A stretch of 64,000 bases of DNA from Nannocystales bacterium (GTDB lineage: Bacteria; Myxococcota_A; Polyangia; Nannocystales; Nannocystaceae). The notes beneath the pieces were generated by a model that saw nothing but the letters and a program-made list of their open reading frames with translations, was not told where the DNA came from and made no database searches. How positions within the stretch are numbered: position 1 is the stretch's first letter; every line of letters begins with the position of its first letter. This document shows, piece after piece, positions 1 through 64,000 of this stretch. Location: the NCBI GenBank assembly GCA_050633305.1, contig JBOEGF010000022.1, positions 1-64,000 on the forward strand, given 5' to 3'. Both the position numbers and the translations under genes were made by a program.

Positions 1-491
1 GCGAAGACGAGCCTGACTGCGACCCGGAGTTGGTCTGCGACCAAGCCGAGACCTGCTTCGAGGGCGTTTTGTATCCGACGGGCTGCGGGTCAGCGAACTG
101 CGACATGCCGATTGGGGAGTGCGACCCCGACCCCGTGGAGTGCGACCCCATGATGGGCTGCGGTGAGGCCGAGACGTGCTTCGATGGCGTGCTGTACCCG
201 ACGACGTGCGGCCCTGCGAACTGCGACAAGCCCATCGGTGAGTGCAAAGACCCGGAGCCGAAGTGCGACCCGATGATGCTTTGCGACGATGCGCTCACGT
301 GTTTCGGAGACCTGCTCTACCCCAGCGGTTGTGGCCCCGCGAACTGCGACGGGCCGATCGGGGCCTGTCCTCCCGACGACTGCGACCCGATGATGGGCTG
401 CGGCGACGCAGAGACTTGCGTCGACGGCTGGCTGTACCCCTCGACGTGCGGCCCGGACAACTGCGACGAGCCCATCGGCGAGTGCGGCTGA
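1..491 (+). CDS. C-terminal part of a Cys-rich tandem-repeat protein (four ~35-40 aa units, 6 Cys each, Kazal-like spacing); 5' end lies outside the window
   Basis: Frame is open from base 3 (EDEPDCDPELVC...) to TGA at 489-491. Repeat C-DP-x3-C-x2-A-x-T-C-x2-G-x-LYP-x2-CG-x2-NCD-x-PIG-x-C occurs four times. Confidence 0.8.
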   Translation, partial: EDEPDCDPELVCDQAETCFEGVLYPTGCGSANCDMPIGECDPDPVECDPMMGCGEAETCFDGVLYPTTCGPANCDKPIGECKDPEPKCDPMMLCDDALTCFGDLLYPSGCGPANCDGPIGACPPDDCDPMMGCGDAETCVDGWLYPSTCGPDNCDEPIGECG

Positions 492-576
492 GTTCGTTTC
501 GCCGCGGTTGCGGCGGACCTCTCGTTGACGAGAGCGTCCGCCGGGTCGACGAGGGCGTTGCGACGTTGTCGAGGTT

Positions 577-1089
577 CTAGCGGTGCGCGAGAAAGCGGCT
601 GCGAGAGGCTTGAGCGCACCCCGCCCGCACAGTGTCGGGCCGCTGGATCGGAACCCCGCCGGTGTCCGGGCACTTGGGAAGCGCTGGCGCCGGGCGGTTG
701 AACGGATCGCGCAGGTCCTCGGCGGGTTTCGGAGCACGCCGTCTTCGCGGGGGCTCTTCAAACGGATCCCGAAGATCGGGTCGCCGCGCGCTTGCCCGGC
801 GACGCCGCTTGGGCTTGGTGCTCGACTCAGTGGAGCCCGCCGATGGAGCGGGGGCCCGAGCCTTCGAGGCACGGAACGGGTTGCGAAGATCGAAGGCCGA
901 CGGCGCGGCATCGAGGGATGCCGGCCGAGCGCGAAAGTCGATCAGCAGCAGCGGTGAGCTGGGCGCGTCGGCTGAGTCGGTGCCCGTCGGCTGGGCTGAA
1001 GTCGCTTCAGCTTCCGTCGCGTTGGGGGAGGGACTCGGCTCAGGGGCGACAAAGAGTCGCGCGAGCGCAAGCAGCACCAAGGTCCCCAC
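577..1089 (-). CDS. Hypothetical exported/anchored protein with three DLR[DN]PF motifs
   Basis: Hydrophobic N-terminus, Pro/Ser/Ala-rich linker, FDLRNPF / PDLRDPF / EDLRDPF and a C-terminal Cys pair. Confidence 0.6.
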   Translation of the reverse strand: MGTLVLLALARLFVAPEPSPSPNATEAEATSAQPTGTDSADAPSSPLLLIDFRARPASLDAAPSAFDLRNPFRASKARAPAPSAGSTESSTKPKRRRRASARRPDLRDPFEEPPRRRRAPKPAEDLRDPFNRPAPALPKCPDTGGVPIQRPDTVRAGCAQASRSRFLAHR

Positions 1090-1176
1090 CCCGGAAGAGT
1101 GCGGGAGGCCGAAACGCCGCGCAATGCCAATCTGGTCTCGAACGCGCGGCCGCGGGCGCCGAGACGCCCGAAGACC

Positions 1177-3102
1177 TCACAGCGAGCGCGGATCTGTCAG
1201 GCGGCCGGTGATCGCGGACGCTGCGGCGACGGCTGGAGATACCAGGTAGACGGGGCCTGGTGCCCCCATTCGTCGGTCGAAGTTCCGGTTCGTGGTGCTG
1301 GCGGTGGTCTCGCCGTCGTGCGGAACTCCGGGGCCGTTTCCGATGCAGCTTCCGCAGCCGGGTGCTGTGATGACCGCACCGACCCGTTCGAACTCCTCGA
1401 GGAGCCCTTCGGCTTGGGCCGCGGCAAACACGTCTGCGCTGGAGGGTGTGACGGTCAGCCGGACGCCCTTCGCAAGGTCGCGATTCTTGAGCACGTCGGT
1501 GGCGGCTCGCAGGTCGGTGAGGGACCCGCCCGTGCAAGAGGCGATCACGATGTTGTGGACCTTCACCTCCGAGACGTCGGACAGGGGCTTGCGGTTGCGG
1601 GAGTCGCCGGGGGTGGCGACGGTCAGCGGAACGTCGTCGAGGTTGATGTTGAAGGTCTTGACGTACTCGGCGTCCGGGTCGGGCTCGACGAAGGCATCCG
1701 CGAAGTCCTGTCCTCGGCGCTCCTGGAGGAACGTGCGGACCGACTTGCAGGGCTCGACGATGCCCGTCATGAGGCCGCCCTCGACCGTCATGTTGGTGAT
1801 CACGGAGAGCTCATCGACGTTCCACTGGTCGAGGCCGGAACCGCCGAGCTGAATGACGGCCGTATCGGTGGGGGACTCGCGCCACTGCTCTTCACGGAAG
1901 TACGGGTCGCCGATGAGGTGGAGGATGAGGTCCTTCGGGGACAGCAGGCCTTTGCCGTCCCCTTCGACCAGCACACGGATGGTTCGCGGCACGGTCACCG
2001 GGATCATGCCCGTGCGCAGGGCGAACGACATCGCCGTGGAGCCGACTCCAAAGGCGAATGCGTTGAGGACGCCTGCCGTGGGGGTGTGGCTGTCGGTGAG
2101 CACGATGATCTCCCCGGGCCTGGCGTAGTCTTCGACCACGATACGGTGGCAAACCCCTGCGGGGAGCGCCTGTCCGGGACCATGCAGCCGCAGGCCGTGC
2201 TCCTTGGCGGCGTCGACCATTTGGTCGCGCAAGCGCCGGGCCGGCAGGAGTCGCTGCGTCTTGACGCGGTCCGGGACGGTAGGCTGATCGATGAGGACGA
2301 AGTGGTCCTCGAAGGCGGCGACGTCGTCGGGGCGCTCGACCGGAGCGTTCCCCCACTCCTGGGCGTACAGGTCCATCACCATGCCGCCGGTGTACTCGTG
2401 CACACCACGGAAGCCGGCTTCGCACAGGACCTGCTCTCCGGGGCGAACCGAGGCCAGTCCCTGCGGCTTGCCTTGTCCGGTCCACGCGCGCTTGGCCACG
2501 ATCTTCTCGATGCAGGTCATCGGCGCGGCTGCGCGTTCGACGGTGTAGCTAGGCTCGATGTCGCCGGCGAGGAGCTTGGTGCCGTACTGCAGCAGGCCAC
2601 CGCAGCTGGCGACCGCTGCGAAGAAGGGAGGAAGCGCCTCGGCCAAAGCCGCCGTGTCGATGTCCTCGCCAGCGTTGAGCCGCTCGACGACGGAGAAGTC
2701 GGTCGTGAACGGAAGACCGCTGTAGACCATGTTCTCCTGGAAGATCCGCTGGAAGCTCTTGGCGACGACCAGCTCGATGCCCGCGCCTTGGTGAGCGACG
2801 ACGGCGACCTCGCGGCTGCTGCCCGAGCCGTACGCATCACCACCCACGACGACCTGGAACCCACCATCCTTGACGGTGTCCTTGTCGACGGTCTCCTTGA
2901 AGTTCTGCAGGAAGTAAGGTCCGAGGATGTCGCCGGTGTAGCCCAGCGTGCACGCTGCACCGTTGATCATGGCGTCGGTGTTGACGCCAAAGTGAAGGGC
3001 GGGGGGGTCCTGGGTGGAGAAGGCGGCGTTCTCACCCGCGAGTTGAGACGCAAGCGCGCCTTCGTCATCGGTCAGCCACAGCACCCGTCCGGTCAGCTTC
3101 AT
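1177..3102 (-). CDS. Aconitase-family dehydratase (3-isopropylmalate/homoaconitase-like), swivel domain fused N-terminal to the [4Fe-4S] domain
   Basis: N-terminal LeuD-like motifs (NTD; YGSGSSRE; AKSFQRIFQEN). LeuC-like motifs DSHT, ASCTGG, PGCGSCIG, STTNRNFDRRMG, VYLVSPAVAAASAITG. Confidence 0.88.
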   Translation of the reverse strand: MKLTGRVLWLTDDEGALASQLAGENAAFSTQDPPALHFGVNTDAMINGAACTLGYTGDILGPYFLQNFKETVDKDTVKDGGFQVVVGGDAYGSGSSREVAVVAHQGAGIELVVAKSFQRIFQENMVYSGLPFTTDFSVVERLNAGEDIDTAALAEALPPFFAAVASCGGLLQYGTKLLAGDIEPSYTVERAAAPMTCIEKIVAKRAWTGQGKPQGLASVRPGEQVLCEAGFRGVHEYTGGMVMDLYAQEWGNAPVERPDDVAAFEDHFVLIDQPTVPDRVKTQRLLPARRLRDQMVDAAKEHGLRLHGPGQALPAGVCHRIVVEDYARPGEIIVLTDSHTPTAGVLNAFAFGVGSTAMSFALRTGMIPVTVPRTIRVLVEGDGKGLLSPKDLILHLIGDPYFREEQWRESPTDTAVIQLGGSGLDQWNVDELSVITNMTVEGGLMTGIVEPCKSVRTFLQERRGQDFADAFVEPDPDAEYVKTFNINLDDVPLTVATPGDSRNRKPLSDVSEVKVHNIVIASCTGGSLTDLRAATDVLKNRDLAKGVRLTVTPSSADVFAAAQAEGLLEEFERVGAVITAPGCGSCIGNGPGVPHDGETTASTTNRNFDRRMGAPGPVYLVSPAVAAASAITGRLTDPRSL

Positions 3103-3150
3103 CGGCGGGACTCTACCCTGGCCGCCGCCGGGCCGAAGATGACGAAACGC

Positions 3151-3183
3151 AAGAACCCCGCCCCCGGGCGGGGGAGGGGTTTG
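3151..3183 (-). terminator. Intrinsic terminator downstream of the YccA-family gene
   Basis: GC-rich hairpin on the minus strand, AACCCCTCCCCC-GCCC-GGGGGCGGGGTT, followed by CTTGCGTTT. Confidence 0.55.
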
Positions 3184-3211
3184 ACCTGCGAAACCTCTCA
3201 GCGCGCTTGCG

Positions 3212-3931
3212 TCAGTCTCGACTGCCGCCGAAGAGGCGCAGCAGGGACAAAAACAGGTTGATGAAGTTGATGTAGAGGACCAGCGCGCCGAGGACCGCGA
3301 GGTTGCCGCGGCCGCCGCGGGCTCGGTACAGCTGCTTGATCGCCTGGGTGTAGTACGCGGTCAGGCCCGCGGACACGGCGGCGATCAGCGCCGAGATGCC
3401 AAGGCTCATCGAGACGCTCTGGACCAAGAACCCGTTGACGAGTGAGGCGATGATCGCCCCGAGCAGCGCCATCACCATGAACTGACCCATTCCCGAGAGG
3501 TCTTTCTTGGTGATGTAGCCCAGGACGCCCATGCCCGCGAACATGCCCACCGTCGCCGCCATGACCCCCGCGATGTTGCCCACCGGATAGACCAGCGGCA
3601 CGTACGAGAGCGCGACGCCCATCATGGCGGCGTAGCCAAAGAAGCCCGCGGCGGCCAGGCTGCGGTCCATTCGGGGCACCATGCGCTGCAGCGCGATCGC
3701 CATGATGAACGTGCCGATCGACAGGATCATGCCCAGTGGGCTGCCCCACACCGCATTGAAAATGGACGGACGGGTGCTGATGCCCCAGGCGACCACACCC
3801 GTGATGGAGACACCTGCAGCCATCCACAGGTAGACGCCGTTCATGAACTGGCGGGTGCCGTCGTGCAGCTGCCCACGTGGGGAGGCCGAGCGCGCTGGCT
3901 CATACCCACGCTCTTGCTGAAAACCGTGCAT
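3212..3931 (-). CDS. Bax inhibitor-1/YccA family membrane protein
   Basis: About 7 TM segments. FMNGVYLWMAAG, YITKKDLSGMG and the C-terminal GALVLYINFINLFLSLLRLFG are typical of the family. Confidence 0.92.
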   Translation of the reverse strand: MHGFQQERGYEPARSASPRGQLHDGTRQFMNGVYLWMAAGVSITGVVAWGISTRPSIFNAVWGSPLGMILSIGTFIMAIALQRMVPRMDRSLAAAGFFGYAAMMGVALSYVPLVYPVGNIAGVMAATVGMFAGMGVLGYITKKDLSGMGQFMVMALLGAIIASLVNGFLVQSVSMSLGISALIAAVSAGLTAYYTQAIKQLYRARGGRGNLAVLGALVLYINFINLFLSLLRLFGGSRD

Positions 3932-3956
3932 ACCGACACTCTTGTCACGGATCGGT

Positions 3957-4517
3957 ATGGGTCAACCTCGCGCGCTCCTCGGACGCCCCTCGTTTGCGTT
4001 CCGTTCGCAGTCCGCCGCGCCCGCGGCGCGGACGCTTCTCCTCACTGTGGGGCTCCTCACCGCCTGCTCCGGCTCCTCCAAGGAGACGAACTTTTCGTTC
4101 CTGTCTTCCCCGGCGCAGGGGCGACCCGCGACCTGTCCCGACGATGCGGTCGACCCGGGCGGCCCCGGCGGCGGACCCATGGCGCCCAAGTGCTCCTACG
4201 ACAACGCGAAGTCGGGCTTGGTCCAACTGCGGGGCTCCGTCCTGTTGCAGGGCGCCGATGGCACCCGTCACGCGCCCGCCGAAGGCATGCGCGTGACCGT
4301 GCATCGCGAGGGCGGCGACTCGATTGGGCGCACTGTGTCCGACGCGCAGGGGCGCTTCAGTGTCAGCCTCTCGACGGGCCCCGGCTCGTACCGCCTGCGG
4401 GCCGTCACCACGGAGTCGGGGGAAGTCCTGGCCGAGAGACCGTTCGTCATCGTGGAAGGTGCACGCTCGGTGGATGGCCTCGATCTGCTGCTGACGGTCG
4501 ACCCGGCGCTCCGCTGA
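3957..4517 (+). CDS. Putative lipoprotein with a carboxypeptidase-regulatory-like (transthyretin-like) beta-sandwich
   Basis: Lipobox GLLTAC; TVSDAQGRFSV...GSYRLRA pattern. Start uncertain (3942 or 3957). Confidence 0.6.
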   Translation: MGQPRALLGRPSFAFRSQSAAPAARTLLLTVGLLTACSGSSKETNFSFLSSPAQGRPATCPDDAVDPGGPGGGPMAPKCSYDNAKSGLVQLRGSVLLQGADGTRHAPAEGMRVTVHREGGDSIGRTVSDAQGRFSVSLSTGPGSYRLRAVTTESGEVLAERPFVIVEGARSVDGLDLLLTVDPALR

Positions 4518-4581
4518 GGACGTGAGGAGGGGCCCTTTTCGGCCGGCGCCGATCGGCGGGCCCATGCAGTAGTCTGCCGCC

Positions 4582-7446
<2,865 letters not shown>

Positions 7447-7458
7447 GCCGGTCGCGGC

Positions 7459-8430
7459 TTACGGGAAGTCGAAGACGACGGTGTTGGCGGCCGTCTGCAG
7501 CGCAGCCCGGGCTTCCGCGACCCGTGAACTCGCCGCGGCCAGCTGCTCGGTCGCGGTCGACTTGCGGCGGCTGATCGGCGCCTGAAGGCCGGCAATCGCC
7601 AGCTCGAGGTCCGCGGTCCGCTTGCGGAACACGTCCAGCCAGAACACGCCGACGGCCTCCGCGGGGTGAGCATCATGCCAAGCTTCGAGTCCGTCTCGGG
7701 CGGACGTGAGCGCGTCGCTGGCGAGCTTGCATGCCTGCGGAATGGGCCTTCGCTGCGTGATGCAAGGGAAGGCGGCGCGGCCCAGGACGGCCGTGTTTGT
7801 CACATGCCACGCGGCGGACGAAGCCTCCCCGCCGCGCCCGAGTGCGTCGAGCCACTGTGCATCCGCTTTGTCCTGCTCTGCCTCGAGTGTCGTCGCGAAG
7901 GCTGTCGCGGCCACGTGCGCCGCTTCGTAGGACTCTTCGAGCCCAGGGAGTTCGGCTTGCAGCTTGGCCCACTTGTCGGAGACGTAACCTTGCGTGTCGA
8001 AGTACTCCCGCAGCTCGGCCGCTCGGTTGCCATAGCCGCGTGCCGCGAGCACATAGGCCCGGCCTTGCGTCGGGAGCTCGGGAGGGACCCCGGCGGTCGG
8101 TTCTGCTCCCAACGGACAGGCGTCGAGTAGCTCTCCATCGAGCGTGTCGAAGAATGGCTGCAGGTCCCGCTTGCGAACGCGAAGCTTCTTCGTGTCCACA
8201 TCCTGCCCCAGTCGCGCCCACGAGCGTTCGAGGCGGCTTCCCGTGCGCATCAAGCAACGGCTCCATTGCGTGAGCCGTTCGCGGCGCGCCTGCAGAGGAT
8301 CCTGGGTCTTTGCGTCGTCCGATTCTTGGGGCGAGGCGTCGACGAACTCGGGGAGGGCGGGCTCGGGTGGTGCATCCTCGGAGACACCACAGCCCAGCGC
8401 CGCGACAAACGCGAGCGTGCTGCGCTTCAT
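7459..8430 (-). CDS. Helical lipoprotein, YiiG/DUF3829-like
   Basis: Lipobox AALGC. The segment YFDTQGYVSDKWAKLQ resembles the YiiG YY..E.YKDD.F.KG motif. Starts 3 nt after the DAGK stop. Confidence 0.6.
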   Translation of the reverse strand: MKRSTLAFVAALGCGVSEDAPPEPALPEFVDASPQESDDAKTQDPLQARRERLTQWSRCLMRTGSRLERSWARLGQDVDTKKLRVRKRDLQPFFDTLDGELLDACPLGAEPTAGVPPELPTQGRAYVLAARGYGNRAAELREYFDTQGYVSDKWAKLQAELPGLEESYEAAHVAATAFATTLEAEQDKADAQWLDALGRGGEASSAAWHVTNTAVLGRAAFPCITQRRPIPQACKLASDALTSARDGLEAWHDAHPAEAVGVFWLDVFRKRTADLELAIAGLQAPISRRKSTATEQLAAASSRVAEARAALQTAANTVVFDFP

Positions 8431-8432
8431 CC

Positions 8433-9476
8433 TCAGATCCACTGGGCGTCCTCGGGGACGATGATGCGCAGGTGGTGGAAGAGGTTCTCCACCCGGTAGC
8501 GCGAGGTCGCGGGGAACTCCTCCCCGTCGATCTGGGCGTGCACGTTCTCGAGGGCTTCGGGGCGATGGACGGTCATCTCGATGGTCTTGCCGCGAGGAAC
8601 CGAGCGCTTCGGAACGCCCAGCACCTCCAGGTCATCCGAGGTGACCGGGTTGCGCTTGTGGCCGCCGATGGCCGCCGCCGCCCAGTCGGCATGTCCGCGG
8701 AGCACCACAACCTCGAACCGTCCATCGTCGGGCTTCGCGTCGGGCGCGAAGATCCAATCCCCAGCATAGAGGATGGTGCCTTGGATGAGCACGTCGGTCA
8801 CACCCTCGTAGTGTGATGGCTGGCCGTCGATCACCAGGTCGAGCGAGAAGGACTTGCGGCTGACGAGGTTGCCCAGGAGCGTGCGCAAGGTGGCGCTCGT
8901 GTAGACCACCTTGTCCCGATAGAAGCGCCGGAGCAGCGGCATGTGTTCGACCCACTCCCGCTCCCGGTTCCGGCGGTAGAGGATCTGAGCCGACAGGCCC
9001 AGCCCGCAGCTGTCGAACCACAGGTCGCTGAGTACGACGTCGTCGTTGTCGTTCATCGCTTCGATCCGGCCGACGTCGAGCCACTGCTCGATGCCCTCCG
9101 CGATCACGTCGACGTTTCGTCGCAACGCCTTGTTCCCCGCAAGGATTCCGAACGATCGACCTTGGTCGTTGGCGGTTCCCATCGGGAGCATCCCCAGGGG
9201 GACGTCGACGCCGGAGCGTTCGCGAGAGAGGATGATCGCCTTGGCGGCTTCGGCGAAGGTTCCATCGCCGCCCATGTAGACGACGCGCGCCGCGTCCTCG
9301 CGCTCGAGCCGTTCGGCGAGTGCGGGTACGGTTTCGCCGTCGGGGAGGGTGGCGAAGAACTCCGGTGCCAGGCCCGCCTCGGCGAGCGCGGTCATCGCGT
9401 CGTCGATGAACTTCTTGGCCGCTCCGCTGCGCGCGGTCGGGTTGGCGACGAGGACCGTGGTGCGAGGGTTGGGCAC
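8433..9476 (-). CDS. Diacylglycerol kinase family (DAGK/YegS-like) lipid kinase
   Basis: ANPTARSG, MGGDGTF, LPMGTANDQ, DVGRI, AKPDDGRFEV, QIDGEE. Start placed at GTG 9476, 10 nt after a TACCGT box. Confidence 0.9.
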   Translation of the reverse strand: MPNPRTTVLVANPTARSGAAKKFIDDAMTALAEAGLAPEFFATLPDGETVPALAERLEREDAARVVYMGGDGTFAEAAKAIILSRERSGVDVPLGMLPMGTANDQGRSFGILAGNKALRRNVDVIAEGIEQWLDVGRIEAMNDNDDVVLSDLWFDSCGLGLSAQILYRRNREREWVEHMPLLRRFYRDKVVYTSATLRTLLGNLVSRKSFSLDLVIDGQPSHYEGVTDVLIQGTILYAGDWIFAPDAKPDDGRFEVVVLRGHADWAAAAIGGHKRNPVTSDDLEVLGVPKRSVPRGKTIEMTVHRPEALENVHAQIDGEEFPATSRYRVENLFHHLRIIVPEDAQWI

Positions 9477-9592
9477 CGAGGCCGCAACGGTAGCAGAACA
9501 GGGCTCCGGCGGCGGTTTCACCCGGACCTTCCGCGGTTTTGTGAGTCTGCGCATTCCGCGTCAAACCCGGAAATCTGCTACTGCTCGCCACC

Positions 9593-11899
9593 ATGAGGCG
9601 TTTCGTCATGGCCGCGCTGGCCTTGGTCCCCGCTGGGTGTTCGGTCTCCGCATCCACCTCCACGCAACCCACGACCCCCGCAGCTGAGGGTGGGGAGGAC
9701 GCGTTCGCGTTCGAAAACCCCGGCGGCATGTGGATGCCGGTTCAGATGGAGGCGCACGCGGAGACGCTTCGGAAGCTTGGTGTCGGCTTCGAGCCCGAAG
9801 CGCTCGCCGACCCGACCCAGTTCCCGCTCAACGCGGTGGTGAGTCTCGGTGGCTGTTCCGCCTCGTTCGTGTCGGAGCAGGGCTTGGTGATCACCAACCA
9901 CCACTGCGTGACCCGAGGCCTTCAGCACAACTCGACGCCCGAGAAGAACCTGCTGCGGGACGGGTTCCTCGCGGAAACCATCGAGGACGAGCCCTCTGCG
10001 GGGCCGACCTCGCGAATCTTCGTGACGACGTCGTTCACGGACGTGACGCAGAAGGTCCTTCCTGGCCTCGAGAAGATCGCCGATCCCACGGAGCGCTTCA
10101 AGGAACTCGACAAGCGGGTCAAGGCACTCGACAAGACTTGTGAAGCCAAGAGCGAGGACACGCGTTGCCGCATCGCGTCATACTTCGAAGGCGCTCAGTT
10201 CTTCGAGATCGAACAGCTTGAGATCAAAGACGTGCGGGTTGTCTACGCCCCGCACGCGGGCGTGGGTGTGTTCGGCGGTGAGGTCGACAACTGGCGGTGG
10301 CCCCGACACACGGGGGACTACTCGTTCCTGCGTGCGTACGTCGGCCCCGACGGAAAGCCGGCGCCCTACAGCGAGGACAACATCCCGTACAAGCCCGTCG
10401 CGCACCTCGAGCTGGCGAGTACACCGCTGCGCCCGGGTGACTTTGCGATGGTCGCGGGCTATCCCGGCCGGACCTATCGGCTCAAGACGGCCGACGAGGT
10501 GGCGACGGCGACGAACTACAGCTACCCGACCCGGATCGCCCGGAACGAGGCCTACATCGCCACGCTCGAAGCCCTGACCAAAGACGACAGGGACCTCGCC
10601 ATCAAGGCCGCATCCCGGCTTCGTGGGCTGCACAACTCGCTCACCAACGCCAAGGGCATGCGGGATGGGCTGGGTGCGGGCGGTCTTCTCGATCGCAAGC
10701 GTGAGCTCGAGTCCGACTTGAAAGCCTGGATCGAGTCCGACGACGCGCGGAAGACCGAGTACGGCGACGTGCTTGCGGCGCTCTCCGAGGTCTCCGACAA
10801 ACGAGCGAAGACCCGAGTTCGGGACGATGCGACCTCCGAGCTCCTCCGTGCCAGCACGTTGCTCGGCGTCGCGGGGATGGTGTGGACCGTTGGCGAGAAG
10901 CGCTCGGACGAGGAACTCGAGGAGCAGACCGTCGTTGCGATGCAGCAGCGGCTCGGCTCGCTGGGGAAGAGCTATGACCCCCGTCTCGACCGCGCGACGA
11001 TGAAGCTGGCGCTGATGCGGACCAGCGCGTTGCCTGAGGCGGATCGCCCGGACGCCATCCTCAAAGCGATCGTTGGCGACAAGGCCACGTTCCCTCTCGA
11101 CGAAGCGGCGGCCGACAAGGCCCTGGAGAAGCTCTACGGCAAGACCAAGCTCGGCGATCCCAAGGTTCGCTTGTCGTGGCTCCGCACCGCCACCAAGCCC
11201 AAGCTGGAGCGCAGCAAGGACCCGTTCTTCAAGCTCTCGAAGGCGCTCAAGGAGGCCACCGCCGACATCCGTGCTCGGCAGCAGGTCTACGAGGGCACGA
11301 TGGCCGCACTGCGGCCCCGCTACGTCGCCGCACTGCGGGCCTTCACCAACGGCCCGCTCGCTCCGGACGCCAACAGCACGCTGCGCGTCTCGTTCGGCAC
11401 GGTCCGTGGCTACAAGACCAGCCCCGAGGCGGACGTCTACCACCCGTTCACGACCGTCAGTCAGATGCTCGCCAAGCAGACTGGCGAGGAGCCGTTCAAC
11501 GCTCCGCCGCGAGTCATCGAAGCTGCGAAGACGGCCAAGGAAACCTCGTACGTTGATCCCGCGCTCGGCGATGTGCCACTCGACTTCCTCGCCGATCTGG
11601 ACATCACCGGAGGGAACTCCGGCTCAGCCACGCTCAACGCCAAGGGGGAGCTGATCGGGCTCGCGTTCGACGGGAACTACGAGTCGATTGCCAGCGATTG
11701 GGTGTTCATGCCCGACGTGACGCGGTCCATTCACGTGGATATCCGCTACATCCTGTGGGTCATGGACCACGTGGACGGTGCGCATCGGCTGATGGAAGAA
11801 ATGGGCGCGACCCCCCAATCCAAGATCCCAGACTCCAAGCCGCCCAAGGCCGGTGCGGGTGGATTGACGACCGCGCCTGCGAGCAAGCCCAGCAAGTAG
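9593..11899 (+). CDS. S46 family dipeptidyl peptidase (DPP7-type), lipoprotein
   Basis: GMWMP; GCSASFVS..GLVITNHHC (His); DNWRWPRHTGD (Asp); DITGGNSGS (Ser). AFDGN has Gly at the S1 position, as in DPP7 (DPP11 has Arg). Confidence 0.95.
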   Translation: MRRFVMAALALVPAGCSVSASTSTQPTTPAAEGGEDAFAFENPGGMWMPVQMEAHAETLRKLGVGFEPEALADPTQFPLNAVVSLGGCSASFVSEQGLVITNHHCVTRGLQHNSTPEKNLLRDGFLAETIEDEPSAGPTSRIFVTTSFTDVTQKVLPGLEKIADPTERFKELDKRVKALDKTCEAKSEDTRCRIASYFEGAQFFEIEQLEIKDVRVVYAPHAGVGVFGGEVDNWRWPRHTGDYSFLRAYVGPDGKPAPYSEDNIPYKPVAHLELASTPLRPGDFAMVAGYPGRTYRLKTADEVATATNYSYPTRIARNEAYIATLEALTKDDRDLAIKAASRLRGLHNSLTNAKGMRDGLGAGGLLDRKRELESDLKAWIESDDARKTEYGDVLAALSEVSDKRAKTRVRDDATSELLRASTLLGVAGMVWTVGEKRSDEELEEQTVVAMQQRLGSLGKSYDPRLDRATMKLALMRTSALPEADRPDAILKAIVGDKATFPLDEAAADKALEKLYGKTKLGDPKVRLSWLRTATKPKLERSKDPFFKLSKALKEATADIRARQQVYEGTMAALRPRYVAALRAFTNGPLAPDANSTLRVSFGTVRGYKTSPEADVYHPFTTVSQMLAKQTGEEPFNAPPRVIEAAKTAKETSYVDPALGDVPLDFLADLDITGGNSGSATLNAKGELIGLAFDGNYESIASDWVFMPDVTRSIHVDIRYILWVMDHVDGAHRLMEEMGATPQSKIPDSKPPKAGAGGLTTAPASKPSK

Positions 11900-11931
11900 T
11901 CGCGCTGCGGGCACGAAGCCCTGCGCCGATC

Positions 11932-11970
11932 AAAGAAGGGGCCCGCCGTATTGGCGAGGCCCCTTTCTTG
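11932..11970. terminator. Bidirectional intrinsic terminator between convergent genes
   Basis: AAAGAAGGGGCC-CGCC-GTATT-GGCG-A-GGCCCCTTTCTT inverted repeat with A/T tails on both sides. Confidence 0.8.
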
Positions 11971-12010
11971 ATCCCCCAGCTTCGAGCCGGAGGGACGGGA
12001 AAGCGCTCGA

Positions 12011-14557
12011 TCAGCCGAGCTCGTCCATGAGCTGGATCGCGAGTTCGCAGTAGGGGTTGAGTTCGAGTGCCCGCCCGAGGGCGGATCGTGCTTGGTCCGT
12101 GTCGCCGAGCGACTGATGCAGCGAGCCGCGGTATGCCCAGACGAGGTCGAGGCTTGGGTCCATCGACTCGGAGTACTCGAGAAGCTCGAACGCGTGCTGT
12201 GCGGTCTCCAGGTCCTGTCCAGCGGCCATGAACCGGGCAAACGCCAGCATGGCGTGGAGCTCGGCGACATCGAAGCCGTTGTCGTAGGCACTCTCCAACA
12301 GCGCGACGGCATCCGGGAACCGTCGTTCGGCGAGTGCGGTCTCCGCGTCGTTGAAGTGCATCGCCCCGACCATCTCGGGGTCCTGGCTGTCCTGGAACGT
12401 CGCTTCAGGCCCGGAGTAGCCCCCGGTTGGGCCGCTGCTCGGGCTGCTCGCGGGCCCGGAGGCTGAGAGCTCAACGTCGTCGAGGTCGTCAAGATCGACG
12501 AGGTTGTCGTCGTCTGCCGCGGGTTCGTCGAGGGCACCGTCCGGGTCGAGGTCGTCGAAGGCGAGGTCATCGTCGACCTCGAGTGCGTCGGCCTCACCGA
12601 GGTCGATGTCGTCGAGTTCCCCAAGGTCGTCCACGGGCAGCAGGTCGTCCAGGCCGTCGTCTGTCTCCGCGAGCAAGAGGTCGTCGTCGACGTCGAAATC
12701 CTCCGCCGATGCGCCGTCGTCCGAGCCGGCGCCGAGCTGTGCTGCCGGGTCGAGCGCAGGGCCAAAGTCGGCTTCCAGATCAGGCTCGAGTTCGAGTTCG
12801 GGTTCGGGCTCGGGGTCGAGGGGTCGAGGGGTCGCGAGGTCGCGATTGACCGCCATCGGAGGCAGCGGGTCCGCCCGCGTCGCGCCGGGGTCCTCATCGG
12901 CCAGGTCCATCAGCGGCGGCTCGGTGGGCTCCGCCTCCGCGGATTCGGGCTCGCCGAGTTCCGGCTCTTCGAGTTCGTCGAGTTCGTCGAGTTCGAGAAT
13001 CTCGTCGCTGTCGTCGACTGCGGGAGCCGGGGCTTCGGGCTCGGCAGTCAGCTCCGGAGGAGGTTCCGGGGCGGGCTCCGCGTCCAGGACCGGCGGTTCG
13101 GGCTCGGGTTCCAACTCCAGCTCGGGCTCGGGCTCGGGTTCCAGCTCGGGTTCGATGTCGATGTCCGGGTCCAGGTTGAGGTCGGGTTCCAGGTCCGGCT
13201 CGAGCTCGAGCTCCGTGTCGATGTCGATTTCGGGCTCGAGTGGGGGCTCAGGCTCCACCAGTGCTTCGGGCTGCACGGGTTCGGGCTGAGGGTCTGGTTC
13301 CGGCTCCATCTCGAGGTCGTCGAGGTCGTCGAGGTCGAGGCCCTCGAGCGGATCGACGAGACCATCGTCGTCGTCTTCCGGCGCGGTCTGGGCCGCAGCG
13401 GGGGTGGATCCCGCCTCGTCCACGTCTCCCTCGTCCGGCGGCGGCTCGGCGAGGGAAGCCCCCGAAACCTCCTCTTGGAGCTCCGAGTCATCGAACGTCT
13501 CCTCGACTTGGTCGGGTTCGGCAGCGATGAGGTCCTCAGAGATCTGAGAGCCTTGCGAGGGCTGGGGCGTGACGGCGCTCGGCGTGCCGAGGTCGGCAGG
13601 CAGGGGCCCGACGCTCGTGCTCGTCTCCAACGCCTCGACGTCGGCGAAGTCGTCCTCGTGGTCCCCGAGCAGCGCCCGCATCTGCGGGAGTTCGCCGGGC
13701 AAGGGCGTGTCCTCGTACTCGGTGATGACGTTGTGGGGGTCGAAGCCGGGGGTGAGGGTCTCGTCATCGGGACGAGCGTCAAAGTTGGGCTTGGCCGGTC
13801 GTGGGCGGCTCTCCAAGGAGGTGCTCGAGAGGTCAGCAACCCCGGCTTGAACCAAGCCGTAGACCAACGCATGTGGGTTCGGCACGCCCTGCGCGAGTTC
13901 GTCCCGGACGCACTGGGCGACCGTTCGAGAGCCGTCGATGCACTCGACGAAGTAACGCTCCTCGCCGAGTAGATCCAACTCTGCGACATCCAGCGGTGCG
14001 TCTTCGCCGTAGACGAGATACTCGCCCATGGAGGATTCGAGCAGCTTTTCGGCGCGCGACTCGTTGTACCGGTCGAGGATGGCGCCAATGATGACCGCCT
14101 CGGGCCGTGCGTCGAGTCGGACCCCAGACCCATTGGTCGCGGTGTCTGACTTGAACTGGTAGCGCCCGTCGTCCCACGCAAAGATGTCGTAGAGCTTGGT
14201 GCGGAGCTGAGCGGCCAACCCGTATCGCAGGTTGCCCTCGGAGAGGATGCCCATCTCCACGAGGAGCTCGCCCTGCTTCTTCCCGGTGCGCCGGATGGCC
14301 TCGAGCGTCTGCTCGCACTGCTCCTGGGTGATCAGTCCCTCCGAGGAGAGGACCTGTCCCAAACACTCCGAGAGGACGTTGCTGCGAACGAAGACCGGCT
14401 GGCCCTCCTCGAAGAACACGACCTTCTTGGTCTGGCCGCTGAGCAGGTACAAGCTGCCCGTGACCTTGCCGCGCGCTATCTCTCGGACCAGCTTCGGGAA
14501 TGCGAAGCGGCGGAGGGCGCCTTTCGGCGGGAACGCGAGAGCGGGTTCGGTGTCCAT
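12011..14557 (-). CDS. DUF4388 (PatA-N-like) domain + very long acidic/Pro linker + C-terminal TPR protein
   Basis: N-terminus KGALRRFAFPKL...TGSLYL..GQTKKVVFFEEGQP...LGQVL..EGLIT...GELLVEMG...DIFAWDDGRYQF. About 400 aa of D/E/P/L-rich sequence. TPRs end in ARSALGRALELNP. Confidence 0.85.
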   Translation of the reverse strand: MDTEPALAFPPKGALRRFAFPKLVREIARGKVTGSLYLLSGQTKKVVFFEEGQPVFVRSNVLSECLGQVLSSEGLITQEQCEQTLEAIRRTGKKQGELLVEMGILSEGNLRYGLAAQLRTKLYDIFAWDDGRYQFKSDTATNGSGVRLDARPEAVIIGAILDRYNESRAEKLLESSMGEYLVYGEDAPLDVAELDLLGEERYFVECIDGSRTVAQCVRDELAQGVPNPHALVYGLVQAGVADLSSTSLESRPRPAKPNFDARPDDETLTPGFDPHNVITEYEDTPLPGELPQMRALLGDHEDDFADVEALETSTSVGPLPADLGTPSAVTPQPSQGSQISEDLIAAEPDQVEETFDDSELQEEVSGASLAEPPPDEGDVDEAGSTPAAAQTAPEDDDDGLVDPLEGLDLDDLDDLEMEPEPDPQPEPVQPEALVEPEPPLEPEIDIDTELELEPDLEPDLNLDPDIDIEPELEPEPEPELELEPEPEPPVLDAEPAPEPPPELTAEPEAPAPAVDDSDEILELDELDELEEPELGEPESAEAEPTEPPLMDLADEDPGATRADPLPPMAVNRDLATPRPLDPEPEPELELEPDLEADFGPALDPAAQLGAGSDDGASAEDFDVDDDLLLAETDDGLDDLLPVDDLGELDDIDLGEADALEVDDDLAFDDLDPDGALDEPAADDDNLVDLDDLDDVELSASGPASSPSSGPTGGYSGPEATFQDSQDPEMVGAMHFNDAETALAERRFPDAVALLESAYDNGFDVAELHAMLAFARFMAAGQDLETAQHAFELLEYSESMDPSLDLVWAYRGSLHQSLGDTDQARSALGRALELNPYCELAIQLMDELG

Positions 14558-14569
14558 GAAATCGGCTAG

Positions 14570-17557
14570 TTACCCCTCGAGGTGCTCATCAAAGGCCGTG
14601 CGCACCTCTTGTGTGCTCGCGTGAAATCGCGCGAGCAGGTCGTCCGGCCCAGGCAGGCCCATCCTACGCGCAAGCGTGCGGAGTCGGGGAGAGTTTTGCG
14701 CGAATCGGTCGGGATCCGAACCCGCCGCAGGGGGGCTCATCCGCAGCCGGTTGAGCAGCCTGCGCTGAAAACGGTAGGCCGCGCGAAGTGCACTCGCCTG
14801 GTCCCCGCCCAGGATTTCCGCCTGCTCCAACGCGTCGAGTTGGGCGATCGCGCCTCGTGCGGGTCGGTGGCGCTGTTTTGCCGCGAGTTCGAGGCTCAGC
14901 GCGCCGCACAACAGCTCGAGCTCGAGGCTGGCGCCACGACCGGTCTTGGCGTTGCGAACCGAGCCGTCGCGGGGCTCTCGGGCGATCTCGCGTTCGATAC
15001 GGACCTTGAGGGATCGGACGTCTCGGGCCAACACGTCGCGGGTGACCGGCTGCGTCAGGGTTCCCGCCACGACTTGGCCGACGGCGTCGCACAAACCGCC
15101 GGGGATCGCAGCAGCCATCGTCTGACCGGTCTCCACACTCGGGGCCAGGGGTGCTTGGTGTTGCGGGTGGACGACGGCTTCGGCAATCGGGCGCAGGGGC
15201 AACAACGCGAGTCGTTCCCAGGCGGGAAGAGCCTTCGCGTGGTAGCGCGAGAATCCCTCGAGGGAAGAGACGAGCAGCCCTTGTCTGCCCGAGGGTCGCA
15301 GCCGCATGTCGACCTCGTACAGCCGCACCCCGAATCGACGCTCGGTGAGCCGAGCCAGCAGTCGCTGTCCTACCCGAATCGCCTCGCGCTGGGAGACCGG
15401 TCCGTCGAAAACGAAGATCAGATCGAGGTCGGAGCCGTAGTCCATGCCCCGCGCTCCGTACTTGCCTGCTGCAAACACGCCCAGTCGCAGACCGTGAGTG
15501 GCGGGCCGCTCATGTGCAATCTCCGCGACGACATCGCGCAGGACGAGGCGGACGCAAAGGTCGGCGAGGGAGGAAAGGGCTCGCCCGACATCGAGCGCGT
15601 CGGGTTGTTGCCCGAGGTCGAACAACGCGATGGCGACGCGCTGCTTCTCCATGAACCGCCGGATGGTCGCATCGAATCCGCGCGGATCTGGGGTCATGGC
15701 CTGGGCGTCCTCGGCGAGAGATTCGGGGTTGGGGAGCTTGGCCAAGCTTGCGCCCATCAGCAGCCCGATGCTGTCGTCGGCTGCGGTGTCGGAGGTCTGC
15801 GGCAAGCCGACCAGGCCACGGGAGAGGGCTGCCGAGGTTCCGAAGAGTTCGGCGGTCAGGCGCACCACGTCGCGTCCCACCTCGCCGGGTGCGGACAGAA
15901 AACGCCAGACCTCGTAGTGGGCCGGGCGGCGACTCGAGAACTCGACCAGCCGGGCGATCGCGCCGTCGGGATCGGCCGAGTCCAGGCACGCGAGCAGCAG
16001 CGCTTCGAACCCTTGCCGAGCCGCACTCCGGCTGACCCATGCCCCATCGCTGCGCGAAGCCAAGTGTTGCAGCAACGCTTCGACCTCTGCGTGGTCGCGG
16101 ATCCCCAGTCGTTTCAGTGCACCCTGCCGCACGGTGCTCGGGGCGCCTAGATCGAGGACGACGTCACGGTCGGTGCGCCGCGGATCGCTGCCTTCGGGTG
16201 CGAGCGGTGGGGCGATGCTGGCCGCGACGGCGGATGCGATCTGCCGGGAGAGCCCGAGTGCTTCGAGAAACCCGGAGGCGTCGTCGGGGTAGGGGCCGTC
16301 AGGGGCCGCGAGCCTGCGCGCGAGCAGAGACAGGGCCTCGGGGGTCTCGGGCAGGGAGTGCGTGTGGGCGCCGTCGGTGAGCTGGAGGCGATGCTCGACC
16401 CGTCGTAGCTCTCGGTAGGCGCGCTCGAGTTCGCGGTGCTCACGGTCGCTGAGAAGCCCCGCCGCGAAACACCGGTCCAGGGCGGAGAGGGTGCTGGTCG
16501 TGCGCAGCGTGGGGTCGCGACCTCCGTGCAGGAGCTGAAGGGCCTGCACCGAGAACTCGACCGTGCGGATGCCGCCCTCATCGAGTTTGATGTCGGTGGA
16601 GCGAGGACCCCCTCGACGGCGGGCCCGGTGCATGAGCTCTGCGATCTCGTCGAAGATCGCCGGGGTCACGCTGCGCCGGAACACGAACGGACGAAGAAAC
16701 GCGAGCAGCGAGGCGGACAGCTGAGGGTTCCCGCCGACGTGGCGTGCCCGCAGCCAGACTTGACGCTCCCACGCTCGGCCGTGCCGCTCGTAGTACGCCT
16801 CCGTGGCCGAGCTGGAGAGCGACAAGGCTCCTCGTGCACCGAACGGCCGGAGGCGAAGATCGACGCGAAACACGGGCCGGAACCGTCCTTCGCCTTCGAG
16901 CAGGCGGACGACCTTGCGCAAGGCGTCGTGCAGCGCGACCGTCTCTTTGCGTCCCGATGGCCCGGACCCCACGGCGTCGCCGTGCAGGAACACCAGGTCG
17001 ATGTCGCTGAGAAAGTTGAGCTCGCTGCCGCCGAGCTTGCCCATCCCGAACACGGCCACCCGCTCCTCGATGCCGTGCTCTCGTAAGGCCGCTTCGACGC
17101 AGGCCTCTGCGAGATGGCTGAGCGCTCCACCGACGGATTCGAGAGGTTCTCCTTCGACCTCGGCCCGGCACAGCCGCAGATACTCGCGGGTTCGGACGCG
17201 CCCCAGCGCCGTCGCAAGCCCGAAACGACCGCGTTCTTGTTCGATGAGCTCGAGCAGTCCCGCCCGGCCTGGGGCCTCGGTTGGCGTGTCGTCGAGGACG
17301 TCCTGGGCCTCGGGCAAGATCGTGAGCAGCCGGGCTGGGTAACTGCCTTGGTGGAGCAGCTGGGCGAGTGCTGGCCCAAATGCGGCCGAGGGCACGGTGT
17401 CGTGCAGGCTGGAACACCGCGCGATCGCCTCGTCGGGGCACGGCCCTTCGCGCAGCGCTTCGAGGCCAGCACGGACCCGCGATGACGCTCCCGCAAGAGC
17501 GGTCGACACGGCCCCGCGGGCCAAGGCCTCGAGGCGTTCGTGGAACGAAGGATCCAC
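14570..17557 (-). CDS. glnE: Bifunctional glutamine synthetase adenylyltransferase/adenylyl-removing enzyme
   Basis: Two nucleotidyltransferase repeats: GMGKLGGSELNFLSDIDLVF / FRVDLRLRPFG / DIKLDEGGIRTVEF and GKYGARGMDYGSDLDLIF / YEVDMRLRPSGRQG. Confidence 0.93.
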   Translation of the reverse strand: MDPSFHERLEALARGAVSTALAGASSRVRAGLEALREGPCPDEAIARCSSLHDTVPSAAFGPALAQLLHQGSYPARLLTILPEAQDVLDDTPTEAPGRAGLLELIEQERGRFGLATALGRVRTREYLRLCRAEVEGEPLESVGGALSHLAEACVEAALREHGIEERVAVFGMGKLGGSELNFLSDIDLVFLHGDAVGSGPSGRKETVALHDALRKVVRLLEGEGRFRPVFRVDLRLRPFGARGALSLSSSATEAYYERHGRAWERQVWLRARHVGGNPQLSASLLAFLRPFVFRRSVTPAIFDEIAELMHRARRRGGPRSTDIKLDEGGIRTVEFSVQALQLLHGGRDPTLRTTSTLSALDRCFAAGLLSDREHRELERAYRELRRVEHRLQLTDGAHTHSLPETPEALSLLARRLAAPDGPYPDDASGFLEALGLSRQIASAVAASIAPPLAPEGSDPRRTDRDVVLDLGAPSTVRQGALKRLGIRDHAEVEALLQHLASRSDGAWVSRSAARQGFEALLLACLDSADPDGAIARLVEFSSRRPAHYEVWRFLSAPGEVGRDVVRLTAELFGTSAALSRGLVGLPQTSDTAADDSIGLLMGASLAKLPNPESLAEDAQAMTPDPRGFDATIRRFMEKQRVAIALFDLGQQPDALDVGRALSSLADLCVRLVLRDVVAEIAHERPATHGLRLGVFAAGKYGARGMDYGSDLDLIFVFDGPVSQREAIRVGQRLLARLTERRFGVRLYEVDMRLRPSGRQGLLVSSLEGFSRYHAKALPAWERLALLPLRPIAEAVVHPQHQAPLAPSVETGQTMAAAIPGGLCDAVGQVVAGTLTQPVTRDVLARDVRSLKVRIEREIAREPRDGSVRNAKTGRGASLELELLCGALSLELAAKQRHRPARGAIAQLDALEQAEILGGDQASALRAAYRFQRRLLNRLRMSPPAAGSDPDRFAQNSPRLRTLARRMGLPGPDDLLARFHASTQEVRTAFDEHLEG

Positions 17558-17601
17558 CGAAGCGCCTTACCATCGCCTGGCGGCGCGCGGTAGGGTAGGG
17601 C

Positions 17602-18351
17602 ATGGCACAACGCGTCGCCGTCATCCTCGCCGCGGGCAAGGGGACTCGGATGAAGTCTGACCTCGCCAAGGTGTTGCACCCGTTCCTCGGCAGGCCACTG
17701 GTGACCTACCCGGTCCGTGCAGCGCTCGACGCCGGAGCGGAGCGGATTGTTGTCGTGACCGGCCATCAAGAGTCGGCTGTGCAACAGGCGGTTTTGTCGA
17801 CACAGGGGCTCGCTCCCGAGACCGTGCGGTTCGCCCACCAAGCGCAGCAGAACGGAACCGGGCATGCGGTCCTCTCGGCGCTCTCGGAGGTGCCCAACGA
17901 CCCTTCGCAGGTCTGGATCCTCAGCGGCGACACGCCCATGGTGCAGCCCGCAACGCTCGAAGCCGTCGCAACATCGGCGCGGGACTCGGGGGCAGGGCTG
18001 TGCATTACGAGCCTGCATGCTGAGGGACCGACCGGCTACGGGCGGATTCTTCGGGACGATCGCGGGCGGCCGCGCTGCATTCGCGAGGAGAGGGACTGCA
18101 CCGAGGAGGAAGCCGGGGTGACCGAATGCAACGCGGGCCTGTACTGCGCGAGAGCGTCGGACCTACACAGCGAGCTTCGGACCTTGGGCAGTGCCAACGC
18201 GCAGGGGGAGATCTATCTGACCGACCTCGTCGAGGTCCGGGCGCGACATGGGGAGGTCGCTGTATTCGCGATGGATCCGATCGAAGCCTCGGGCATCAAC
18301 ACGCCGCAGCAGCTCGAAGCCCTCGAGCGCGAGGCGCGGGCGCCCCGGTGA
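17602..18351 (+). CDS. glmU: Stand-alone GlmU-type N-acetylglucosamine-1-P uridyltransferase domain (no acetyltransferase domain)
   Basis: VILAAGKGTRMKSDLAKVLH; QQNGTGHAV; SGDTP; GYGRILR; ECNAGLY; NAQGEIYLTD; GINTPQQL then stop. Confidence 0.85.
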   Translation: MAQRVAVILAAGKGTRMKSDLAKVLHPFLGRPLVTYPVRAALDAGAERIVVVTGHQESAVQQAVLSTQGLAPETVRFAHQAQQNGTGHAVLSALSEVPNDPSQVWILSGDTPMVQPATLEAVATSARDSGAGLCITSLHAEGPTGYGRILRDDRGRPRCIREERDCTEEEAGVTECNAGLYCARASDLHSELRTLGSANAQGEIYLTDLVEVRARHGEVAVFAMDPIEASGINTPQQLEALEREARAPR

Positions 18352-18361
18352 GCGTGTGAGC

Positions 18362-18751
18362 TCAGGACTGTGACGACCCGGAGGTGAGCGCCTCTTCCAC
18401 GGCGACCCGGAGCTCACCGATGTCGAACGGCTTTTCCACGAACGACACGCAGCCTGCGTCGAGCGCGAGCTTTCGCTCCTGCTTCATCACGCTCGCACTG
18501 ATCGCGATGAACGGGATGGCGGCAAACGCCGGGATCGCCTTGATCCGGCGCACAACCTCGAAACCGTCGATCCCGGGGAGATCGAGGTCCAGAAGCACGA
18601 GGTCGGGAGGGTCGTTCTGGATGCAGACCAGCCCCTCCTCGCCCGTAGCGGCGCCTTCGACCTCGTGGCCGATGTGAGCCAGGACTTTCGTGACCAGCGC
18701 GAGGTTGGCCACATTGTCCTCGATGTACACGACTCGGCGCGGCATCGACAT
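18362..18751 (-). CDS. Single-domain response regulator (DivK-like)
   Basis: YIEDN; PPDLVLLDLDLPGIDGFE; IAISAS; AGCVSFVEKPF. Confidence 0.92.
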   Translation of the reverse strand: MSMPRRVVYIEDNVANLALVTKVLAHIGHEVEGAATGEEGLVCIQNDPPDLVLLDLDLPGIDGFEVVRRIKAIPAFAAIPFIAISASVMKQERKLALDAGCVSFVEKPFDIGELRVAVEEALTSGSSQS

Positions 18752-18809
18752 GACGTGGAGCATAGTACAAGCGCGGCGCGGGGTGAGTCGTCGGGTACAC
18801 TGACCCCCC

Positions 18810-20348
18810 GTGCGCGCGCGTGTTCGATTGCGGCGCTTGGCCGCTGCCGGGACTGTGGCCCTCCTGAGTGGTCTGGTGACCTGGGGGGCCTCGGTCCGCG
18901 CACACGCGGCGCCTCCGGGTGCTCAGCCGGCGACCCGCTCAGGAGGCCCGCCGGCCAAGCAGGGGACCCCCGAGGAGCCAGAGGACGACGGCTCTCGCGT
19001 CATCTTACTGCGCCGCGTTGAGGTTCGCGGGCTGCAACACGTCTCGCGGCGGCAGGTCGACGAGACGTTGGGGCGCGAAGGCCTCGTGGAAGGATCGGAG
19101 CTACTTTGGCCGGAGGACTCGCGGGTCCGGCGAACGCGGCAGCGGCTACGCGCCACCGGGTACTTCAAGTCCGTGACACTGAGCCTCGAGCCGATCGAGG
19201 GATCGGAGTCCGCCGCGGCCTTGGTGGTCGAGGTGCAGGAGCGTTCGACGGTCTCGCTGGACCGCATCTACCTGGGCTCATCTGACCTCACACCGTTCCG
19301 TGGCGGCGTCGCCGTGACCGAGCGGAACTTCGCCGGACGGGGGGTCCTGCTCGGGGGCTCGTTCGTTTGGGGGTCTGTTCCGACGGTCCCGCGCGGCCGA
19401 CGACAGCAGGCCTACACGGTGTTTGCAGAGGCCCCGCAGCTTTCTGACGCGCCCATCGGTGTGCTTGGCGGCGCCTTTGTGATCTCCGCAGGCGAGCCGT
19501 ACCGGGTTCGCGGGCCGCAGACGTCTGCATCACCGTCCAACTTTCGGACGTTCGACTACACGCGGGCGGGGGGGTTGTTCGGGGTCACGTTCCCCGTTCA
19601 GACGCATCTGCGCCTCGGGCTCGACTATCGTTTCGAGCGTATCGACGCGCTGCTGCCGACCGAGCCGGCGTATCGCGACCCGTTGGGAGTCACGACACCG
19701 GTCGACCTCGACGTCCGCGGCGGGACCCACCGGCTCACCGTGGCGACCGTCTCGTTGGCGTACGACGGCCGCCAGCAAAGCTTCCTCACCGGAAAAGGGG
19801 CCCAGGTCGGCGTCGACGTCCAGCTCTCGTCGCCCGGTTTGGGGTCTCAGTATGAGTACGCCAAGCTGATCGCGGTTGGGGCCTACACGATCCGTCTTCC
19901 GTGGCGCCACTGGCTCACCCCGCGGGCCCAGGCCGGTCAGATCCTCGGGGATGCGCCGCGGTTCGAGCAGTTCTACGCGGGTGACCTATCCACCTGGACG
20001 CCGGGACGTGAGGAGAGCCTGCGGTTCTCGACACGGAACCCCATCGACGTGTTCGGTACCGGGATCGACACCCGCACCTTCGGCACGATGTCCGCCCGGC
20101 TCGACCTCGAGTACGTGTGGCCGGTGTTCCGGCGGACCCGGAATCGAAGCGTCTACGGAGGGGACCTGTTTTGCTCTGTGGGTGTCTTCACCCTGGTCGA
20201 AGACACGGAAGGACGGGCGCGTCGCCGGGAAGCCCGTGAACGCGTCGCGCCAACCGGGTTCAATGCCGACCTTGGACTACGGCTGGACACGGCACTGGGG
20301 ACCGTCAAGATCACCGTTGGCAACGTTCTTCGGAGGACTCCGCTGTGA
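18810..20348 (+). CDS. Omp85/BamA-TamA family outer-membrane protein (one POTRA + beta-barrel)
   Basis: Signal peptide; POTRA-like VEVRGLQHVS...LRATGYFKSV...VEVQER; TERNFAGRG barrel entry; C-terminal GLRLDTALGTVKITVG. Confidence 0.85.
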   Translation: MRARVRLRRLAAAGTVALLSGLVTWGASVRAHAAPPGAQPATRSGGPPAKQGTPEEPEDDGSRVILLRRVEVRGLQHVSRRQVDETLGREGLVEGSELLWPEDSRVRRTRQRLRATGYFKSVTLSLEPIEGSESAAALVVEVQERSTVSLDRIYLGSSDLTPFRGGVAVTERNFAGRGVLLGGSFVWGSVPTVPRGRRQQAYTVFAEAPQLSDAPIGVLGGAFVISAGEPYRVRGPQTSASPSNFRTFDYTRAGGLFGVTFPVQTHLRLGLDYRFERIDALLPTEPAYRDPLGVTTPVDLDVRGGTHRLTVATVSLAYDGRQQSFLTGKGAQVGVDVQLSSPGLGSQYEYAKLIAVGAYTIRLPWRHWLTPRAQAGQILGDAPRFEQFYAGDLSTWTPGREESLRFSTRNPIDVFGTGIDTRTFGTMSARLDLEYVWPVFRRTRNRSVYGGDLFCSVGVFTLVEDTEGRARRREARERVAPTGFNADLGLRLDTALGTVKITVGNVLRRTPL

Positions 20349-20989
20349 AGCGGCGCGAACTCTTCGCGGGGCTGCTCGCTGTCCCGGCGATGCCGATTGT
20401 GGCGATGGCCAGGCCTGAGGCTCTCACGACACGCAAGGCTGTGTTCGAAGAGGTGGGCGAGGACGTCCGCATGACGATCGACCTGCCTTCGCTCATTCGG
20501 TCCCGCGATACCGACGCGCTCAAGTCGATCGACTCCAGCTTTGACACGACCCTGCGCTACTCGATGCGGGTGTGGGAATACGGCACGCGCGAGATGGTGA
20601 CCTCGCGGGTGGTCGTGGTGAAGATTCGACGCGACCCGTGGAAAAAACGCTACGTCGTGAGTCGGCGAGGCGAGTCGGGCTGGACCAAGCGTTTCTTCGA
20701 AAAACGGGATGCGGCCGTCACTGCGGCCACTTCGTTGGCCCGCCAGAAGATCGCAAGCGTCGGGCAGCTCGAGCGCAGCGAGGAGGGCGGTCCGTACTAC
20801 TTTGTCGAGCTTCTCGCGCTTCGCAACCCGATCGATGATCCCGCTGACAAGGACGCTCGCGCTCAGGGCCGAGGCGGCGGACGCGACCTGGAATGGTTCT
20901 CGCGCCTGGTCGATACCCTCGCCGGCGAGCGTGCTCGAGCCGAGAAGGTCGTGCACATCCGGACCAACCCCTTCTACCTGGTGCCGTGA
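20345..20989 (+). CDS. DUF4390-like exported protein
   Basis: Signal peptide (KRRELF...); ALKSIDSSFDTTLRY...IRRDPWKKRYVV pattern. Sits immediately upstream of an NtrY-like kinase, the usual DUF4390 context. GTGA overlap with the upstream stop. Confidence 0.65.
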   Translation: MKRRELFAGLLAVPAMPIVAMARPEALTTRKAVFEEVGEDVRMTIDLPSLIRSRDTDALKSIDSSFDTTLRYSMRVWEYGTREMVTSRVVVVKIRRDPWKKRYVVSRRGESGWTKRFFEKRDAAVTAATSLARQKIASVGQLERSEEGGPYYFVELLALRNPIDDPADKDARAQGRGGGRDLEWFSRLVDTLAGERARAEKVVHIRTNPFYLVP

Positions 20990-20992
20990 GCG

Positions 20993-22516
20993 ATGGAACG
21001 GTCCGAGCGCAGAACATACGCGGTGCCTTGGTGGGGACGACTTTGGGTTCGGGTCGTCGCTGCGCTCGCGCTGTTGGGGACGCTGTGTGTGGGGGCGTCG
21101 GCGTACTTGGTCAACCTCGCCGTCGACTACTTCGATGCGCGTGTCGGGGACACGCTTGCGCAAGCCCAAGCTGTGACCCGAGAGGTGGAACCGTTCCACC
21201 ATGAGCTTGTCGACAGCCAGATCTCGGCTTGGCAGGCCCGGACCGCGTTGATGGCCGCCCGGTTTTCGAGCCGCTCGGGTGCCCCGCAGGAACGCCTCGA
21301 CGACTTGTTCGATGGGGAGAAGGACCTCGTTCAGCTCCGGGTCGAACTCGCCGACGGGACGACGGTCGCACGGGACCGCGAGCGCGAATTCCCGGCGACA
21401 AAATTCGATTGGTTCGATGTCACGGAGCCTCTCGAAACGGAGGCGGGTCGACGCGCTGGGCAGCTTCAGGCCGTGTTCCGCATCGATCCCGCGATCGATG
21501 AGCGATACCAGCGCCTGGGGGAGATCAAGCGCGGGCTGGTGGTCGAGCAAGAGGCCCAGGTCGCGGTCGAGGACGCCGTGGAGCGGGTCCTCGGCATCGC
21601 CAGTGGGCTGGTACTGTTGCTATCCATGTTCGCCGGGTTTGGCGTCGCGCGTGCGACCACCCGCAAGGCGACCGAACTCAGCCGGGTCATGACGGCGGTC
21701 GCCGACGGTGATCTGGCGGTCCGTTCGGCAGCCAAGGGCGCGGACGAGTTGGGCCAGCTCTCTGCGGCGTTCAACGACATGCTCGATCAACTGCAACGCG
21801 CACAAGCGCGTGTCGGGTACTTGCAACGCATCGGAGCATGGCAAGAGATGGCCCGCCGCATCGCGCACGAGATCAAGAACCCGCTGACGCCGATCTTGCT
21901 CGCGGTTCAGCAGCTTCGAGACAAGGACCCCGGCTTGAGCCCGTCGTTCTCCAAGCTGCTCACCACGTCGACCGAGATCGTCGAGGACGAGGTTGAGGCG
22001 CTTCGCCGCATGGTCACCTCGTTCTCTCAGTTTGCGAAGGTGCCGCAGGTGCGCGCCGAACCGGTAGGACTCGGCCGGGTGCTGGACGAGTTCGAGCGGG
22101 CGTATGGCCACCTGACCGACGAGGCTCAGGACGTCCTCGAGGTCGCGAAGCCCACCCCCGATCCGGAGCTCGTCGCAGACCGCCAACTCATCAAGCAGGT
22201 GCTCGTGAACCTGGTCGAGAATGCCGTGCTCTCGGCCCGCGAGGCGGGACGGAGCCCGGTGCGGGTGGAGGTCTCCGCGCTCGTCGATGTCGATGCGGTC
22301 GAACTGCGCGTCGACGACAACGGGCCGGGAATCGCAGCGGAGCGTCGCGAGCGGGTGTTCGAGCCTTACGAGACGACGCGTGAGCAGGGGACCGGGTTGG
22401 GGCTGGCGATCGTCAAGAAGGTCGCGCTCGATCACCGGGGCGATGTCTGGGTCGACGCGTCGCACCTGGGCGGCGCACGCTTCTGCCTCCGGCTACCCCG
22501 CGCTCCGTCGGGCTGA
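20993..22516 (+). CDS. HAMP-domain sensor histidine kinase (NtrY-like)
   Basis: Two TMs; HAMP DELGQLSAAFNDM; AWQEMARRIAHEIKNPLTPI; NLVENA; DDNGPGI; GTGLGLAIVKK. Confidence 0.95.
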   Translation: MERSERRTYAVPWWGRLWVRVVAALALLGTLCVGASAYLVNLAVDYFDARVGDTLAQAQAVTREVEPFHHELVDSQISAWQARTALMAARFSSRSGAPQERLDDLFDGEKDLVQLRVELADGTTVARDREREFPATKFDWFDVTEPLETEAGRRAGQLQAVFRIDPAIDERYQRLGEIKRGLVVEQEAQVAVEDAVERVLGIASGLVLLLSMFAGFGVARATTRKATELSRVMTAVADGDLAVRSAAKGADELGQLSAAFNDMLDQLQRAQARVGYLQRIGAWQEMARRIAHEIKNPLTPILLAVQQLRDKDPGLSPSFSKLLTTSTEIVEDEVEALRRMVTSFSQFAKVPQVRAEPVGLGRVLDEFERAYGHLTDEAQDVLEVAKPTPDPELVADRQLIKQVLVNLVENAVLSAREAGRSPVRVEVSALVDVDAVELRVDDNGPGIAAERRERVFEPYETTREQGTGLGLAIVKKVALDHRGDVWVDASHLGGARFCLRLPRAPSG

Positions 22517-22532
22517 TACGGTTCTTCTCGCC

Positions 22533-23387
22533 GTGCAGACTCCCGAGGAAACAACCGTAGAGGTACCCGGTTTCGAGCTCGCCGCTCGCGTATGGGGTCC
22601 GCCGGACGGGCGTCGCGTGTTGGCCTTGCACGGGTGGCTCGACAACGCGGCGAGCTTTGATGCACTCGCGCCGAGGCTGCCAGGCTGCCGCATCGTCGCG
22701 CTCGACATGCCTGGGCATGGGCATTCGACTCACGCGGCACCCGGGGCGGTCTACCCATTCGTCGACTTCGTCGCGGCGGCTCACGGCGCGCTGGATGCTC
22801 TGGGTTGGGAGACGTGCACGCTGATGGGCCACTCGCTGGGCGCATCGGTCTGCGCGACGCTGGCCGGCACGACGCCGCAGCGTGTCGAGCGGCTGGTTCT
22901 ACTTGAGGGGGTCGGACCGTTGACCACCACCGCAGCGGACGCGCCCGAGCGACTTGCGGGGGCGTTGCGGGAGCAGGCCCGCAAGCAAGCTCGGCCGCTG
23001 ACGAGCTATCCCGGTGTTGCGCACGTCGCCAAGGCGCTCGCGTTGTCGCCCTCGAAGCTGACCCCAGAGTCGATTCAGACTCTCCTCGGCCGAGGTCTGA
23101 AGCCGACGGAGGGCGGCGTGCAGTGGCGGAGCGACCGCCGGTTGCGGTACGGCTCGCGGACCCGGTTTACGGAGGAGCAGGTCCTGGCGTTCTTGGGGCG
23201 GATCGGCTGTCCGGCGCTGCTCATCTTCGCGAAGGACGGCCTTCGTATGCCGGAGGCCGTCATGAACGCCCGCATCGCCGCGATTGCGGACCTGGAGCTG
23301 GTCGAAGTTGCGGGGCACCATCATGTGCACCTCGATGCCCCACAGACCGTCTCGCCCGCGGTGGCAGCGTTTTTGGAGCGCGGGTGA
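22533..23387 (+). CDS. Alpha/beta hydrolase (SERHL-like)
   Basis: LALHGWLDNAASF; DMPGHGHS; GHSLG nucleophile elbow; GHHHVHLD. Start placed at GTG 22533. Confidence 0.9.
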   Translation: MQTPEETTVEVPGFELAARVWGPPDGRRVLALHGWLDNAASFDALAPRLPGCRIVALDMPGHGHSTHAAPGAVYPFVDFVAAAHGALDALGWETCTLMGHSLGASVCATLAGTTPQRVERLVLLEGVGPLTTTAADAPERLAGALREQARKQARPLTSYPGVAHVAKALALSPSKLTPESIQTLLGRGLKPTEGGVQWRSDRRLRYGSRTRFTEEQVLAFLGRIGCPALLIFAKDGLRMPEAVMNARIAAIADLELVEVAGHHHVHLDAPQTVSPAVAAFLERG

Positions 23388-23908
23388 GCGGGCCGGCCTA
23401 TTGCCCTTTTTACTGCGAGGAGAACATCTGGCATCTCGCGGCCGATCCGCGGCTCGGCGAAGGCCGACGCCGAGTCCTGCTGATCTCCAACCGAAGTCAG
23501 CGAGTTGCCTTGTGGGGACAGCGTTCGGGATTGGAGGACTCGGATGGACTCGTCGTGTGGGACTACCACGTGGTCCTGACCTGCGGCGCGGGGGAAGACG
23601 CGGTGGTCTGGGACCTCGACACCACGCTCGGGACTCCGGTGCCGCTGGCGGTCTACCTGCCGCGGACATTTCGCGGCGCGCCCGAGCCGTTTCTCCCGAT
23701 GTTTCGGGTCTTCGGGGCGGATGCGTATCGGGACGGGTTTGGGTCGGACCGTCGGCATATGCTCGATGGGGACGGCGCGTTCCTTCAGGCTCCACCTGTG
23801 TGGCCACCGATCGGTTCGACACATACGCTCCAGGCGTGGCTCGACTTCGAACGCGACGAACCCGGGCAGCTCGTCGACCTCCCCGGGTTGGTGGCGCTGC
23901 TGGGCTGA
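23384..23908 (+). CDS. Protein N-terminal glutamine amidohydrolase (NTAQ1/WDYHV family)
   Basis: YCPFYCEENIWHL, VVWDYHVV, VWDLDTTL (Cys-His-Asp triad), FGSDRRHM, PPVWPPI. GTGA coupled to the hydrolase. Confidence 0.88.
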   Translation: MSGPAYCPFYCEENIWHLAADPRLGEGRRRVLLISNRSQRVALWGQRSGLEDSDGLVVWDYHVVLTCGAGEDAVVWDLDTTLGTPVPLAVYLPRTFRGAPEPFLPMFRVFGADAYRDGFGSDRRHMLDGDGAFLQAPPVWPPIGSTHTLQAWLDFERDEPGQLVDLPGLVALLG

Positions 23909-23986
23909 GTCCCGCTCCGCGGCCTGCAGAAACGAAGACGCCCAGGGGGTCTTCGACCGCCCCGGACGCCAGCGAGTGTTCATGCG

Positions 23987-26900
23987 CTACTCAGGCAGAC
24001 ACTGGCCGAGCAGCGGGCCGACGCAGGCATTGGCCTGTGAAAACGTCGTGGACCCGAACGAGCCGCTGGGGAACGTTGCGTCCACAATCGTGACACTGGC
24101 GATCTCCACGGAGTCGCTGGCGCGGGTGACCGTGATGTCGCTCTGCGTCGCGGTGTACTCGATCGCCACATCGTAGGCTTCGCCTTCGACCCAGCCCTGC
24201 GTGGTTGTTGCGGCGGGCAGGGCGAGAACCGTGGACTGCGTTGTCGCCGCAGGGCAGTACAGGTCGGCGGTCGTGAGGTCCGCGACGCTGTCCGCTTCGA
24301 TGCGCTTGACCAGGATTCCGCTCGGTGCGGTGCACGGACCGATCCCTTGCGCCCCCTCTTTCCACACCAGCGAGTAGAAGTTGGAGGCGTCTTGCGCACC
24401 CCAGACGAGTCCTATCCAGTCGTCGTCGCCGGCGTCGTCTTCGATCTCGATCGTGCCCGTCAGCAGTGTGTTCTCGAAGACGACCTCCTCGCATAGATGG
24501 AGGCCGATGCCGCTGTTGGCGTTCTCGCAGGCTCGAGTACTACTGTCCTGATAGGACACCGTCGCGGTGCCGGTCCCGGCGATGTCGGTGTACAGCGTGC
24601 AGTTGTCCTCCAGGTTGAACGGGTTGCTGTTGAGCACGACCACGGTGTCCTGTGCGGTTGTGACGCCGTCATCAACGGTCACCGTATACGACTGGAACCC
24701 CGTGGGGTTGGCCGTCGTATCGGCCATGTCGGGCGTTCCGAGCGTGCCGTCGTTCGGGGTCCAACTGTACGTGTAGGGTCCGCCTGTCCCGCCCGCGGCG
24801 ATCGCCGAGAGGTCGACCGGGCCGCCGCTGGAGTCGTTGCAGGCGGGCGCAGCACTCACCGAGAGCAGCGCGTTGCAGGTCCCTCCGTCACAGCCTGCCG
24901 AGAGACAGTCGTCGCCGTCCATGCACATCTCACCCGGATCACATCCGTTGCAGATGTCGCCGCCGCAGTCGACATCGGTCTCGTCCCCATTGAGGACCCC
25001 GTCGTCACAGGCGGGTGCCTCGCAGATGTTCGCGTCGCAGACTCCGCTGAGACAGTCGGTCTCGTCGTCGCAGCCTTCGCCGGCGGGACACATGTCGCAG
25101 GTGTCGCCACCACAGTCAGTGCCCGTCTCGTCGCCGTTTTGTTCACCATCGTCGCAGGCGGGGACTTGGCAGGTGTTGCCTTGGCACACGCCGCTCTCGC
25201 AGTCGCTGCCGAGGCCGCAACCTTCGCCGTCGTCGCAGGGTTGGCAGTCTCCCCCGCAGTCGATGTCGGTTTCCGTGCCGTTGTGCAGGCCGTCAGAGCA
25301 AGACGCTGCTTGGCACTCCTCGTGGAGGCAGACCATCGAGACGCAGTCGTTGGTCAGTACGCAGTCATCGCCATCGTCGCAGGCGTCGCACGTGTCCCCG
25401 CCGCAGTCGACGTCGGATTCGGTGCCATTGCGGACGTCGTCGTCGCAGCTGGGGGCCGCACAGGTGCCGCCCATCTCGATACAGATCTCCGACGCGCAGT
25501 CCTCACCGCCTCCGCAGGTCTCGCCCGTGTCGCACGGGCCGCACGCATCCCCGCCGCAGTCGATGTCGGTCTCGGTTCCGCCTTGGACACCATCGGAACA
25601 GCTCGGGTCCTCGCAGACCCCCAGCGGGTTGCAGGCGGCCGAAGTGCAGTCGTCGGCGCCGTGGCATGCCTCGCCGTTCTCGCAGGCGTCGCAGTTGGGT
25701 CCACCGCAGTCGATGTCGGACTCTCCCTGGTTGAGGACGCCGTCGTCGCAGGCCGCGGGCGTGCAGGTGTTGCCGGGGTCGCTACAGATCTGGGACAGAC
25801 AGTCGCTGGCTCCGAGGCAGTCATCGCCATCGTCGCAAGGCGCACAGTCTCCACCGCAGTCGACGTCGGTCTCGTTGCCGTCGAGGGTGTCGTTGGTACA
25901 ACTGGGCTCGACGCACTGGCCGTCATCACATTGCGCGCTGAGGCAGTCGTCGCCCCCGCTACAGAACCCCGGTTCATCGCAGGCGTCGCAGTCGGGGCCT
26001 CCGCAGTCGACGTCGGTCTCGTCGCCGTTGGGGGCGCCATCGGTGCAGGTTGGGGCAGAGCAGGTCCCCCCGTCGCAGACCAACTCTGCGCAGTCGAGGA
26101 AGTCAGTGCAGCCTTCGCCGGGTTCGCAGGTGGAGCCGCACGATGCGCCGCAGTCAACGTCGGTCTCATCGCCGTTTTGAACGCCATCGTCGCAGGCCGG
26201 TGGTGCGCACGTGCCATCGTCGCTGCAGACGCCAGAGCTGCAGTCGGAGCCCACGTTGCAGGTCTCCCCGCTGGTGCATGGATCGCACCTGGAGCCGCCA
26301 CAATCGATGTCGGTCTCGCTCCCGTTGTGCTCCCCGTCGGTGCACGACGCGTCTGTACAGATCCTGTCCTCGCAGAGCCGGGATTCACAGTCGGAACCCT
26401 CGGTACAGCTCTCGCCGATGGTGCAGGGCGCACAATCAGGGCCGCCGCAGTCGACGTCGGTCTCGTCTCCGTTTTGCATGCGGTCGTTGCATGCGCTGTT
26501 CGGCGGACCGCATTCGCCGTCTTCGAGGCAGGTCCCCGAGCGGCAATCCTCACCGTCCGAGCAACCTTCGCCTTCGCCGCACCGGTCGGGGCATGAACCG
26601 CCGCAGTCGACGTCGCTTTCGTTGCCGTTTTGAACCCCGTCCTCGCAGTTCGGAGGCTCGCAAACGCCGTCATCCGAGCACCATTCGGAGAGACAGTCGT
26701 CATCGTTTCCGCAGGCCTCTCCATCTCCGCAGCGGTCCGGGCATACGCCACCGCAGTCGATGTCGCTCTCGCCCTCGTCGAGTGCGTTGTTGTTGCAGCT
26801 CTCGCCGTCGGATTCGGTGGTCGTGGGGTCGGTGGTGGACTCGGTGTCCGAGTCACTGCCCGACGCCACGGGGCAGTTCGCGGGGTCGTCTTGGAGCAAT

Positions 26901-26989
26901 CCGTCGTCGAGGCAGGGGTCAGGGCAGCCGCTCGTGCTCATCAAGAGCAGGCCGCCGCCGATGGCGAGCAAGTGTCGTCGAAAAGTCAT
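23987..26989 (-). CDS. Surface lipoprotein with 13 Cys/Asp-rich repeats, an Ig/PKD-like domain and a thrombospondin C-terminal-like domain
   Basis: Signal peptide ending STSGC; 13x C-x-D-G-x2-N-G-x-E-[TS]-D-[VI]-D-C-G-G units; GGTGGPYTYSW..YTVTVDDG; DDDWIGLVWGAQDASNFYSLVWK (TSP_C-like). Confidence 0.85.
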   Translation of the reverse strand: MTFRRHLLAIGGGLLLMSTSGCPDPCLDDGLLQDDPANCPVASGSDSDTESTTDPTTTESDGESCNNNALDEGESDIDCGGVCPDRCGDGEACGNDDDCLSEWCSDDGVCEPPNCEDGVQNGNESDVDCGGSCPDRCGEGEGCSDGEDCRSGTCLEDGECGPPNSACNDRMQNGDETDVDCGGPDCAPCTIGESCTEGSDCESRLCEDRICTDASCTDGEHNGSETDIDCGGSRCDPCTSGETCNVGSDCSSGVCSDDGTCAPPACDDGVQNGDETDVDCGASCGSTCEPGEGCTDFLDCAELVCDGGTCSAPTCTDGAPNGDETDVDCGGPDCDACDEPGFCSGGDDCLSAQCDDGQCVEPSCTNDTLDGNETDVDCGGDCAPCDDGDDCLGASDCLSQICSDPGNTCTPAACDDGVLNQGESDIDCGGPNCDACENGEACHGADDCTSAACNPLGVCEDPSCSDGVQGGTETDIDCGGDACGPCDTGETCGGGEDCASEICIEMGGTCAAPSCDDDVRNGTESDVDCGGDTCDACDDGDDCVLTNDCVSMVCLHEECQAASCSDGLHNGTETDIDCGGDCQPCDDGEGCGLGSDCESGVCQGNTCQVPACDDGEQNGDETGTDCGGDTCDMCPAGEGCDDETDCLSGVCDANICEAPACDDGVLNGDETDVDCGGDICNGCDPGEMCMDGDDCLSAGCDGGTCNALLSVSAAPACNDSSGGPVDLSAIAAGGTGGPYTYSWTPNDGTLGTPDMADTTANPTGFQSYTVTVDDGVTTAQDTVVVLNSNPFNLEDNCTLYTDIAGTGTATVSYQDSSTRACENANSGIGLHLCEEVVFENTLLTGTIEIEDDAGDDDWIGLVWGAQDASNFYSLVWKEGAQGIGPCTAPSGILVKRIEADSVADLTTADLYCPAATTQSTVLALPAATTTQGWVEGEAYDVAIEYTATQSDITVTRASDSVEIASVTIVDATFPSGSFGSTTFSQANACVGPLLGQCLPE
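24870..26800 (-). repeat. 13 tandem coding repeats of ~49 aa (8 Cys each)
   Basis: Counted directly in the translation, from CNNNALDEGESDIDCGG to CDDGVLNGDETDVDCGG. Confidence 0.85.
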
Positions 26990-27109
26990 GGTGCGCTCCA
27001 AGTGCGACGCCGAACGTCGCGGAAGCACAGTATCACCGCTCCGTCCGTCCCCGAATCGCGGTGGCGCGCCAGTCCTGTTGCGGAAGCGCCCGCGTCGAGC
27101 ACTTCTCAC

Positions 27110-27865
27110 TCAGTCCACGAAGGGGCTCTTCACGAACGGCCGCTTGGGCTTGTGGATCCCGAGCTCGGCGTAGCTCTGGCGGAGATACACGGCGGCCAGT
27201 GCCGCGGCTTCTCCCCGCGTCGACCAGCGACACCGCGTCGCGTGCCACAGCCCGCGGCTCTCCGGTCCAGCGCGGTGCTCGGTCATGACCACGGCAGGGT
27301 GCGCGCTCAAATGGTCTGCGTAGGGCTCGACTCCGGGCCCGACCGCAGCGACAGGGCCTTCGAGCCCATCGAGTACGGTCTCCAGCGGGCCACACGTATC
27401 GGGGCGCAGTTCGAGGACACCGTCGTTGTCCACCCTATACAGCCCGGCGTAGACCTCCGAGCGTCGCGCGTCGAGCAGCGCGAGCCGAAGCGCGGGGGCA
27501 TCTTCGCCCAGGGGGGTCGCAGCGACGGCGGCCAACGTCGAGACTCCGATTGCAGGCACACCGAGGCCGAGCGCGATGCCTTTGGCGGTGGCGATGGCAA
27601 CACGGACTCCAGTGAACATCCCGGGCCCGACGCCGCACGCGACGGCGTCGAGATCAGAAGGGCTGACCCCTGCGCCGGAGACGAGCGCGTGCAGGCGCTC
27701 TTCGAGCGCGCTCGAGGCCTGCCGACCACGTGCAGACGCGTCTTCACCTGCGAGGAACTCGTGGGTCGCATCCCCCGGTTTCGTGCCTTCGGACAGGCGT
27801 CCGAGGGCGAGGGCGAGGCGGGGCGTGGAAGCGTCGAGAGTGAGGACGAGCCGCGAGTCGGTCAC
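27110..27865 (-). CDS. tsaB: tRNA threonylcarbamoyladenosine biosynthesis protein TsaB
   Basis: LTLDAST; DLDAVACGVGPGMFTGVRVAIATAKG; IGVSTLAA; LDARRSEVY; YLRQSYAE. Confidence 0.93.
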   Translation of the reverse strand: MTDSRLVLTLDASTPRLALALGRLSEGTKPGDATHEFLAGEDASARGRQASSALEERLHALVSGAGVSPSDLDAVACGVGPGMFTGVRVAIATAKGIALGLGVPAIGVSTLAAVAATPLGEDAPALRLALLDARRSEVYAGLYRVDNDGVLELRPDTCGPLETVLDGLEGPVAAVGPGVEPYADHLSAHPAVVMTEHRAGPESRGLWHATRCRWSTRGEAAALAAVYLRQSYAELGIHKPKRPFVKSPFVD

Positions 27866-29493
27866 AGGATGTAGCGCAGGATGTCGTTGCGGGTCGCGAC
27901 CAACAACAGAATGAGAATGAACACCAGGCCCGCCGCACTCGCGATTTCACGTGCACGCTGGCTCAGGGGACGGCGCCGGACGGCCTCGATCGTGAAGAAC
28001 AGGATGTGTCCGCCGTCGAGGATCGGAATCGGGAGCAGGTTGATGATGAACAGGTTGATGCTCACCATCGCGATCAAAAACAGGAACTGCCCCGGTCCCT
28101 GCTCGTAGGCTCGCCCCGCAACGGCATACATGCCCACGACGCTCGAGAGCTGGTCGACACCCATCTCGAATGTCAGCATGCGGACCAAACCGCTCCAGAT
28201 CGCGGAGGTGACCTGCACGGTCTCGTCGACCGCGGCCGACATCGCGTAGGTGAACCTTCCGCGGAGCGGTTCGGGCGGCGCCTGGGCGCTCTTCCCGAAC
28301 TGATTCGCGCCCAGCCATGGCGACTCGTGCTCGTACTCGTAGATGTCGGTCCACGTCCGAGTTCCGAGTTTGAGCATGACGACTCGCGGGGTGCCCCCGG
28401 GGGACTGAACCTCGAACGGCACGGCCTCGTCGCGCCGGGTGCTGAAGATGTCGTCGATCTGGACCCACTGCTCGAGTCGCTGCCCTGCGACCGAGAGGAT
28501 TCGGTCTCCTGCCTTCAGGCCCGCTTCGTCGGCGGGCGAGCCCACGTCGACGGTTCGAATGAAGGTCCGAGCTGGGAGGATTCCGGTCGGGGACTTGCCG
28601 CCGCCTTTTCGGGGCAGGAGCTGAGCGTGGTGGGACTCGTACCAAAGGTACGTGCCGCCCGGTCCCGGATGTCCTTGCGCGCGGAGGTAGGTGAGCCGAA
28701 CGACGGCGTCTCCGGTGACCGCGAGCATGCGTTCGAGCTCTTCGATCGTTCGCACCGGCTCGCCGTTGAGCGAGGTGATCACATCGCCGGTGCGCAGGCC
28801 CTCGAGGAACGCCGGCGAGTGCGGATCGATGACACCGATCTCGGGGGCATAGAACAGGCTGATGACGCCGAGTCGTCCGCGGGCTTCGGCGACCTTGAGC
28901 GCGTTGCGGCGGACCACCTTCTTGGGGGTGATCACCCGGTCCAGTCGCTTGCCGTCGCGTTCGATCTGGACCTGCAGCTCCTGCTCGGGGGCCTTGGAGA
29001 CCCGGTTCGCCATCTCCGACCACGAACGTACGTCGCGCTCGTCGATCGCGACGATACGGTCGCCTTGTTGCAGGCCTGCCTCGTCTGCGGCCGTGCCAGG
29101 CAAGACCGTGCCGACGATCGGCGGGGTCACCATCGTGATGTTGATGACGAAGTAGAAGAAGTAGACGACCAGCGGCAGGAGCAAGTTGGCGGCTGGGCCC
29201 GCGAAGTACACGAAGTACCGCGCCCACAACGGCCGGTTCTGAAGCGAGCGCTCAGCGTCGGGTCCCCCCGCGTCGCTCGGGTGCTGGCCAAGGAGCTGGA
29301 CGTAGCCTCCCAGGGGGATCGGCGCCAAGCAGTACTCCGTCTCACCGATCCGTTTCGAGATGAGCGCGGGGCCGAACCCGATGGAGAACCGCACGGCTTT
29401 GACGTCCACCAGCTTGGCGGCGATGAGATGGCCCAGCTCATGAAAGAAGATGAGCGGACCTATCAACAGCAGAAACGCGAGGACGTTCTCCAC
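27862..29493 (-). CDS. rseP: RIP metalloprotease RseP (M50) with three PDZ domains
   Basis: FFHELGH; FSIGFGP; PLGGYV; AGPAANL; PDZ repeats; NLLPIPILDGGH. Start is GTG 29493 or ATG 29508. Confidence 0.93.
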   Translation of the reverse strand: MENVLAFLLLIGPLIFFHELGHLIAAKLVDVKAVRFSIGFGPALISKRIGETEYCLAPIPLGGYVQLLGQHPSDAGGPDAERSLQNRPLWARYFVYFAGPAANLLLPLVVYFFYFVINITMVTPPIVGTVLPGTAADEAGLQQGDRIVAIDERDVRSWSEMANRVSKAPEQELQVQIERDGKRLDRVITPKKVVRRNALKVAEARGRLGVISLFYAPEIGVIDPHSPAFLEGLRTGDVITSLNGEPVRTIEELERMLAVTGDAVVRLTYLRAQGHPGPGGTYLWYESHHAQLLPRKGGGKSPTGILPARTFIRTVDVGSPADEAGLKAGDRILSVAGQRLEQWVQIDDIFSTRRDEAVPFEVQSPGGTPRVVMLKLGTRTWTDIYEYEHESPWLGANQFGKSAQAPPEPLRGRFTYAMSAAVDETVQVTSAIWSGLVRMLTFEMGVDQLSSVVGMYAVAGRAYEQGPGQFLFLIAMVSINLFIINLLPIPILDGGHILFFTIEAVRRRPLSQRAREIASAAGLVFILILLLVATRNDILRYIL

Positions 29494-29600
29494 GAGCCGG
29501 CACAGCATAGAACACCCTGAGGCGAGGCGGGGCGTGCTCCGCGCGGCCCAGAACGGTGGTTGGCTGCGTCTGCGTGCCCAGGTACGATCGCGCTCCCCCC

Positions 29601-30284
29601 GTGGCAACCAAGGTCAAGCGCGAGGCTCCCTCCTCCGATCTCCGAGCCGCTCTCGACGAGCTCGAGGTCGGCATCGAGTCGGTTCGGCTCGCCTACGAGA
29701 AGTACTTCGGCGGCATCGAGCGGGTCCCGCCCGCGAAGCAGCGCGCGACGTTGGAGAAGGCGATGCGCAACGTCGAGACACGCGGAGTGACCAACACCGT
29801 CATCCGTTTCCGGCTCAACGGGCTCAAGGCGCGCTTCATCACCTACAAGCACTACTGGACCCGGATGGAGAACCAGCTCGAGCGCGGGATGTCGCGCCGA
29901 GATCTTCTCCGACGACGTCGGATGCAGGCCTCCGCACCTCCGCCTCCGGAGCCGGAAGCTCCGCCGGCCGTCGCCGCGGAGGCTGAGGCCGCCGCGCGCA
30001 AGGGTCCGCCGCCGCCGCCGGGCAAGAGAAATGGCCGCGTACCGCCGGCCGACCCGGCGAAATCGGGCATTGATCCGTCGCACTTACGGTCGGTTTTCAA
30101 ACAATTGGTGCTGGCGAAGCGCGCAGCCGGCGAAAGCACAAAAGGACTGACGTATCAGGCCTTGGTTCGAAAGCTCACCGCCGAGGCGCCGAAGCTCAAA
30201 CGCAAGCACGGCTGCGAGAAACTGCAGTTTTCGGTCTCTACGCGCGGCGGCAAGGTCCGCCTGCGCTCTGAGCCGGACGGTTAA
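29601..30284 (+). CDS. MXAN_5187 C-terminal-domain-like myxobacterial protein
   Basis: LAYEKYFGGIERVPP...NTVIRFRLNGL..RFITYKHYWTR; C-terminal LVLAKRAAGE...LQFSVSTRGGKVRLR. Confidence 0.75.
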   Translation: MATKVKREAPSSDLRAALDELEVGIESVRLAYEKYFGGIERVPPAKQRATLEKAMRNVETRGVTNTVIRFRLNGLKARFITYKHYWTRMENQLERGMSRRDLLRRRRMQASAPPPPEPEAPPAVAAEAEAAARKGPPPPPGKRNGRVPPADPAKSGIDPSHLRSVFKQLVLAKRAAGESTKGLTYQALVRKLTAEAPKLKRKHGCEKLQFSVSTRGGKVRLRSEPDG

Positions 30285-30480
30285 CTGTCGCCGGCCGGGG
30301 TGGTGCACAACGACGCACCTACCGCCCGCGTGCGCGAGGGCTCTTGCCCCACCGCCCCTCGATGCCTCATAGTTTGGTCGCTCGGCGCAACTTGCGCTCA
30401 ACTCTCGTCGGAACTGGGCTGAATGCCCGCGCAAAGCGCTCCGTCTGAGCGAGCGACTCTTGGACCGAGTCCGTCACGCC

Positions 30481-31557
30481 ATGAAGATTCTCCACACATC
30501 CCTCTTCGCGAGCCTTTCACTCTTGGCTGCCTGCGCCGGCGGGAACAAGAGCACGGACCCCAACGCCGGGGTCTACGACGACTACTACAGCGAGGCTCCC
30601 GGCGACGCCGACAGCGACGTTGCCTCTGGCGACGAGCAGCCGGACATCGCCAAGACCTCGGAGTCCACGGCGACGACCGCGAGTTCCGCGGCTCAGATCG
30701 CCAAGGCGCTCAATGCCAAGAAGCCGAAGGTCAACGGCAAGAAGAAGAAAGCCGCCAAGAAGAAGCGCAAGAAGAAGAAGGGCAAGAAGTTCAAGGTCGC
30801 CTTCGACGGCGCCGTGCCCAGCGCTGCCCCCAAGGGGTCGGTCGTCGAGATCTTTGGCTCCGGTCTCGATCAGAAGGGCCTGATGGTCGCCATCGGCGGC
30901 AAGCCCCAAGAAATCCTCGAGGCGTCCGAAGACCGCGTCGTCATCAAGGTGACCGGCGGCAAGGGCAAGCTTCAGCTGGGCAAGACCCCCGCAAAGGGTA
31001 AAGAGTTCAAAGCTGTCGACAAGAGTGAGTACGACTTCTCGATCATCAGCAAAGCGCTCGGCAAGCGCAGCACCGTCGACAACGGTCTGGTGGGCAACGT
31101 CTACGCGATCGACGGCGAGGTCACGGAGCTTCCCCAGTTCGAGCAAGGCAGCGAGATCGGAACCGTCGCGGTCGACAATCTCGACATCAACAAGGTCAAG
31201 CCATTCCAAGCCAAGCTCGGCGGTCGCAACGAGTGGTACGGCATCCACTTCCGTGGCTCGCTCAACATCACCGAGGCAGGCGAGTACACGTTCTGCGTCA
31301 ACTCGGACGAGGGCTCACAGCTGTACCTCGATGGCAACGTGATCATCGACAACGATGGCGCCAACGAGACTCCGAACGAAGTCTGCGAGACCTTCGACGT
31401 GGACCCGGGTGAGTACGGCCTCGACCTGCTCAAGTACCAGAGCACGCTCGGGCCCATGATCCTTCAACTCACCTGGTCGAAGGACGGCGGCGAGAAGACG
31501 GCGATCCCAGCGGAGAACCTGTTCCCGCCCGAGGATGTCGCCGACATGGCGCGCTAG
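30481..31557 (+). CDS. PA14-domain lipoprotein with an IPT-like domain and a poly-Lys segment
   Basis: Lipobox LLAAC; GSVVEIFGSGL (IPT-like); PA14 motifs NGLVGNVY, WYGIHFRGSLNITEAGEYTF..NSDEGSQLYLDG..IIDNDG. Confidence 0.85.
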   Translation: MKILHTSLFASLSLLAACAGGNKSTDPNAGVYDDYYSEAPGDADSDVASGDEQPDIAKTSESTATTASSAAQIAKALNAKKPKVNGKKKKAAKKKRKKKKGKKFKVAFDGAVPSAAPKGSVVEIFGSGLDQKGLMVAIGGKPQEILEASEDRVVIKVTGGKGKLQLGKTPAKGKEFKAVDKSEYDFSIISKALGKRSTVDNGLVGNVYAIDGEVTELPQFEQGSEIGTVAVDNLDINKVKPFQAKLGGRNEWYGIHFRGSLNITEAGEYTFCVNSDEGSQLYLDGNVIIDNDGANETPNEVCETFDVDPGEYGLDLLKYQSTLGPMILQLTWSKDGGEKTAIPAENLFPPEDVADMAR

Positions 31558-31629
31558 CATCCCCCGGAAGCAGCGTCCATCCGGCCGCGTTCGTCCTTGC
31601 GAGCGCGGCCGTTTCGTTGGTTTCGATGC

Positions 31630-32979
31630 TCAGTCTGCTTCGGAGCAGCGCACCTGCACCAAGTCCGGGCCGAGCTCGTGGTCCTTGAACACGAGGTACG
31701 CGCCGCGGCCGGCGGAGCGAACGGCAGTGACCGCTGCATCCGGGGCGTACCGCGAGCGCTCCGAGCTTGATGGCGCGTCGGGGAAGAGCTTGAGAATCTC
31801 CCACGCCCCCTGTTCGATCCAGCCCAGGGCGACGTCGCCGGGAAGCTGCAGCAGTGCGAGTTCCTGCGGATCTTCGGGGAGCGGAATCCCGGAGAGAACA
31901 TCGAACCGGTCCTCGACGTATCCGTCGCCCGGAGCGTCGGTGCGCAGCCGGGTGACGCCCGCTGCACCTTCTTCGGTCGGGTGCAGGAGGTACGTTGCGA
32001 CGCTGTCGGTGGCCAGGCCAGAGGGGGGACCCTCGGCAACCGTGACCTCGTCGAGAGCGCGAGAGAAGACGAAGCCTCGAAGTTTGTTGTCCTCATCGAG
32101 GTCCAGTGCGAGTCCGACCGATTCGCGGGCCACGGGGATCCGGTTCGTTTCTCGGTCCCGAAGAATGAACTGGTGGTGAACAGGGTCGCTGGGGTCTTGC
32201 TGCGAGCCCATCACGATGAGGGAAGGGTAGGTCGTTTGCTCAACGTCGACACACGGAGCCTCGACCATCTCCAGAATCTCGTCGTTGCAGCGACGGAAGA
32301 ACTCCAGTTGCGTCTGCTCGGTGATGCCGAGGTCGGCCCTGAGCCGGCCGGCGTAGACGTACATCGTGGCGTTGGGCGAGAAGGGAGGGGTGCTCAGCAG
32401 GAAAGCTTGGCCCTCTACGAACGCGAGGTCTCGGTGCCAGTCGGTGACGTCGCAGGTGGTGAACTGTGGCTCCTCGAACGGGTCGGTTTCCCCGTCGGTG
32501 CAGAGCTGAGCAAGGCTGCCGGGGAACCAGCTCAGGTTGGGGGACACGGCACGCAGAGGGTTGACGCCCACGCCCACGGCCTCGAATTGCCAGAGCCGGT
32601 ACGAGCCCGGCCCGGACTCGACGAGCCATGCTGACCCCGCCGCGGGCCCGGGTCGGAGTTCGACGTCTACGGTGTTCGGCAAGAAGTCGGTGAGGTCCAC
32701 GCGGTGGTCCACCGCCCCATCGCGGACATGCATCATCGCGAACTGTGCCGCCGCGTCGTCGACTTCGACCAACGCCCAGAAGTCGAGCCGGCCGGGCTCA
32801 TCGAGCGCCACGCCGATGACGCGGGACCAGGGTTGCTCCGGACGATCGAGGTTGGGGACCAGCACCTCCGCGGAGGCCCGGGCGCAGTTCGGGGAGGTGT
32901 CGAGGACGACGGGGCTGAACCGCTCGCCGTCGTCGCAGGAGACCAGCGCAAGCCAAGCCAGCGAGAGGAGCCGTTTCAT
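31630..32979 (-). CDS. Hypothetical lipoprotein (beta-rich)
   Basis: MKRLLSLAWLALVSC lipobox; ATGA overlap with the bioA stop; acidic composition. Confidence 0.7.
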   Translation of the reverse strand: MKRLLSLAWLALVSCDDGERFSPVVLDTSPNCARASAEVLVPNLDRPEQPWSRVIGVALDEPGRLDFWALVEVDDAAAQFAMMHVRDGAVDHRVDLTDFLPNTVDVELRPGPAAGSAWLVESGPGSYRLWQFEAVGVGVNPLRAVSPNLSWFPGSLAQLCTDGETDPFEEPQFTTCDVTDWHRDLAFVEGQAFLLSTPPFSPNATMYVYAGRLRADLGITEQTQLEFFRRCNDEILEMVEAPCVDVEQTTYPSLIVMGSQQDPSDPVHHQFILRDRETNRIPVARESVGLALDLDEDNKLRGFVFSRALDEVTVAEGPPSGLATDSVATYLLHPTEEGAAGVTRLRTDAPGDGYVEDRFDVLSGIPLPEDPQELALLQLPGDVALGWIEQGAWEILKLFPDAPSSSERSRYAPDAAVTAVRSAGRGAYLVFKDHELGPDLVQVRCSEAD

Positions 32980-34304
32980 CCGAGCACGGCCTCGAGCGCC
33001 TGGACGGTCGCTGCGGCGAGAGCCTCGAGCTCGGCGTCGGTGATCGACAACGGCGGCATCCAGTACAGGGTATCGTGCAGGGGTCGCAGGAGCGCGCCCG
33101 CTTCGATGCCCGCCTCTCGGATCGCAAGGCTGAGGCGCCCGCCGACGGGCATTTTGTCCCCGGGGTCCAGGTCAAACGCGACGATCATTCCCGCCTGCCG
33201 ATGCGCTCGGATCACGCCCGCGCAGTGAGCGGCGACCGATGCCTGGGCGCGGGTCATCGCCTCGACCCGTCCCGCGAGGGTTGGGAGTCGTTCGTCGTGC
33301 ATCAGACGCAGGCTCGCCACTCCGGCCGCGCACGCGATCGGATTCCCGGTGAACGTGTGGCTGTGGAGGAAGGAGCGCTCGAGGCCGCCTTTGAACCCGT
33401 CATCGAACCCGCGTGTCACCAGAACGCAGGACAAAGGCAGGACCCCTCCGGACAGCCCCTTGCTGAGGCACAGGAGGTCGGGGGACACGCCCGCCCACGT
33501 GCTGGCGAACAGCTCTCCGGTGCGTCCGAAGGCAACCGCGATCTCGTCGGCGATGACGTGGATGCCAAGGGCTTGGGCTTCGCGGACGAGGCGGGCGTAG
33601 AACCCTGCGCCCGGCATCGCCATCTTGCCGGCTCCTTGAACGAGCGGCTCCATGACGAGCGCAGTCAGCTCGTGGGCGTGCTCCTGCAACAGGGCGACGG
33701 CCTCGTTGGCCTCGGGGCTGTCGGCGCCCACTTCGGTGCCCAGGTCGCTGTGGCGGTGGGACGGATGGGCGGGGGTGGGCAGGTACAGGACATCGGGAAG
33801 CAACGGGGCGAACAGCTCCCGGTACGCGTCGGTCCCGCTCACCCCCAGGGCGCCCAACGTCTCGCCGTGATAGCTGTTGCGTAGCGCCGCAAAGCGTTGC
33901 CGGTTCGGCTCGCCGTTTTGGCGCCGCCGTTGAAACGACATCTTCATCGCGACTTCGATCGCTGCCGAGCCACAGTCTGCGAAGAACACCCGTCCGTAGT
34001 CTCCCGGAGCGACTTCGAGGAGGGACTCGGCGAGCTGGACGGCTGGCTCATGGGTGAAGCCTGCGAGCATGACGTGGTCGAGCCGCTGTGCCTGCTGCGT
34101 GATCGCGTCCACGATGGCGGGGTGCCCATGTCCGTGCAGACAGGTCCACCACGAGGAGATGCCGTCGAGCAGCTGCCGACCATCCCCGGTCTGAAGCATC
34201 ACCCCCTGAGCGCCTGTGATCGGGACCGGCGGCAGCCGCTGGTGATCCGCGAAATGGCTGGCGGGATGCCATACGGCGGCGAGGTCACGCTCGACGAGGC
34301 TCAT
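32976..34304 (-). CDS. bioA: Adenosylmethionine-8-amino-7-oxononanoate aminotransferase
   Basis: VWHP; LDGISSWWTCLHGHGHP; LDHVMLAGFTHEPA; GSAAIEVAMKM; YHGETLGA; ADEIAVAFGRTG; CLSKGLSGG; FLHSHTFTGNPIACA; LLRPL...MPPL. Confidence 0.95.
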   Translation of the reverse strand: MSLVERDLAAVWHPASHFADHQRLPPVPITGAQGVMLQTGDGRQLLDGISSWWTCLHGHGHPAIVDAITQQAQRLDHVMLAGFTHEPAVQLAESLLEVAPGDYGRVFFADCGSAAIEVAMKMSFQRRRQNGEPNRQRFAALRNSYHGETLGALGVSGTDAYRELFAPLLPDVLYLPTPAHPSHRHSDLGTEVGADSPEANEAVALLQEHAHELTALVMEPLVQGAGKMAMPGAGFYARLVREAQALGIHVIADEIAVAFGRTGELFASTWAGVSPDLLCLSKGLSGGVLPLSCVLVTRGFDDGFKGGLERSFLHSHTFTGNPIACAAGVASLRLMHDERLPTLAGRVEAMTRAQASVAAHCAGVIRAHRQAGMIVAFDLDPGDKMPVGGRLSLAIREAGIEAGALLRPLHDTLYWMPPLSITDAELEALAAATVQALEAVLG

Positions 34305-34376
34305 CGACGCGGAGGCTAGCAGTCCGCCGGGCGAACTTGCTACGCCACAGCCGGGAGCGGTGGCCGTGGGCGGCGG

Positions 34377-36629
34377 CTAGGGGTCGCCCGGTGGGCTCGG
34401 AGCGGCCATCTCCGCGGCGCGTGGACCGGCCGGGGCCCCATCGAGGGTCCGCCGCAGGGTCGCAACGACGGGCAGATCGGCGTCCGCGTCCCGCCAACGC
34501 TGTGCGGCCGCCACGCGATACGCGTTCGCGGAGGGAGCATCGCCGGAGCGCTGTGAGACGTCGGCCGCCAAGATGCTCACCCAGGGGTCGTCGGGGGTGG
34601 CGGAGAGCAGGCGGCTGACATGCTCGCGGGCGTGCCCGAGCGCTTCTGACTCTCCGGCGTCGGCTCGGCAGAGGGCGCCGCGCAACATGGCCTCGGTGGG
34701 GGTCGTCTCGAACCCCCAGGGCGCAACGGTGAGGACGGTCGCGGGCGTTTCGAGGTCGGGGCAGGGGTCTGTCGCGATGCGAGCGAGCCCAGTCGGGCTG
34801 TCGCTCCACAACGCGCGTGCAAAGCCGGGGGGGAGGTCGGTGCAGGCCGCGGGCGGCTGCGCGACGCCGAACTTCCAGGCCAGGCCGCACCAGAGGTCCC
34901 GTAGACCGGCGGCGTGCGGGTGGCTCTCGCCCAGGGCTTCGATTCTCGTCCACGCGGATCGCATGCGGCCCGCGTCCATCTCCAAGGCCAGGCTCGCGGT
35001 CGGGTCGAGCGCCTGAACCCGTCGTGCGAGGACGAGGGCTCGGTCGTGCTGCCCGCGCCGGGACGCCAACCACGCGAGGTGCCGGGCGTACAGAGGCACG
35101 TGCGGCTGAGCATCGACCCGGGCGGCGAGATGCTGCTGTGCTTCGTCAAGCCGCCCCAGACTGAGGGCCAGATCGACACGGGCGCGCTGCCTCCGATGCT
35201 GGAGGCGGCCGGGCGTGTCGTCGTTCTCGTCAGGCTCGAGCAGCGCGAGGGCTTCGAGCGCTCGCTCCCGGCTCGACGCGTTCGCTTCGTACAGCGTCGG
35301 GACGAGGGTGTTGTCGGCCCATAGGGGAAGAAACTCTCCCGCGTCCTTGGGCCCCTGAATGTCGAGCTCGAAGCGTTCGGCGCATGCAAGCTCGGCGCGG
35401 CGACGCCAGGTCCGGTTGCCGTCGAGGTGCCCCTCGATGCCGCACGCTGCCGCACGACCCGGAGCGTCTCCGAGGGCATGAAGGACCGTCGCTCTCCAGA
35501 ACACCAGCGCTGCGCTGCGGGGGGCTCGCGTCGCGAGCCGGTCCATCACACGGAGCGCGGCGGCGTCGTCCCCCGCATCGAACATGCGAACCGCAGCGTC
35601 GAGGTCCATGCGCGTCTGAGGGTCCGGAAGTCCGCGGCTGCGTTCGGCCCAGGGGGTCCGCCACAACGCTGCTGCACCCGCCAAGCCGATCGCACCGGCA
35701 CCGATCAGCGCGAGCCGTCGTCGTCTCGTGCTTCGCAACGGGCTGAGCAGATCGATCGCCGCGGCGGCGGAGGGCGGCCGCTCTGCGGGCGAATGGCTCA
35801 AGCACCGCATGCACAGGCGAAGCAGCGGCCATGGGGTATCTCGGCGCAGGGCCCGGATCGGGGGAGGGCGGGTCGAGGCGAGTGCTTGCAGGTAGCCGGC
35901 GGGGGTCTTGGCAGACCACGGCAAGCGGCCCGTGACCATCTGGTAGAGCATCACGCCGAACGCGAACAGGTCGGAGCGTACGGACGCGCCCTGGCCCTCC
36001 CACAGCTCGGGGGCCATGTACGCTGGAGACCCGAAAATGGTGCCGGCCTCGGTGCGCACCAGCGCGTGCACGGAACTTGCGCTCGGGTCGCCTTGCGGGG
36101 CCTCTTCGATCCCCGCGACCCCGAAGTCCATGACGATCGCACCGCGGTGGGTGAGCATGACGTTGCCCGGTTTGAGGTCGCGGTGAATCACCCCGACTTG
36201 GTGCGCCGACTCGAGACCATCGAGGACCGCCAAGGCGGTCCGTCGCAGGGCTTTGAAGTCCAGGGGTCCTTCATCGCCGTCGAGGCGTTCTTGAAGGGTT
36301 TGTCCCTGGATGTACTCCATCGTGAAGAACGGGAGGCCCCCCTCTTCGCCGGTGTCGTAGATCCGGACGACGTGCGGGTGCGTCACGGCGTGCGCCAGGG
36401 CGACCTCGCGGAGGAAACGGCGCACGGTGTCGCGGTTCTTGGCGAGCTGCGGGTCGAGGGCTTTGAGGGCGACGGACTTGTTCAGCAGCTGGTCTCGGGC
36501 AAGCCAGACATGACCATTGGCCCCGCGTCCGAGCAAGCGCTCCAAGACGTACCGCCGACCCATGAGCGTGCCGGCCTCCCACACGATGGAGGCGCCCGGC
36601 GCTTCCTGCTCGTGCGGCGTCTCGTCCAT
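34377..36629 (-). CDS. Membrane-anchored Hanks-type Ser/Thr protein kinase with C-terminal helical repeats
   Basis: LGRGANG; VALK; HRDLKPGN; DFG; GSPAYMAPE; DLFAFG; TM LALIGAGAIGLAGAAALW. Confidence 0.92.
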   Translation of the reverse strand: MDETPHEQEAPGASIVWEAGTLMGRRYVLERLLGRGANGHVWLARDQLLNKSVALKALDPQLAKNRDTVRRFLREVALAHAVTHPHVVRIYDTGEEGGLPFFTMEYIQGQTLQERLDGDEGPLDFKALRRTALAVLDGLESAHQVGVIHRDLKPGNVMLTHRGAIVMDFGVAGIEEAPQGDPSASSVHALVRTEAGTIFGSPAYMAPELWEGQGASVRSDLFAFGVMLYQMVTGRLPWSAKTPAGYLQALASTRPPPIRALRRDTPWPLLRLCMRCLSHSPAERPPSAAAAIDLLSPLRSTRRRRLALIGAGAIGLAGAAALWRTPWAERSRGLPDPQTRMDLDAAVRMFDAGDDAAALRVMDRLATRAPRSAALVFWRATVLHALGDAPGRAAACGIEGHLDGNRTWRRRAELACAERFELDIQGPKDAGEFLPLWADNTLVPTLYEANASSRERALEALALLEPDENDDTPGRLQHRRQRARVDLALSLGRLDEAQQHLAARVDAQPHVPLYARHLAWLASRRGQHDRALVLARRVQALDPTASLALEMDAGRMRSAWTRIEALGESHPHAAGLRDLWCGLAWKFGVAQPPAACTDLPPGFARALWSDSPTGLARIATDPCPDLETPATVLTVAPWGFETTPTEAMLRGALCRADAGESEALGHAREHVSRLLSATPDDPWVSILAADVSQRSGDAPSANAYRVAAAQRWRDADADLPVVATLRRTLDGAPAGPRAAEMAAPSPPGDP

Positions 36630-36642
36630 CGAGCGAAGGATA

Positions 36643-38334
36643 TCAGAGCCGGCGGACGGCTCGAATGGCCTCAAAGAGGACGCCCAGGCCCAGCAGTAGC
36701 AAGCCTCCGCCCATCCCGATCAGCAGCGGGTCGGTCATGTGCGAGAGGTTGATCGCCATCGCGATCAGGGTGCTCGCCATCATGCCGACCGCGGGGATCG
36801 CAGCAGGCCACGAAGGCCAGCCCTTCTTGCGCAAGTAGATGGTGACCACGATCAAGGTGAGGCTCGCGAGGAGCTGGTTGGTGGTGCCGAACAGCTGCCA
36901 CAGCGCGAGGCCTGCGGGCCTCGCCACCATCACGCCGCCGACCTCCACCTGAACCTCGTAGAACGCGAACAGGGCGATGACCCCGCAGGCGATGGCCGAG
37001 GCGACGTAGCGGTTTTGCGTGCCGGGGATCTTGAACGTTGCGCCAATCTCCTCGACGTTGAACCGCAGCAGCCGGGTCGCCGAATCGAGGGTGGTCAGCG
37101 CGAACGAAACCACAACCATTGCGATGAGAGCAGCTGCGAGATCGGGGCTGAGTCCCAGGCTGGTGAGGAAGGCGGTTGTCCCCTGAATGAACGTATCGAT
37201 CTTGCTCGGCAGCGCTTGGACCGACGCCCAGTCGTGATAGATGCCGTGCCAGGCCTCGGACGAGGAAATGCCCGCAGTACAAGCGAGGGTGGCGAGCAGC
37301 CCGAGGAGGCTCTCTCCGATCATCGCGCCGTACCCGATCGACTTCGCGTGCGTCTCCTTGTCGAGTTGCTTGGCGGTGGTACCGGAACTGACCAGCCCGT
37401 GAAACCCGCTCGCAGCCCCGCATGCGACAACGATGAACACGAACGGGATCACCGAGGGCGCACCTTCGGGATCGAGTCGAACCGCCGGCGCGGCGAACTC
37501 ATGGCCGCCGACCATCAGTCCGACGTACGCGAGGCCCAACCCGAGGTAGAGCAGCAGGCCGTTGAGAAAATCGCGGGACTGAAGGAGCGCCCACACCGGC
37601 ATGACGGATGCCGCGAACGCGTAGGCGAGCAGGACCCACGTCCATGTCGCGGGCAGCGGCCATGCCGACTCGGCCAGACCCATTGTCGGAAACTCCATCC
37701 CCAGACCGATGCCGCCCAGCTCGAGTGTGAAGCCGACGATGGCGACAGGCAGGAGGCGGACGCCCTTCTTGTGCATGAGAACGCCCGCGACCAGGGCGAT
37801 GATCATCAGGAGTAGCGACGGAAGAACGGCCTGCGGGTATCCCGGTGCGCCGGGAGCCAGCTCTAGCGCGAACAGGCGGGAGATGACGTAGACGAACACG
37901 CCCATGGCGAGCGCGACGCCGAAGAAGATGATGAAGTGAAGCAGGGTGCGGGCGCGTGGCCCGATGACGTCGCGGGAGACTTCACCGATCGACTTGCCCT
38001 CGTGCCGAACCGACACGACCAGCGCGGAGAAGTCGTGCACACAGCCGACAAACAGGGCGCCGAGCACGACCCAGCAGACCGCTGGCAGCCAGCCCCAGAT
38101 CACGGCAACCGCGGGACCGAGCATGGGCGCCAGGCCGGTGATGGATGCGAAGTGGTGGCCGAAGAGGATCGCCGGCCGGGTCGGCACGTAGTCGATGTCG
38201 TCGCGCAACGCATGGCTTGGCGTTGTGGCAGACGCGTCGAGGTGGAACACGCGCGTGGCCAAGAAGCGCGCGTAGACCCGGTAGCCCACGACGTAGGCGG
38301 CGAAGGCGCAGAGAACGACAACAACGGGAGACAC
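36643..38334 (-). CDS. cstA: Carbon starvation protein A family transporter
   Basis: DDIDYVPT; LFGHHFASITG; WGWLPA; ACGAASGFHGLVSSGTT; GYGAMIGES; FALTTLDSATRL; LWQLFGTTNQLLA. Confidence 0.95.
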   Translation of the reverse strand: MSPVVVVLCAFAAYVVGYRVYARFLATRVFHLDASATTPSHALRDDIDYVPTRPAILFGHHFASITGLAPMLGPAVAVIWGWLPAVCWVVLGALFVGCVHDFSALVVSVRHEGKSIGEVSRDVIGPRARTLLHFIIFFGVALAMGVFVYVISRLFALELAPGAPGYPQAVLPSLLLMIIALVAGVLMHKKGVRLLPVAIVGFTLELGGIGLGMEFPTMGLAESAWPLPATWTWVLLAYAFAASVMPVWALLQSRDFLNGLLLYLGLGLAYVGLMVGGHEFAAPAVRLDPEGAPSVIPFVFIVVACGAASGFHGLVSSGTTAKQLDKETHAKSIGYGAMIGESLLGLLATLACTAGISSSEAWHGIYHDWASVQALPSKIDTFIQGTTAFLTSLGLSPDLAAALIAMVVVSFALTTLDSATRLLRFNVEEIGATFKIPGTQNRYVASAIACGVIALFAFYEVQVEVGGVMVARPAGLALWQLFGTTNQLLASLTLIVVTIYLRKKGWPSWPAAIPAVGMMASTLIAMAINLSHMTDPLLIGMGGGLLLLGLGVLFEAIRAVRRL

Positions 38335-38409
38335 GGTTGCTCGGCTTCTTACACCGAGTGGTGCCGCAGGTCACCGTGCGGCGGATGTCCCACCGACTAC
38401 ACTCTGTGC

Positions 38410-39117
38410 GTGCGTAGGTGGCTGTTGGCGGGGTTCTTCGGGCTGGCGGGCTGTTTCGTACAGGTTGAGCCGCCACCCCGTACGGCCGGCGAGGACACCG
38501 ACGACAACGACGCGTGTGCTTCGGTTGCGTGTTCCGTGGACGGCTACTGCGACGAGGGGGAGTGTTTCTGCAACCCCTACTTCGGAGGCAACGCCTACGC
38601 GTTGCATGGATGCCAGCCAAGCCAAGCGTCAGCCGATGCCTGCGAAACCACGTGTGGACTCAACGCCTACTGTGACGACGGCGCCGGGTGTGTCTGCGCG
38701 GACGGCTTCGTGGCGGTGTGCGGAACCGGGGACTGCATGCCGATCGAGTTGGTATGCGACGGTGTCGAAGACTGCATCAACGAGCGCGATGAAGACCCGG
38801 AGGTGTGCGAGGTCGCTGAAGTTCAGCAGTGGACGCTGATCGACGGGTGTGACGACGGTGTCGACGTGTCGTGGAGGTTGTGGGCACGCGATCGTGGGTG
38901 GGTGTGGCCCTCGCTCGAGGAGGTGTTCTCGAGTGAGGGGCTCGATGTGGTCTCGCGCACTACGATCGAGTGTGTCCGTGGTGAAACGATCTGTCTGGGC
39001 GCTCAGGCCGGTGATGTGGAGTGGGGTATCGGCGCGTTCGGCAACGGAACGTGTGAGGACTGTTGCAAGCCGTGCCTGCCGGGCGTGATCGAGTTCGGAA
39101 CCGTCGCTTGTCCCTGA
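38410..39117 (+). CDS. Cys-rich lipoprotein with EGF-like and LDL-receptor-A-like modules
   Basis: Lipobox GLAGC; CFCNPYFGG and CVCADGF (EGF-like); CMPIELVCDGVEDCINERDED (LDLa-like). Confidence 0.75.
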   Translation: MRRWLLAGFFGLAGCFVQVEPPPRTAGEDTDDNDACASVACSVDGYCDEGECFCNPYFGGNAYALHGCQPSQASADACETTCGLNAYCDDGAGCVCADGFVAVCGTGDCMPIELVCDGVEDCINERDEDPEVCEVAEVQQWTLIDGCDDGVDVSWRLWARDRGWVWPSLEEVFSSEGLDVVSRTTIECVRGETICLGAQAGDVEWGIGAFGNGTCEDCCKPCLPGVIEFGTVACP

Positions 39118-39333
39118 CAGCGCCTCCCATGTCCCCACCTGAAACACCCTCGATTCCGACCAAGGGGATTCCCAGAGCTGCGCGCGCCCACAAACTCCTT
39201 CATCGTCCCGGCGTGTGGTCACTCGCGATCGGGACCTCGTTTCGCGTCCGCCATTTGGTGCCCGGCGGTGGACGGGGTGGGGGCCCGGTGGCATAGTCCC
39301 GCGGCGCCGCCAACCGGTGGCCTGTGTGTCGAA

Positions 39334-39819
39334 ATGACCGAGATCGCTCAGCTGTTCGAGTCCGCACTGCGGGAGAACCGGGCCAGCCTCCTGCGCAAGG
39401 CTGCCAAGAGCACGATTGCGCGCATGCCCCCCTCAACGACGCTCTCGTCGCTTCTCGAGAGTGACGCGGGCGAAGCGGTTCGGGCGCTCACGCTGACCGA
39501 GCTGACCGAGGCGCTGGAGGAAGCCGGCCTCACGCCCGCGGCCTCGGCTCCGCTCGCAGCCCGTCGGCGCCGAGTCGTCGAGGACGATGCCAGCGGGAGC
39601 GACAGCGCAGACTGGGGTGGCGAGGCTGCCGAAGCTCAACTCTTCCGCCGGATCATCGACGCGATGTCGGACGAGCCGCTCACGATTGGCCAGCTCTCCA
39701 AAGAGGTCGGCATCGCGGTGGACGAGCTTCGGGGCTATCTCGCGTGGATGAAGAAAGCGGGCAAGGTCACCAGCGCGGGCCGGGCGCGCGCGACCCGGTA
39801 CCAAGCCGTCCAAGAGTAG
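39334..39819 (+). CDS. Putative DNA-binding protein with a C-terminal winged helix
   Basis: IIDAMSDEPLTIGQLSKEVGIAVDELRGYLAWMKKAGKVTSAGRARATRY has a wHTH pattern. Confidence 0.65.
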   Translation: MTEIAQLFESALRENRASLLRKAAKSTIARMPPSTTLSSLLESDAGEAVRALTLTELTEALEEAGLTPAASAPLAARRRRVVEDDASGSDSADWGGEAAEAQLFRRIIDAMSDEPLTIGQLSKEVGIAVDELRGYLAWMKKAGKVTSAGRARATRYQAVQE

Positions 39820-39870
39820 GCTCGCCGGTGTCTCACGGTTGTCTCGCGGCTGTCTCGCGGAGTTCGAACG

Positions 39871-40278
39871 ATGGACGACGACCAGCAGACCGGGCTTGAG
39901 CTTCGCGAGCTCGTCGCCGACCTCAAACACGACCTCGCGAAGTACGTCGCGTGGCGTAGCGCGAACTACGGGGACGATGCCTGGGAGGGTCCGCTCACCG
40001 ACGAGTTCGCGGCCGCGCTGCAGGACGACGTCCTGCGGACGAAGGGCAACCTGAGCGCATGGCAGGTGTGGGATGCGGCGCGCCCGGGTCTTGGCGACCC
40101 GTTACCGTACCCTCACCTGAGAGAAATCGATGAGGCGGTGGAGTTGCTGAGGTCTCACGAAACGGCCCTACGCGCCGGAGGAGAGCCGTTGGCGGCCATT
40201 CGGGGGACGGTTCGAGAGGCTCAGCAGAGCATTCGTTCGCAGCTCCGCGAGCTGCACCGTACACTCGCCGCAGGGTAG
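39871..40278 (+). CDS. Small all-helical protein with an H-box-like motif (stand-alone DHp/phosphotransfer candidate)
   Basis: LVADLKHDLAKYV resembles a kinase H-box. First gene of a tightly packed signalling operon (3-nt gap to the next gene). Confidence 0.65.
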   Translation: MDDDQQTGLELRELVADLKHDLAKYVAWRSANYGDDAWEGPLTDEFAAALQDDVLRTKGNLSAWQVWDAARPGLGDPLPYPHLREIDEAVELLRSHETALRAGGEPLAAIRGTVREAQQSIRSQLRELHRTLAAG

Positions 40279-40281
40279 TCG

Positions 40282-41991
40282 GTGTCGCAGATCCTCATCA
40301 TCGACGACGAAGACAAGTACTTCGAGCTGTGCCAACGGTTCATCGAAGGGCACGACTTCCTGCCGCCCGCTCGCAACTTCCGCGAGGCCGAAGCGACCCT
40401 CGAGGCGCATCGCGGCAAGGTCGACTTGGTGCTGCTCGACGTGCACTTCGACATCCCGGACGAGGACCTGCTCCCGTACGACAAGACGGAGCTGCTCGCT
40501 GGCAAGGACCGCAAGCGAGCGATCGAGCGGCTGCGCCGAGGGCAGGGGCTACACATTCTCGACCAGCTGCGGCGCGTGGTCCCGGACCTGCCGGTCATCG
40601 TGATGACCGCGCGGGACGACCTCCCGATCGAGGCGGACTCGGAGCGCCTCCAAGCCGAGGATTACACGTACCTTCTCGATGACGAGTATCTCGACGCTCG
40701 CTCGCTGCGGCTGCAGATCGAGAACATCCTCGCCCAGCGATCCGGTCCCTCAGGGGACGAGGAGGATGAGCCCTTCTACTGGGGCGAGACTTCCCGGATG
40801 CAGGGGCTGCGTCGGCGATTGTCGATTCTCGCCCGCGGTCAGTTGCCGATCATCCTGCTGGGGTCCACCGGGACAGGCAAGAGCCTCGTCGCGCGGGAGT
40901 TCATTCATGCCCGCTCGCATCGAGAGGGACCGTTCGTCGCGGTCGACCTCTCGACCGTGCCGCACGACCTGATGGGCGCGCATCTGTTTGGCGTGGTCAA
41001 GGGCGCGTACACGGGGGCGACAGCGTCTCGTGAAGGCGTGCTCCAACACGCGCACGGCGGGACCCTGTTTCTCGACGAGATCGGCAACCTGAGCTTGGAG
41101 CTGCAGAAGGCGCTGCTCCAGGTCCTGCAAGAGGGCCGCTATCGCCCGGTCGGCTCGGTGGACGAGCGGGTCGCGGACGTGAAGTTGGTGGTGGCGACCA
41201 ACGAAAACCTGGTCGAAATGGTTCGCCAGGGGAAGTTTCGCGAGGACCTCTACATGCGGCTCAACCCGGCGACCGCGATGCGCCTGCCGAGCCTGACCGA
41301 GCGCAAGGATGACTTCTCGGTCCTGCTGGAGGTGTTCGTCGCTCGAGTTGCGCAGGAGGCTTACAACGCGGACTTGTTGCGGCAGTACGCCGCTCAGCGG
41401 GGGATGGCTGTGCCCGAGACCGAAGCCGTGCCCGTGTCGGTGAGCCGGAAGGTCCCGTCCAAAGCGGACAGTCGTCGGATTCATTTCGTGTTCCACCCCA
41501 GCAGCTACAAGCAGCTGCGGGACTTCGCGTGGCCGGGGAACTTCCGGCAGTTTGAGATGTTCCTCTCCAACCTCATCACGCTGTCGTTGGTCGAGCTTGT
41601 CGACCAAGTGGATGTGGTCGAGCCCAGCAACCCGGCCGAGGCAAGCCGGCCCGACGTCATCCCGATTCTGCCTCGCATCGTGCGTGAGCTGATGCGGCCG
41701 ATGGACATCTCTCGGGTCGAGCCCGAGAACGATGCCGCACCGGTGCGCGTCCTGGACGATGGAGGACATCGGCTGGGCGTGACGCTGCAGGCGGGGGACT
41801 CGCTCAACGCCGTCTCGTGCGCCGTGGAGCGGCAGTATCTGGAGCTGTTGTTCGAGAAATACGAGGGGGACCTCGCGCGTATGGCAGGGGTGCTGCTCTC
41901 GGACCCCACGTCCGGACGCAAGGTCCAACTGCGTATGAACCAACTCGGCATCAAGCTTCGGTCGCTCAAACAGCGGCGGCGCAGCCGATGA
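40282..41991 (+). CDS. Sigma54-dependent enhancer-binding response regulator (NtrC-like) with an atypical receiver
   Basis: ILIIDDE..DLVLLD; Walker A GSTGTGKS; GAYTGA; Walker B LFLDEIG; FREDLYMRLN; WPGNFRQ; C-terminal helical DNA-binding region. Confidence 0.92.
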   Translation: MSQILIIDDEDKYFELCQRFIEGHDFLPPARNFREAEATLEAHRGKVDLVLLDVHFDIPDEDLLPYDKTELLAGKDRKRAIERLRRGQGLHILDQLRRVVPDLPVIVMTARDDLPIEADSERLQAEDYTYLLDDEYLDARSLRLQIENILAQRSGPSGDEEDEPFYWGETSRMQGLRRRLSILARGQLPIILLGSTGTGKSLVAREFIHARSHREGPFVAVDLSTVPHDLMGAHLFGVVKGAYTGATASREGVLQHAHGGTLFLDEIGNLSLELQKALLQVLQEGRYRPVGSVDERVADVKLVVATNENLVEMVRQGKFREDLYMRLNPATAMRLPSLTERKDDFSVLLEVFVARVAQEAYNADLLRQYAAQRGMAVPETEAVPVSVSRKVPSKADSRRIHFVFHPSSYKQLRDFAWPGNFRQFEMFLSNLITLSLVELVDQVDVVEPSNPAEASRPDVIPILPRIVRELMRPMDISRVEPENDAAPVRVLDDGGHRLGVTLQAGDSLNAVSCAVERQYLELLFEKYEGDLARMAGVLLSDPTSGRKVQLRMNQLGIKLRSLKQRRRSR

Positions 41992-44960
41992 AACGCCGGT
42001 GGCTGCTGGCGCTGGGCCTTGGATGGTTCGTGTGGGCGCCCCGAGCGGATGCGGCTCCGCCCCCGGGCCCGGATTCGGCCGTGCTTCCGTCGCTCGACGG
42101 CGATCTTCCGCCGCCTCCAACCGACGAGCCTGGGGCGGAGACGGGCCTCGACGAACCCCCCGAACCCACGGAGGAAGAAAAACTCGCCGCCCGCATGAAG
42201 GAGTTTGACGACCATGTCGGCCGAGGGCAGAGCGCCGTGGCCAAGGAGCGATACGACGAGGCGATCCGGGAGTACAGCGCGGCACTTCGGATCCTCCCGG
42301 GCGACGCGTCCGCGCTGCTGGGCAAGGCGAAAGCGCATCGTGGTCGAACGGCTGAGGGCCGATGTCCCAGGCTCGCGATCCGCAACATCCTCGATATCGA
42401 ACGCAACGACCCCAAGGGCATCTGGCTCGAACAGCGCTCGGTGTTGATCGACTGGATGAGCGATTGCGGGGCCCGATACGCAACGCGGCAGCTTCGGCTC
42501 GCGCGCCAACTCGCAGGAGAGGAACCCGGTGCGAGTGGGCGTGATGACGACATCCGGCTCACGTTGGCCAAGCTCGAGTTCGCGTACGGCTCCGATCGAG
42601 GGACGCCAGAGGAACTCTCCGAGCGACGCAAAGCTGGGTTGGCAGTTCTGAGTCTGTACGTGACGGAGTGCGAAGAACAGGAGCGCAAGCCGACGGCCGA
42701 GGCGGTGTGCTTGATGGCGCAGTGGTACCGCGAAGAGGATGACCTGACGCGCTCCGCGGAGCTGTATGCGGAGCTCGATCGCCGCTACTCGGGGGCCGAA
42801 TGTGCGAAGGACGCCGGGAAAATCCTGGAAGAGATCGAATTTGAGTCCGAGCTCCGCAAGCTCGACGAGACGCAAGGATTCAGGCCATCGGCGGCCGCGG
42901 AAGCCTCCTACAACGCCGGCGTGCTCGCCTTGCGAAAGGGCAACTACGAGACCGCAGAGCACCGGCTTAGTGAGGCCATCGAGGAGAGCCCGTGGTTCCC
43001 CAGTGCCTACTACTCCCGCGGGGTGGCGCGGGCCCGGTTGGACAAGCTCATGCCGGCGGTCGATGACATCAACCGCTCGATCCGGATGGACCGGTCCGAC
43101 TACCACGCCCACATGACGTTGGGGCTGATCTACAAGAAGGAGTTCGCGGGTGCCGAGGACGACGAGGCGATCAAGCACCTCTCTTCTGCGTTGCGCTTGC
43201 GGCCCGACCTCACCCGTCTGCATCTGTTGCTGGGCGAACTCTACGCTCGCACCGACCGCGAGAAGGCGCGGGAGCACTACCAGCGCTTCATTCAGCTGAC
43301 CGAACTCGAGGATCCGGAGGCTCGCAAGGCTCGCAAGGCTCTGGAGGACCTCGAGCGGGAGATTCGCAAAGAAGACCCGCTTCCTATGCCACCCCCGGCC
43401 GAGGAGAGTCTTCGCTTTCTCGATCCTGGTGTGCAGCGGGTCATCAACGAAGCGTATCTGCGCGGCACCGAGCATCAAGACTGGCAGATGGCGGAGAAGA
43501 TCCTCGCGCAGGCGCGCGAGAGCTTTCCAAATCAGCCGGTCATCCTCAACGAGTTGGCGCGGGTGGTCTATCACCAGGAACGCTATGGGGACGCGCGTGC
43601 CTACTGGGAGCAGAGCCTGCAGGAACTCGAGAACCAGGTCGAGGTTCACGAGCGCCTCGGTCTGCTGCTGCGCGAGGACTTGGCCGACGAGGCCATCCCG
43701 CATCTTCGGCGGGCTGCCGACCTCGGCTCCCTGACGGCTCGCTTCGCACTGGCGGAGCTGCTCTGGGAGCAGACCAAGCCCCTCGAGGCGCGCGAGCAGA
43801 TCGAGCGCTACCTGGCGGAAGGGAGCGACTACGACCTCTACTGGGATCGAGCCCAGGACCTCCACAACGAAATCGAGAGCCGGTTCTTCCAGGCCTACCT
43901 GGGGTTGGCCTTGTTGCTGACGCTGATGATCGCCTTCCCGGCCTGGCGGGTGTATCGGCACTACCGCGGGGCGTCCTTGGAGCAGCTTCTCGACCGGGCG
44001 CCGAAGAGCTATCCCGAGGTCGCGCGGGTGCTGTCGTTGATCCGGCACGAGATTCTCAAGCACAACACCGCGTTCCTCGCGGATGTCGCGAGGGCGCTGG
44101 AGTACTCGTCTCCCGATGCCGATGTGCGGGCCGAAGTCCTGGGCCGTCGTCTGTTTGGTGAGGCGCTGGCGCGACGGGGTCGCTCCAAGCGCGGACGCCC
44201 CCTCGAGGGCATCTACGGTCGGTTTCACGGGTACCTGGATGAGTTGGACCAGGTGGGCCGCGCTCACCAGGTCACGCTCAACCTCCATCGCAAGGACCCA
44301 ACGTTTCGCCCGATGATCGCCGCGTTTGACGACCTGGCACATTGGGGGACCGCGCTGAGCCGCACGCCGATGCTCTCCGCGGCGAAGCGGGCCGAGCTCG
44401 CCAAGACGCTCGGCCGCTGCGGACATGTCCTGGGCCGCAAGGCGTTCGAACGCCTCAGTGGGCTCATCCAGCAGCTGTGTGTCACCACCGTCGACCCTTC
44501 GTTGGTCGAGACCTGCTACGCGCAGGTCAAGGGCGAGAAGCAGTTCGCCGGGCTCGAGTTGGGACCGGTCCTCGTGGAGGGCGAGGCAGCACCGGTTCGC
44601 ATCTTCCGGACCGACCTCGACGATATCCTCGCCAACGTGATGCGCAACTCGTTGCGCTCGAGCGTGCAGTACGCCGAGCCCCCCGTCGGCCTCGGTGTGA
44701 CGCTGCAGATCGAGATCGATGAGATCACCGGGTTGGGGTCGCTGGCGATCCGCATCAAGGACCGCAGTCCCGAGCCGCTCACCAATGAGATGCTTCGGGG
44801 GAGGTACGTGGAGCGCGGAATGGGGATCACGGTCGACCTGCTCTCGCGTTATGATGGCGCCATCGGAGTCGAGACCGAACCGGGGTGGAGCAAGGCCGTC
44901 GTGCTGCGGTTCTTCACCGTCGAGCAGGATGCGATTCCGTTGCCTGAGGCCGCTCAATGA
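41988..44960 (+). CDS. Periplasmic-TPR membrane sensor with a divergent histidine kinase domain
   Basis: Signal peptide MKRRWLLALG; many TPRs; one TM; IRHEILKH H-box; ILANVMRNS N-box; IKDRS in place of G1; RGMGI G2. ATGA overlap. Confidence 0.8.
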   Translation: MKRRWLLALGLGWFVWAPRADAAPPPGPDSAVLPSLDGDLPPPPTDEPGAETGLDEPPEPTEEEKLAARMKEFDDHVGRGQSAVAKERYDEAIREYSAALRILPGDASALLGKAKAHRGRTAEGRCPRLAIRNILDIERNDPKGIWLEQRSVLIDWMSDCGARYATRQLRLARQLAGEEPGASGRDDDIRLTLAKLEFAYGSDRGTPEELSERRKAGLAVLSLYVTECEEQERKPTAEAVCLMAQWYREEDDLTRSAELYAELDRRYSGAECAKDAGKILEEIEFESELRKLDETQGFRPSAAAEASYNAGVLALRKGNYETAEHRLSEAIEESPWFPSAYYSRGVARARLDKLMPAVDDINRSIRMDRSDYHAHMTLGLIYKKEFAGAEDDEAIKHLSSALRLRPDLTRLHLLLGELYARTDREKAREHYQRFIQLTELEDPEARKARKALEDLEREIRKEDPLPMPPPAEESLRFLDPGVQRVINEAYLRGTEHQDWQMAEKILAQARESFPNQPVILNELARVVYHQERYGDARAYWEQSLQELENQVEVHERLGLLLREDLADEAIPHLRRAADLGSLTARFALAELLWEQTKPLEAREQIERYLAEGSDYDLYWDRAQDLHNEIESRFFQAYLGLALLLTLMIAFPAWRVYRHYRGASLEQLLDRAPKSYPEVARVLSLIRHEILKHNTAFLADVARALEYSSPDADVRAEVLGRRLFGEALARRGRSKRGRPLEGIYGRFHGYLDELDQVGRAHQVTLNLHRKDPTFRPMIAAFDDLAHWGTALSRTPMLSAAKRAELAKTLGRCGHVLGRKAFERLSGLIQQLCVTTVDPSLVETCYAQVKGEKQFAGLELGPVLVEGEAAPVRIFRTDLDDILANVMRNSLRSSVQYAEPPVGLGVTLQIEIDEITGLGSLAIRIKDRSPEPLTNEMLRGRYVERGMGITVDLLSRYDGAIGVETEPGWSKAVVLRFFTVEQDAIPLPEAAQ

Positions 44961-45424
44961 ACGCTCCGCCTGTGGACATCGTCGTCGTGGAGGACGGCGA
45001 CGAGTACATCACCAACCTCACCACGTTCGTGGCGCAGGGCATGCAGTACCGCCAGGCGAAGAGCGGTATGCAGGCATGCCACCTGATCGCGCAGCGTGCT
45101 CCGGCCCTCGTCTATCTCGACATGCGATTCGACCGCATTCCCGAGGAGGAACTGCTTGGCGACATCGCGCAGTTGACCGCTCGTTTCAACGGGGACGTTT
45201 CACGGGCACGCCGGTTCCAACAGGACAACCAGGGGTTGTTCGTGCTGCGCGCGATTCGTGACGCTGGCTTCGTCGGTGCAGTCATTCTCAGCTACGACTT
45301 CTCGGCCGAAGAGCGTCGATTCGCCGCGCTCAAGGCCCGCGATCCGGGGCTTCACTACTGTCCCGACTACGCCGATGCCAACACCATCCGCGCCACCATC
45401 CTCGAAGCCGTGGGCCGGGCCTGA
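44957..45424 (+). CDS. Stand-alone atypical receiver domain protein
   Basis: IVVVEDG; LVYLDMRFD; QGLFVLRAIR. ATGA overlap with the sensor. Confidence 0.8.
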   Translation: MNAPPVDIVVVEDGDEYITNLTTFVAQGMQYRQAKSGMQACHLIAQRAPALVYLDMRFDRIPEEELLGDIAQLTARFNGDVSRARRFQQDNQGLFVLRAIRDAGFVGAVILSYDFSAEERRFAALKARDPGLHYCPDYADANTIRATILEAVGRA

Positions 45425-45436
45425 TACGGTTCGCCC

Positions 45437-45832
45437 GTGTCCGAAGTCTCCGAAGCGCCCTCCGCGTGGCTCGTGGCGATTCGCCAGATGGCGATGCCTG
45501 CGGACACCAACGCCCATGGCACGATCTTTGGGGGCTTGATCCTCAGCCTCATCGACCAGGCGGGGGCGATCGCCGCGCAGAGCTCGGGTGCGAGCAAGGT
45601 CGTCACCGTGGCGATGGACAAGATCGTGTTCCACGAGCCTGTGCACGTCGGCGACCTCATCACGTGTCATGCTCGGGTCATCAAGCGCGGGCGGACCTCC
45701 ATGACGGTATGCGTGAAGGTCGAGTCGGAAGCACCGAGCGCCCTCGCGAAGCAGATCGAGCCTCGTCAGGTGACGCAGGCGGAGGTCGTCTACGTGCAGG
45801 TCGACGATCACGGTCGGCCCTTGCCGATCTAG
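45437..45832 (+). CDS. Acyl-CoA thioesterase (YciA/hotdog fold)
   Basis: AMPADTNAHGTIFGG; VVTVAMD..FHEPVHVGD; GRTSM; VYVQVDDHGRP. Confidence 0.93.
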   Translation: MSEVSEAPSAWLVAIRQMAMPADTNAHGTIFGGLILSLIDQAGAIAAQSSGASKVVTVAMDKIVFHEPVHVGDLITCHARVIKRGRTSMTVCVKVESEAPSALAKQIEPRQVTQAEVVYVQVDDHGRPLPI

Positions 45833-46019
45833 TGTGTCTCCGTAGAGGGGACTTCGCAGTCCCAAAACTTCGGGCGCGGAGCCCCCGAAGCTTTGCCGCC
45901 CAGGCGGTCGCCCTGTCGGGCTTGCTGGGTCTGGCATGGAGGGGAACTCGGGGGGTCCGCGGGGCTTTCGCGCAAGATCGGCGGGCGGAGGGGTGGGGGA
46001 GGCTGCTAGCCTTCCGCGC

Positions 46020-46220
46020 ATGACGATGCTTCGTTCGACTCTGCTTGCGACGCTTGCGTTTGCTGTCGCGTCCCCGACCCTCGTTGCTTGCGCTGAGAAG
46101 CCCGGCGCGAAGAAGAAGGAAGACGACAAGGACAAGAAGGACGACAAGAAGAAGGAAGGCGATAAGAAAGACGACAAGAAGAAAGACGACAAGAAGAAAG
46201 ACGACAAGAAGCCGTCCTAA
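46020..46220 (+). CDS. Tiny lipoprotein (66 aa) with a Lys/Asp repeat tail
   Basis: MTMLRSTLLATLAFAVASPTLVAC lipobox then KKKEDDKDKKDDKKKEGDKKDDKKKDDKKKDDKKPS. TAGCCT box 7 nt upstream. Confidence 0.7.
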   Translation: MTMLRSTLLATLAFAVASPTLVACAEKPGAKKKEDDKDKKDDKKKEGDKKDDKKKDDKKKDDKKPS

Positions 46221-46238
46221 GGTCGGGGGGTCGAGCAG

Positions 46239-47174
46239 ATGCGGCTTCCCCTTCGGCACGCGCCTCCTGGCGTCGACACTCCGCTGCGACGCTGCGCGCA
46301 CCTTGAAGCGCTCGTCGAGGGTGCGATGGGGCTTCCGCTGGGCCCGGCGGCCCGAGCGTTGTCATCGAGGCGCTCTCGCGGTCGCCACGGGAACGCCCTC
46401 CAGTGGCACCTCGGGCTCGATGCTCACGACGGGGACGCCCAGCTCGACTGGGAAGATCGTATCGAGATCAAGCTGGTGTCGGTTTGGCGCCGGGGCCGGG
46501 GTGCGGACGCTCGGGTCGGCTGTGACAAGCTCAAGGTGTGCGACGTTGGCGTGGACCCGTGGCACAAGCTCGGCAACGTCATGTGGGTGTTCGCGGACCG
46601 TGTGACCCGAACTGTTGTGGGCGCTCTGCAGACCACGCTCAGTGGGGAGCTGAGAACGCGGCTTTCGACCGCCTGGGAGCAGGACCCGCACTTCGAGCAC
46701 CCGATGCTGTTCGTCGAAGCCCGCGAACACGCCGGCAAATCGGCGCCGGCCTACTACCTTGCGGCCCGATGGTTTGAGACGGAGCGGCTGCTTCCCGATC
46801 CGATCCCGGCGATCCAACCGTTCGACTCCACCTGGTGGAGTGCCGCCCGCAACCGTCATGGCCGCGATCCCTGGCTCACTGTGGTCGATGGGTCGTGCGA
46901 CACCGTGCAGTGCCCGCGCTGTGGAGGTCCGATCTCGTTCGACTCCGAGACCCTGCGCAGAGATGGATTCGCCCCGGCCCGCCACGGAATGCCGGCGGAC
47001 GGCCCCTGTTTGGCACGGGCACACGCGGTCGTGGACGTTCACACTGTGGCCCCCTCGGAGACGTTCGATGCCCAGACGGTCTGCGCGGGCATCGAGTCCC
47101 GGCTCCCGGAGGAACAGTTGGACCGGCTCACAAACAGGGTCGCCGAACCGGCCGACCATCTCCACGGCGCGTGA
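46239..47174 (+). CDS. MutH/Sau3AI-like PD-(D/E)xK endonuclease with a C-terminal Zn-binding module
   Basis: RGRHGNALQWHLGL...QLDWEDRIEIKLVSV parallels MutH KGWIG.LLE.WLGA...QDF...VELKTIPV. WHKLGNVMWV; C-terminal CPRC...H...C...H. Confidence 0.75.
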   Translation: MRLPLRHAPPGVDTPLRRCAHLEALVEGAMGLPLGPAARALSSRRSRGRHGNALQWHLGLDAHDGDAQLDWEDRIEIKLVSVWRRGRGADARVGCDKLKVCDVGVDPWHKLGNVMWVFADRVTRTVVGALQTTLSGELRTRLSTAWEQDPHFEHPMLFVEAREHAGKSAPAYYLAARWFETERLLPDPIPAIQPFDSTWWSAARNRHGRDPWLTVVDGSCDTVQCPRCGGPISFDSETLRRDGFAPARHGMPADGPCLARAHAVVDVHTVAPSETFDAQTVCAGIESRLPEEQLDRLTNRVAEPADHLHGA

Positions 47175-47234
47175 GCGTCTGAAGTCGCGGGCCGTTCGCA
47201 CTCGCGGGCCGGCGAGGCCTCACGCGGTCAACAC

Positions 47235-47275
47235 GAAAAACCCGAAGTCACGGACCAGGTGACCTCGGGCTTTTC
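47235..47275 (-). terminator. Strong intrinsic terminator, polarised for the minus strand (probably also terminates the nuclease gene)
   Basis: Minus strand AAAAG-CCCGAGGTCAC-CTGGTCC-GTGACTTCGGG-TTTTT gives a fully paired 11-bp stem with one G-U. The plus-strand version has an A-C mismatch. Confidence 0.85.
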
Positions 47276-47755
47276 CTGACGTGGCGCCCCGTCGGAGCAG
47301 GCCACAGCATCCAAAGCTGTATGTTCATCGCGGCAACCGCGCTGGATTGCCCACGCGGTCTGGCCCCCCAGCACCGCGCTCAAGTGCGTCCGATAGAACG
47401 GGACGACCGCTCCAGATCAGACTCAAGCTACGCGAAGAAAGCTAGACACCGTGGAAGGCTCGCGTATCGCCTTCCGTCAAATCAAGGCCCGGACTAAGGG
47501 GAAACTCGGGAAAACCCGGGAAATCTAACGAAAACCCAAACGAAGACAAGGACAAGAGAAGCTAGGGCAAGAACAGGTTCAAGTCAGGAAGAAGGGACCA
47601 AGCTAGAGATCGTTCGCAAAACTCGCAAAAAAAGCCATCGAGCAAATCAAGCGGTCAGTCCAGTCGAAGCCAAGGCTAGAACAAGGAGGAAGCTAAGAAG
47701 AAAGGGCGAAGCCAGAGGTGAAAGCCAAGAAGAGTAAGTCAGGCTCAAGCTTCAC
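47236..47755 (-). ncRNA. Candidate ~520-nt sigma54-dependent U/C-rich non-coding RNA with repeated URRYUU motifs
   Basis: No ORF of 60 aa or more in any frame. Bounded by a -24/-12 promoter and a terminator; 5' hairpin; at least 13 AARYYA (plus strand) motifs; strong purine/pyrimidine strand skew. Confidence 0.6.
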
Positions 47756-47765
47756 CTCCCCCATG

Positions 47766-47782
47766 TGCACGGGCTGGGCCAA
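47766..47782 (-). promoter_or_regulatory. Sigma54 (-24/-12) promoter
   Basis: Minus strand TTGGCCCAGCCCGTGCA: GG at 47780-79 and GC at 47768-67 with exact GG-N10-GC spacing. Predicted +1 near 47755. Confidence 0.65.
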
Positions 47783-47787
47783 AATGG

Positions 47788-47800
47788 CAATGTGTTGAAA
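47788..47800 (-). promoter_or_regulatory. IHF-like binding site upstream of the sigma54 promoter
   Basis: TTTCAACACATTG matches WATCAANNNNTTR with one mismatch, has an A/T-rich 5' flank, and lies at about -33 to -45. Confidence 0.55.
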
Positions 47801-48058
47801 TCACTTGCTTTGCATATTTTTCGTGTAGGGGAATTGCTGAGTTCGGACCCGCAGGTATGACAAAAAAGTCCGGGTCGGGCGGGCAACCGCCGTTGTCGCC
47901 ATGACATCGATGTCGTGCGTGACCCCGGATGACGAATCGGCACGGAGATCAGCCCGAGCCGACAGAGCGTCCTGAACGACTGGTTTCGATGCGCGGCGAT
48001 GGATCGGGCTCCACCGGACGGGCCGGGTTCGTGCTAATCCGTCGGCGCGTTCCGGTCG

Positions 48059-48895
48059 ATGAACGACGACGAACCTCCGAATCCGAAGCCTCCTCGTGCT
48101 GTCCTCAAATTTGGCGGGGAGGTTGTTGCAGATACCGCGGCGCTGGTCCGCGTCCTCGATGAAGTACGTGCGCTCATCGCCGACGGATGGAGCTTCGTCC
48201 TCGTCCACGGCGGCGGCCCACAATCCAACGACCACGCCGCCGCGCTCGGCCTCGAGGTTCAGAAGGTCGCAGGGCGACGCGTGACTGACGGTGCGACGCT
48301 CGAAGTGGCCAAACAGATTCTCGCAGGCGCCGTGAACGTAGACGTTGTCGCGACCGCAAGAGCCCGTGGTGTTCGTGCCGTGGGTCTCGCCGGAGTCAGC
48401 CTCCTCACAGCGACCCGACGTGCCGCGGAGGTGGTCGAGGGAGAACCGGTCGACTGGGGGTTCGTCGGTGAAGTGGCGGGGGTCGACACGGCACTTGTTG
48501 AACTGTTGTGGGCTGATGGACGTACCCCCGTGCTCGCTCCGCTCGCTGCGGATTCCAATGGACAGGCCTACAACATCAACGCTGACACGGTCGCATCCGC
48601 GATCGCGGCGGCTGTCCACGCGGACCACCTCTTTCTCATGACTGCAGCAGGCGGCGTGCTCGGGGACATCACAGACCCCGACACTCGAATCCCCACCCTC
48701 ACGCCCACCGAAGCTCGGGACGCGATCGCCACGGGCGTCATCGCGGGCGGGATGATTCCAAAGGTTGCCGATGCGCTCGACCAGCTCGAGCGCGGCATCG
48801 GCGTCGTGCACATCCTGGGCGCCTGTTCGTTGCGCGCGGCCGCGAATGACCCCGGGTGTGTCGGGACGGCGATCGCGTCAAAGGAACTGCGATGA
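48059..48895 (+). CDS. argB: Acetylglutamate kinase
   Basis: VLKFGG; LVHGGGPQ; GRRVTD; DWGFVGEV; YNINADTVA; GVIAGGMIPKV. Confidence 0.93.
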   Translation: MNDDEPPNPKPPRAVLKFGGEVVADTAALVRVLDEVRALIADGWSFVLVHGGGPQSNDHAAALGLEVQKVAGRRVTDGATLEVAKQILAGAVNVDVVATARARGVRAVGLAGVSLLTATRRAAEVVEGEPVDWGFVGEVAGVDTALVELLWADGRTPVLAPLAADSNGQAYNINADTVASAIAAAVHADHLFLMTAAGGVLGDITDPDTRIPTLTPTEARDAIATGVIAGGMIPKVADALDQLERGIGVVHILGACSLRAAANDPGCVGTAIASKELR

Positions 48896-50175
48896 GCGAA
48901 GCCGACATCCTCGCCTTGCTGACGATCGTGCTTTGCCTGGGCGGCAGCATGTTCTTCTCGGGTTCCGAGACCGCGGTGACTTCGCTGGGAGAGCACCAGG
49001 CGGCCAAGATTCTCGAAGACGGGGGCCGTGACGCGCGCACCGTGTCGAGCTGGGTGAAATCGCCGGTGAAGGTTCTCTCTACGATCCTCGTGGGGAACAA
49101 CATCACCAACACGCTGATGGGCGCGATGGCGACGGCCCTGGCCATCGAGCATCTCGAAGGTGGCGCCTGGGGAGACTGGGCGGTCCCGGTTGCGGTGTTT
49201 GTCACCACGGTCTTGTTGCTGGTCTTCGGGGAGATTTTCCCAAAAGCGGTCGGCCGGGCGTACTCGCACAAGCTCGCGCTTCCTCTGCTTTCCGTGCTCA
49301 ACGTTCTGGGCCGGGTGCTCTCTCCGGTGGTGTGGACGCTGACGAAGCTGACCAACTGGATGCTCGCTCGGACGGTGTCCGGAGAGCACGGGCACAGCAA
49401 GGTCACCTCCGACGACCTCGACTTCTTGGTCAAGGTTGGTCAGCGAGAGGGCACCATCGCGGCCGACCAAGCCGAGCTGCTGCGCGGCATCTTTCGCTTC
49501 GATGACAAGATCGTGCGCGACATCATGGTGCCGCAGCGCGACGTGACCGCGATCGACTTCGACTGGGACGTCGAGCGGGTGGTCGAAGTGGCTCGTCACT
49601 CGGGCCACTCACGCATGCCCGTGTTCGAAGGCGATCTCGACTCGATCAAGGGCGTGCTCCACATCAAGTCCCTCATCGGGCAACACGATGCCGGTCGCGA
49701 AAAGGTGGAGCAGGCGATGCGCTCGCCGTTGTTCGTCGCCGAGAGCCTGCTGATCTCCGACCTGCTCCAGCGGTTCAAAGAGGAGCGCAAGCACCTCGCG
49801 ATCGTGGTGGACGACGGGGGCCACACGGTCGGGGTGGTCACGCTCGAGGACGTGCTGGAGCAGATCGTGGGCAAGATCTTTGACGAGAGCGACCAGGCAC
49901 CCTCGGCTGCGCTCGACCACCTCGGGGTCTGTTATCTCGACGGGACCGCCAGTCTCCGCAATGTGGAGGAGACCTTCGACATGGAGTTCGAAGAACTCGA
50001 CGGTGTCGACTCGGTGGGCGACCTGCTCACGCAACTCGCCGGACAGATTCCCATCGCGGGTTCGGTCGTGGTGTTCGAGAACCTTCGGTTCAAGATCCTG
50101 GCCGCCAACGACCGTCGCGTCATTCGAGTCAGCGTCGAGGCGGTCGAACTCGACGAGCACTCCAGCGACTCGTAG
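48892..50175 (+). CDS. HlyC/CorC (CNNM) family transporter: DUF21 + CBS pair + CorC domain
   Basis: FFSGSETA; ILVGNNITN; VFGEIFPK; VRDIMVP; HSRMPV; HLAIVVDDGG..GVVTLEDVLEQIVGKIFDE. Confidence 0.93.
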   Translation: MSEADILALLTIVLCLGGSMFFSGSETAVTSLGEHQAAKILEDGGRDARTVSSWVKSPVKVLSTILVGNNITNTLMGAMATALAIEHLEGGAWGDWAVPVAVFVTTVLLLVFGEIFPKAVGRAYSHKLALPLLSVLNVLGRVLSPVVWTLTKLTNWMLARTVSGEHGHSKVTSDDLDFLVKVGQREGTIAADQAELLRGIFRFDDKIVRDIMVPQRDVTAIDFDWDVERVVEVARHSGHSRMPVFEGDLDSIKGVLHIKSLIGQHDAGREKVEQAMRSPLFVAESLLISDLLQRFKEERKHLAIVVDDGGHTVGVVTLEDVLEQIVGKIFDESDQAPSAALDHLGVCYLDGTASLRNVEETFDMEFEELDGVDSVGDLLTQLAGQIPIAGSVVVFENLRFKILAANDRRVIRVSVEAVELDEHSSDS

Positions 50176-50212
50176 GGCGGACCACCGCCGGCCCGGGGGG
50201 CGACGGGAGAGC

Positions 50213-52288
50213 TCAGCCGGCGTGCCCGAGCGCGCGTGCGAGCGCCCAGGTCGGAAAAACCTGCCGGTACAGCTCGTAGTCCAACACCGAGGTGTTGAAG
50301 AAGACGCCGGAGGGGGTCTCCGGCGGCCACAGGCCGTCGTCGCGCTGTCGGTCCCGAAGGAAGGCAAGCCCCGTTTCGATCGCCTCGGTCTCGTGGGGCG
50401 CGATTTCCTGCAGCGTCAGCACGGCCCAGGCGGTCTGGGTGACTGTGCTGGCTTCGTTGGGCTCGAGGTCGTGGGGCGCGTCGTTGAGCAGCCCCAGGTA
50501 GCTCTCGCCCCAGCCGCCGTCGGGTCGTTGATGCTCCACGAGCCACCGGCTGGCCCGTGCAAAAGCGGGGTGTGAGGGGGGGAGCCCCGCTGCGAGCAGG
50601 CCCGAGCAGGCGAAAAACGTCCCGTAGGTGACGTTGACGCCCCAGAAACCGAGCCAGCCGCCGTCTTCGTGCTGCTGTTCGAGCAAGAAGGCGCGGCCAT
50701 CCGTCACGGCCTTGCGTACGCTGGAGCGGAGCTCGCTGGGCATGGATTCGCCCAGCTCGCGCTCTGCATACGCGAGACCGCGAACGCAGCTGCCCGTGCA
50801 CTCGGTGTACGAGTACTCCAGCATGCAGTTGCCGTAGATCTCCGCCGGGTTGTAGTGCTTGAGCACCATCGGCCCACGGCGAGGCTCGTAGGAGCCGAAC
50901 CCACCATCGTCGTTTTGGCGTTGGAGGATGAACTCGACCGCGCACAGCTTGCGGCCCAGCTGCAGCCGCCCAACCTCGTCGCTCAGCCCGGCATCTTCGA
51001 TACGCATCAGCGCTTCGAGGGCCTCGGCGGTGCAGTCGCTGACGGGCCACGGATGGTTCTCGTTCGCGAATCCCCAGCCGCCGTACGCGGGCTCGCGGAA
51101 GTGTCGGGAACCACCGCGGACGTCGGCCTGCATCTGCGCCGTCGGCAGCCAACGCGACGCGGCGTGGGCGATCGAGCGCGCCTGGTCGCTTTGGGGACCT
51201 TCGCTCAACGCTTGAAGCATGAACGAGGTGTCCCAGATGTCGGATCGGGCACCTGCGAATCGCGTCCCGAGGGTCTCGTCCTCCCAGACCCAGTACTCCA
51301 TCGCGGCCATGCCCTTGGCGAGCTCGGGGTGCTGGGGGTCCTCTGCGTGCAGCGCCAGGCAGAAGAGGAACCCGTTGACGGGGCTGAGGCACACGTAGTC
51401 CGTCGAACGAAACTCGAACAGGATGTGCTCCATCGCCTTGCTGAGGGCTCGCTTGCGAACCACGCCGGGGACGACACGGTCGACCCGTCGAAGGCCGGCG
51501 AAGATCTTCTTGAGCGCGGGCGCCGGCTCCTCGTAAAGGTCCGTCGCCGCGATCGACTCGGTGTGTTGCTCGAAGTCTTCGGCTCGGTAGCCACGCGGGT
51601 ACAGCTCCGAGCGAATGGCATCGAGCAACGGTCCACTGGGCGCCACCACCTTGGCGCCGTACAGGTACGACAAGCCGAGGTAGATCAAGCGCATGTGGCA
51701 GTACAGCCGCCGCGGGTGCATCGGCGCCGACTCGGGAAGCAGCCACAGCTCGGGCATGATCGGCTGCGCTCCGGTCCACGGGTACAGGCCCAACAAGGCG
51801 AGCCAGATCCGGCCCCACGTAGGGATCGTGTAGACGCCCCCGGCCTCCGAAATGAAGCTCCGCGCTCGGACACACATCGGGTCGTCGGCGGGGGCCCCGA
51901 GCAATCGCAGCGCGACGTACCCGAGCGTCGTGTGGAACAACCACGCCTTTCCGCGAAAGGCGCGGGGCTCATTCGGGTCGCCGGTGTGAACGACCGGGAG
52001 CATCCCCCAGCCGCCGCCGGGGAACTCTTGGACCTCGAGGCTACGGCGGATCAGTGCCCGGCGAGCCTGAGGGATCTCGTGTCCGGTGATGTGGCAGACG
52101 AAGACGTACTGACACACCAGCATCGGGTTCCAAACGACCTCGCCCGCGAAGGCGCCGTTGTCTTGCTGTCGACCGGCGAGCCCGTCCAAAGCCTTGGCGT
52201 AGGCTTGGGCGTTCGGGTCCGTGGAAAGCTCGGGGGGCGGCGTCGTTGTTGCCCCGGAGACGTTCGCGTGGCTGTGGTTTTGGCTCAT
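50213..52288 (-). CDS. Oxidosqualene-cyclase-type triterpene cyclase (divergent)
   Basis: VSDCTAE catalytic motif (not the SHC DxDD); IPTWGRIWLALLGLYPW..PELWLLP..HP..YCHMR; QW repeats QNDDGGF, QHEDGGW, QRPDGGWGE, QRDDGLW; NPAEIYGNCMLEYSYTECT. Confidence 0.92.
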   Translation of the reverse strand: MSQNHSHANVSGATTTPPPELSTDPNAQAYAKALDGLAGRQQDNGAFAGEVVWNPMLVCQYVFVCHITGHEIPQARRALIRRSLEVQEFPGGGWGMLPVVHTGDPNEPRAFRGKAWLFHTTLGYVALRLLGAPADDPMCVRARSFISEAGGVYTIPTWGRIWLALLGLYPWTGAQPIMPELWLLPESAPMHPRRLYCHMRLIYLGLSYLYGAKVVAPSGPLLDAIRSELYPRGYRAEDFEQHTESIAATDLYEEPAPALKKIFAGLRRVDRVVPGVVRKRALSKAMEHILFEFRSTDYVCLSPVNGFLFCLALHAEDPQHPELAKGMAAMEYWVWEDETLGTRFAGARSDIWDTSFMLQALSEGPQSDQARSIAHAASRWLPTAQMQADVRGGSRHFREPAYGGWGFANENHPWPVSDCTAEALEALMRIEDAGLSDEVGRLQLGRKLCAVEFILQRQNDDGGFGSYEPRRGPMVLKHYNPAEIYGNCMLEYSYTECTGSCVRGLAYAERELGESMPSELRSSVRKAVTDGRAFLLEQQHEDGGWLGFWGVNVTYGTFFACSGLLAAGLPPSHPAFARASRWLVEHQRPDGGWGESYLGLLNDAPHDLEPNEASTVTQTAWAVLTLQEIAPHETEAIETGLAFLRDRQRDDGLWPPETPSGVFFNTSVLDYELYRQVFPTWALARALGHAG

Positions 52289-52377
52289 GGTCGGGTTGGC
52301 CTCAGTCCCGTCTGCGACCCGGAGCGCCCGCGGAGCAACCCCGGGGACCCCCCGGAGACCGCCCGGGGACCACCCGG

Positions 52378-53052
52378 TCAATCGCTCGGACGTAGCACGA
52401 GGAACCACTGGTGGGGAAGGAAGGTTTCCTCCGACTCGACCACGAACCCGGCTTGCGCGAGCTCCCCTTTCGCGGTTTCGACGTCGATCCGGTGCTGCGG
52501 AGCAGGCGCAATCCCCTCTGGGGGGGTCGCATCGGGGCGGAAGTCGAGAAGCACCAGCCGCCCCTCGTCCTTGAGGGCTGCGCGAACCCGTGTGAAGTAG
52601 GGCACACGGCTCCGAATGTACGCGTACGTGTTGGCCGAGAAGACCAGGTCGAGCCCATCCTGCGGCAGCATCGGGTCGTCGTAGTGGGCCAGGTGGGGCT
52701 CGATGTTGGGCGTGCCCCACTGCTCGCGCTGCTCGAGCAGGTAGTCCTCGAACTCACCGTCGACATCGACCGCGTAGACCCGCCCCTCGGGCACCAAGAG
52801 CGCGAGGCGGCGTGTGAAGTAGCCCGAGCCCGCACCAATGTCGGCGACCGTGGATGCTTTGGCGGGGGCGGGCAGGGCGTCCACCACCCGATCGGGTTGT
52901 TGCCATGCGTCGCGCTGCGGGTCCTCGAAGACCTCGATCATCGCGCGCGGGTCGTCGTAGTGCTGCGGAGGCCCGCTGTTCTTCCCCGGGCACCCCGCTG
53001 CGAAGGCGACGAGGAGCAACGGTGCCGCGATCCGGGGCAGCTTACAGGCCAT
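52378..53052 (-). CDS. Class I SAM-dependent methyltransferase with a lipoprotein-like N-terminus
   Basis: RDAWQQPDRVV; VADIGAGSGYFT; VYAVD; LKDEGRLVLLDF; FLPHQWF; FAAGC lipobox-like. Confidence 0.88.
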   Translation of the reverse strand: MACKLPRIAAPLLLVAFAAGCPGKNSGPPQHYDDPRAMIEVFEDPQRDAWQQPDRVVDALPAPAKASTVADIGAGSGYFTRRLALLVPEGRVYAVDVDGEFEDYLLEQREQWGTPNIEPHLAHYDDPMLPQDGLDLVFSANTYAYIRSRVPYFTRVRAALKDEGRLVLLDFRPDATPPEGIAPAPQHRIDVETAKGELAQAGFVVESEETFLPHQWFLVLRPSD

Positions 53053-53150
53053 AGGACAAGGGTATGCCGCCACTTGCATCGCCGTAAAGGGTGGACGCAC
53101 GCCCATGCGACTCCGATCTCTGGCGGGGTGTTGGTAAGCTCCCGCGGCCC

Positions 53151-53918
53151 ATGTCGGCCCCTGCCGCCGCACCCTCGAGTGCACCGCCCCCTTTTGATCC
53201 GGACTCGATGCAGAGCCGGGTCCCGACCGAACTCCGCGCGGAGGGGACGTGGCTTCGGCGCTGCGCTCGCACACTGTTGGGCGTAGTGGTGTCGCCACAG
53301 CGCGTGTTCTTGCGCTGCCCCGAACCCATCGATCACGGCACCGCGCTTCGATTCCTCGCGACGCTACGCTTGCTGCCGTGGCTTGGCCTCGTCGCCTGGC
53401 TCGGCGCGGCGTTTGTGGTGTCGCCCGAGCGCGAGCTCGTGACGAGCCGGTCGATCCACGTCCTGTTGGATCCGGCGATGCTCGAGGCGCTCTCGGTCTG
53501 GCTTCTGGTGATGGTTCCCGTGGGTATGCCGCTGCTCTACTTCGTGTGCGGACTCGTCTCGCACGTCGCGGTCGGTCTCACGGGGGGGGCCTCTCGATCG
53601 GTCGGTGCCAGTATGCGTGCGGTCGGCTACGCGATGGGCCCGGCGCTGCTTGGGATCGCGGTGCTCGACGTCCTGCTCTTCACGGTGGGCGTCGACGGAA
53701 ACCTGTTCCTCGGCATCGCGTTGGGGTTGGTGGTCGTCTTTCTGTGGTCCGCCTCGGTTGGCTTGGCGCGCACCCACCAGATTCATCTGCTACGGGCGCT
53801 CTTGGTCGCGTTGCTTCCCACGGTGATCTTGTTCGCGGCGTTCGCCGGCCGGGCCGCATTGCAACTCGAAGAGCTGCCGTTCGTGCCCGAGCCTGCCTCC
53901 CCGTACGTTGTTCCCTAG
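53151..53918 (+). CDS. YIP1-family multi-pass membrane protein
   Basis: VVVSPQRVF; several TMs; ASMRAVGYA; GLARTHQI..RALLVALLP. Confidence 0.75.
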   Translation: MSAPAAAPSSAPPPFDPDSMQSRVPTELRAEGTWLRRCARTLLGVVVSPQRVFLRCPEPIDHGTALRFLATLRLLPWLGLVAWLGAAFVVSPERELVTSRSIHVLLDPAMLEALSVWLLVMVPVGMPLLYFVCGLVSHVAVGLTGGASRSVGASMRAVGYAMGPALLGIAVLDVLLFTVGVDGNLFLGIALGLVVVFLWSASVGLARTHQIHLLRALLVALLPTVILFAAFAGRAALQLEELPFVPEPASPYVVP

Positions 53919-53924
53919 CGGGGC

Positions 53925-55157
53925 CTACAACTCCTCGATCACCGAGCCCCCGTCGACGGCCGAAATCGGCCGTCCGCCGCTGGAGAGTCGAACATCCTCG
54001 GGGTCGAGGCCGAGCTTGGTGTGCACTGTCCGGTGCAAGTCCGCGACGGAAACCGGTCGCTCGGTCACCGCGACGCCGTCTGCGTCGGTCGCCCCCACGA
54101 CCTGACCTCCGGAGACCCCGCCGCCGGCGAGGACAGCGGATGCGACGTGCGGGTAGTGGTCGCGACCTCCGCGAGCATTGATTCTTGGCGTCCGCCCAAA
54201 GTCTCCCATCCACAGCACCAACGTCTCGTCGAGTCGTCCGCTGGATTTGAGGTCGTCCAGCAGCGCGGACATGGCCGTGTCGAGCTCAGCGCTGAGCGCT
54301 GCGACGCGCTCAAAGTTGTTCTCGTGGGTGTCCCACCCGCCCATCTGGACCTCGACGAACGGGACCCCCCGCTCGACGAGGCGTCTTGCCATCAGGCAGC
54401 CTTGGCCAAACTTTCCAGGGCCGTATCGCTCGCTCACGGTCCGAGGCTCCTGGTCCAGATCGAAGGCCTCGAGCTCGGCCGCCCGCATCATGCGAACAGC
54501 CTGGTCCACGACGGCCTCGTGCCCTTGCACGGCGCTCGGGGAGCGTCCGGCGGCGAAGTCGCCCTGCAATGCCGACCACATGTCCAACCGCGCATCGAGC
54601 CGACCCTTCGACATCTCGCTCTCGACGTTCCGGACCGGACGGGTGGGGTTGCTGACCACGAAGGGGTCGTGCGCGGGACCCAGCAGTCCTGCCTTGTGCC
54701 CGGGTCCCCCGACCGCGATGTTTCCCGGCAGTGGCGCTCCGGGGGCTTGGGCCGCGTGGACAAAGGAGCCCAGGCCAGGGTGGCGAGCCCCGCCGGCCGG
54801 AACGAAGCCGGTGTGCATCAGGTAGCGGGCACGGGCGTGGTTGCCCTCGCGGTACGACAGCGACCGGACGATCGCGAGGTCATCGGCGCGGCGCGCCAAG
54901 CCGGGAAGGTGCTCGCTGACGTGCACGCCTGGGATGGTGGTGCGGATGGAACTAAACTCGCCTCCTGTGGGCCGCCCCGGCTTGGGGTCCCAGGTGTCGA
55001 TCTGACTCGCCCCTCCCACCATGTACAGGAGGATGCAGGCCTTGGCCGTTCCCTGCGCCAAGGTGGCCGGTCCGGTGGCATGGGCGGCAGTGGTGACCCC
55101 GGCAGCCAGCGCTCCCAGGCCCAGTCTCATGGCGTTGCGTCGCGTCATCATGGGCAT
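53925..55157 (-). CDS. DUF1501 domain protein (Tat signal)
   Basis: TRRNAM; ACILLYMVGGASQIDTWDPKP; FGQGCLMARRLVERGVPFVEV; GWDTH; LDETLVLWMGDFGRTPRIN; GRDH. Confidence 0.92.
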   Translation of the reverse strand: MPMMTRRNAMRLGLGALAAGVTTAAHATGPATLAQGTAKACILLYMVGGASQIDTWDPKPGRPTGGEFSSIRTTIPGVHVSEHLPGLARRADDLAIVRSLSYREGNHARARYLMHTGFVPAGGARHPGLGSFVHAAQAPGAPLPGNIAVGGPGHKAGLLGPAHDPFVVSNPTRPVRNVESEMSKGRLDARLDMWSALQGDFAAGRSPSAVQGHEAVVDQAVRMMRAAELEAFDLDQEPRTVSERYGPGKFGQGCLMARRLVERGVPFVEVQMGGWDTHENNFERVAALSAELDTAMSALLDDLKSSGRLDETLVLWMGDFGRTPRINARGGRDHYPHVASAVLAGGGVSGGQVVGATDADGVAVTERPVSVADLHRTVHTKLGLDPEDVRLSSGGRPISAVDGGSVIEEL

Positions 55158-55177
55158 GTCGTCTCCTTCGGTCGAGC

Positions 55178-56812
55178 TTAGTGGATGGTGAGGAACTCGC
55201 TGCTCAGCAGCATGGCGTGCATGAGGTCTTCGTAGGCCGAGCTGCCATGCTCGCGCTCTTCGAGGGTCGCGAGGACTCGTGTCTGTTGAGCCTGCGTTGG
55301 ACGTCGGCCGTAGACCCTCAGGTACAGGGCGTCAACGCGGGCCTGTGGGGACTCGTAGCGGCTCAGCACGTCGTACACGGCGGTGCCTTGAACGTCGGAG
55401 GTTCCCGAGCGGATAAGGTCTCCGTTGAGCAACAACAGGGCCTGCGGGACGCTGCCCGAGAACGAGTCGGTGCTGTGCATCTCATCGTCCGAGAACACGA
55501 ACCGGTACTCCTTGAGCGCCCGGTCGCGCCGCTTCTCGAAGTTCTTGCGGAAGCGCGGGCCGCCGCGACCGTCGGCCGAAGTCGCGATCATCAGACTTCG
55601 GAACAGCTGCTCGGCGTTCATCGAGCGCACTGGGTGCTGGGCGAAGACCGCCTCGGCGGCTCGAGTCTGGGCGGGGTCTCGGTCGGGTGCGGCGGAGCTG
55701 CGCTGGTAGGCGTCGCTCAATACGAGGGTGCGCAGCAGATCGTGCAGGTCGTAGCCGTTGCGGACGAATTGCGAGGCGAGGTGTTCGAGGATTGGAGGAT
55801 GGCTTTCGTCATGCTCACCGCCGAGGTCATCCCAGCGGGGGACCAGGCCGACGCCAAACAGCTGCTGCCATGTCCGGGCCACCACGGTCTTGGCGAACAG
55901 GTCGGAGCCTGTGATGTCTTGCGCGAGCGCGGCACGACGGCCAGCGGGGTGCTCACTGGCGCCCTTGGAGAGAAAACCGGGTGCGATCTGGGCGCCCGAG
56001 CGGTCGCCTGGGCCATCCTGCGGGGTGGGCAGGTGCATCTGGCCTCGCTTGCGGTCCGTGAGGGTGGGGACACGCGCGCCGCCTGCTTTCTGAAATCGAA
56101 ACCGCGAGCGCCCGAAGTACGCCGCGAGGGCGTAGAAATCCTCCTGCGAGTAGCGGGGGTCCGAGGGGTGGTCGTGGCACTGCGCACACTCGAGCGTGAT
56201 GCCGAGAAACACCTTCGCGGTCTTGCCGGTCAGCGCCTCGACGTTGTTCTTCTCGCCGTGGCTGATCAGGAATCCGTACGGCCCGACGCCCTCAAACCGC
56301 CCTGTTGCCGTGAGCAACTCGGTTGCGATCGCGTCGTAGCCCATGTTGTCCGCGAAGGCGCCTTCGAGCCACGCCCTCGTATCCTCGGTCACGCGGTTGC
56401 GTTCCCGGGTGCGGCCGGCCAACAACAGGTCCGTATAGAGTTCGGACCAGTGCTCGGCGAACGCTTGCGAACTCAACAGCGTTTCGACCCACGCGACGCG
56501 TTTGTCCTCCCGGGGGTCGGCTTCGTAGGCCGCGAGATCGGTGGCGGTCGGGATTCGTCCCGTGAGGTCGAGGGAGACCCGTCGTACGTAGGTCGCATCG
56601 TCGACGTAGGCGGCGGGTTCGAGTCCCGCAGCGGTCCACCCCGCGCGGAGCAGCCGGTCGAGTTCGGCGTCCTGGCTCGCGCCCGGTCGATCGTGTGTCC
56701 CTTCGTCGCCGCCGAGTTGGGCTCGGGGGGGGACGACACCATCGCGCCGAGCGCACGAGGGAAGCGTGAGCGCGGCGGCGAGAAGTGCAGATGCAAGTGC
56801 GCGAGGGACCAC
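55178..56812 (-). CDS. DUF1549/DUF1553 (planctomycete-type PSCyt2/PSD1) lipoprotein
   Basis: RRVSLDLTGRIPT; VFLGITLECAQCHDHP; DFYALAAYF; HPPILEHLA..F..GYDL..L.R.LV.SDAYQRSS; PQALLLLNG; LLSSEFLTIH. Start approximate. Confidence 0.9.
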   Translation of the reverse strand: MVPRALASALLAAALTLPSCARRDGVVPPRAQLGGDEGTHDRPGASQDAELDRLLRAGWTAAGLEPAAYVDDATYVRRVSLDLTGRIPTATDLAAYEADPREDKRVAWVETLLSSQAFAEHWSELYTDLLLAGRTRERNRVTEDTRAWLEGAFADNMGYDAIATELLTATGRFEGVGPYGFLISHGEKNNVEALTGKTAKVFLGITLECAQCHDHPSDPRYSQEDFYALAAYFGRSRFRFQKAGGARVPTLTDRKRGQMHLPTPQDGPGDRSGAQIAPGFLSKGASEHPAGRRAALAQDITGSDLFAKTVVARTWQQLFGVGLVPRWDDLGGEHDESHPPILEHLASQFVRNGYDLHDLLRTLVLSDAYQRSSAAPDRDPAQTRAAEAVFAQHPVRSMNAEQLFRSLMIATSADGRGGPRFRKNFEKRRDRALKEYRFVFSDDEMHSTDSFSGSVPQALLLLNGDLIRSGTSDVQGTAVYDVLSRYESPQARVDALYLRVYGRRPTQAQQTRVLATLEEREHGSSAYEDLMHAMLLSSEFLTIH

Positions 56813-57016
56813 AGGATCACCATGCCGGCTCGACGGGTTGGACGCCGGTGGGTTTTCTGGCGCTTTACCCCCGAGGAAGATGGGGCGAACTGGGACTTCA
56901 GGCGTTTGAGACGTGGGAGACGTCGTGAAACACCTGCAACACGGGCCCGCGACGCTGAAGATTCGCGGGACGGCTAGGCGTTTGAAATGATTGTGTTTTC
57001 TCTGTTCTTGGCCGGC

Positions 57017-57032
57017 CGGCCTCCGGCGTGCA
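57017..57032 (+). promoter_or_regulatory. Possible sigma54 promoter of the sulfur cluster
   Basis: CGGCCTCCGGCGTGCA has GG-N10-GC spacing; A/T-rich IHF-like patch at ~56980-57000. Predicted +1 near 57043, just before ATG 57045. Confidence 0.35.
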
Positions 57033-57044
57033 CCGTCGTCGAGC

Positions 57045-58448
57045 ATGCGTCGTCACCCTCCGAGCTGCCTCGCGCTGGCGGTCCTGCTTTCGGGATGTCC
57101 CCAGACGCCGTCGCAGCCCATCGCGAGCGATTCCGTCGACCCGGGTCCGGGGTTGTGTGTTCGCGGGGCGGTCACGGTGGTCTCTCCGGGAGGCACGCCG
57201 GAGGCCTCGGTCGAGGCGCTCGCGGAGCGTGACTGCGACGTGCGCATCGTAGATGTGCGGACGCGTGGAGAGCTCGACAGCACCGGGGTGATCCCCGGGA
57301 GCGAGCATGTCCCCCTGGAGCATGTCGCGCTGCAGGCCACCGGTTGGGACCGCAACGCGCCTGTCGTCTTGGTGTGCCGTTCGGGGCGTCGCTCCGGGGC
57401 TGCCGCCGAGGAACTCACCGAGATGGGGTTCGCTCATGCCGCATCGCTCACCGGCGGTCTGCTGGCGTGGGAGCAAAGCGGCCGCGCGCTTGCGCCCTTC
57501 GTGCGTGCTTCGGAAGCGCGGGCGCGAGCTCCCGAGGTTCGCGAACTCTTCGTCGCCGATATCCAAGGAGACCTCTCCGACCGTGACCGGGTGCGCCGAA
57601 CCAAGGCGGCGAACCTGCTCTTGCATGGCACCCAAGCGTGTGTGGACGGTCGTGACGCGCACGCCATCGTTGGCACACCTGGGGGCGATGCGGGGGAGTT
57701 GATCTTGGCCCTCGCGACCGCGGAAGCGCTGGGCGGCTTCCAGTTCTCCGTCGAGGCCGTTGAGCGGGTCTTTACGAGCTACCTCGACGCGTTCGGCCAC
57801 TTCTACTTGCACACCGATGTTCACGCTGCGCGACGTTGGCTGCTGTCGGCCGAGGTGCCGCTGGTCGAAGATACAGACCTCGCAGAGGTTCTCCACAGCC
57901 CGCCTGTGGCCCGCCGAGACGCGCTGCTGGCAAGCGTGACCAAGCCCGAGCATGTGGGGTGCGGGCATCTGCGGTTGAGCCTTCAACACGCGGATGCCTA
58001 CGGTGTTCGCCCTGCGCTGGTCGAGGCAGTGCTCGGCGCCTACTTCCAACGGCTGTGGGCCGCTGAGGGCCGGCTCGAGTTCGTCGTGTTGCAAGGAGAC
58101 CACGCGGAGTCGGCCATCGTGGAAGTCGACATGGGTGGTCCGGTCCACGCGTTCTCCACCATCCCGCTCGTCTCGCCCCGGGTGGGGGAGACGGAGGTCT
58201 TCGTCGTTCACCCCCAAGTCTCGGCGTTCATTCGACGTGAGAACGCCGCGTTCCTTCTGGAGGCGGTTCCGTCGTTGATGGCCTCAGGGGTGGACGAGCA
58301 GGCCTTCCTCGCGAGCCAGCACGCGCTGGCGCACCAACAGCTCACCGAGACGATCCGCCGCCTCGCGCCGAGGCTCCCGAGCTTCGTCGCAAAGGTCCGC
58401 GACGGCGGGTTCGACGTTCACGCACGAAAGAAGCAAGCACATGACTGA
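57045..58448 (+). CDS. Lipoprotein: rhodanese domain fused to a carbonic-anhydrase-like (CxDxR...HxxCG) domain
   Basis: Lipobox LLSGC; rhodanese [26 protein letters not shown]; then CVDGR, PGGDAGE, HTDVH, HVGCGH. Confidence 0.8.
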
Positions 58449-58860
58449 GTTCACACCCATAGCCTCGAGCATCGGGGGCCTGTTGATCGGCCTTTCCGCC
58501 GCGATGATGCTCGTTCTCAAGGGGCGCATCGCCGGGATCAGCGGGATCATCGGAGGACTGGCGTCGGCTCCGGCCGGGGAACGCCCCTGGCGCCTTGCGT
58601 TCATGGGGGGGCTTCTCGCCGGCGGCGTCGTGATGGTTGCTCTGGTGCCTGGGCAGTTCGGGTCGCAGCCCACGGCAGGCACAGGAGCACTCGTCGTGGC
58701 GGGTTTGCTGGTCGGCGTCGGTACGCGGATCGGTGGCGGTTGCACCAGCGGTCACGGGGTTTGCGGCCTGTCCCGCTTTTCCCCCCGGTCGATGGTCGCC
58801 ACGGCGCTCTTCATGAGCTTCGCTGCCATCACGGTCTTTTTCACCCGACACATCTTCTAG
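58441..58860 (+). CDS. YeeE/YedE family sulfur-compound transporter subunit
   Basis: [39 protein letters not shown]. Confidence 0.93.
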
Positions 58861-58868
58861 GAGCCGTC

Positions 58869-59294
58869 ATGCCCGTTGTCCTCGCAGCCTTTCTTTCCGG
58901 TCTCGTGTTCGCCGTGGGTCTCGCCGTCGGTGGCATGACCGACCCCATGAAGGTCGTGTCGTTTCTCGATGTGACCGGAGCCTGGGACCCATCGCTCGCC
59001 TTCGTCATGGGCGGGGCAATCCTCTTGTACGCCCCCGTCTTCCACTTCGTCACCAAGCGGACTCGCCCTCTACTGCATCACTCCTTCCATCTTCCCACCC
59101 GAAAAGACATCGACGTCCGGCTTGTCGCGGGTGGCATCTTGTTCGGGATGGGGTGGGGGCTGGGCGGGTTCTGTCCCGGTCCCGCCATCGTCAGTGCCGC
59201 GAGCCTTCGCGGCGATGTGCTCACCTTCGTCGCCTCGATGTTTGTCGGGATGGCGGGGGTGTTCCTCTACGACCGATCACGCACCAACGCCTAA
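58869..59294 (+). CDS. YeeE/YedE family (DUF6691-type) partner subunit
   Basis: FAVGL..GGMTDP.KV..FLDVTGAWDPSLAFVMGGA; LFGMGWGLGGFCPGPA. Confidence 0.92.
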   Translation: MPVVLAAFLSGLVFAVGLAVGGMTDPMKVVSFLDVTGAWDPSLAFVMGGAILLYAPVFHFVTKRTRPLLHHSFHLPTRKDIDVRLVAGGILFGMGWGLGGFCPGPAIVSAASLRGDVLTFVASMFVGMAGVFLYDRSRTNA

Positions 59295-59318
59295 CCCAAA
59301 CCCCGAGGAGATTCAGCC

Positions 59319-61043
59319 ATGTCCTTGCTTCGCCGTCTTGTTCCCGCTGCCACGTGGCTCCGCTCCTACGAGCGTGCCGACCTTCAGTCGGACCTGTCCG
59401 CTGGCCTTACCACCGCGGTCATGCTCATCCCCCAGGGGATGGCGTACGCGATGTTGGCCGGGTTGCCTCCGATCATCGGGCTGTATGCCTCCACCATTCC
59501 GATCGTCCTCTACGCGCTCTTTGGCAGCTCTCGCCAACTCGCCGTGGGCCCGGTCGCGATGGTGTCCCTCCTGGTCGCGACTGCGCTCACGCCGTTGGCA
59601 GAGGCGGGCAGTACCGAGTACGTCGGGTACGCGGTGGCCCTTGCCTTGCTGGTCGGCCTGATTCAGGCGGTCATGGGTTTGCTGAGAGCGGGGTTCCTCG
59701 TCAACTTCCTGTCCCACCCCGTGGTCAGTGGCTTCACCTCGGCGGCGGCACTCATCATCGGGCTCAGCCAGCTGGGCCATCTGCTGGGTGTCAACATCCC
59801 GCGCAGTCACCACATTCACACCATCATCCTTGGCGCGATCGACCGGGTCGCCGAAGTCCAGCCGAGTACGGTGCTGATCGGGGCTGTCAGTATTGCGGTC
59901 CTGGTCGCGCTCAAGCGACGGGCGCCGAAGCTGCCGCGTGCGCTCATCGTCGTGGTCGGGGGCACGCTCGTGGTGTGGGGCTTCGACCTCGCTTCCTCGG
60001 GGGTGGCGATCGTCGGAGAGGTGCCTGCGGGTCTGCCCGCGCCGACGCTGCCCGTGTTCGGAGGCGACACGCTCGCGTCATTGCTCCCGACTGCGGTCAT
60101 CATCTCGTTGGTCGGTTTCATGGAGTCGGTGTCGGTGGCCAAGGCGTTCGCATCCCGGAACCGCTACGAGATCGAGCCGAACCAGGAACTCGTGGGACTG
60201 GGGCTCGCCAACCTGGGTGCGGCCGTCTTCGGGGGCTACCCGGTGACCGGCGGGTTCTCCCGTACGGCTGTGAACGCGCAGGCCGGTGCTCGGACGCCCC
60301 TCGCCGGTTTGGTGACGGCGCTGGTGGTCATGGGGACGCTGTTGTTCCTGACCCCGTTGTTCTACTTCCTGCCCAAGGCCGTGTTGGCCGCGGTGATCAT
60401 GACGGCGGTCTTCGGTCTCATCGATGTCGCGGAGGTTCGCCACTTGTGGGCCGTGGACCGTGCCGACCTGGCGCTGCTGGTCCTGACGTTTGTTGGCACG
60501 CTCGCGTTGGGAATCGAGGCCGGAATCGGCCTGGGCGTGGCCGCGTCGCTGCTCTGGTTCGTCGTTCAAACCAGCCGTCCCCACGCGGCGGTGTTGGGTC
60601 GGATCCCGGGCACGACGTCGTATCGCAACGTATTGCGGAACCCGGCCGCGCAGCAGGTGCGCGGCGTGTTGATCCTGCGGATGGACGCCAGCTTCTACTT
60701 CGGGAACGTCACGTTTCTCAAAGAGATGATTCGCGACTCGGTTGCGGTCGCGGAAGAGCGTCCTTCAACCGTCATCCTCGATGCGAGCAGCATCAACCGA
60801 CTCGACTCCTCCGCCAACGCGGCGATGTCGGACATTGTCCGCTCGCTTGCGGATCAAGGCATCCGATTCGTCCTCGCGGGCCTCAAGGGGCCTGTCCTCG
60901 ACGCGCTACGCCGAAGTGGCCTCGACACCGAGGTGGTCGGAGCGTCGCCGCACTTGTCCGTGCACGATGCGGTCGTAGCATTGGAGTCCGATCCCCCTCA
61001 GACTGAACCTGCCGTCCAAGCGGGCATGCGCACCGCAAGCTGA
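59319..61043 (+). CDS. sulP: SulP/SLC26 family anion transporter with STAS domain
   Basis: DLSAGLT...IPQGMAYA.LAGLPP..GLY; GSSRQLAVGP; NQEL; GGFSRTAVN; STAS RMDASFYFGN, DSSA. Confidence 0.95.
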   Translation: MSLLRRLVPAATWLRSYERADLQSDLSAGLTTAVMLIPQGMAYAMLAGLPPIIGLYASTIPIVLYALFGSSRQLAVGPVAMVSLLVATALTPLAEAGSTEYVGYAVALALLVGLIQAVMGLLRAGFLVNFLSHPVVSGFTSAAALIIGLSQLGHLLGVNIPRSHHIHTIILGAIDRVAEVQPSTVLIGAVSIAVLVALKRRAPKLPRALIVVVGGTLVVWGFDLASSGVAIVGEVPAGLPAPTLPVFGGDTLASLLPTAVIISLVGFMESVSVAKAFASRNRYEIEPNQELVGLGLANLGAAVFGGYPVTGGFSRTAVNAQAGARTPLAGLVTALVVMGTLLFLTPLFYFLPKAVLAAVIMTAVFGLIDVAEVRHLWAVDRADLALLVLTFVGTLALGIEAGIGLGVAASLLWFVVQTSRPHAAVLGRIPGTTSYRNVLRNPAAQQVRGVLILRMDASFYFGNVTFLKEMIRDSVAVAEERPSTVILDASSINRLDSSANAAMSDIVRSLADQGIRFVLAGLKGPVLDALRRSGLDTEVVGASPHLSVHDAVVALESDPPQTEPAVQAGMRTAS

Positions 61044-61072
61044 ACCCAACCCACCGCGTCCGAAGGAAGACC

Positions 61073-62128
61073 ATGCTGTTTCGACAACTCTTTGACCGGG
61101 ACACCGCCACGTACACCTATCTGCTCGCCGACGAACAGACGCGAGAGGCTGTCCTCATCGATCCGGTGCGGGAGCAACTCCTGCGAGACACTGAACTGCT
61201 CGAGGAACTCTCCTTGAAGCTCGTGTGGGTGCTCGAAACCCACGTACATGCCGACCACATCACGTCGGCGGGCACCCTTCGACAACGCTTTGGTGCTCGC
61301 ACGGTGATGTCCAAACACGCCGGGGTCGACTGTGCGGACCTGGCTGCGGAGGATGGAGAGACCGTCCAGTTCGGTGCGCACGAGATCGAGGTCCGGCTGA
61401 CCCCCGGGCACACCTCCGGGGACGCGACGTTTGTGGTGCACGCGGAGGGCAAGGCGTTTACGGGCGACACGCTGCTGATTCGCGGCTGCGGCAGGACCGA
61501 CTTCCAGCAGGGAGATGCACGCACACTGTTCGCGTCGGTACACGAGAAGATTTTCTCGCTCCCCGAGCCCACCCAGCTCTACCCCGCGCATGACTACAAG
61601 GGAAGGACCTCCACCACGGTGCGCGAAGAGGTGTTGCACAACCCACGGTTGGGGGCGGGTCGCACCGTCGAACAGTTCGTCGAGATCATGGACGCGCTCA
61701 ATCTCCCGTACCCCACGCGCATCGACGAGGCACTGCCCGCCAACAGCAACTGCGGGGTCGCCCCGTGGGCTCCGATCGAAAATACCCACGGGGGCGTACC
61801 CGAGGTGACCATTCGTTGGGTCAAGGATGAGTCCAAGGCCGCGCAAGCTCGGGTCATCGACGTTCGGGAGCTCGCGGAGTGGGAGAACCCGATGGGACGG
61901 GTTCCGGGGTCACTCCATGCTCCGACGGCTGGGGTGCTAGAGACCGTGAGTGGGTGGGACCGAAACACTCGGATCGTGCTCGTATGCCGTTCGGGTGGGC
62001 GCTCTGGGCAGGTGGCCCTGGCGCTGCTCAGGGAGGGGTTTGCGTCCGCTGTGTCGATGCGCGGAGGCATGCTCGCGTGGGCGGATGCTGGGTACGACGT
62101 CGAACGGAGCCCGCAGGGTGCTTCGTGA
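61073..62128 (+). CDS. Persulfide dioxygenase (ETHE1-type MBL fold) fused to rhodanese
   Basis: FRQLFD..T.TYTYLL; LETHVHADHIT; TPGHT; FTGDTLLIRGCGRTDFQQG; YPAHDY; NPRL; C-terminal rhodanese CRSGGRS. Confidence 0.93.
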   Translation: MLFRQLFDRDTATYTYLLADEQTREAVLIDPVREQLLRDTELLEELSLKLVWVLETHVHADHITSAGTLRQRFGARTVMSKHAGVDCADLAAEDGETVQFGAHEIEVRLTPGHTSGDATFVVHAEGKAFTGDTLLIRGCGRTDFQQGDARTLFASVHEKIFSLPEPTQLYPAHDYKGRTSTTVREEVLHNPRLGAGRTVEQFVEIMDALNLPYPTRIDEALPANSNCGVAPWAPIENTHGGVPEVTIRWVKDESKAAQARVIDVRELAEWENPMGRVPGSLHAPTAGVLETVSGWDRNTRIVLVCRSGGRSGQVALALLREGFASAVSMRGGMLAWADAGYDVERSPQGAS

Positions 62129-62169
62129 GCCCCAACCGGACGCCCGGTTGGTAGAAAGCGGGTCTGTCC

Positions 62170-63480
62170 GTGAGCATCTCGACAAGTCTAGTGTCGGTGG
62201 GGTGGAGCCTCGTCGCTGTGGCACCCGCCCCGGTGCAGCCAGCCGACCGCGGAATCGACCCATCTGCGCCCACCGCCGTGACGGGGGCCGAGGTTGCCGA
62301 TACTTCGCCTCGGGTTGCGGGAGGACTGTCCGCCGCGGACGGGCCTCGAGCGCCCGAGCCCGGCTCGTTGGGGAAAAACGCCGAGCCCGAAACCGAACCG
62401 GAAACCAACCCTGAGCCCGAGACACCGTCTCGGTGGCGCGGATTCAGGATCGTCTCCAAGGACGAGGAACACAGCTTGGCGTTTGGGTTTCTGGGCCAGC
62501 TCCGGACGACGGTGCGGGACACCACGGACGCTCGACTCCAGGGAGGCGTCGCCGTCCGCCTGGCCAGACCGGTTCTGATCGCCAACCTCTGGGGGGGCAC
62601 CGTTGCGATGCGTCTCATGCCCGAGTTCGCCGGACCGGCGCCCTCGATGCTCGATGGCACGGTCACCATCCGAGCCGCTGATGCGTTTGCTGTGCAGCTC
62701 GGCCAGTTTCGCCCTTGGATCAACCGTGGATTCCGCACCGGGCTTCCAGTCCTTGGGTTGCCCGGGCGCGGCGCGATCGTCGACCGCTTTCGTGTCGATC
62801 GAGACGTCGGCGCGACGGTTCACGGCCAGCCCTTCGGGGGCAAGTTCGAATACTACGTGGGCGTGATGAATGGGTCTGGTCGAGACATGACGACCTTGGC
62901 TCCCTCGCCGTTGTTGACCGCCCGCATCGTCGTCGCTCCATTGGGCGCGGTGCCGTATGTGCAAACGCCGTATGTGCGTGAGGTCGGACCTCGTTCCGCA
63001 GGGCGTCGTGACGAACCGACGAATCCACTCGCGGTCGCGGTGGGTGCGGGCGGATACACGGTGGCGGGACGAGAGTCGATCGTGCAGCCGGATGGCACCG
63101 TCGTGCGGACCGAGCCGCGACGGCGGTGGGGTGCGTCGGGAGACCTGGTGGTGTCGCGGCGGCGGGTCTTCGCTCTGGCGGAGGGGTTCTATGAGCGCCG
63201 GGCGGCCGCCGCTGAACTGGGCGTCCCGGCCGAAAACTCGTGGGGGGCCTACGCGCAGGCGGGAGTCCTGACGTGGAACCCCTTCGTCGACCTCACGATG
63301 CGGGCGGGGTTCATTGACGATGGACGCCCTCTGGCGCCGCTTGAGCCCGGGATCAATGCGTACATCTTCGGCAACAGCGGGAAGCTTCAGCTCTCGTACC
63401 GCTGCGATGTGAACGCAGGGCAGGGCGAGAGTGGATGCTTCGCCCACACCGGCACGCTGCAGGCTCAGCTTCAGTTCTGA
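62170..63480 (+). CDS. Outer-membrane porin, OprO/OprP-like
   Basis: VRLARPVL; QLGQFRPW; DRDVGATVHG; YYVGVMNGSG; amphipathic beta-strands; C-terminal Phe (QAQLQF). Confidence 0.75.
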   Translation: MSISTSLVSVGWSLVAVAPAPVQPADRGIDPSAPTAVTGAEVADTSPRVAGGLSAADGPRAPEPGSLGKNAEPETEPETNPEPETPSRWRGFRIVSKDEEHSLAFGFLGQLRTTVRDTTDARLQGGVAVRLARPVLIANLWGGTVAMRLMPEFAGPAPSMLDGTVTIRAADAFAVQLGQFRPWINRGFRTGLPVLGLPGRGAIVDRFRVDRDVGATVHGQPFGGKFEYYVGVMNGSGRDMTTLAPSPLLTARIVVAPLGAVPYVQTPYVREVGPRSAGRRDEPTNPLAVAVGAGGYTVAGRESIVQPDGTVVRTEPRRRWGASGDLVVSRRRVFALAEGFYERRAAAAELGVPAENSWGAYAQAGVLTWNPFVDLTMRAGFIDDGRPLAPLEPGINAYIFGNSGKLQLSYRCDVNAGQGESGCFAHTGTLQAQLQF

Positions 63481-64000
63481 GCCGTACTCGCAGGTGCCGT
63501 GTCGTGCTCGGACCCGGCCCCACCGGTGGGGTCTTCGGGCTTTGCCGTCGCCAGGAACGCTGCGAAGGCGTGCTCGCCCGTCGGGCACAACTCCGCGGCT
63601 CGCTCAAGCCCCGCCCCCAGGGCTCGGAACCATTGGCTGCGGGTTTGAAACACGTTGCTCGGACCGAGGCGTTGCAGGGCCCCCGAGCGCTGGAGCACCT
63701 CGTACGCCCGGGCGGTGACGCCAGCCAACACGATGTGGTGCCCTGCAGCGCGGGAGAGTTCGGCCAACTCGCCGAGCATCCCGGCGGTTGTGGCGTCCAG
63801 GCCCGAGGCTCGCTTGAGGCGGACGACCAGAACCTGCGTGCTCGGCTCGGCGAGGACCCGACTCAGCGCTTCGCGAAGCTCCCCCGCGGCGCCAAAGAAC
63901 AGGGATCCTTCGACGTGCAGGAGTCGGATCGGGTTTGGTGGAGCAGCTCCGTCTTCGGGCACCTCGGCCAGCCGGGGGCCCTCCGGGGCCAGTTCGGTGA
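63471..64000 (-). CDS. C-terminal STAS domain of a second SulP-family transporter (5' end outside the window)
   Basis: LLHVEGSLFFGAA; VVRLKR...LDAT; LQRSG...LG. The frame stays open to the window edge. Confidence 0.8.
   Translation of the reverse strand, partial: TELAPEGPRLAEVPEDGAAPPNPIRLLHVEGSLFFGAAGELREALSRVLAEPSTQVLVVRLKRASGLDATTAGMLGELAELSRAAGHHIVLAGVTARAYEVLQRSGALQRLGPSNVFQTRSQWFRALGAGLERAAELCPTGEHAFAAFLATAKPEDPTGGAGSEHDTAPASTAQN

Follow-up and report, generated by a model that had tools for sequence, protein, structure and literature searches.

Among sponge RNAs of bacteria, CsrB/CsrC and RsmX/Y/Z carry many copies of a short motif (GGA, presented in hairpin loops) in variable numbers, occur as several paralogs and end at an intrinsic terminator. 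Their promoters are of the sigma70/GacA type, not sigma54. CrcZ and CrcY are several hundred nucleotides long, are controlled by a two-component EBP, repeat a short single-stranded motif and also have paralogs. Type III toxin–antitoxin RNAs (ToxI-like) consist of regular tandem repeats of ~36 nt and are co-transcribed upstream of an endoribonuclease toxin gene. To our knowledge, regulatory RNAs in myxobacteria are almost unknown beyond Pxr. Pxr itself is short and has three stem-loops.

CrcZ and CrcY of Pseudomonas and Azotobacter are presented, in the cited excerpts, as RNAs with sigma54 promoters that antagonise an RNA-binding regulator (PMC5113210, PMC4063720). Excerpts on GlmY and GlmZ of Enterobacteriaceae describe a homologous sRNA pair with sigma54 promoters, one member of which is a protein decoy (PMC3045617, PMC4152352, PMC7073468). 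For this pair, the excerpted account gives the GlrR sites as TGTCN10GACA, with three such sites, quotes an IHF consensus and states that IHF is required (PMC3045617).

The locus described here occupies positions 47236–47755, minus strand, of the window, the 64,000-nucleotide stretch of Nannocystales DNA that was analysed. The original prediction placed a ~520-nt non-coding RNA (ncRNA) on this strand, and a conserved promoter, a covarying terminator, a paralog and synteny bear it out; the two ends of the predicted RNA follow from promoter geometry and the terminator. Judged by sequence comparison, the interval is very probably a genuine ncRNA gene, well supported together with its promoter, and is best read as a member of a previously undescribed ncRNA family, with predicted lengths of 240–550 nt and confined to one myxobacterial family. 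The comparison shows the gene and the strand it lies on, the architecture of the promoter, the terminator, the enrichment of the motif and the lack of coding; we further infer expression, dependence on sigma54 and an EBP in vivo, a sponge mechanism and a partner. As had been expected of a class outside the known Rfam families, an Rfam search of the window gave 0 matches at gathering score and two chance-level matches at E up to 10. The partial texts returned by a literature search contained no report of this RNA or of regulatory RNAs in this bacterial family.

The purine- and A-rich plus-strand tract that first drew attention to the locus has a GC content of 0.47–0.53 and an AT skew of +0.5 to +0.7 over 47450–47750, and the flanks have a GC content of about 0.65–0.70 on each side. 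Its description as the only large CDS-free gap in the window was roughly right, although two further gaps (691 and 543 nt) remained after a crude GC3 test; both contain plausible ORFs. No coding signal was found in the RNA strand, which has 7–8 stops per frame. GC content is flat across the three codon positions (0.43–0.54) in all frames of the RNA region, that is, without GC3 periodicity; for contrast, GC3 is 0.71 in argB, 0.79 in the MutH-like gene and 0.85 in the Lys/Asp tail of a small lipoprotein (46020–46220). Indels between congeners break the reading frame in this region. The purine-rich strand is almost without stop codons in some congeners because it is T-poor. Coding on either strand was rejected in view of the RNA-strand stops and the flat GC3.

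The predicted RNA begins downstream of a sigma54-type -24/-12 element, TGGCCCAGCCCGTGCA, at 47766–47781 on the minus strand. This is the promoter originally proposed (read as 47781–47766), and its GG and GC stand at the correct -24/-12 spacing, which places +1 near 47755. By sequence, the element has the TGGCAC-N5-TTGCW spacing of sigma54 promoters and the genome contains rpoN (217 bits). The form TTGGCCC-N5-xTGCA is unchanged in 7/7 congeners, and among 45 non-redundant promoters, whose logo reads aat.aTTtcaa....tTg.c...tTGGCcC....ccTGCAca..ggg, TGGC and TGCA reach 80% conservation or more. A promoter and terminator scan of the locus found no sigma70-like promoter on either strand. The sigma54-interaction domain family has 54 matches in the genome, 43 of them at E < 1e-30. 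These sequence features indicate that the RNA gene is quite probably driven by sigma54 and an EBP.

Three further elements lie upstream on the minus strand. UAS1 (GACATCGATGTC; 47903–47914), a perfect palindrome ~135 nt upstream of -24, is a putative distal EBP site, and UAS2 (GGACTTTTTTGTCAT; 47857–47871), 31 nt past UAS1 and 75 nt before -24, is a putative proximal activator site. The spacing from UAS2 to -24 falls into two classes among the 45 promoters, 72–76 nt (n = 32) and 63–66 nt (n = 11), which are about one helical turn apart. Between UAS2 and the promoter, an IHF-like site (AGTGATTTCAACACATTG; 47788–47806) has the family consensus aTTtcaa-N4-tTg and is conserved in the 45-promoter logo. 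Of the nine positions specified in the IHF consensus WATCARNNNNTTR that PMC3045617 quotes, it matches eight. Three HU/IHF-family genes are present in the genome. The activator sites lie within a 300-nt spacer shared with argB.

A gene for a protein with receiver and sigma54-interaction domains (40282–41991, plus strand; Pfam Sigma54_activat, E 9e-54) lies 5.8 kb from the RNA promoter, and an ortholog of 64–94% identity occupies the same place in 5/6 genomes examined, representing 5 genera. This proximity and the conserved placement make it the candidate cognate EBP, and we infer that it activates this promoter. It is proposed that a response-regulator-type EBP would bind the two palindromic sites ~75–135 nt upstream, and that a DNA bend at the IHF-like site would bring it to sigma54 polymerase at -24/-12.

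The opposite end of the RNA is formed by an intrinsic terminator (47236–47275, minus strand) with an 11–12-bp stem, the loop CUGGUCC, in which UGGUC is family-wide, and a U-run. The terminator originally described, CCCGAGGUCAC/GUGACUUCGGG followed by UUUUU at 47269–47236, is present, and its G-U pair would read as an A-C mismatch on the opposite strand; it therefore fits the minus strand only. In a scan of the locus, only the minus strand had a terminator-like site, and the frequency of G-U pairs in this stem across relatives likewise fixes the strand as minus. Pair counts were taken from a model-fitted alignment (A5, 39 rows) because the MAFFT alignment of the terminator mixed two stem registers. 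A5 is biased towards structure, and two of its rows are weak matches on the reverse strand; pairing is seen in 87.2% of its cells and compensatory change in 7/12 pairs. Double-change cells in the same alignment number 78, compared with 34.6 +/- 6.5 after shuffling (0/500 shuffles reach 78), and slid partner columns, used as a control, gave 10–21.

Upstream of the terminator, hairpin H1 (47353–47379, minus strand) has the form GCGCGG..CUGG-GGGG-CCAG..CCGCGU and contains the family box CGGUGCUG with a G-run after it. Its apex is invariant in 7/7 congeners and its outer stem covaries within the genus; the box GGUCGGUGCUG and the run CUGGGGGGG reappear in other genera. The adjacent hairpin H2 (47332–47351, minus strand) is variable: its stem differs between congeners, with pairing retained. 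It is followed by a single-stranded stretch, UGAACAUACAGCUUUGGAUGC (47307–47327, minus strand), conserved in 5/7 congeners. Closer to the body, a GGAAGGC-loop-GCCUUCC hairpin (47451–47476, minus strand) is kept in G000, G001 and G002, and congener G006 has a different 7-bp hairpin at this position. Two of the stems originally listed, at 47354–47378 and 47453–47475, thus correspond to hairpins at 47353–47379 and ~47451–47476, the former covarying. A third, at ~47305–47320, exists in this sequence as 47303–47321 but is not kept in congeners. Similarly, the proposed opening hairpin can be drawn in this sequence but is unconserved and lacks consensus support (3 predicted pairs). Stem covariation was accordingly found in the terminator and the H1 outer stem but not in the opening hairpin.

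Between these ends lies a pyrimidine-rich repeat body (47480–47740, minus strand) containing UGGCUU, UAGCUU and UGACUU, for which the family logo is C-Y-U-R-G-C-U-U. All 13 plus-strand hexamers originally listed were confirmed: AAGCTA at 47425, 47439, 47559, 47600 and 47690; AAGCCA at 47632, 47667, 47709 and 47722; AAGTCA at 47581 and 47736; and AAATCA at 47479 and 47644. An extra AAGTCA lies at 47245, within the terminator. The claim that URRYUU repeats exceed chance also held, with 11 copies against 1.9 expected in a 286-nt core (0/300 dinucleotide shuffles reach 11) and, in a second count over this RNA, 12 against 1.8 expected.

Motif statistics were extended to 33 RNAs of 238–554 nt, with expectations from dinucleotide shuffles. 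URRYUU occurs 216 times against 40.4 expected, and 26/33 RNAs are individually beyond 2/200 shuffles. The motif in this form is thus enriched, but C-Y-U-R-G-C-U-U is a better form of it: UGGCUU/UAGCUU occurs 138 times against 13.7 expected and in 33/33 RNAs, and the logo from 139 sites reads C-Y-U-R-G-C-U-U-(C/G). Unbiased k-mer counts in 12 bodies gave TGGCTT (31 against 3.6 expected), TAGCTT (24 against 2.3) and CTTGGC (25 against 3.2). Copies of C-Y-U-R-G-C-U-U number 5–19 per RNA, at irregular spacing (median 17 nt, quartiles 9–27). GGA is depleted in the 33 RNAs (46 observed against 88.8 expected, 0.52 times), ANGGA occurs 12 times against 11.2 expected, and the A-rich AANAANAA occurs 0 times in them; the RNA body is 13% A.

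The body sequence is unalignable between congeners, and the motif is nonetheless kept, its number and positions varying freely; tandem duplications are visible in the bodies of congeners G001 and G006. As in protein-sponge RNAs, the repeated motif is enriched and its copy number varies between relatives. The predicted unpaired probability is 0.49 in the body against 0.335 in the last 100 nt, and is higher in the body in 33/33 RNAs. Preferential exposure of the motif within the body was not seen, the motif having an unpaired probability of 0.504 against 0.486 for the rest of the body and a higher value in 18/33 RNAs.

The RNA stretch is single-copy in its genome, and the element is present in 6/6 congeners with conserved ends and a diverged middle. 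In the congener alignment, the promoter region at the 5' end aligns, as do the last ~250 nt, and the middle is unalignable. The blocks GATTTCAA..TTG..TTGGCCC-N5-xTGCA, CTTGGCTT and CTGGGGGGCCA are invariant, as are the terminator and its loop. BLASTN against 33 genomes from other genera did not find the stretch. The R1 model, built on the 3' domain in this genus, matched only terminators outside the genus, together with three false matches (L147, L148 and L150). The look-alike terminators lay in two other genera, at loci with the same layout. Among the sequencing runs listed, two DNA metagenome runs and no RNA run contain part of this stretch.

This layout defines the family. Upstream, GACA-N4-TGTC is followed 29–31 nt on by GGAC-N6-GTCAT, then by AATGATTTCAA-N4-TTG and the -24/-12 element. 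The body is a pyrimidine-rich stretch of ~300 nt full of CUUGGCUU, UUAGCUU and CUGACUU, and in the 3' part the box GGUCGGUGCUG precedes the UGGUC-loop terminator, with CUGGGGGGG optionally between them. A 45-position terminator model (R2) matches 59/72 genomes of the order, 39/42 high-quality genomes and 16/17 genera, with exactly one match in 57/59 genomes, and the UAS pair occurs in 40/72 genomes of the order, all of one family, and in 14/17 genera (reversed control, 0); these counts overstate independence, since all the genomes are mutual relatives. In a 400-genome sample of the class, the UAS pair was found in 38/70 other genomes of the family and in 1/329 from other families, and the single outside match looks like chance.

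At 27/30 fetched UAS-pair loci, a -24/-12 match lies 63–84 nt downstream and 6–19 motifs follow in the next 300 nt; at the remaining three, bases are masked or the -24 is a variant. Conversely, GACA-N4-TGTC was present at 13/13 loci found via the terminator alone, and a strict -24/-12 element at 11/13. A pattern scan of contigs for the terminator core gave mostly chance matches, with the element in at least two loci (L115 and L127) among the matches listed.

A paralog is present in the same genome. On contig C18, an identical distal palindrome is followed at equal distance by TGGCACACCGTCTGCA, a promoter of the same type and a ~320-nt pyrimidine-rich stretch with 16 motifs. The neighbours of this copy are a NUDIX gene on one side and a PilZ gene on the other, and a copy of the MutH-like protein is absent nearby. 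Among 1535 sigma54-like matches in the genome, only those at the locus in the window (14 motifs) and on C18 (16 motifs) are followed by 14 or more motifs. At least two UAS pairs were found in 19 genomes from five genera.

The terminator faces a convergent gene (46239–47174, plus strand) for a family-specific 311-aa MutH-like protein with a CxxC element. Although sequence searches of Pfam, NCBIfam and PDB found no match for this protein, its structural model (pLDDT 78.6) has MutH as its best fold match (E 3.4e-4, TM 0.51), followed by Sau3AI, so that the MutH-like label given to it originally appears apt. The protein is present in 23/23 other genomes of the family and in 0/16 genomes of 13 other families. 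Its gene is single-copy in 21/23 family genomes, the remaining two having it divided between two contigs; in 21/23 it lies at most 700 nt from a terminator match on the same contig. This proximity is retained in G007 and G014 despite a differing relative orientation.

On the promoter side lies the divergent argB (48059–48895, plus strand), of the acetylglutamate kinase family (Pfam AA_kinase, E 2e-41). The synteny between the MutH-like gene and argB that had been suggested as a check was found in tblastn searches of other genomes: the MutH-like gene adjoins the RNA in 22 distinct loci, and 19 distinct loci have an ArgB homolog at the promoter side. Across genera, the gene order is EBP, TPR protein, MutH-like protein, RNA, argB and CNNM transporter.

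A sponge or decoy is the most likely role of the RNA, a reading we hold tentatively. Transcription would end at the intrinsic terminator, whose loop always contains UGGUC, leaving as the body a poorly structured, pyrimidine-rich tract whose sequence changes fast, partly via tandem duplication, with the motif always retained. Once induced, the RNA and its paralog would titrate a motif-recognising factor, probably an RNA-binding protein, and this titration would free the factor's other targets. Hfq was not found in the genome (92% complete). CsrA gave one strong match, but GGA, its motif, is depleted in these RNAs. The genome also has four small RRM genes, two of them on either side of an NtrC-type EBP gene, and one CSD gene. 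RRM proteins occur in 39/40 relatives, other families included, and being found throughout the class they show no specific link to this RNA family. The MutH-like neighbour is a further candidate partner on co-distribution alone. It is conceivable, though doubtful, that the RNA is the founding member of a new bacterial sponge class with its own motif, C-Y-U-R-G-C-U-U, and a regulator new to sponges, for example a small RRM or glycine-rich protein or the MutH-like neighbour.

The motifs might instead be seeds of a base-pairing regulator that pairs with purine-rich mRNA and controls translation or decay, for instance at ribosome-binding regions or at Ala-Lys codon runs of the GCC-AAG type. Pairing is the mode of action of many sigma54-dependent sRNAs, and the body of this RNA is weakly structured. 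Moreover, common Ala/Val-Lys codon pairs have the motif as their reverse complement, which makes some tie to Lys-rich genes, by origin or by role, possible, and in a genome-wide scan of motif density the densest windows elsewhere were antisense strands of Lys/Ala-rich protein genes. However, perfect complementary sites in the genome do not exceed those in 40 dinucleotide shuffles, whether 11-mers (1654 against 1717 +/- 305), 12-mers (448 against 439 +/- 98) or 13-mers (113 against 111 +/- 32). The free change of motif number and position between congeners is unlike a fixed seed, and the motif complement occurs in 0/54 tRNA or tmRNA. We therefore regard base-pairing as unlikely. Two more specific candidates were rejected on these counts: broad antisense targeting, given the lack of excess genomic sites over shuffles, and a tRNA or tmRNA sponge, given the 0/54.

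A less likely explanation still is that the RNA partners the MutH-like/CxxC neighbour, as its decoy, guide or inhibitor, together with the nearby EBP. The two share the same family restriction (23/23 family genomes against 0/16 outside) and lie within 700 nt of each other, measured from the terminator match, in 21/23 genomes, even where orientation differs (G007 and G014); the modelled fold of the protein is MutH-like. Yet synteny across the family extends over the whole block, from the EBP past argB, so the adjacency may be mere inherited gene order, and argB is equally adjacent to the RNA. In addition, the paralog, between its NUDIX and PilZ genes, has no MutH-like copy nearby, and MutH relatives act on DNA. 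Least probable, and only slightly so at all, is a functionless transcript, with the promoter acting in cis, for example through interference, divergent or convergent, with argB or the MutH-like gene, or with the body a decayed antisense remnant of a Lys/Glu-rich gene. The placement of the activator sites in the 300-nt spacer shared with argB and the nearly stop-free purine-rich strand of some congeners would suit this explanation. It accords poorly with the selection seen on the RNA itself (the covarying terminator stem and its invariant loop, the recurrence of the conserved box in other genera and motif enrichment in 33/33 RNAs despite sequence turnover), the different gene context of the paralog and the absence of GC3 periodicity.

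If the sponge reading holds in its stronger form, as a new class, the RNA would be a sigma54-controlled post-transcriptional switch born in one myxobacterial family along with its EBP and neighbours. The RNA family is defined end to end, from activator sites and promoter through body to terminator; it is present in most genomes of its bacterial family, often in two copies; and its motif is unlike those of all known sponge systems, which makes it a test case for finding a new RNA-binding regulator. Together, these properties offer a handle on post-transcriptional control in large, sigma54-rich genomes. Two search models are available for this purpose: the UAS-pair pattern, whose reversed control gave 0 matches in 400 genomes, and the terminator model, with about one match per genome.

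Compared with the described systems, the RNA resembles Pxr in being a myxobacterial regulatory sRNA, and sigma54 is mentioned in the excerpted Pxr literature; it differs in that Pxr is short and has three stem-loops, and no Rfam family matched the window. A type III toxin–antitoxin RNA was rejected, the motif spacing being irregular (median 17 nt) and the neighbour being convergent with a MutH-like fold. With GlmY/GlmZ, as described in the excerpts cited above, the family shares the occurrence of two homologous sRNA genes in one genome, a sigma54 promoter, multiple palindromic EBP sites and IHF sites. However, the sites here are two, GACA-N4-TGTC and GGAC-N6-GTCAT, rather than TGTCN10GACA, and the RNAs are longer, pyrimidine-rich and repeat-bearing, whereas GlmY and GlmZ have three defined stem-loops; there is no sequence or Rfam similarity to this pair.

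With CsrB and RsmZ, the likeness is one of sponge design, and the differences are the depletion of GGA, the absent Rfam match and the sigma54-type promoter. A CsrB-like RNA on the plus strand was rejected, as GGA is not enriched there in 7 congeners. CrcZ and CrcY have, like this locus, a sigma54 promoter with upstream EBP sites, recognised here purely from sequence; these EBP sites differ from those of CbrB. They differ in that the CrcZ motif is A-rich and binds Hfq/Crc, whereas AANAANAA occurs 0 times in the 33 RNAs; here, moreover, the search for an Hfq gene found none, Rfam gave no match and the host belongs to another phylum. The fast turnover of the body, its duplications, the variation in copy number, the paralog and the structurally selected ends point to a sponge pattern over a seed-based sRNA, and by analogy this pattern would fit the CsrB, RsmZ and CrcZ sponges better than it fits seed-based sRNAs.

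The proximal activator site of the RNA promoter (UAS2, GGAC-N6-GTCAT) lies at one of two preferred distances from the −24 element. Across 45 family promoters, the UAS2-to-(−24) spacing falls into two classes of 63–66 nt and 72–76 nt, which differ by approximately one helical turn. These two classes are compatible with a DNA helix-face constraint. Sequences resembling the distal activator site UAS1 (GACA-N4-TGTC), ..CGACGTGGATGTCATGG.. and ..CGACGCCGGTGTCATGC.., also occur in loci L142 and L145 of relatives in genus g15, where they lie just past the RNA terminator, downstream of the RNA gene and on the side of the MutH-like gene.

Elsewhere in the source genome, single GACAT-N2-ATGTC-type palindromes accompany sigma54-like −24/−12 elements near position 65338 of contig C20 (minus strand) and near positions 215479 and 114077 of contig C8 (both plus strand), designated loci L153–L155. 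In these loci, the palindrome is located 43–76 nt upstream of the −24/−12 element, and the three genes downstream of these sites are lipoprotein-like and encode acidic linkers of low complexity. These genes may be regulon members of the activator predicted to act at the RNA promoter. At contig C10:454758–457967 (locus L189), a gene for a 475-aa NtrC-type sigma54 enhancer-binding protein precedes a pair of small RRM genes that point away from each other; the N-terminus is rich in Lys/Arg in one RRM protein, and the tail is rich in Gly/Arg in the other.

The antisense strands of Lys/Ala-rich coding repeats mimic the motif of the RNA (CUUCUUGGC..). Long, histone-H1-like coding repeats of this type are found near 253.5 kb of contig C15, 197.5 kb of C14, 339.9 kb of C7 and 359.4 kb of C8. 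The second A-rich patch of the window is explained by a small lipoprotein-like ORF at 46020–46220 (plus strand), in which a signal peptide ending in LVAC precedes a Lys/Asp-rich repeat tail; the GC3 of 0.85 in this tail indicates that it is coding. Two further stretches of the window lack coding-like GC3: 489–1179, containing a low-complexity ORF of 170 aa (minus strand), and 58752–59294, containing a membrane-protein-like ORF of 184 aa.

Within the RNA, the terminator loop CUGGUCC (47258–47252, minus strand) can be paired by eye with GGGCCAG of the G-loop hairpin (47366–47360, minus strand), forming seven pairs, one of which is G-U. Both segments are invariant within the genus, and covariation is therefore uninformative for their pairing. 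This complementarity suggests a possible kissing contact, or alternative fold, between the two segments.
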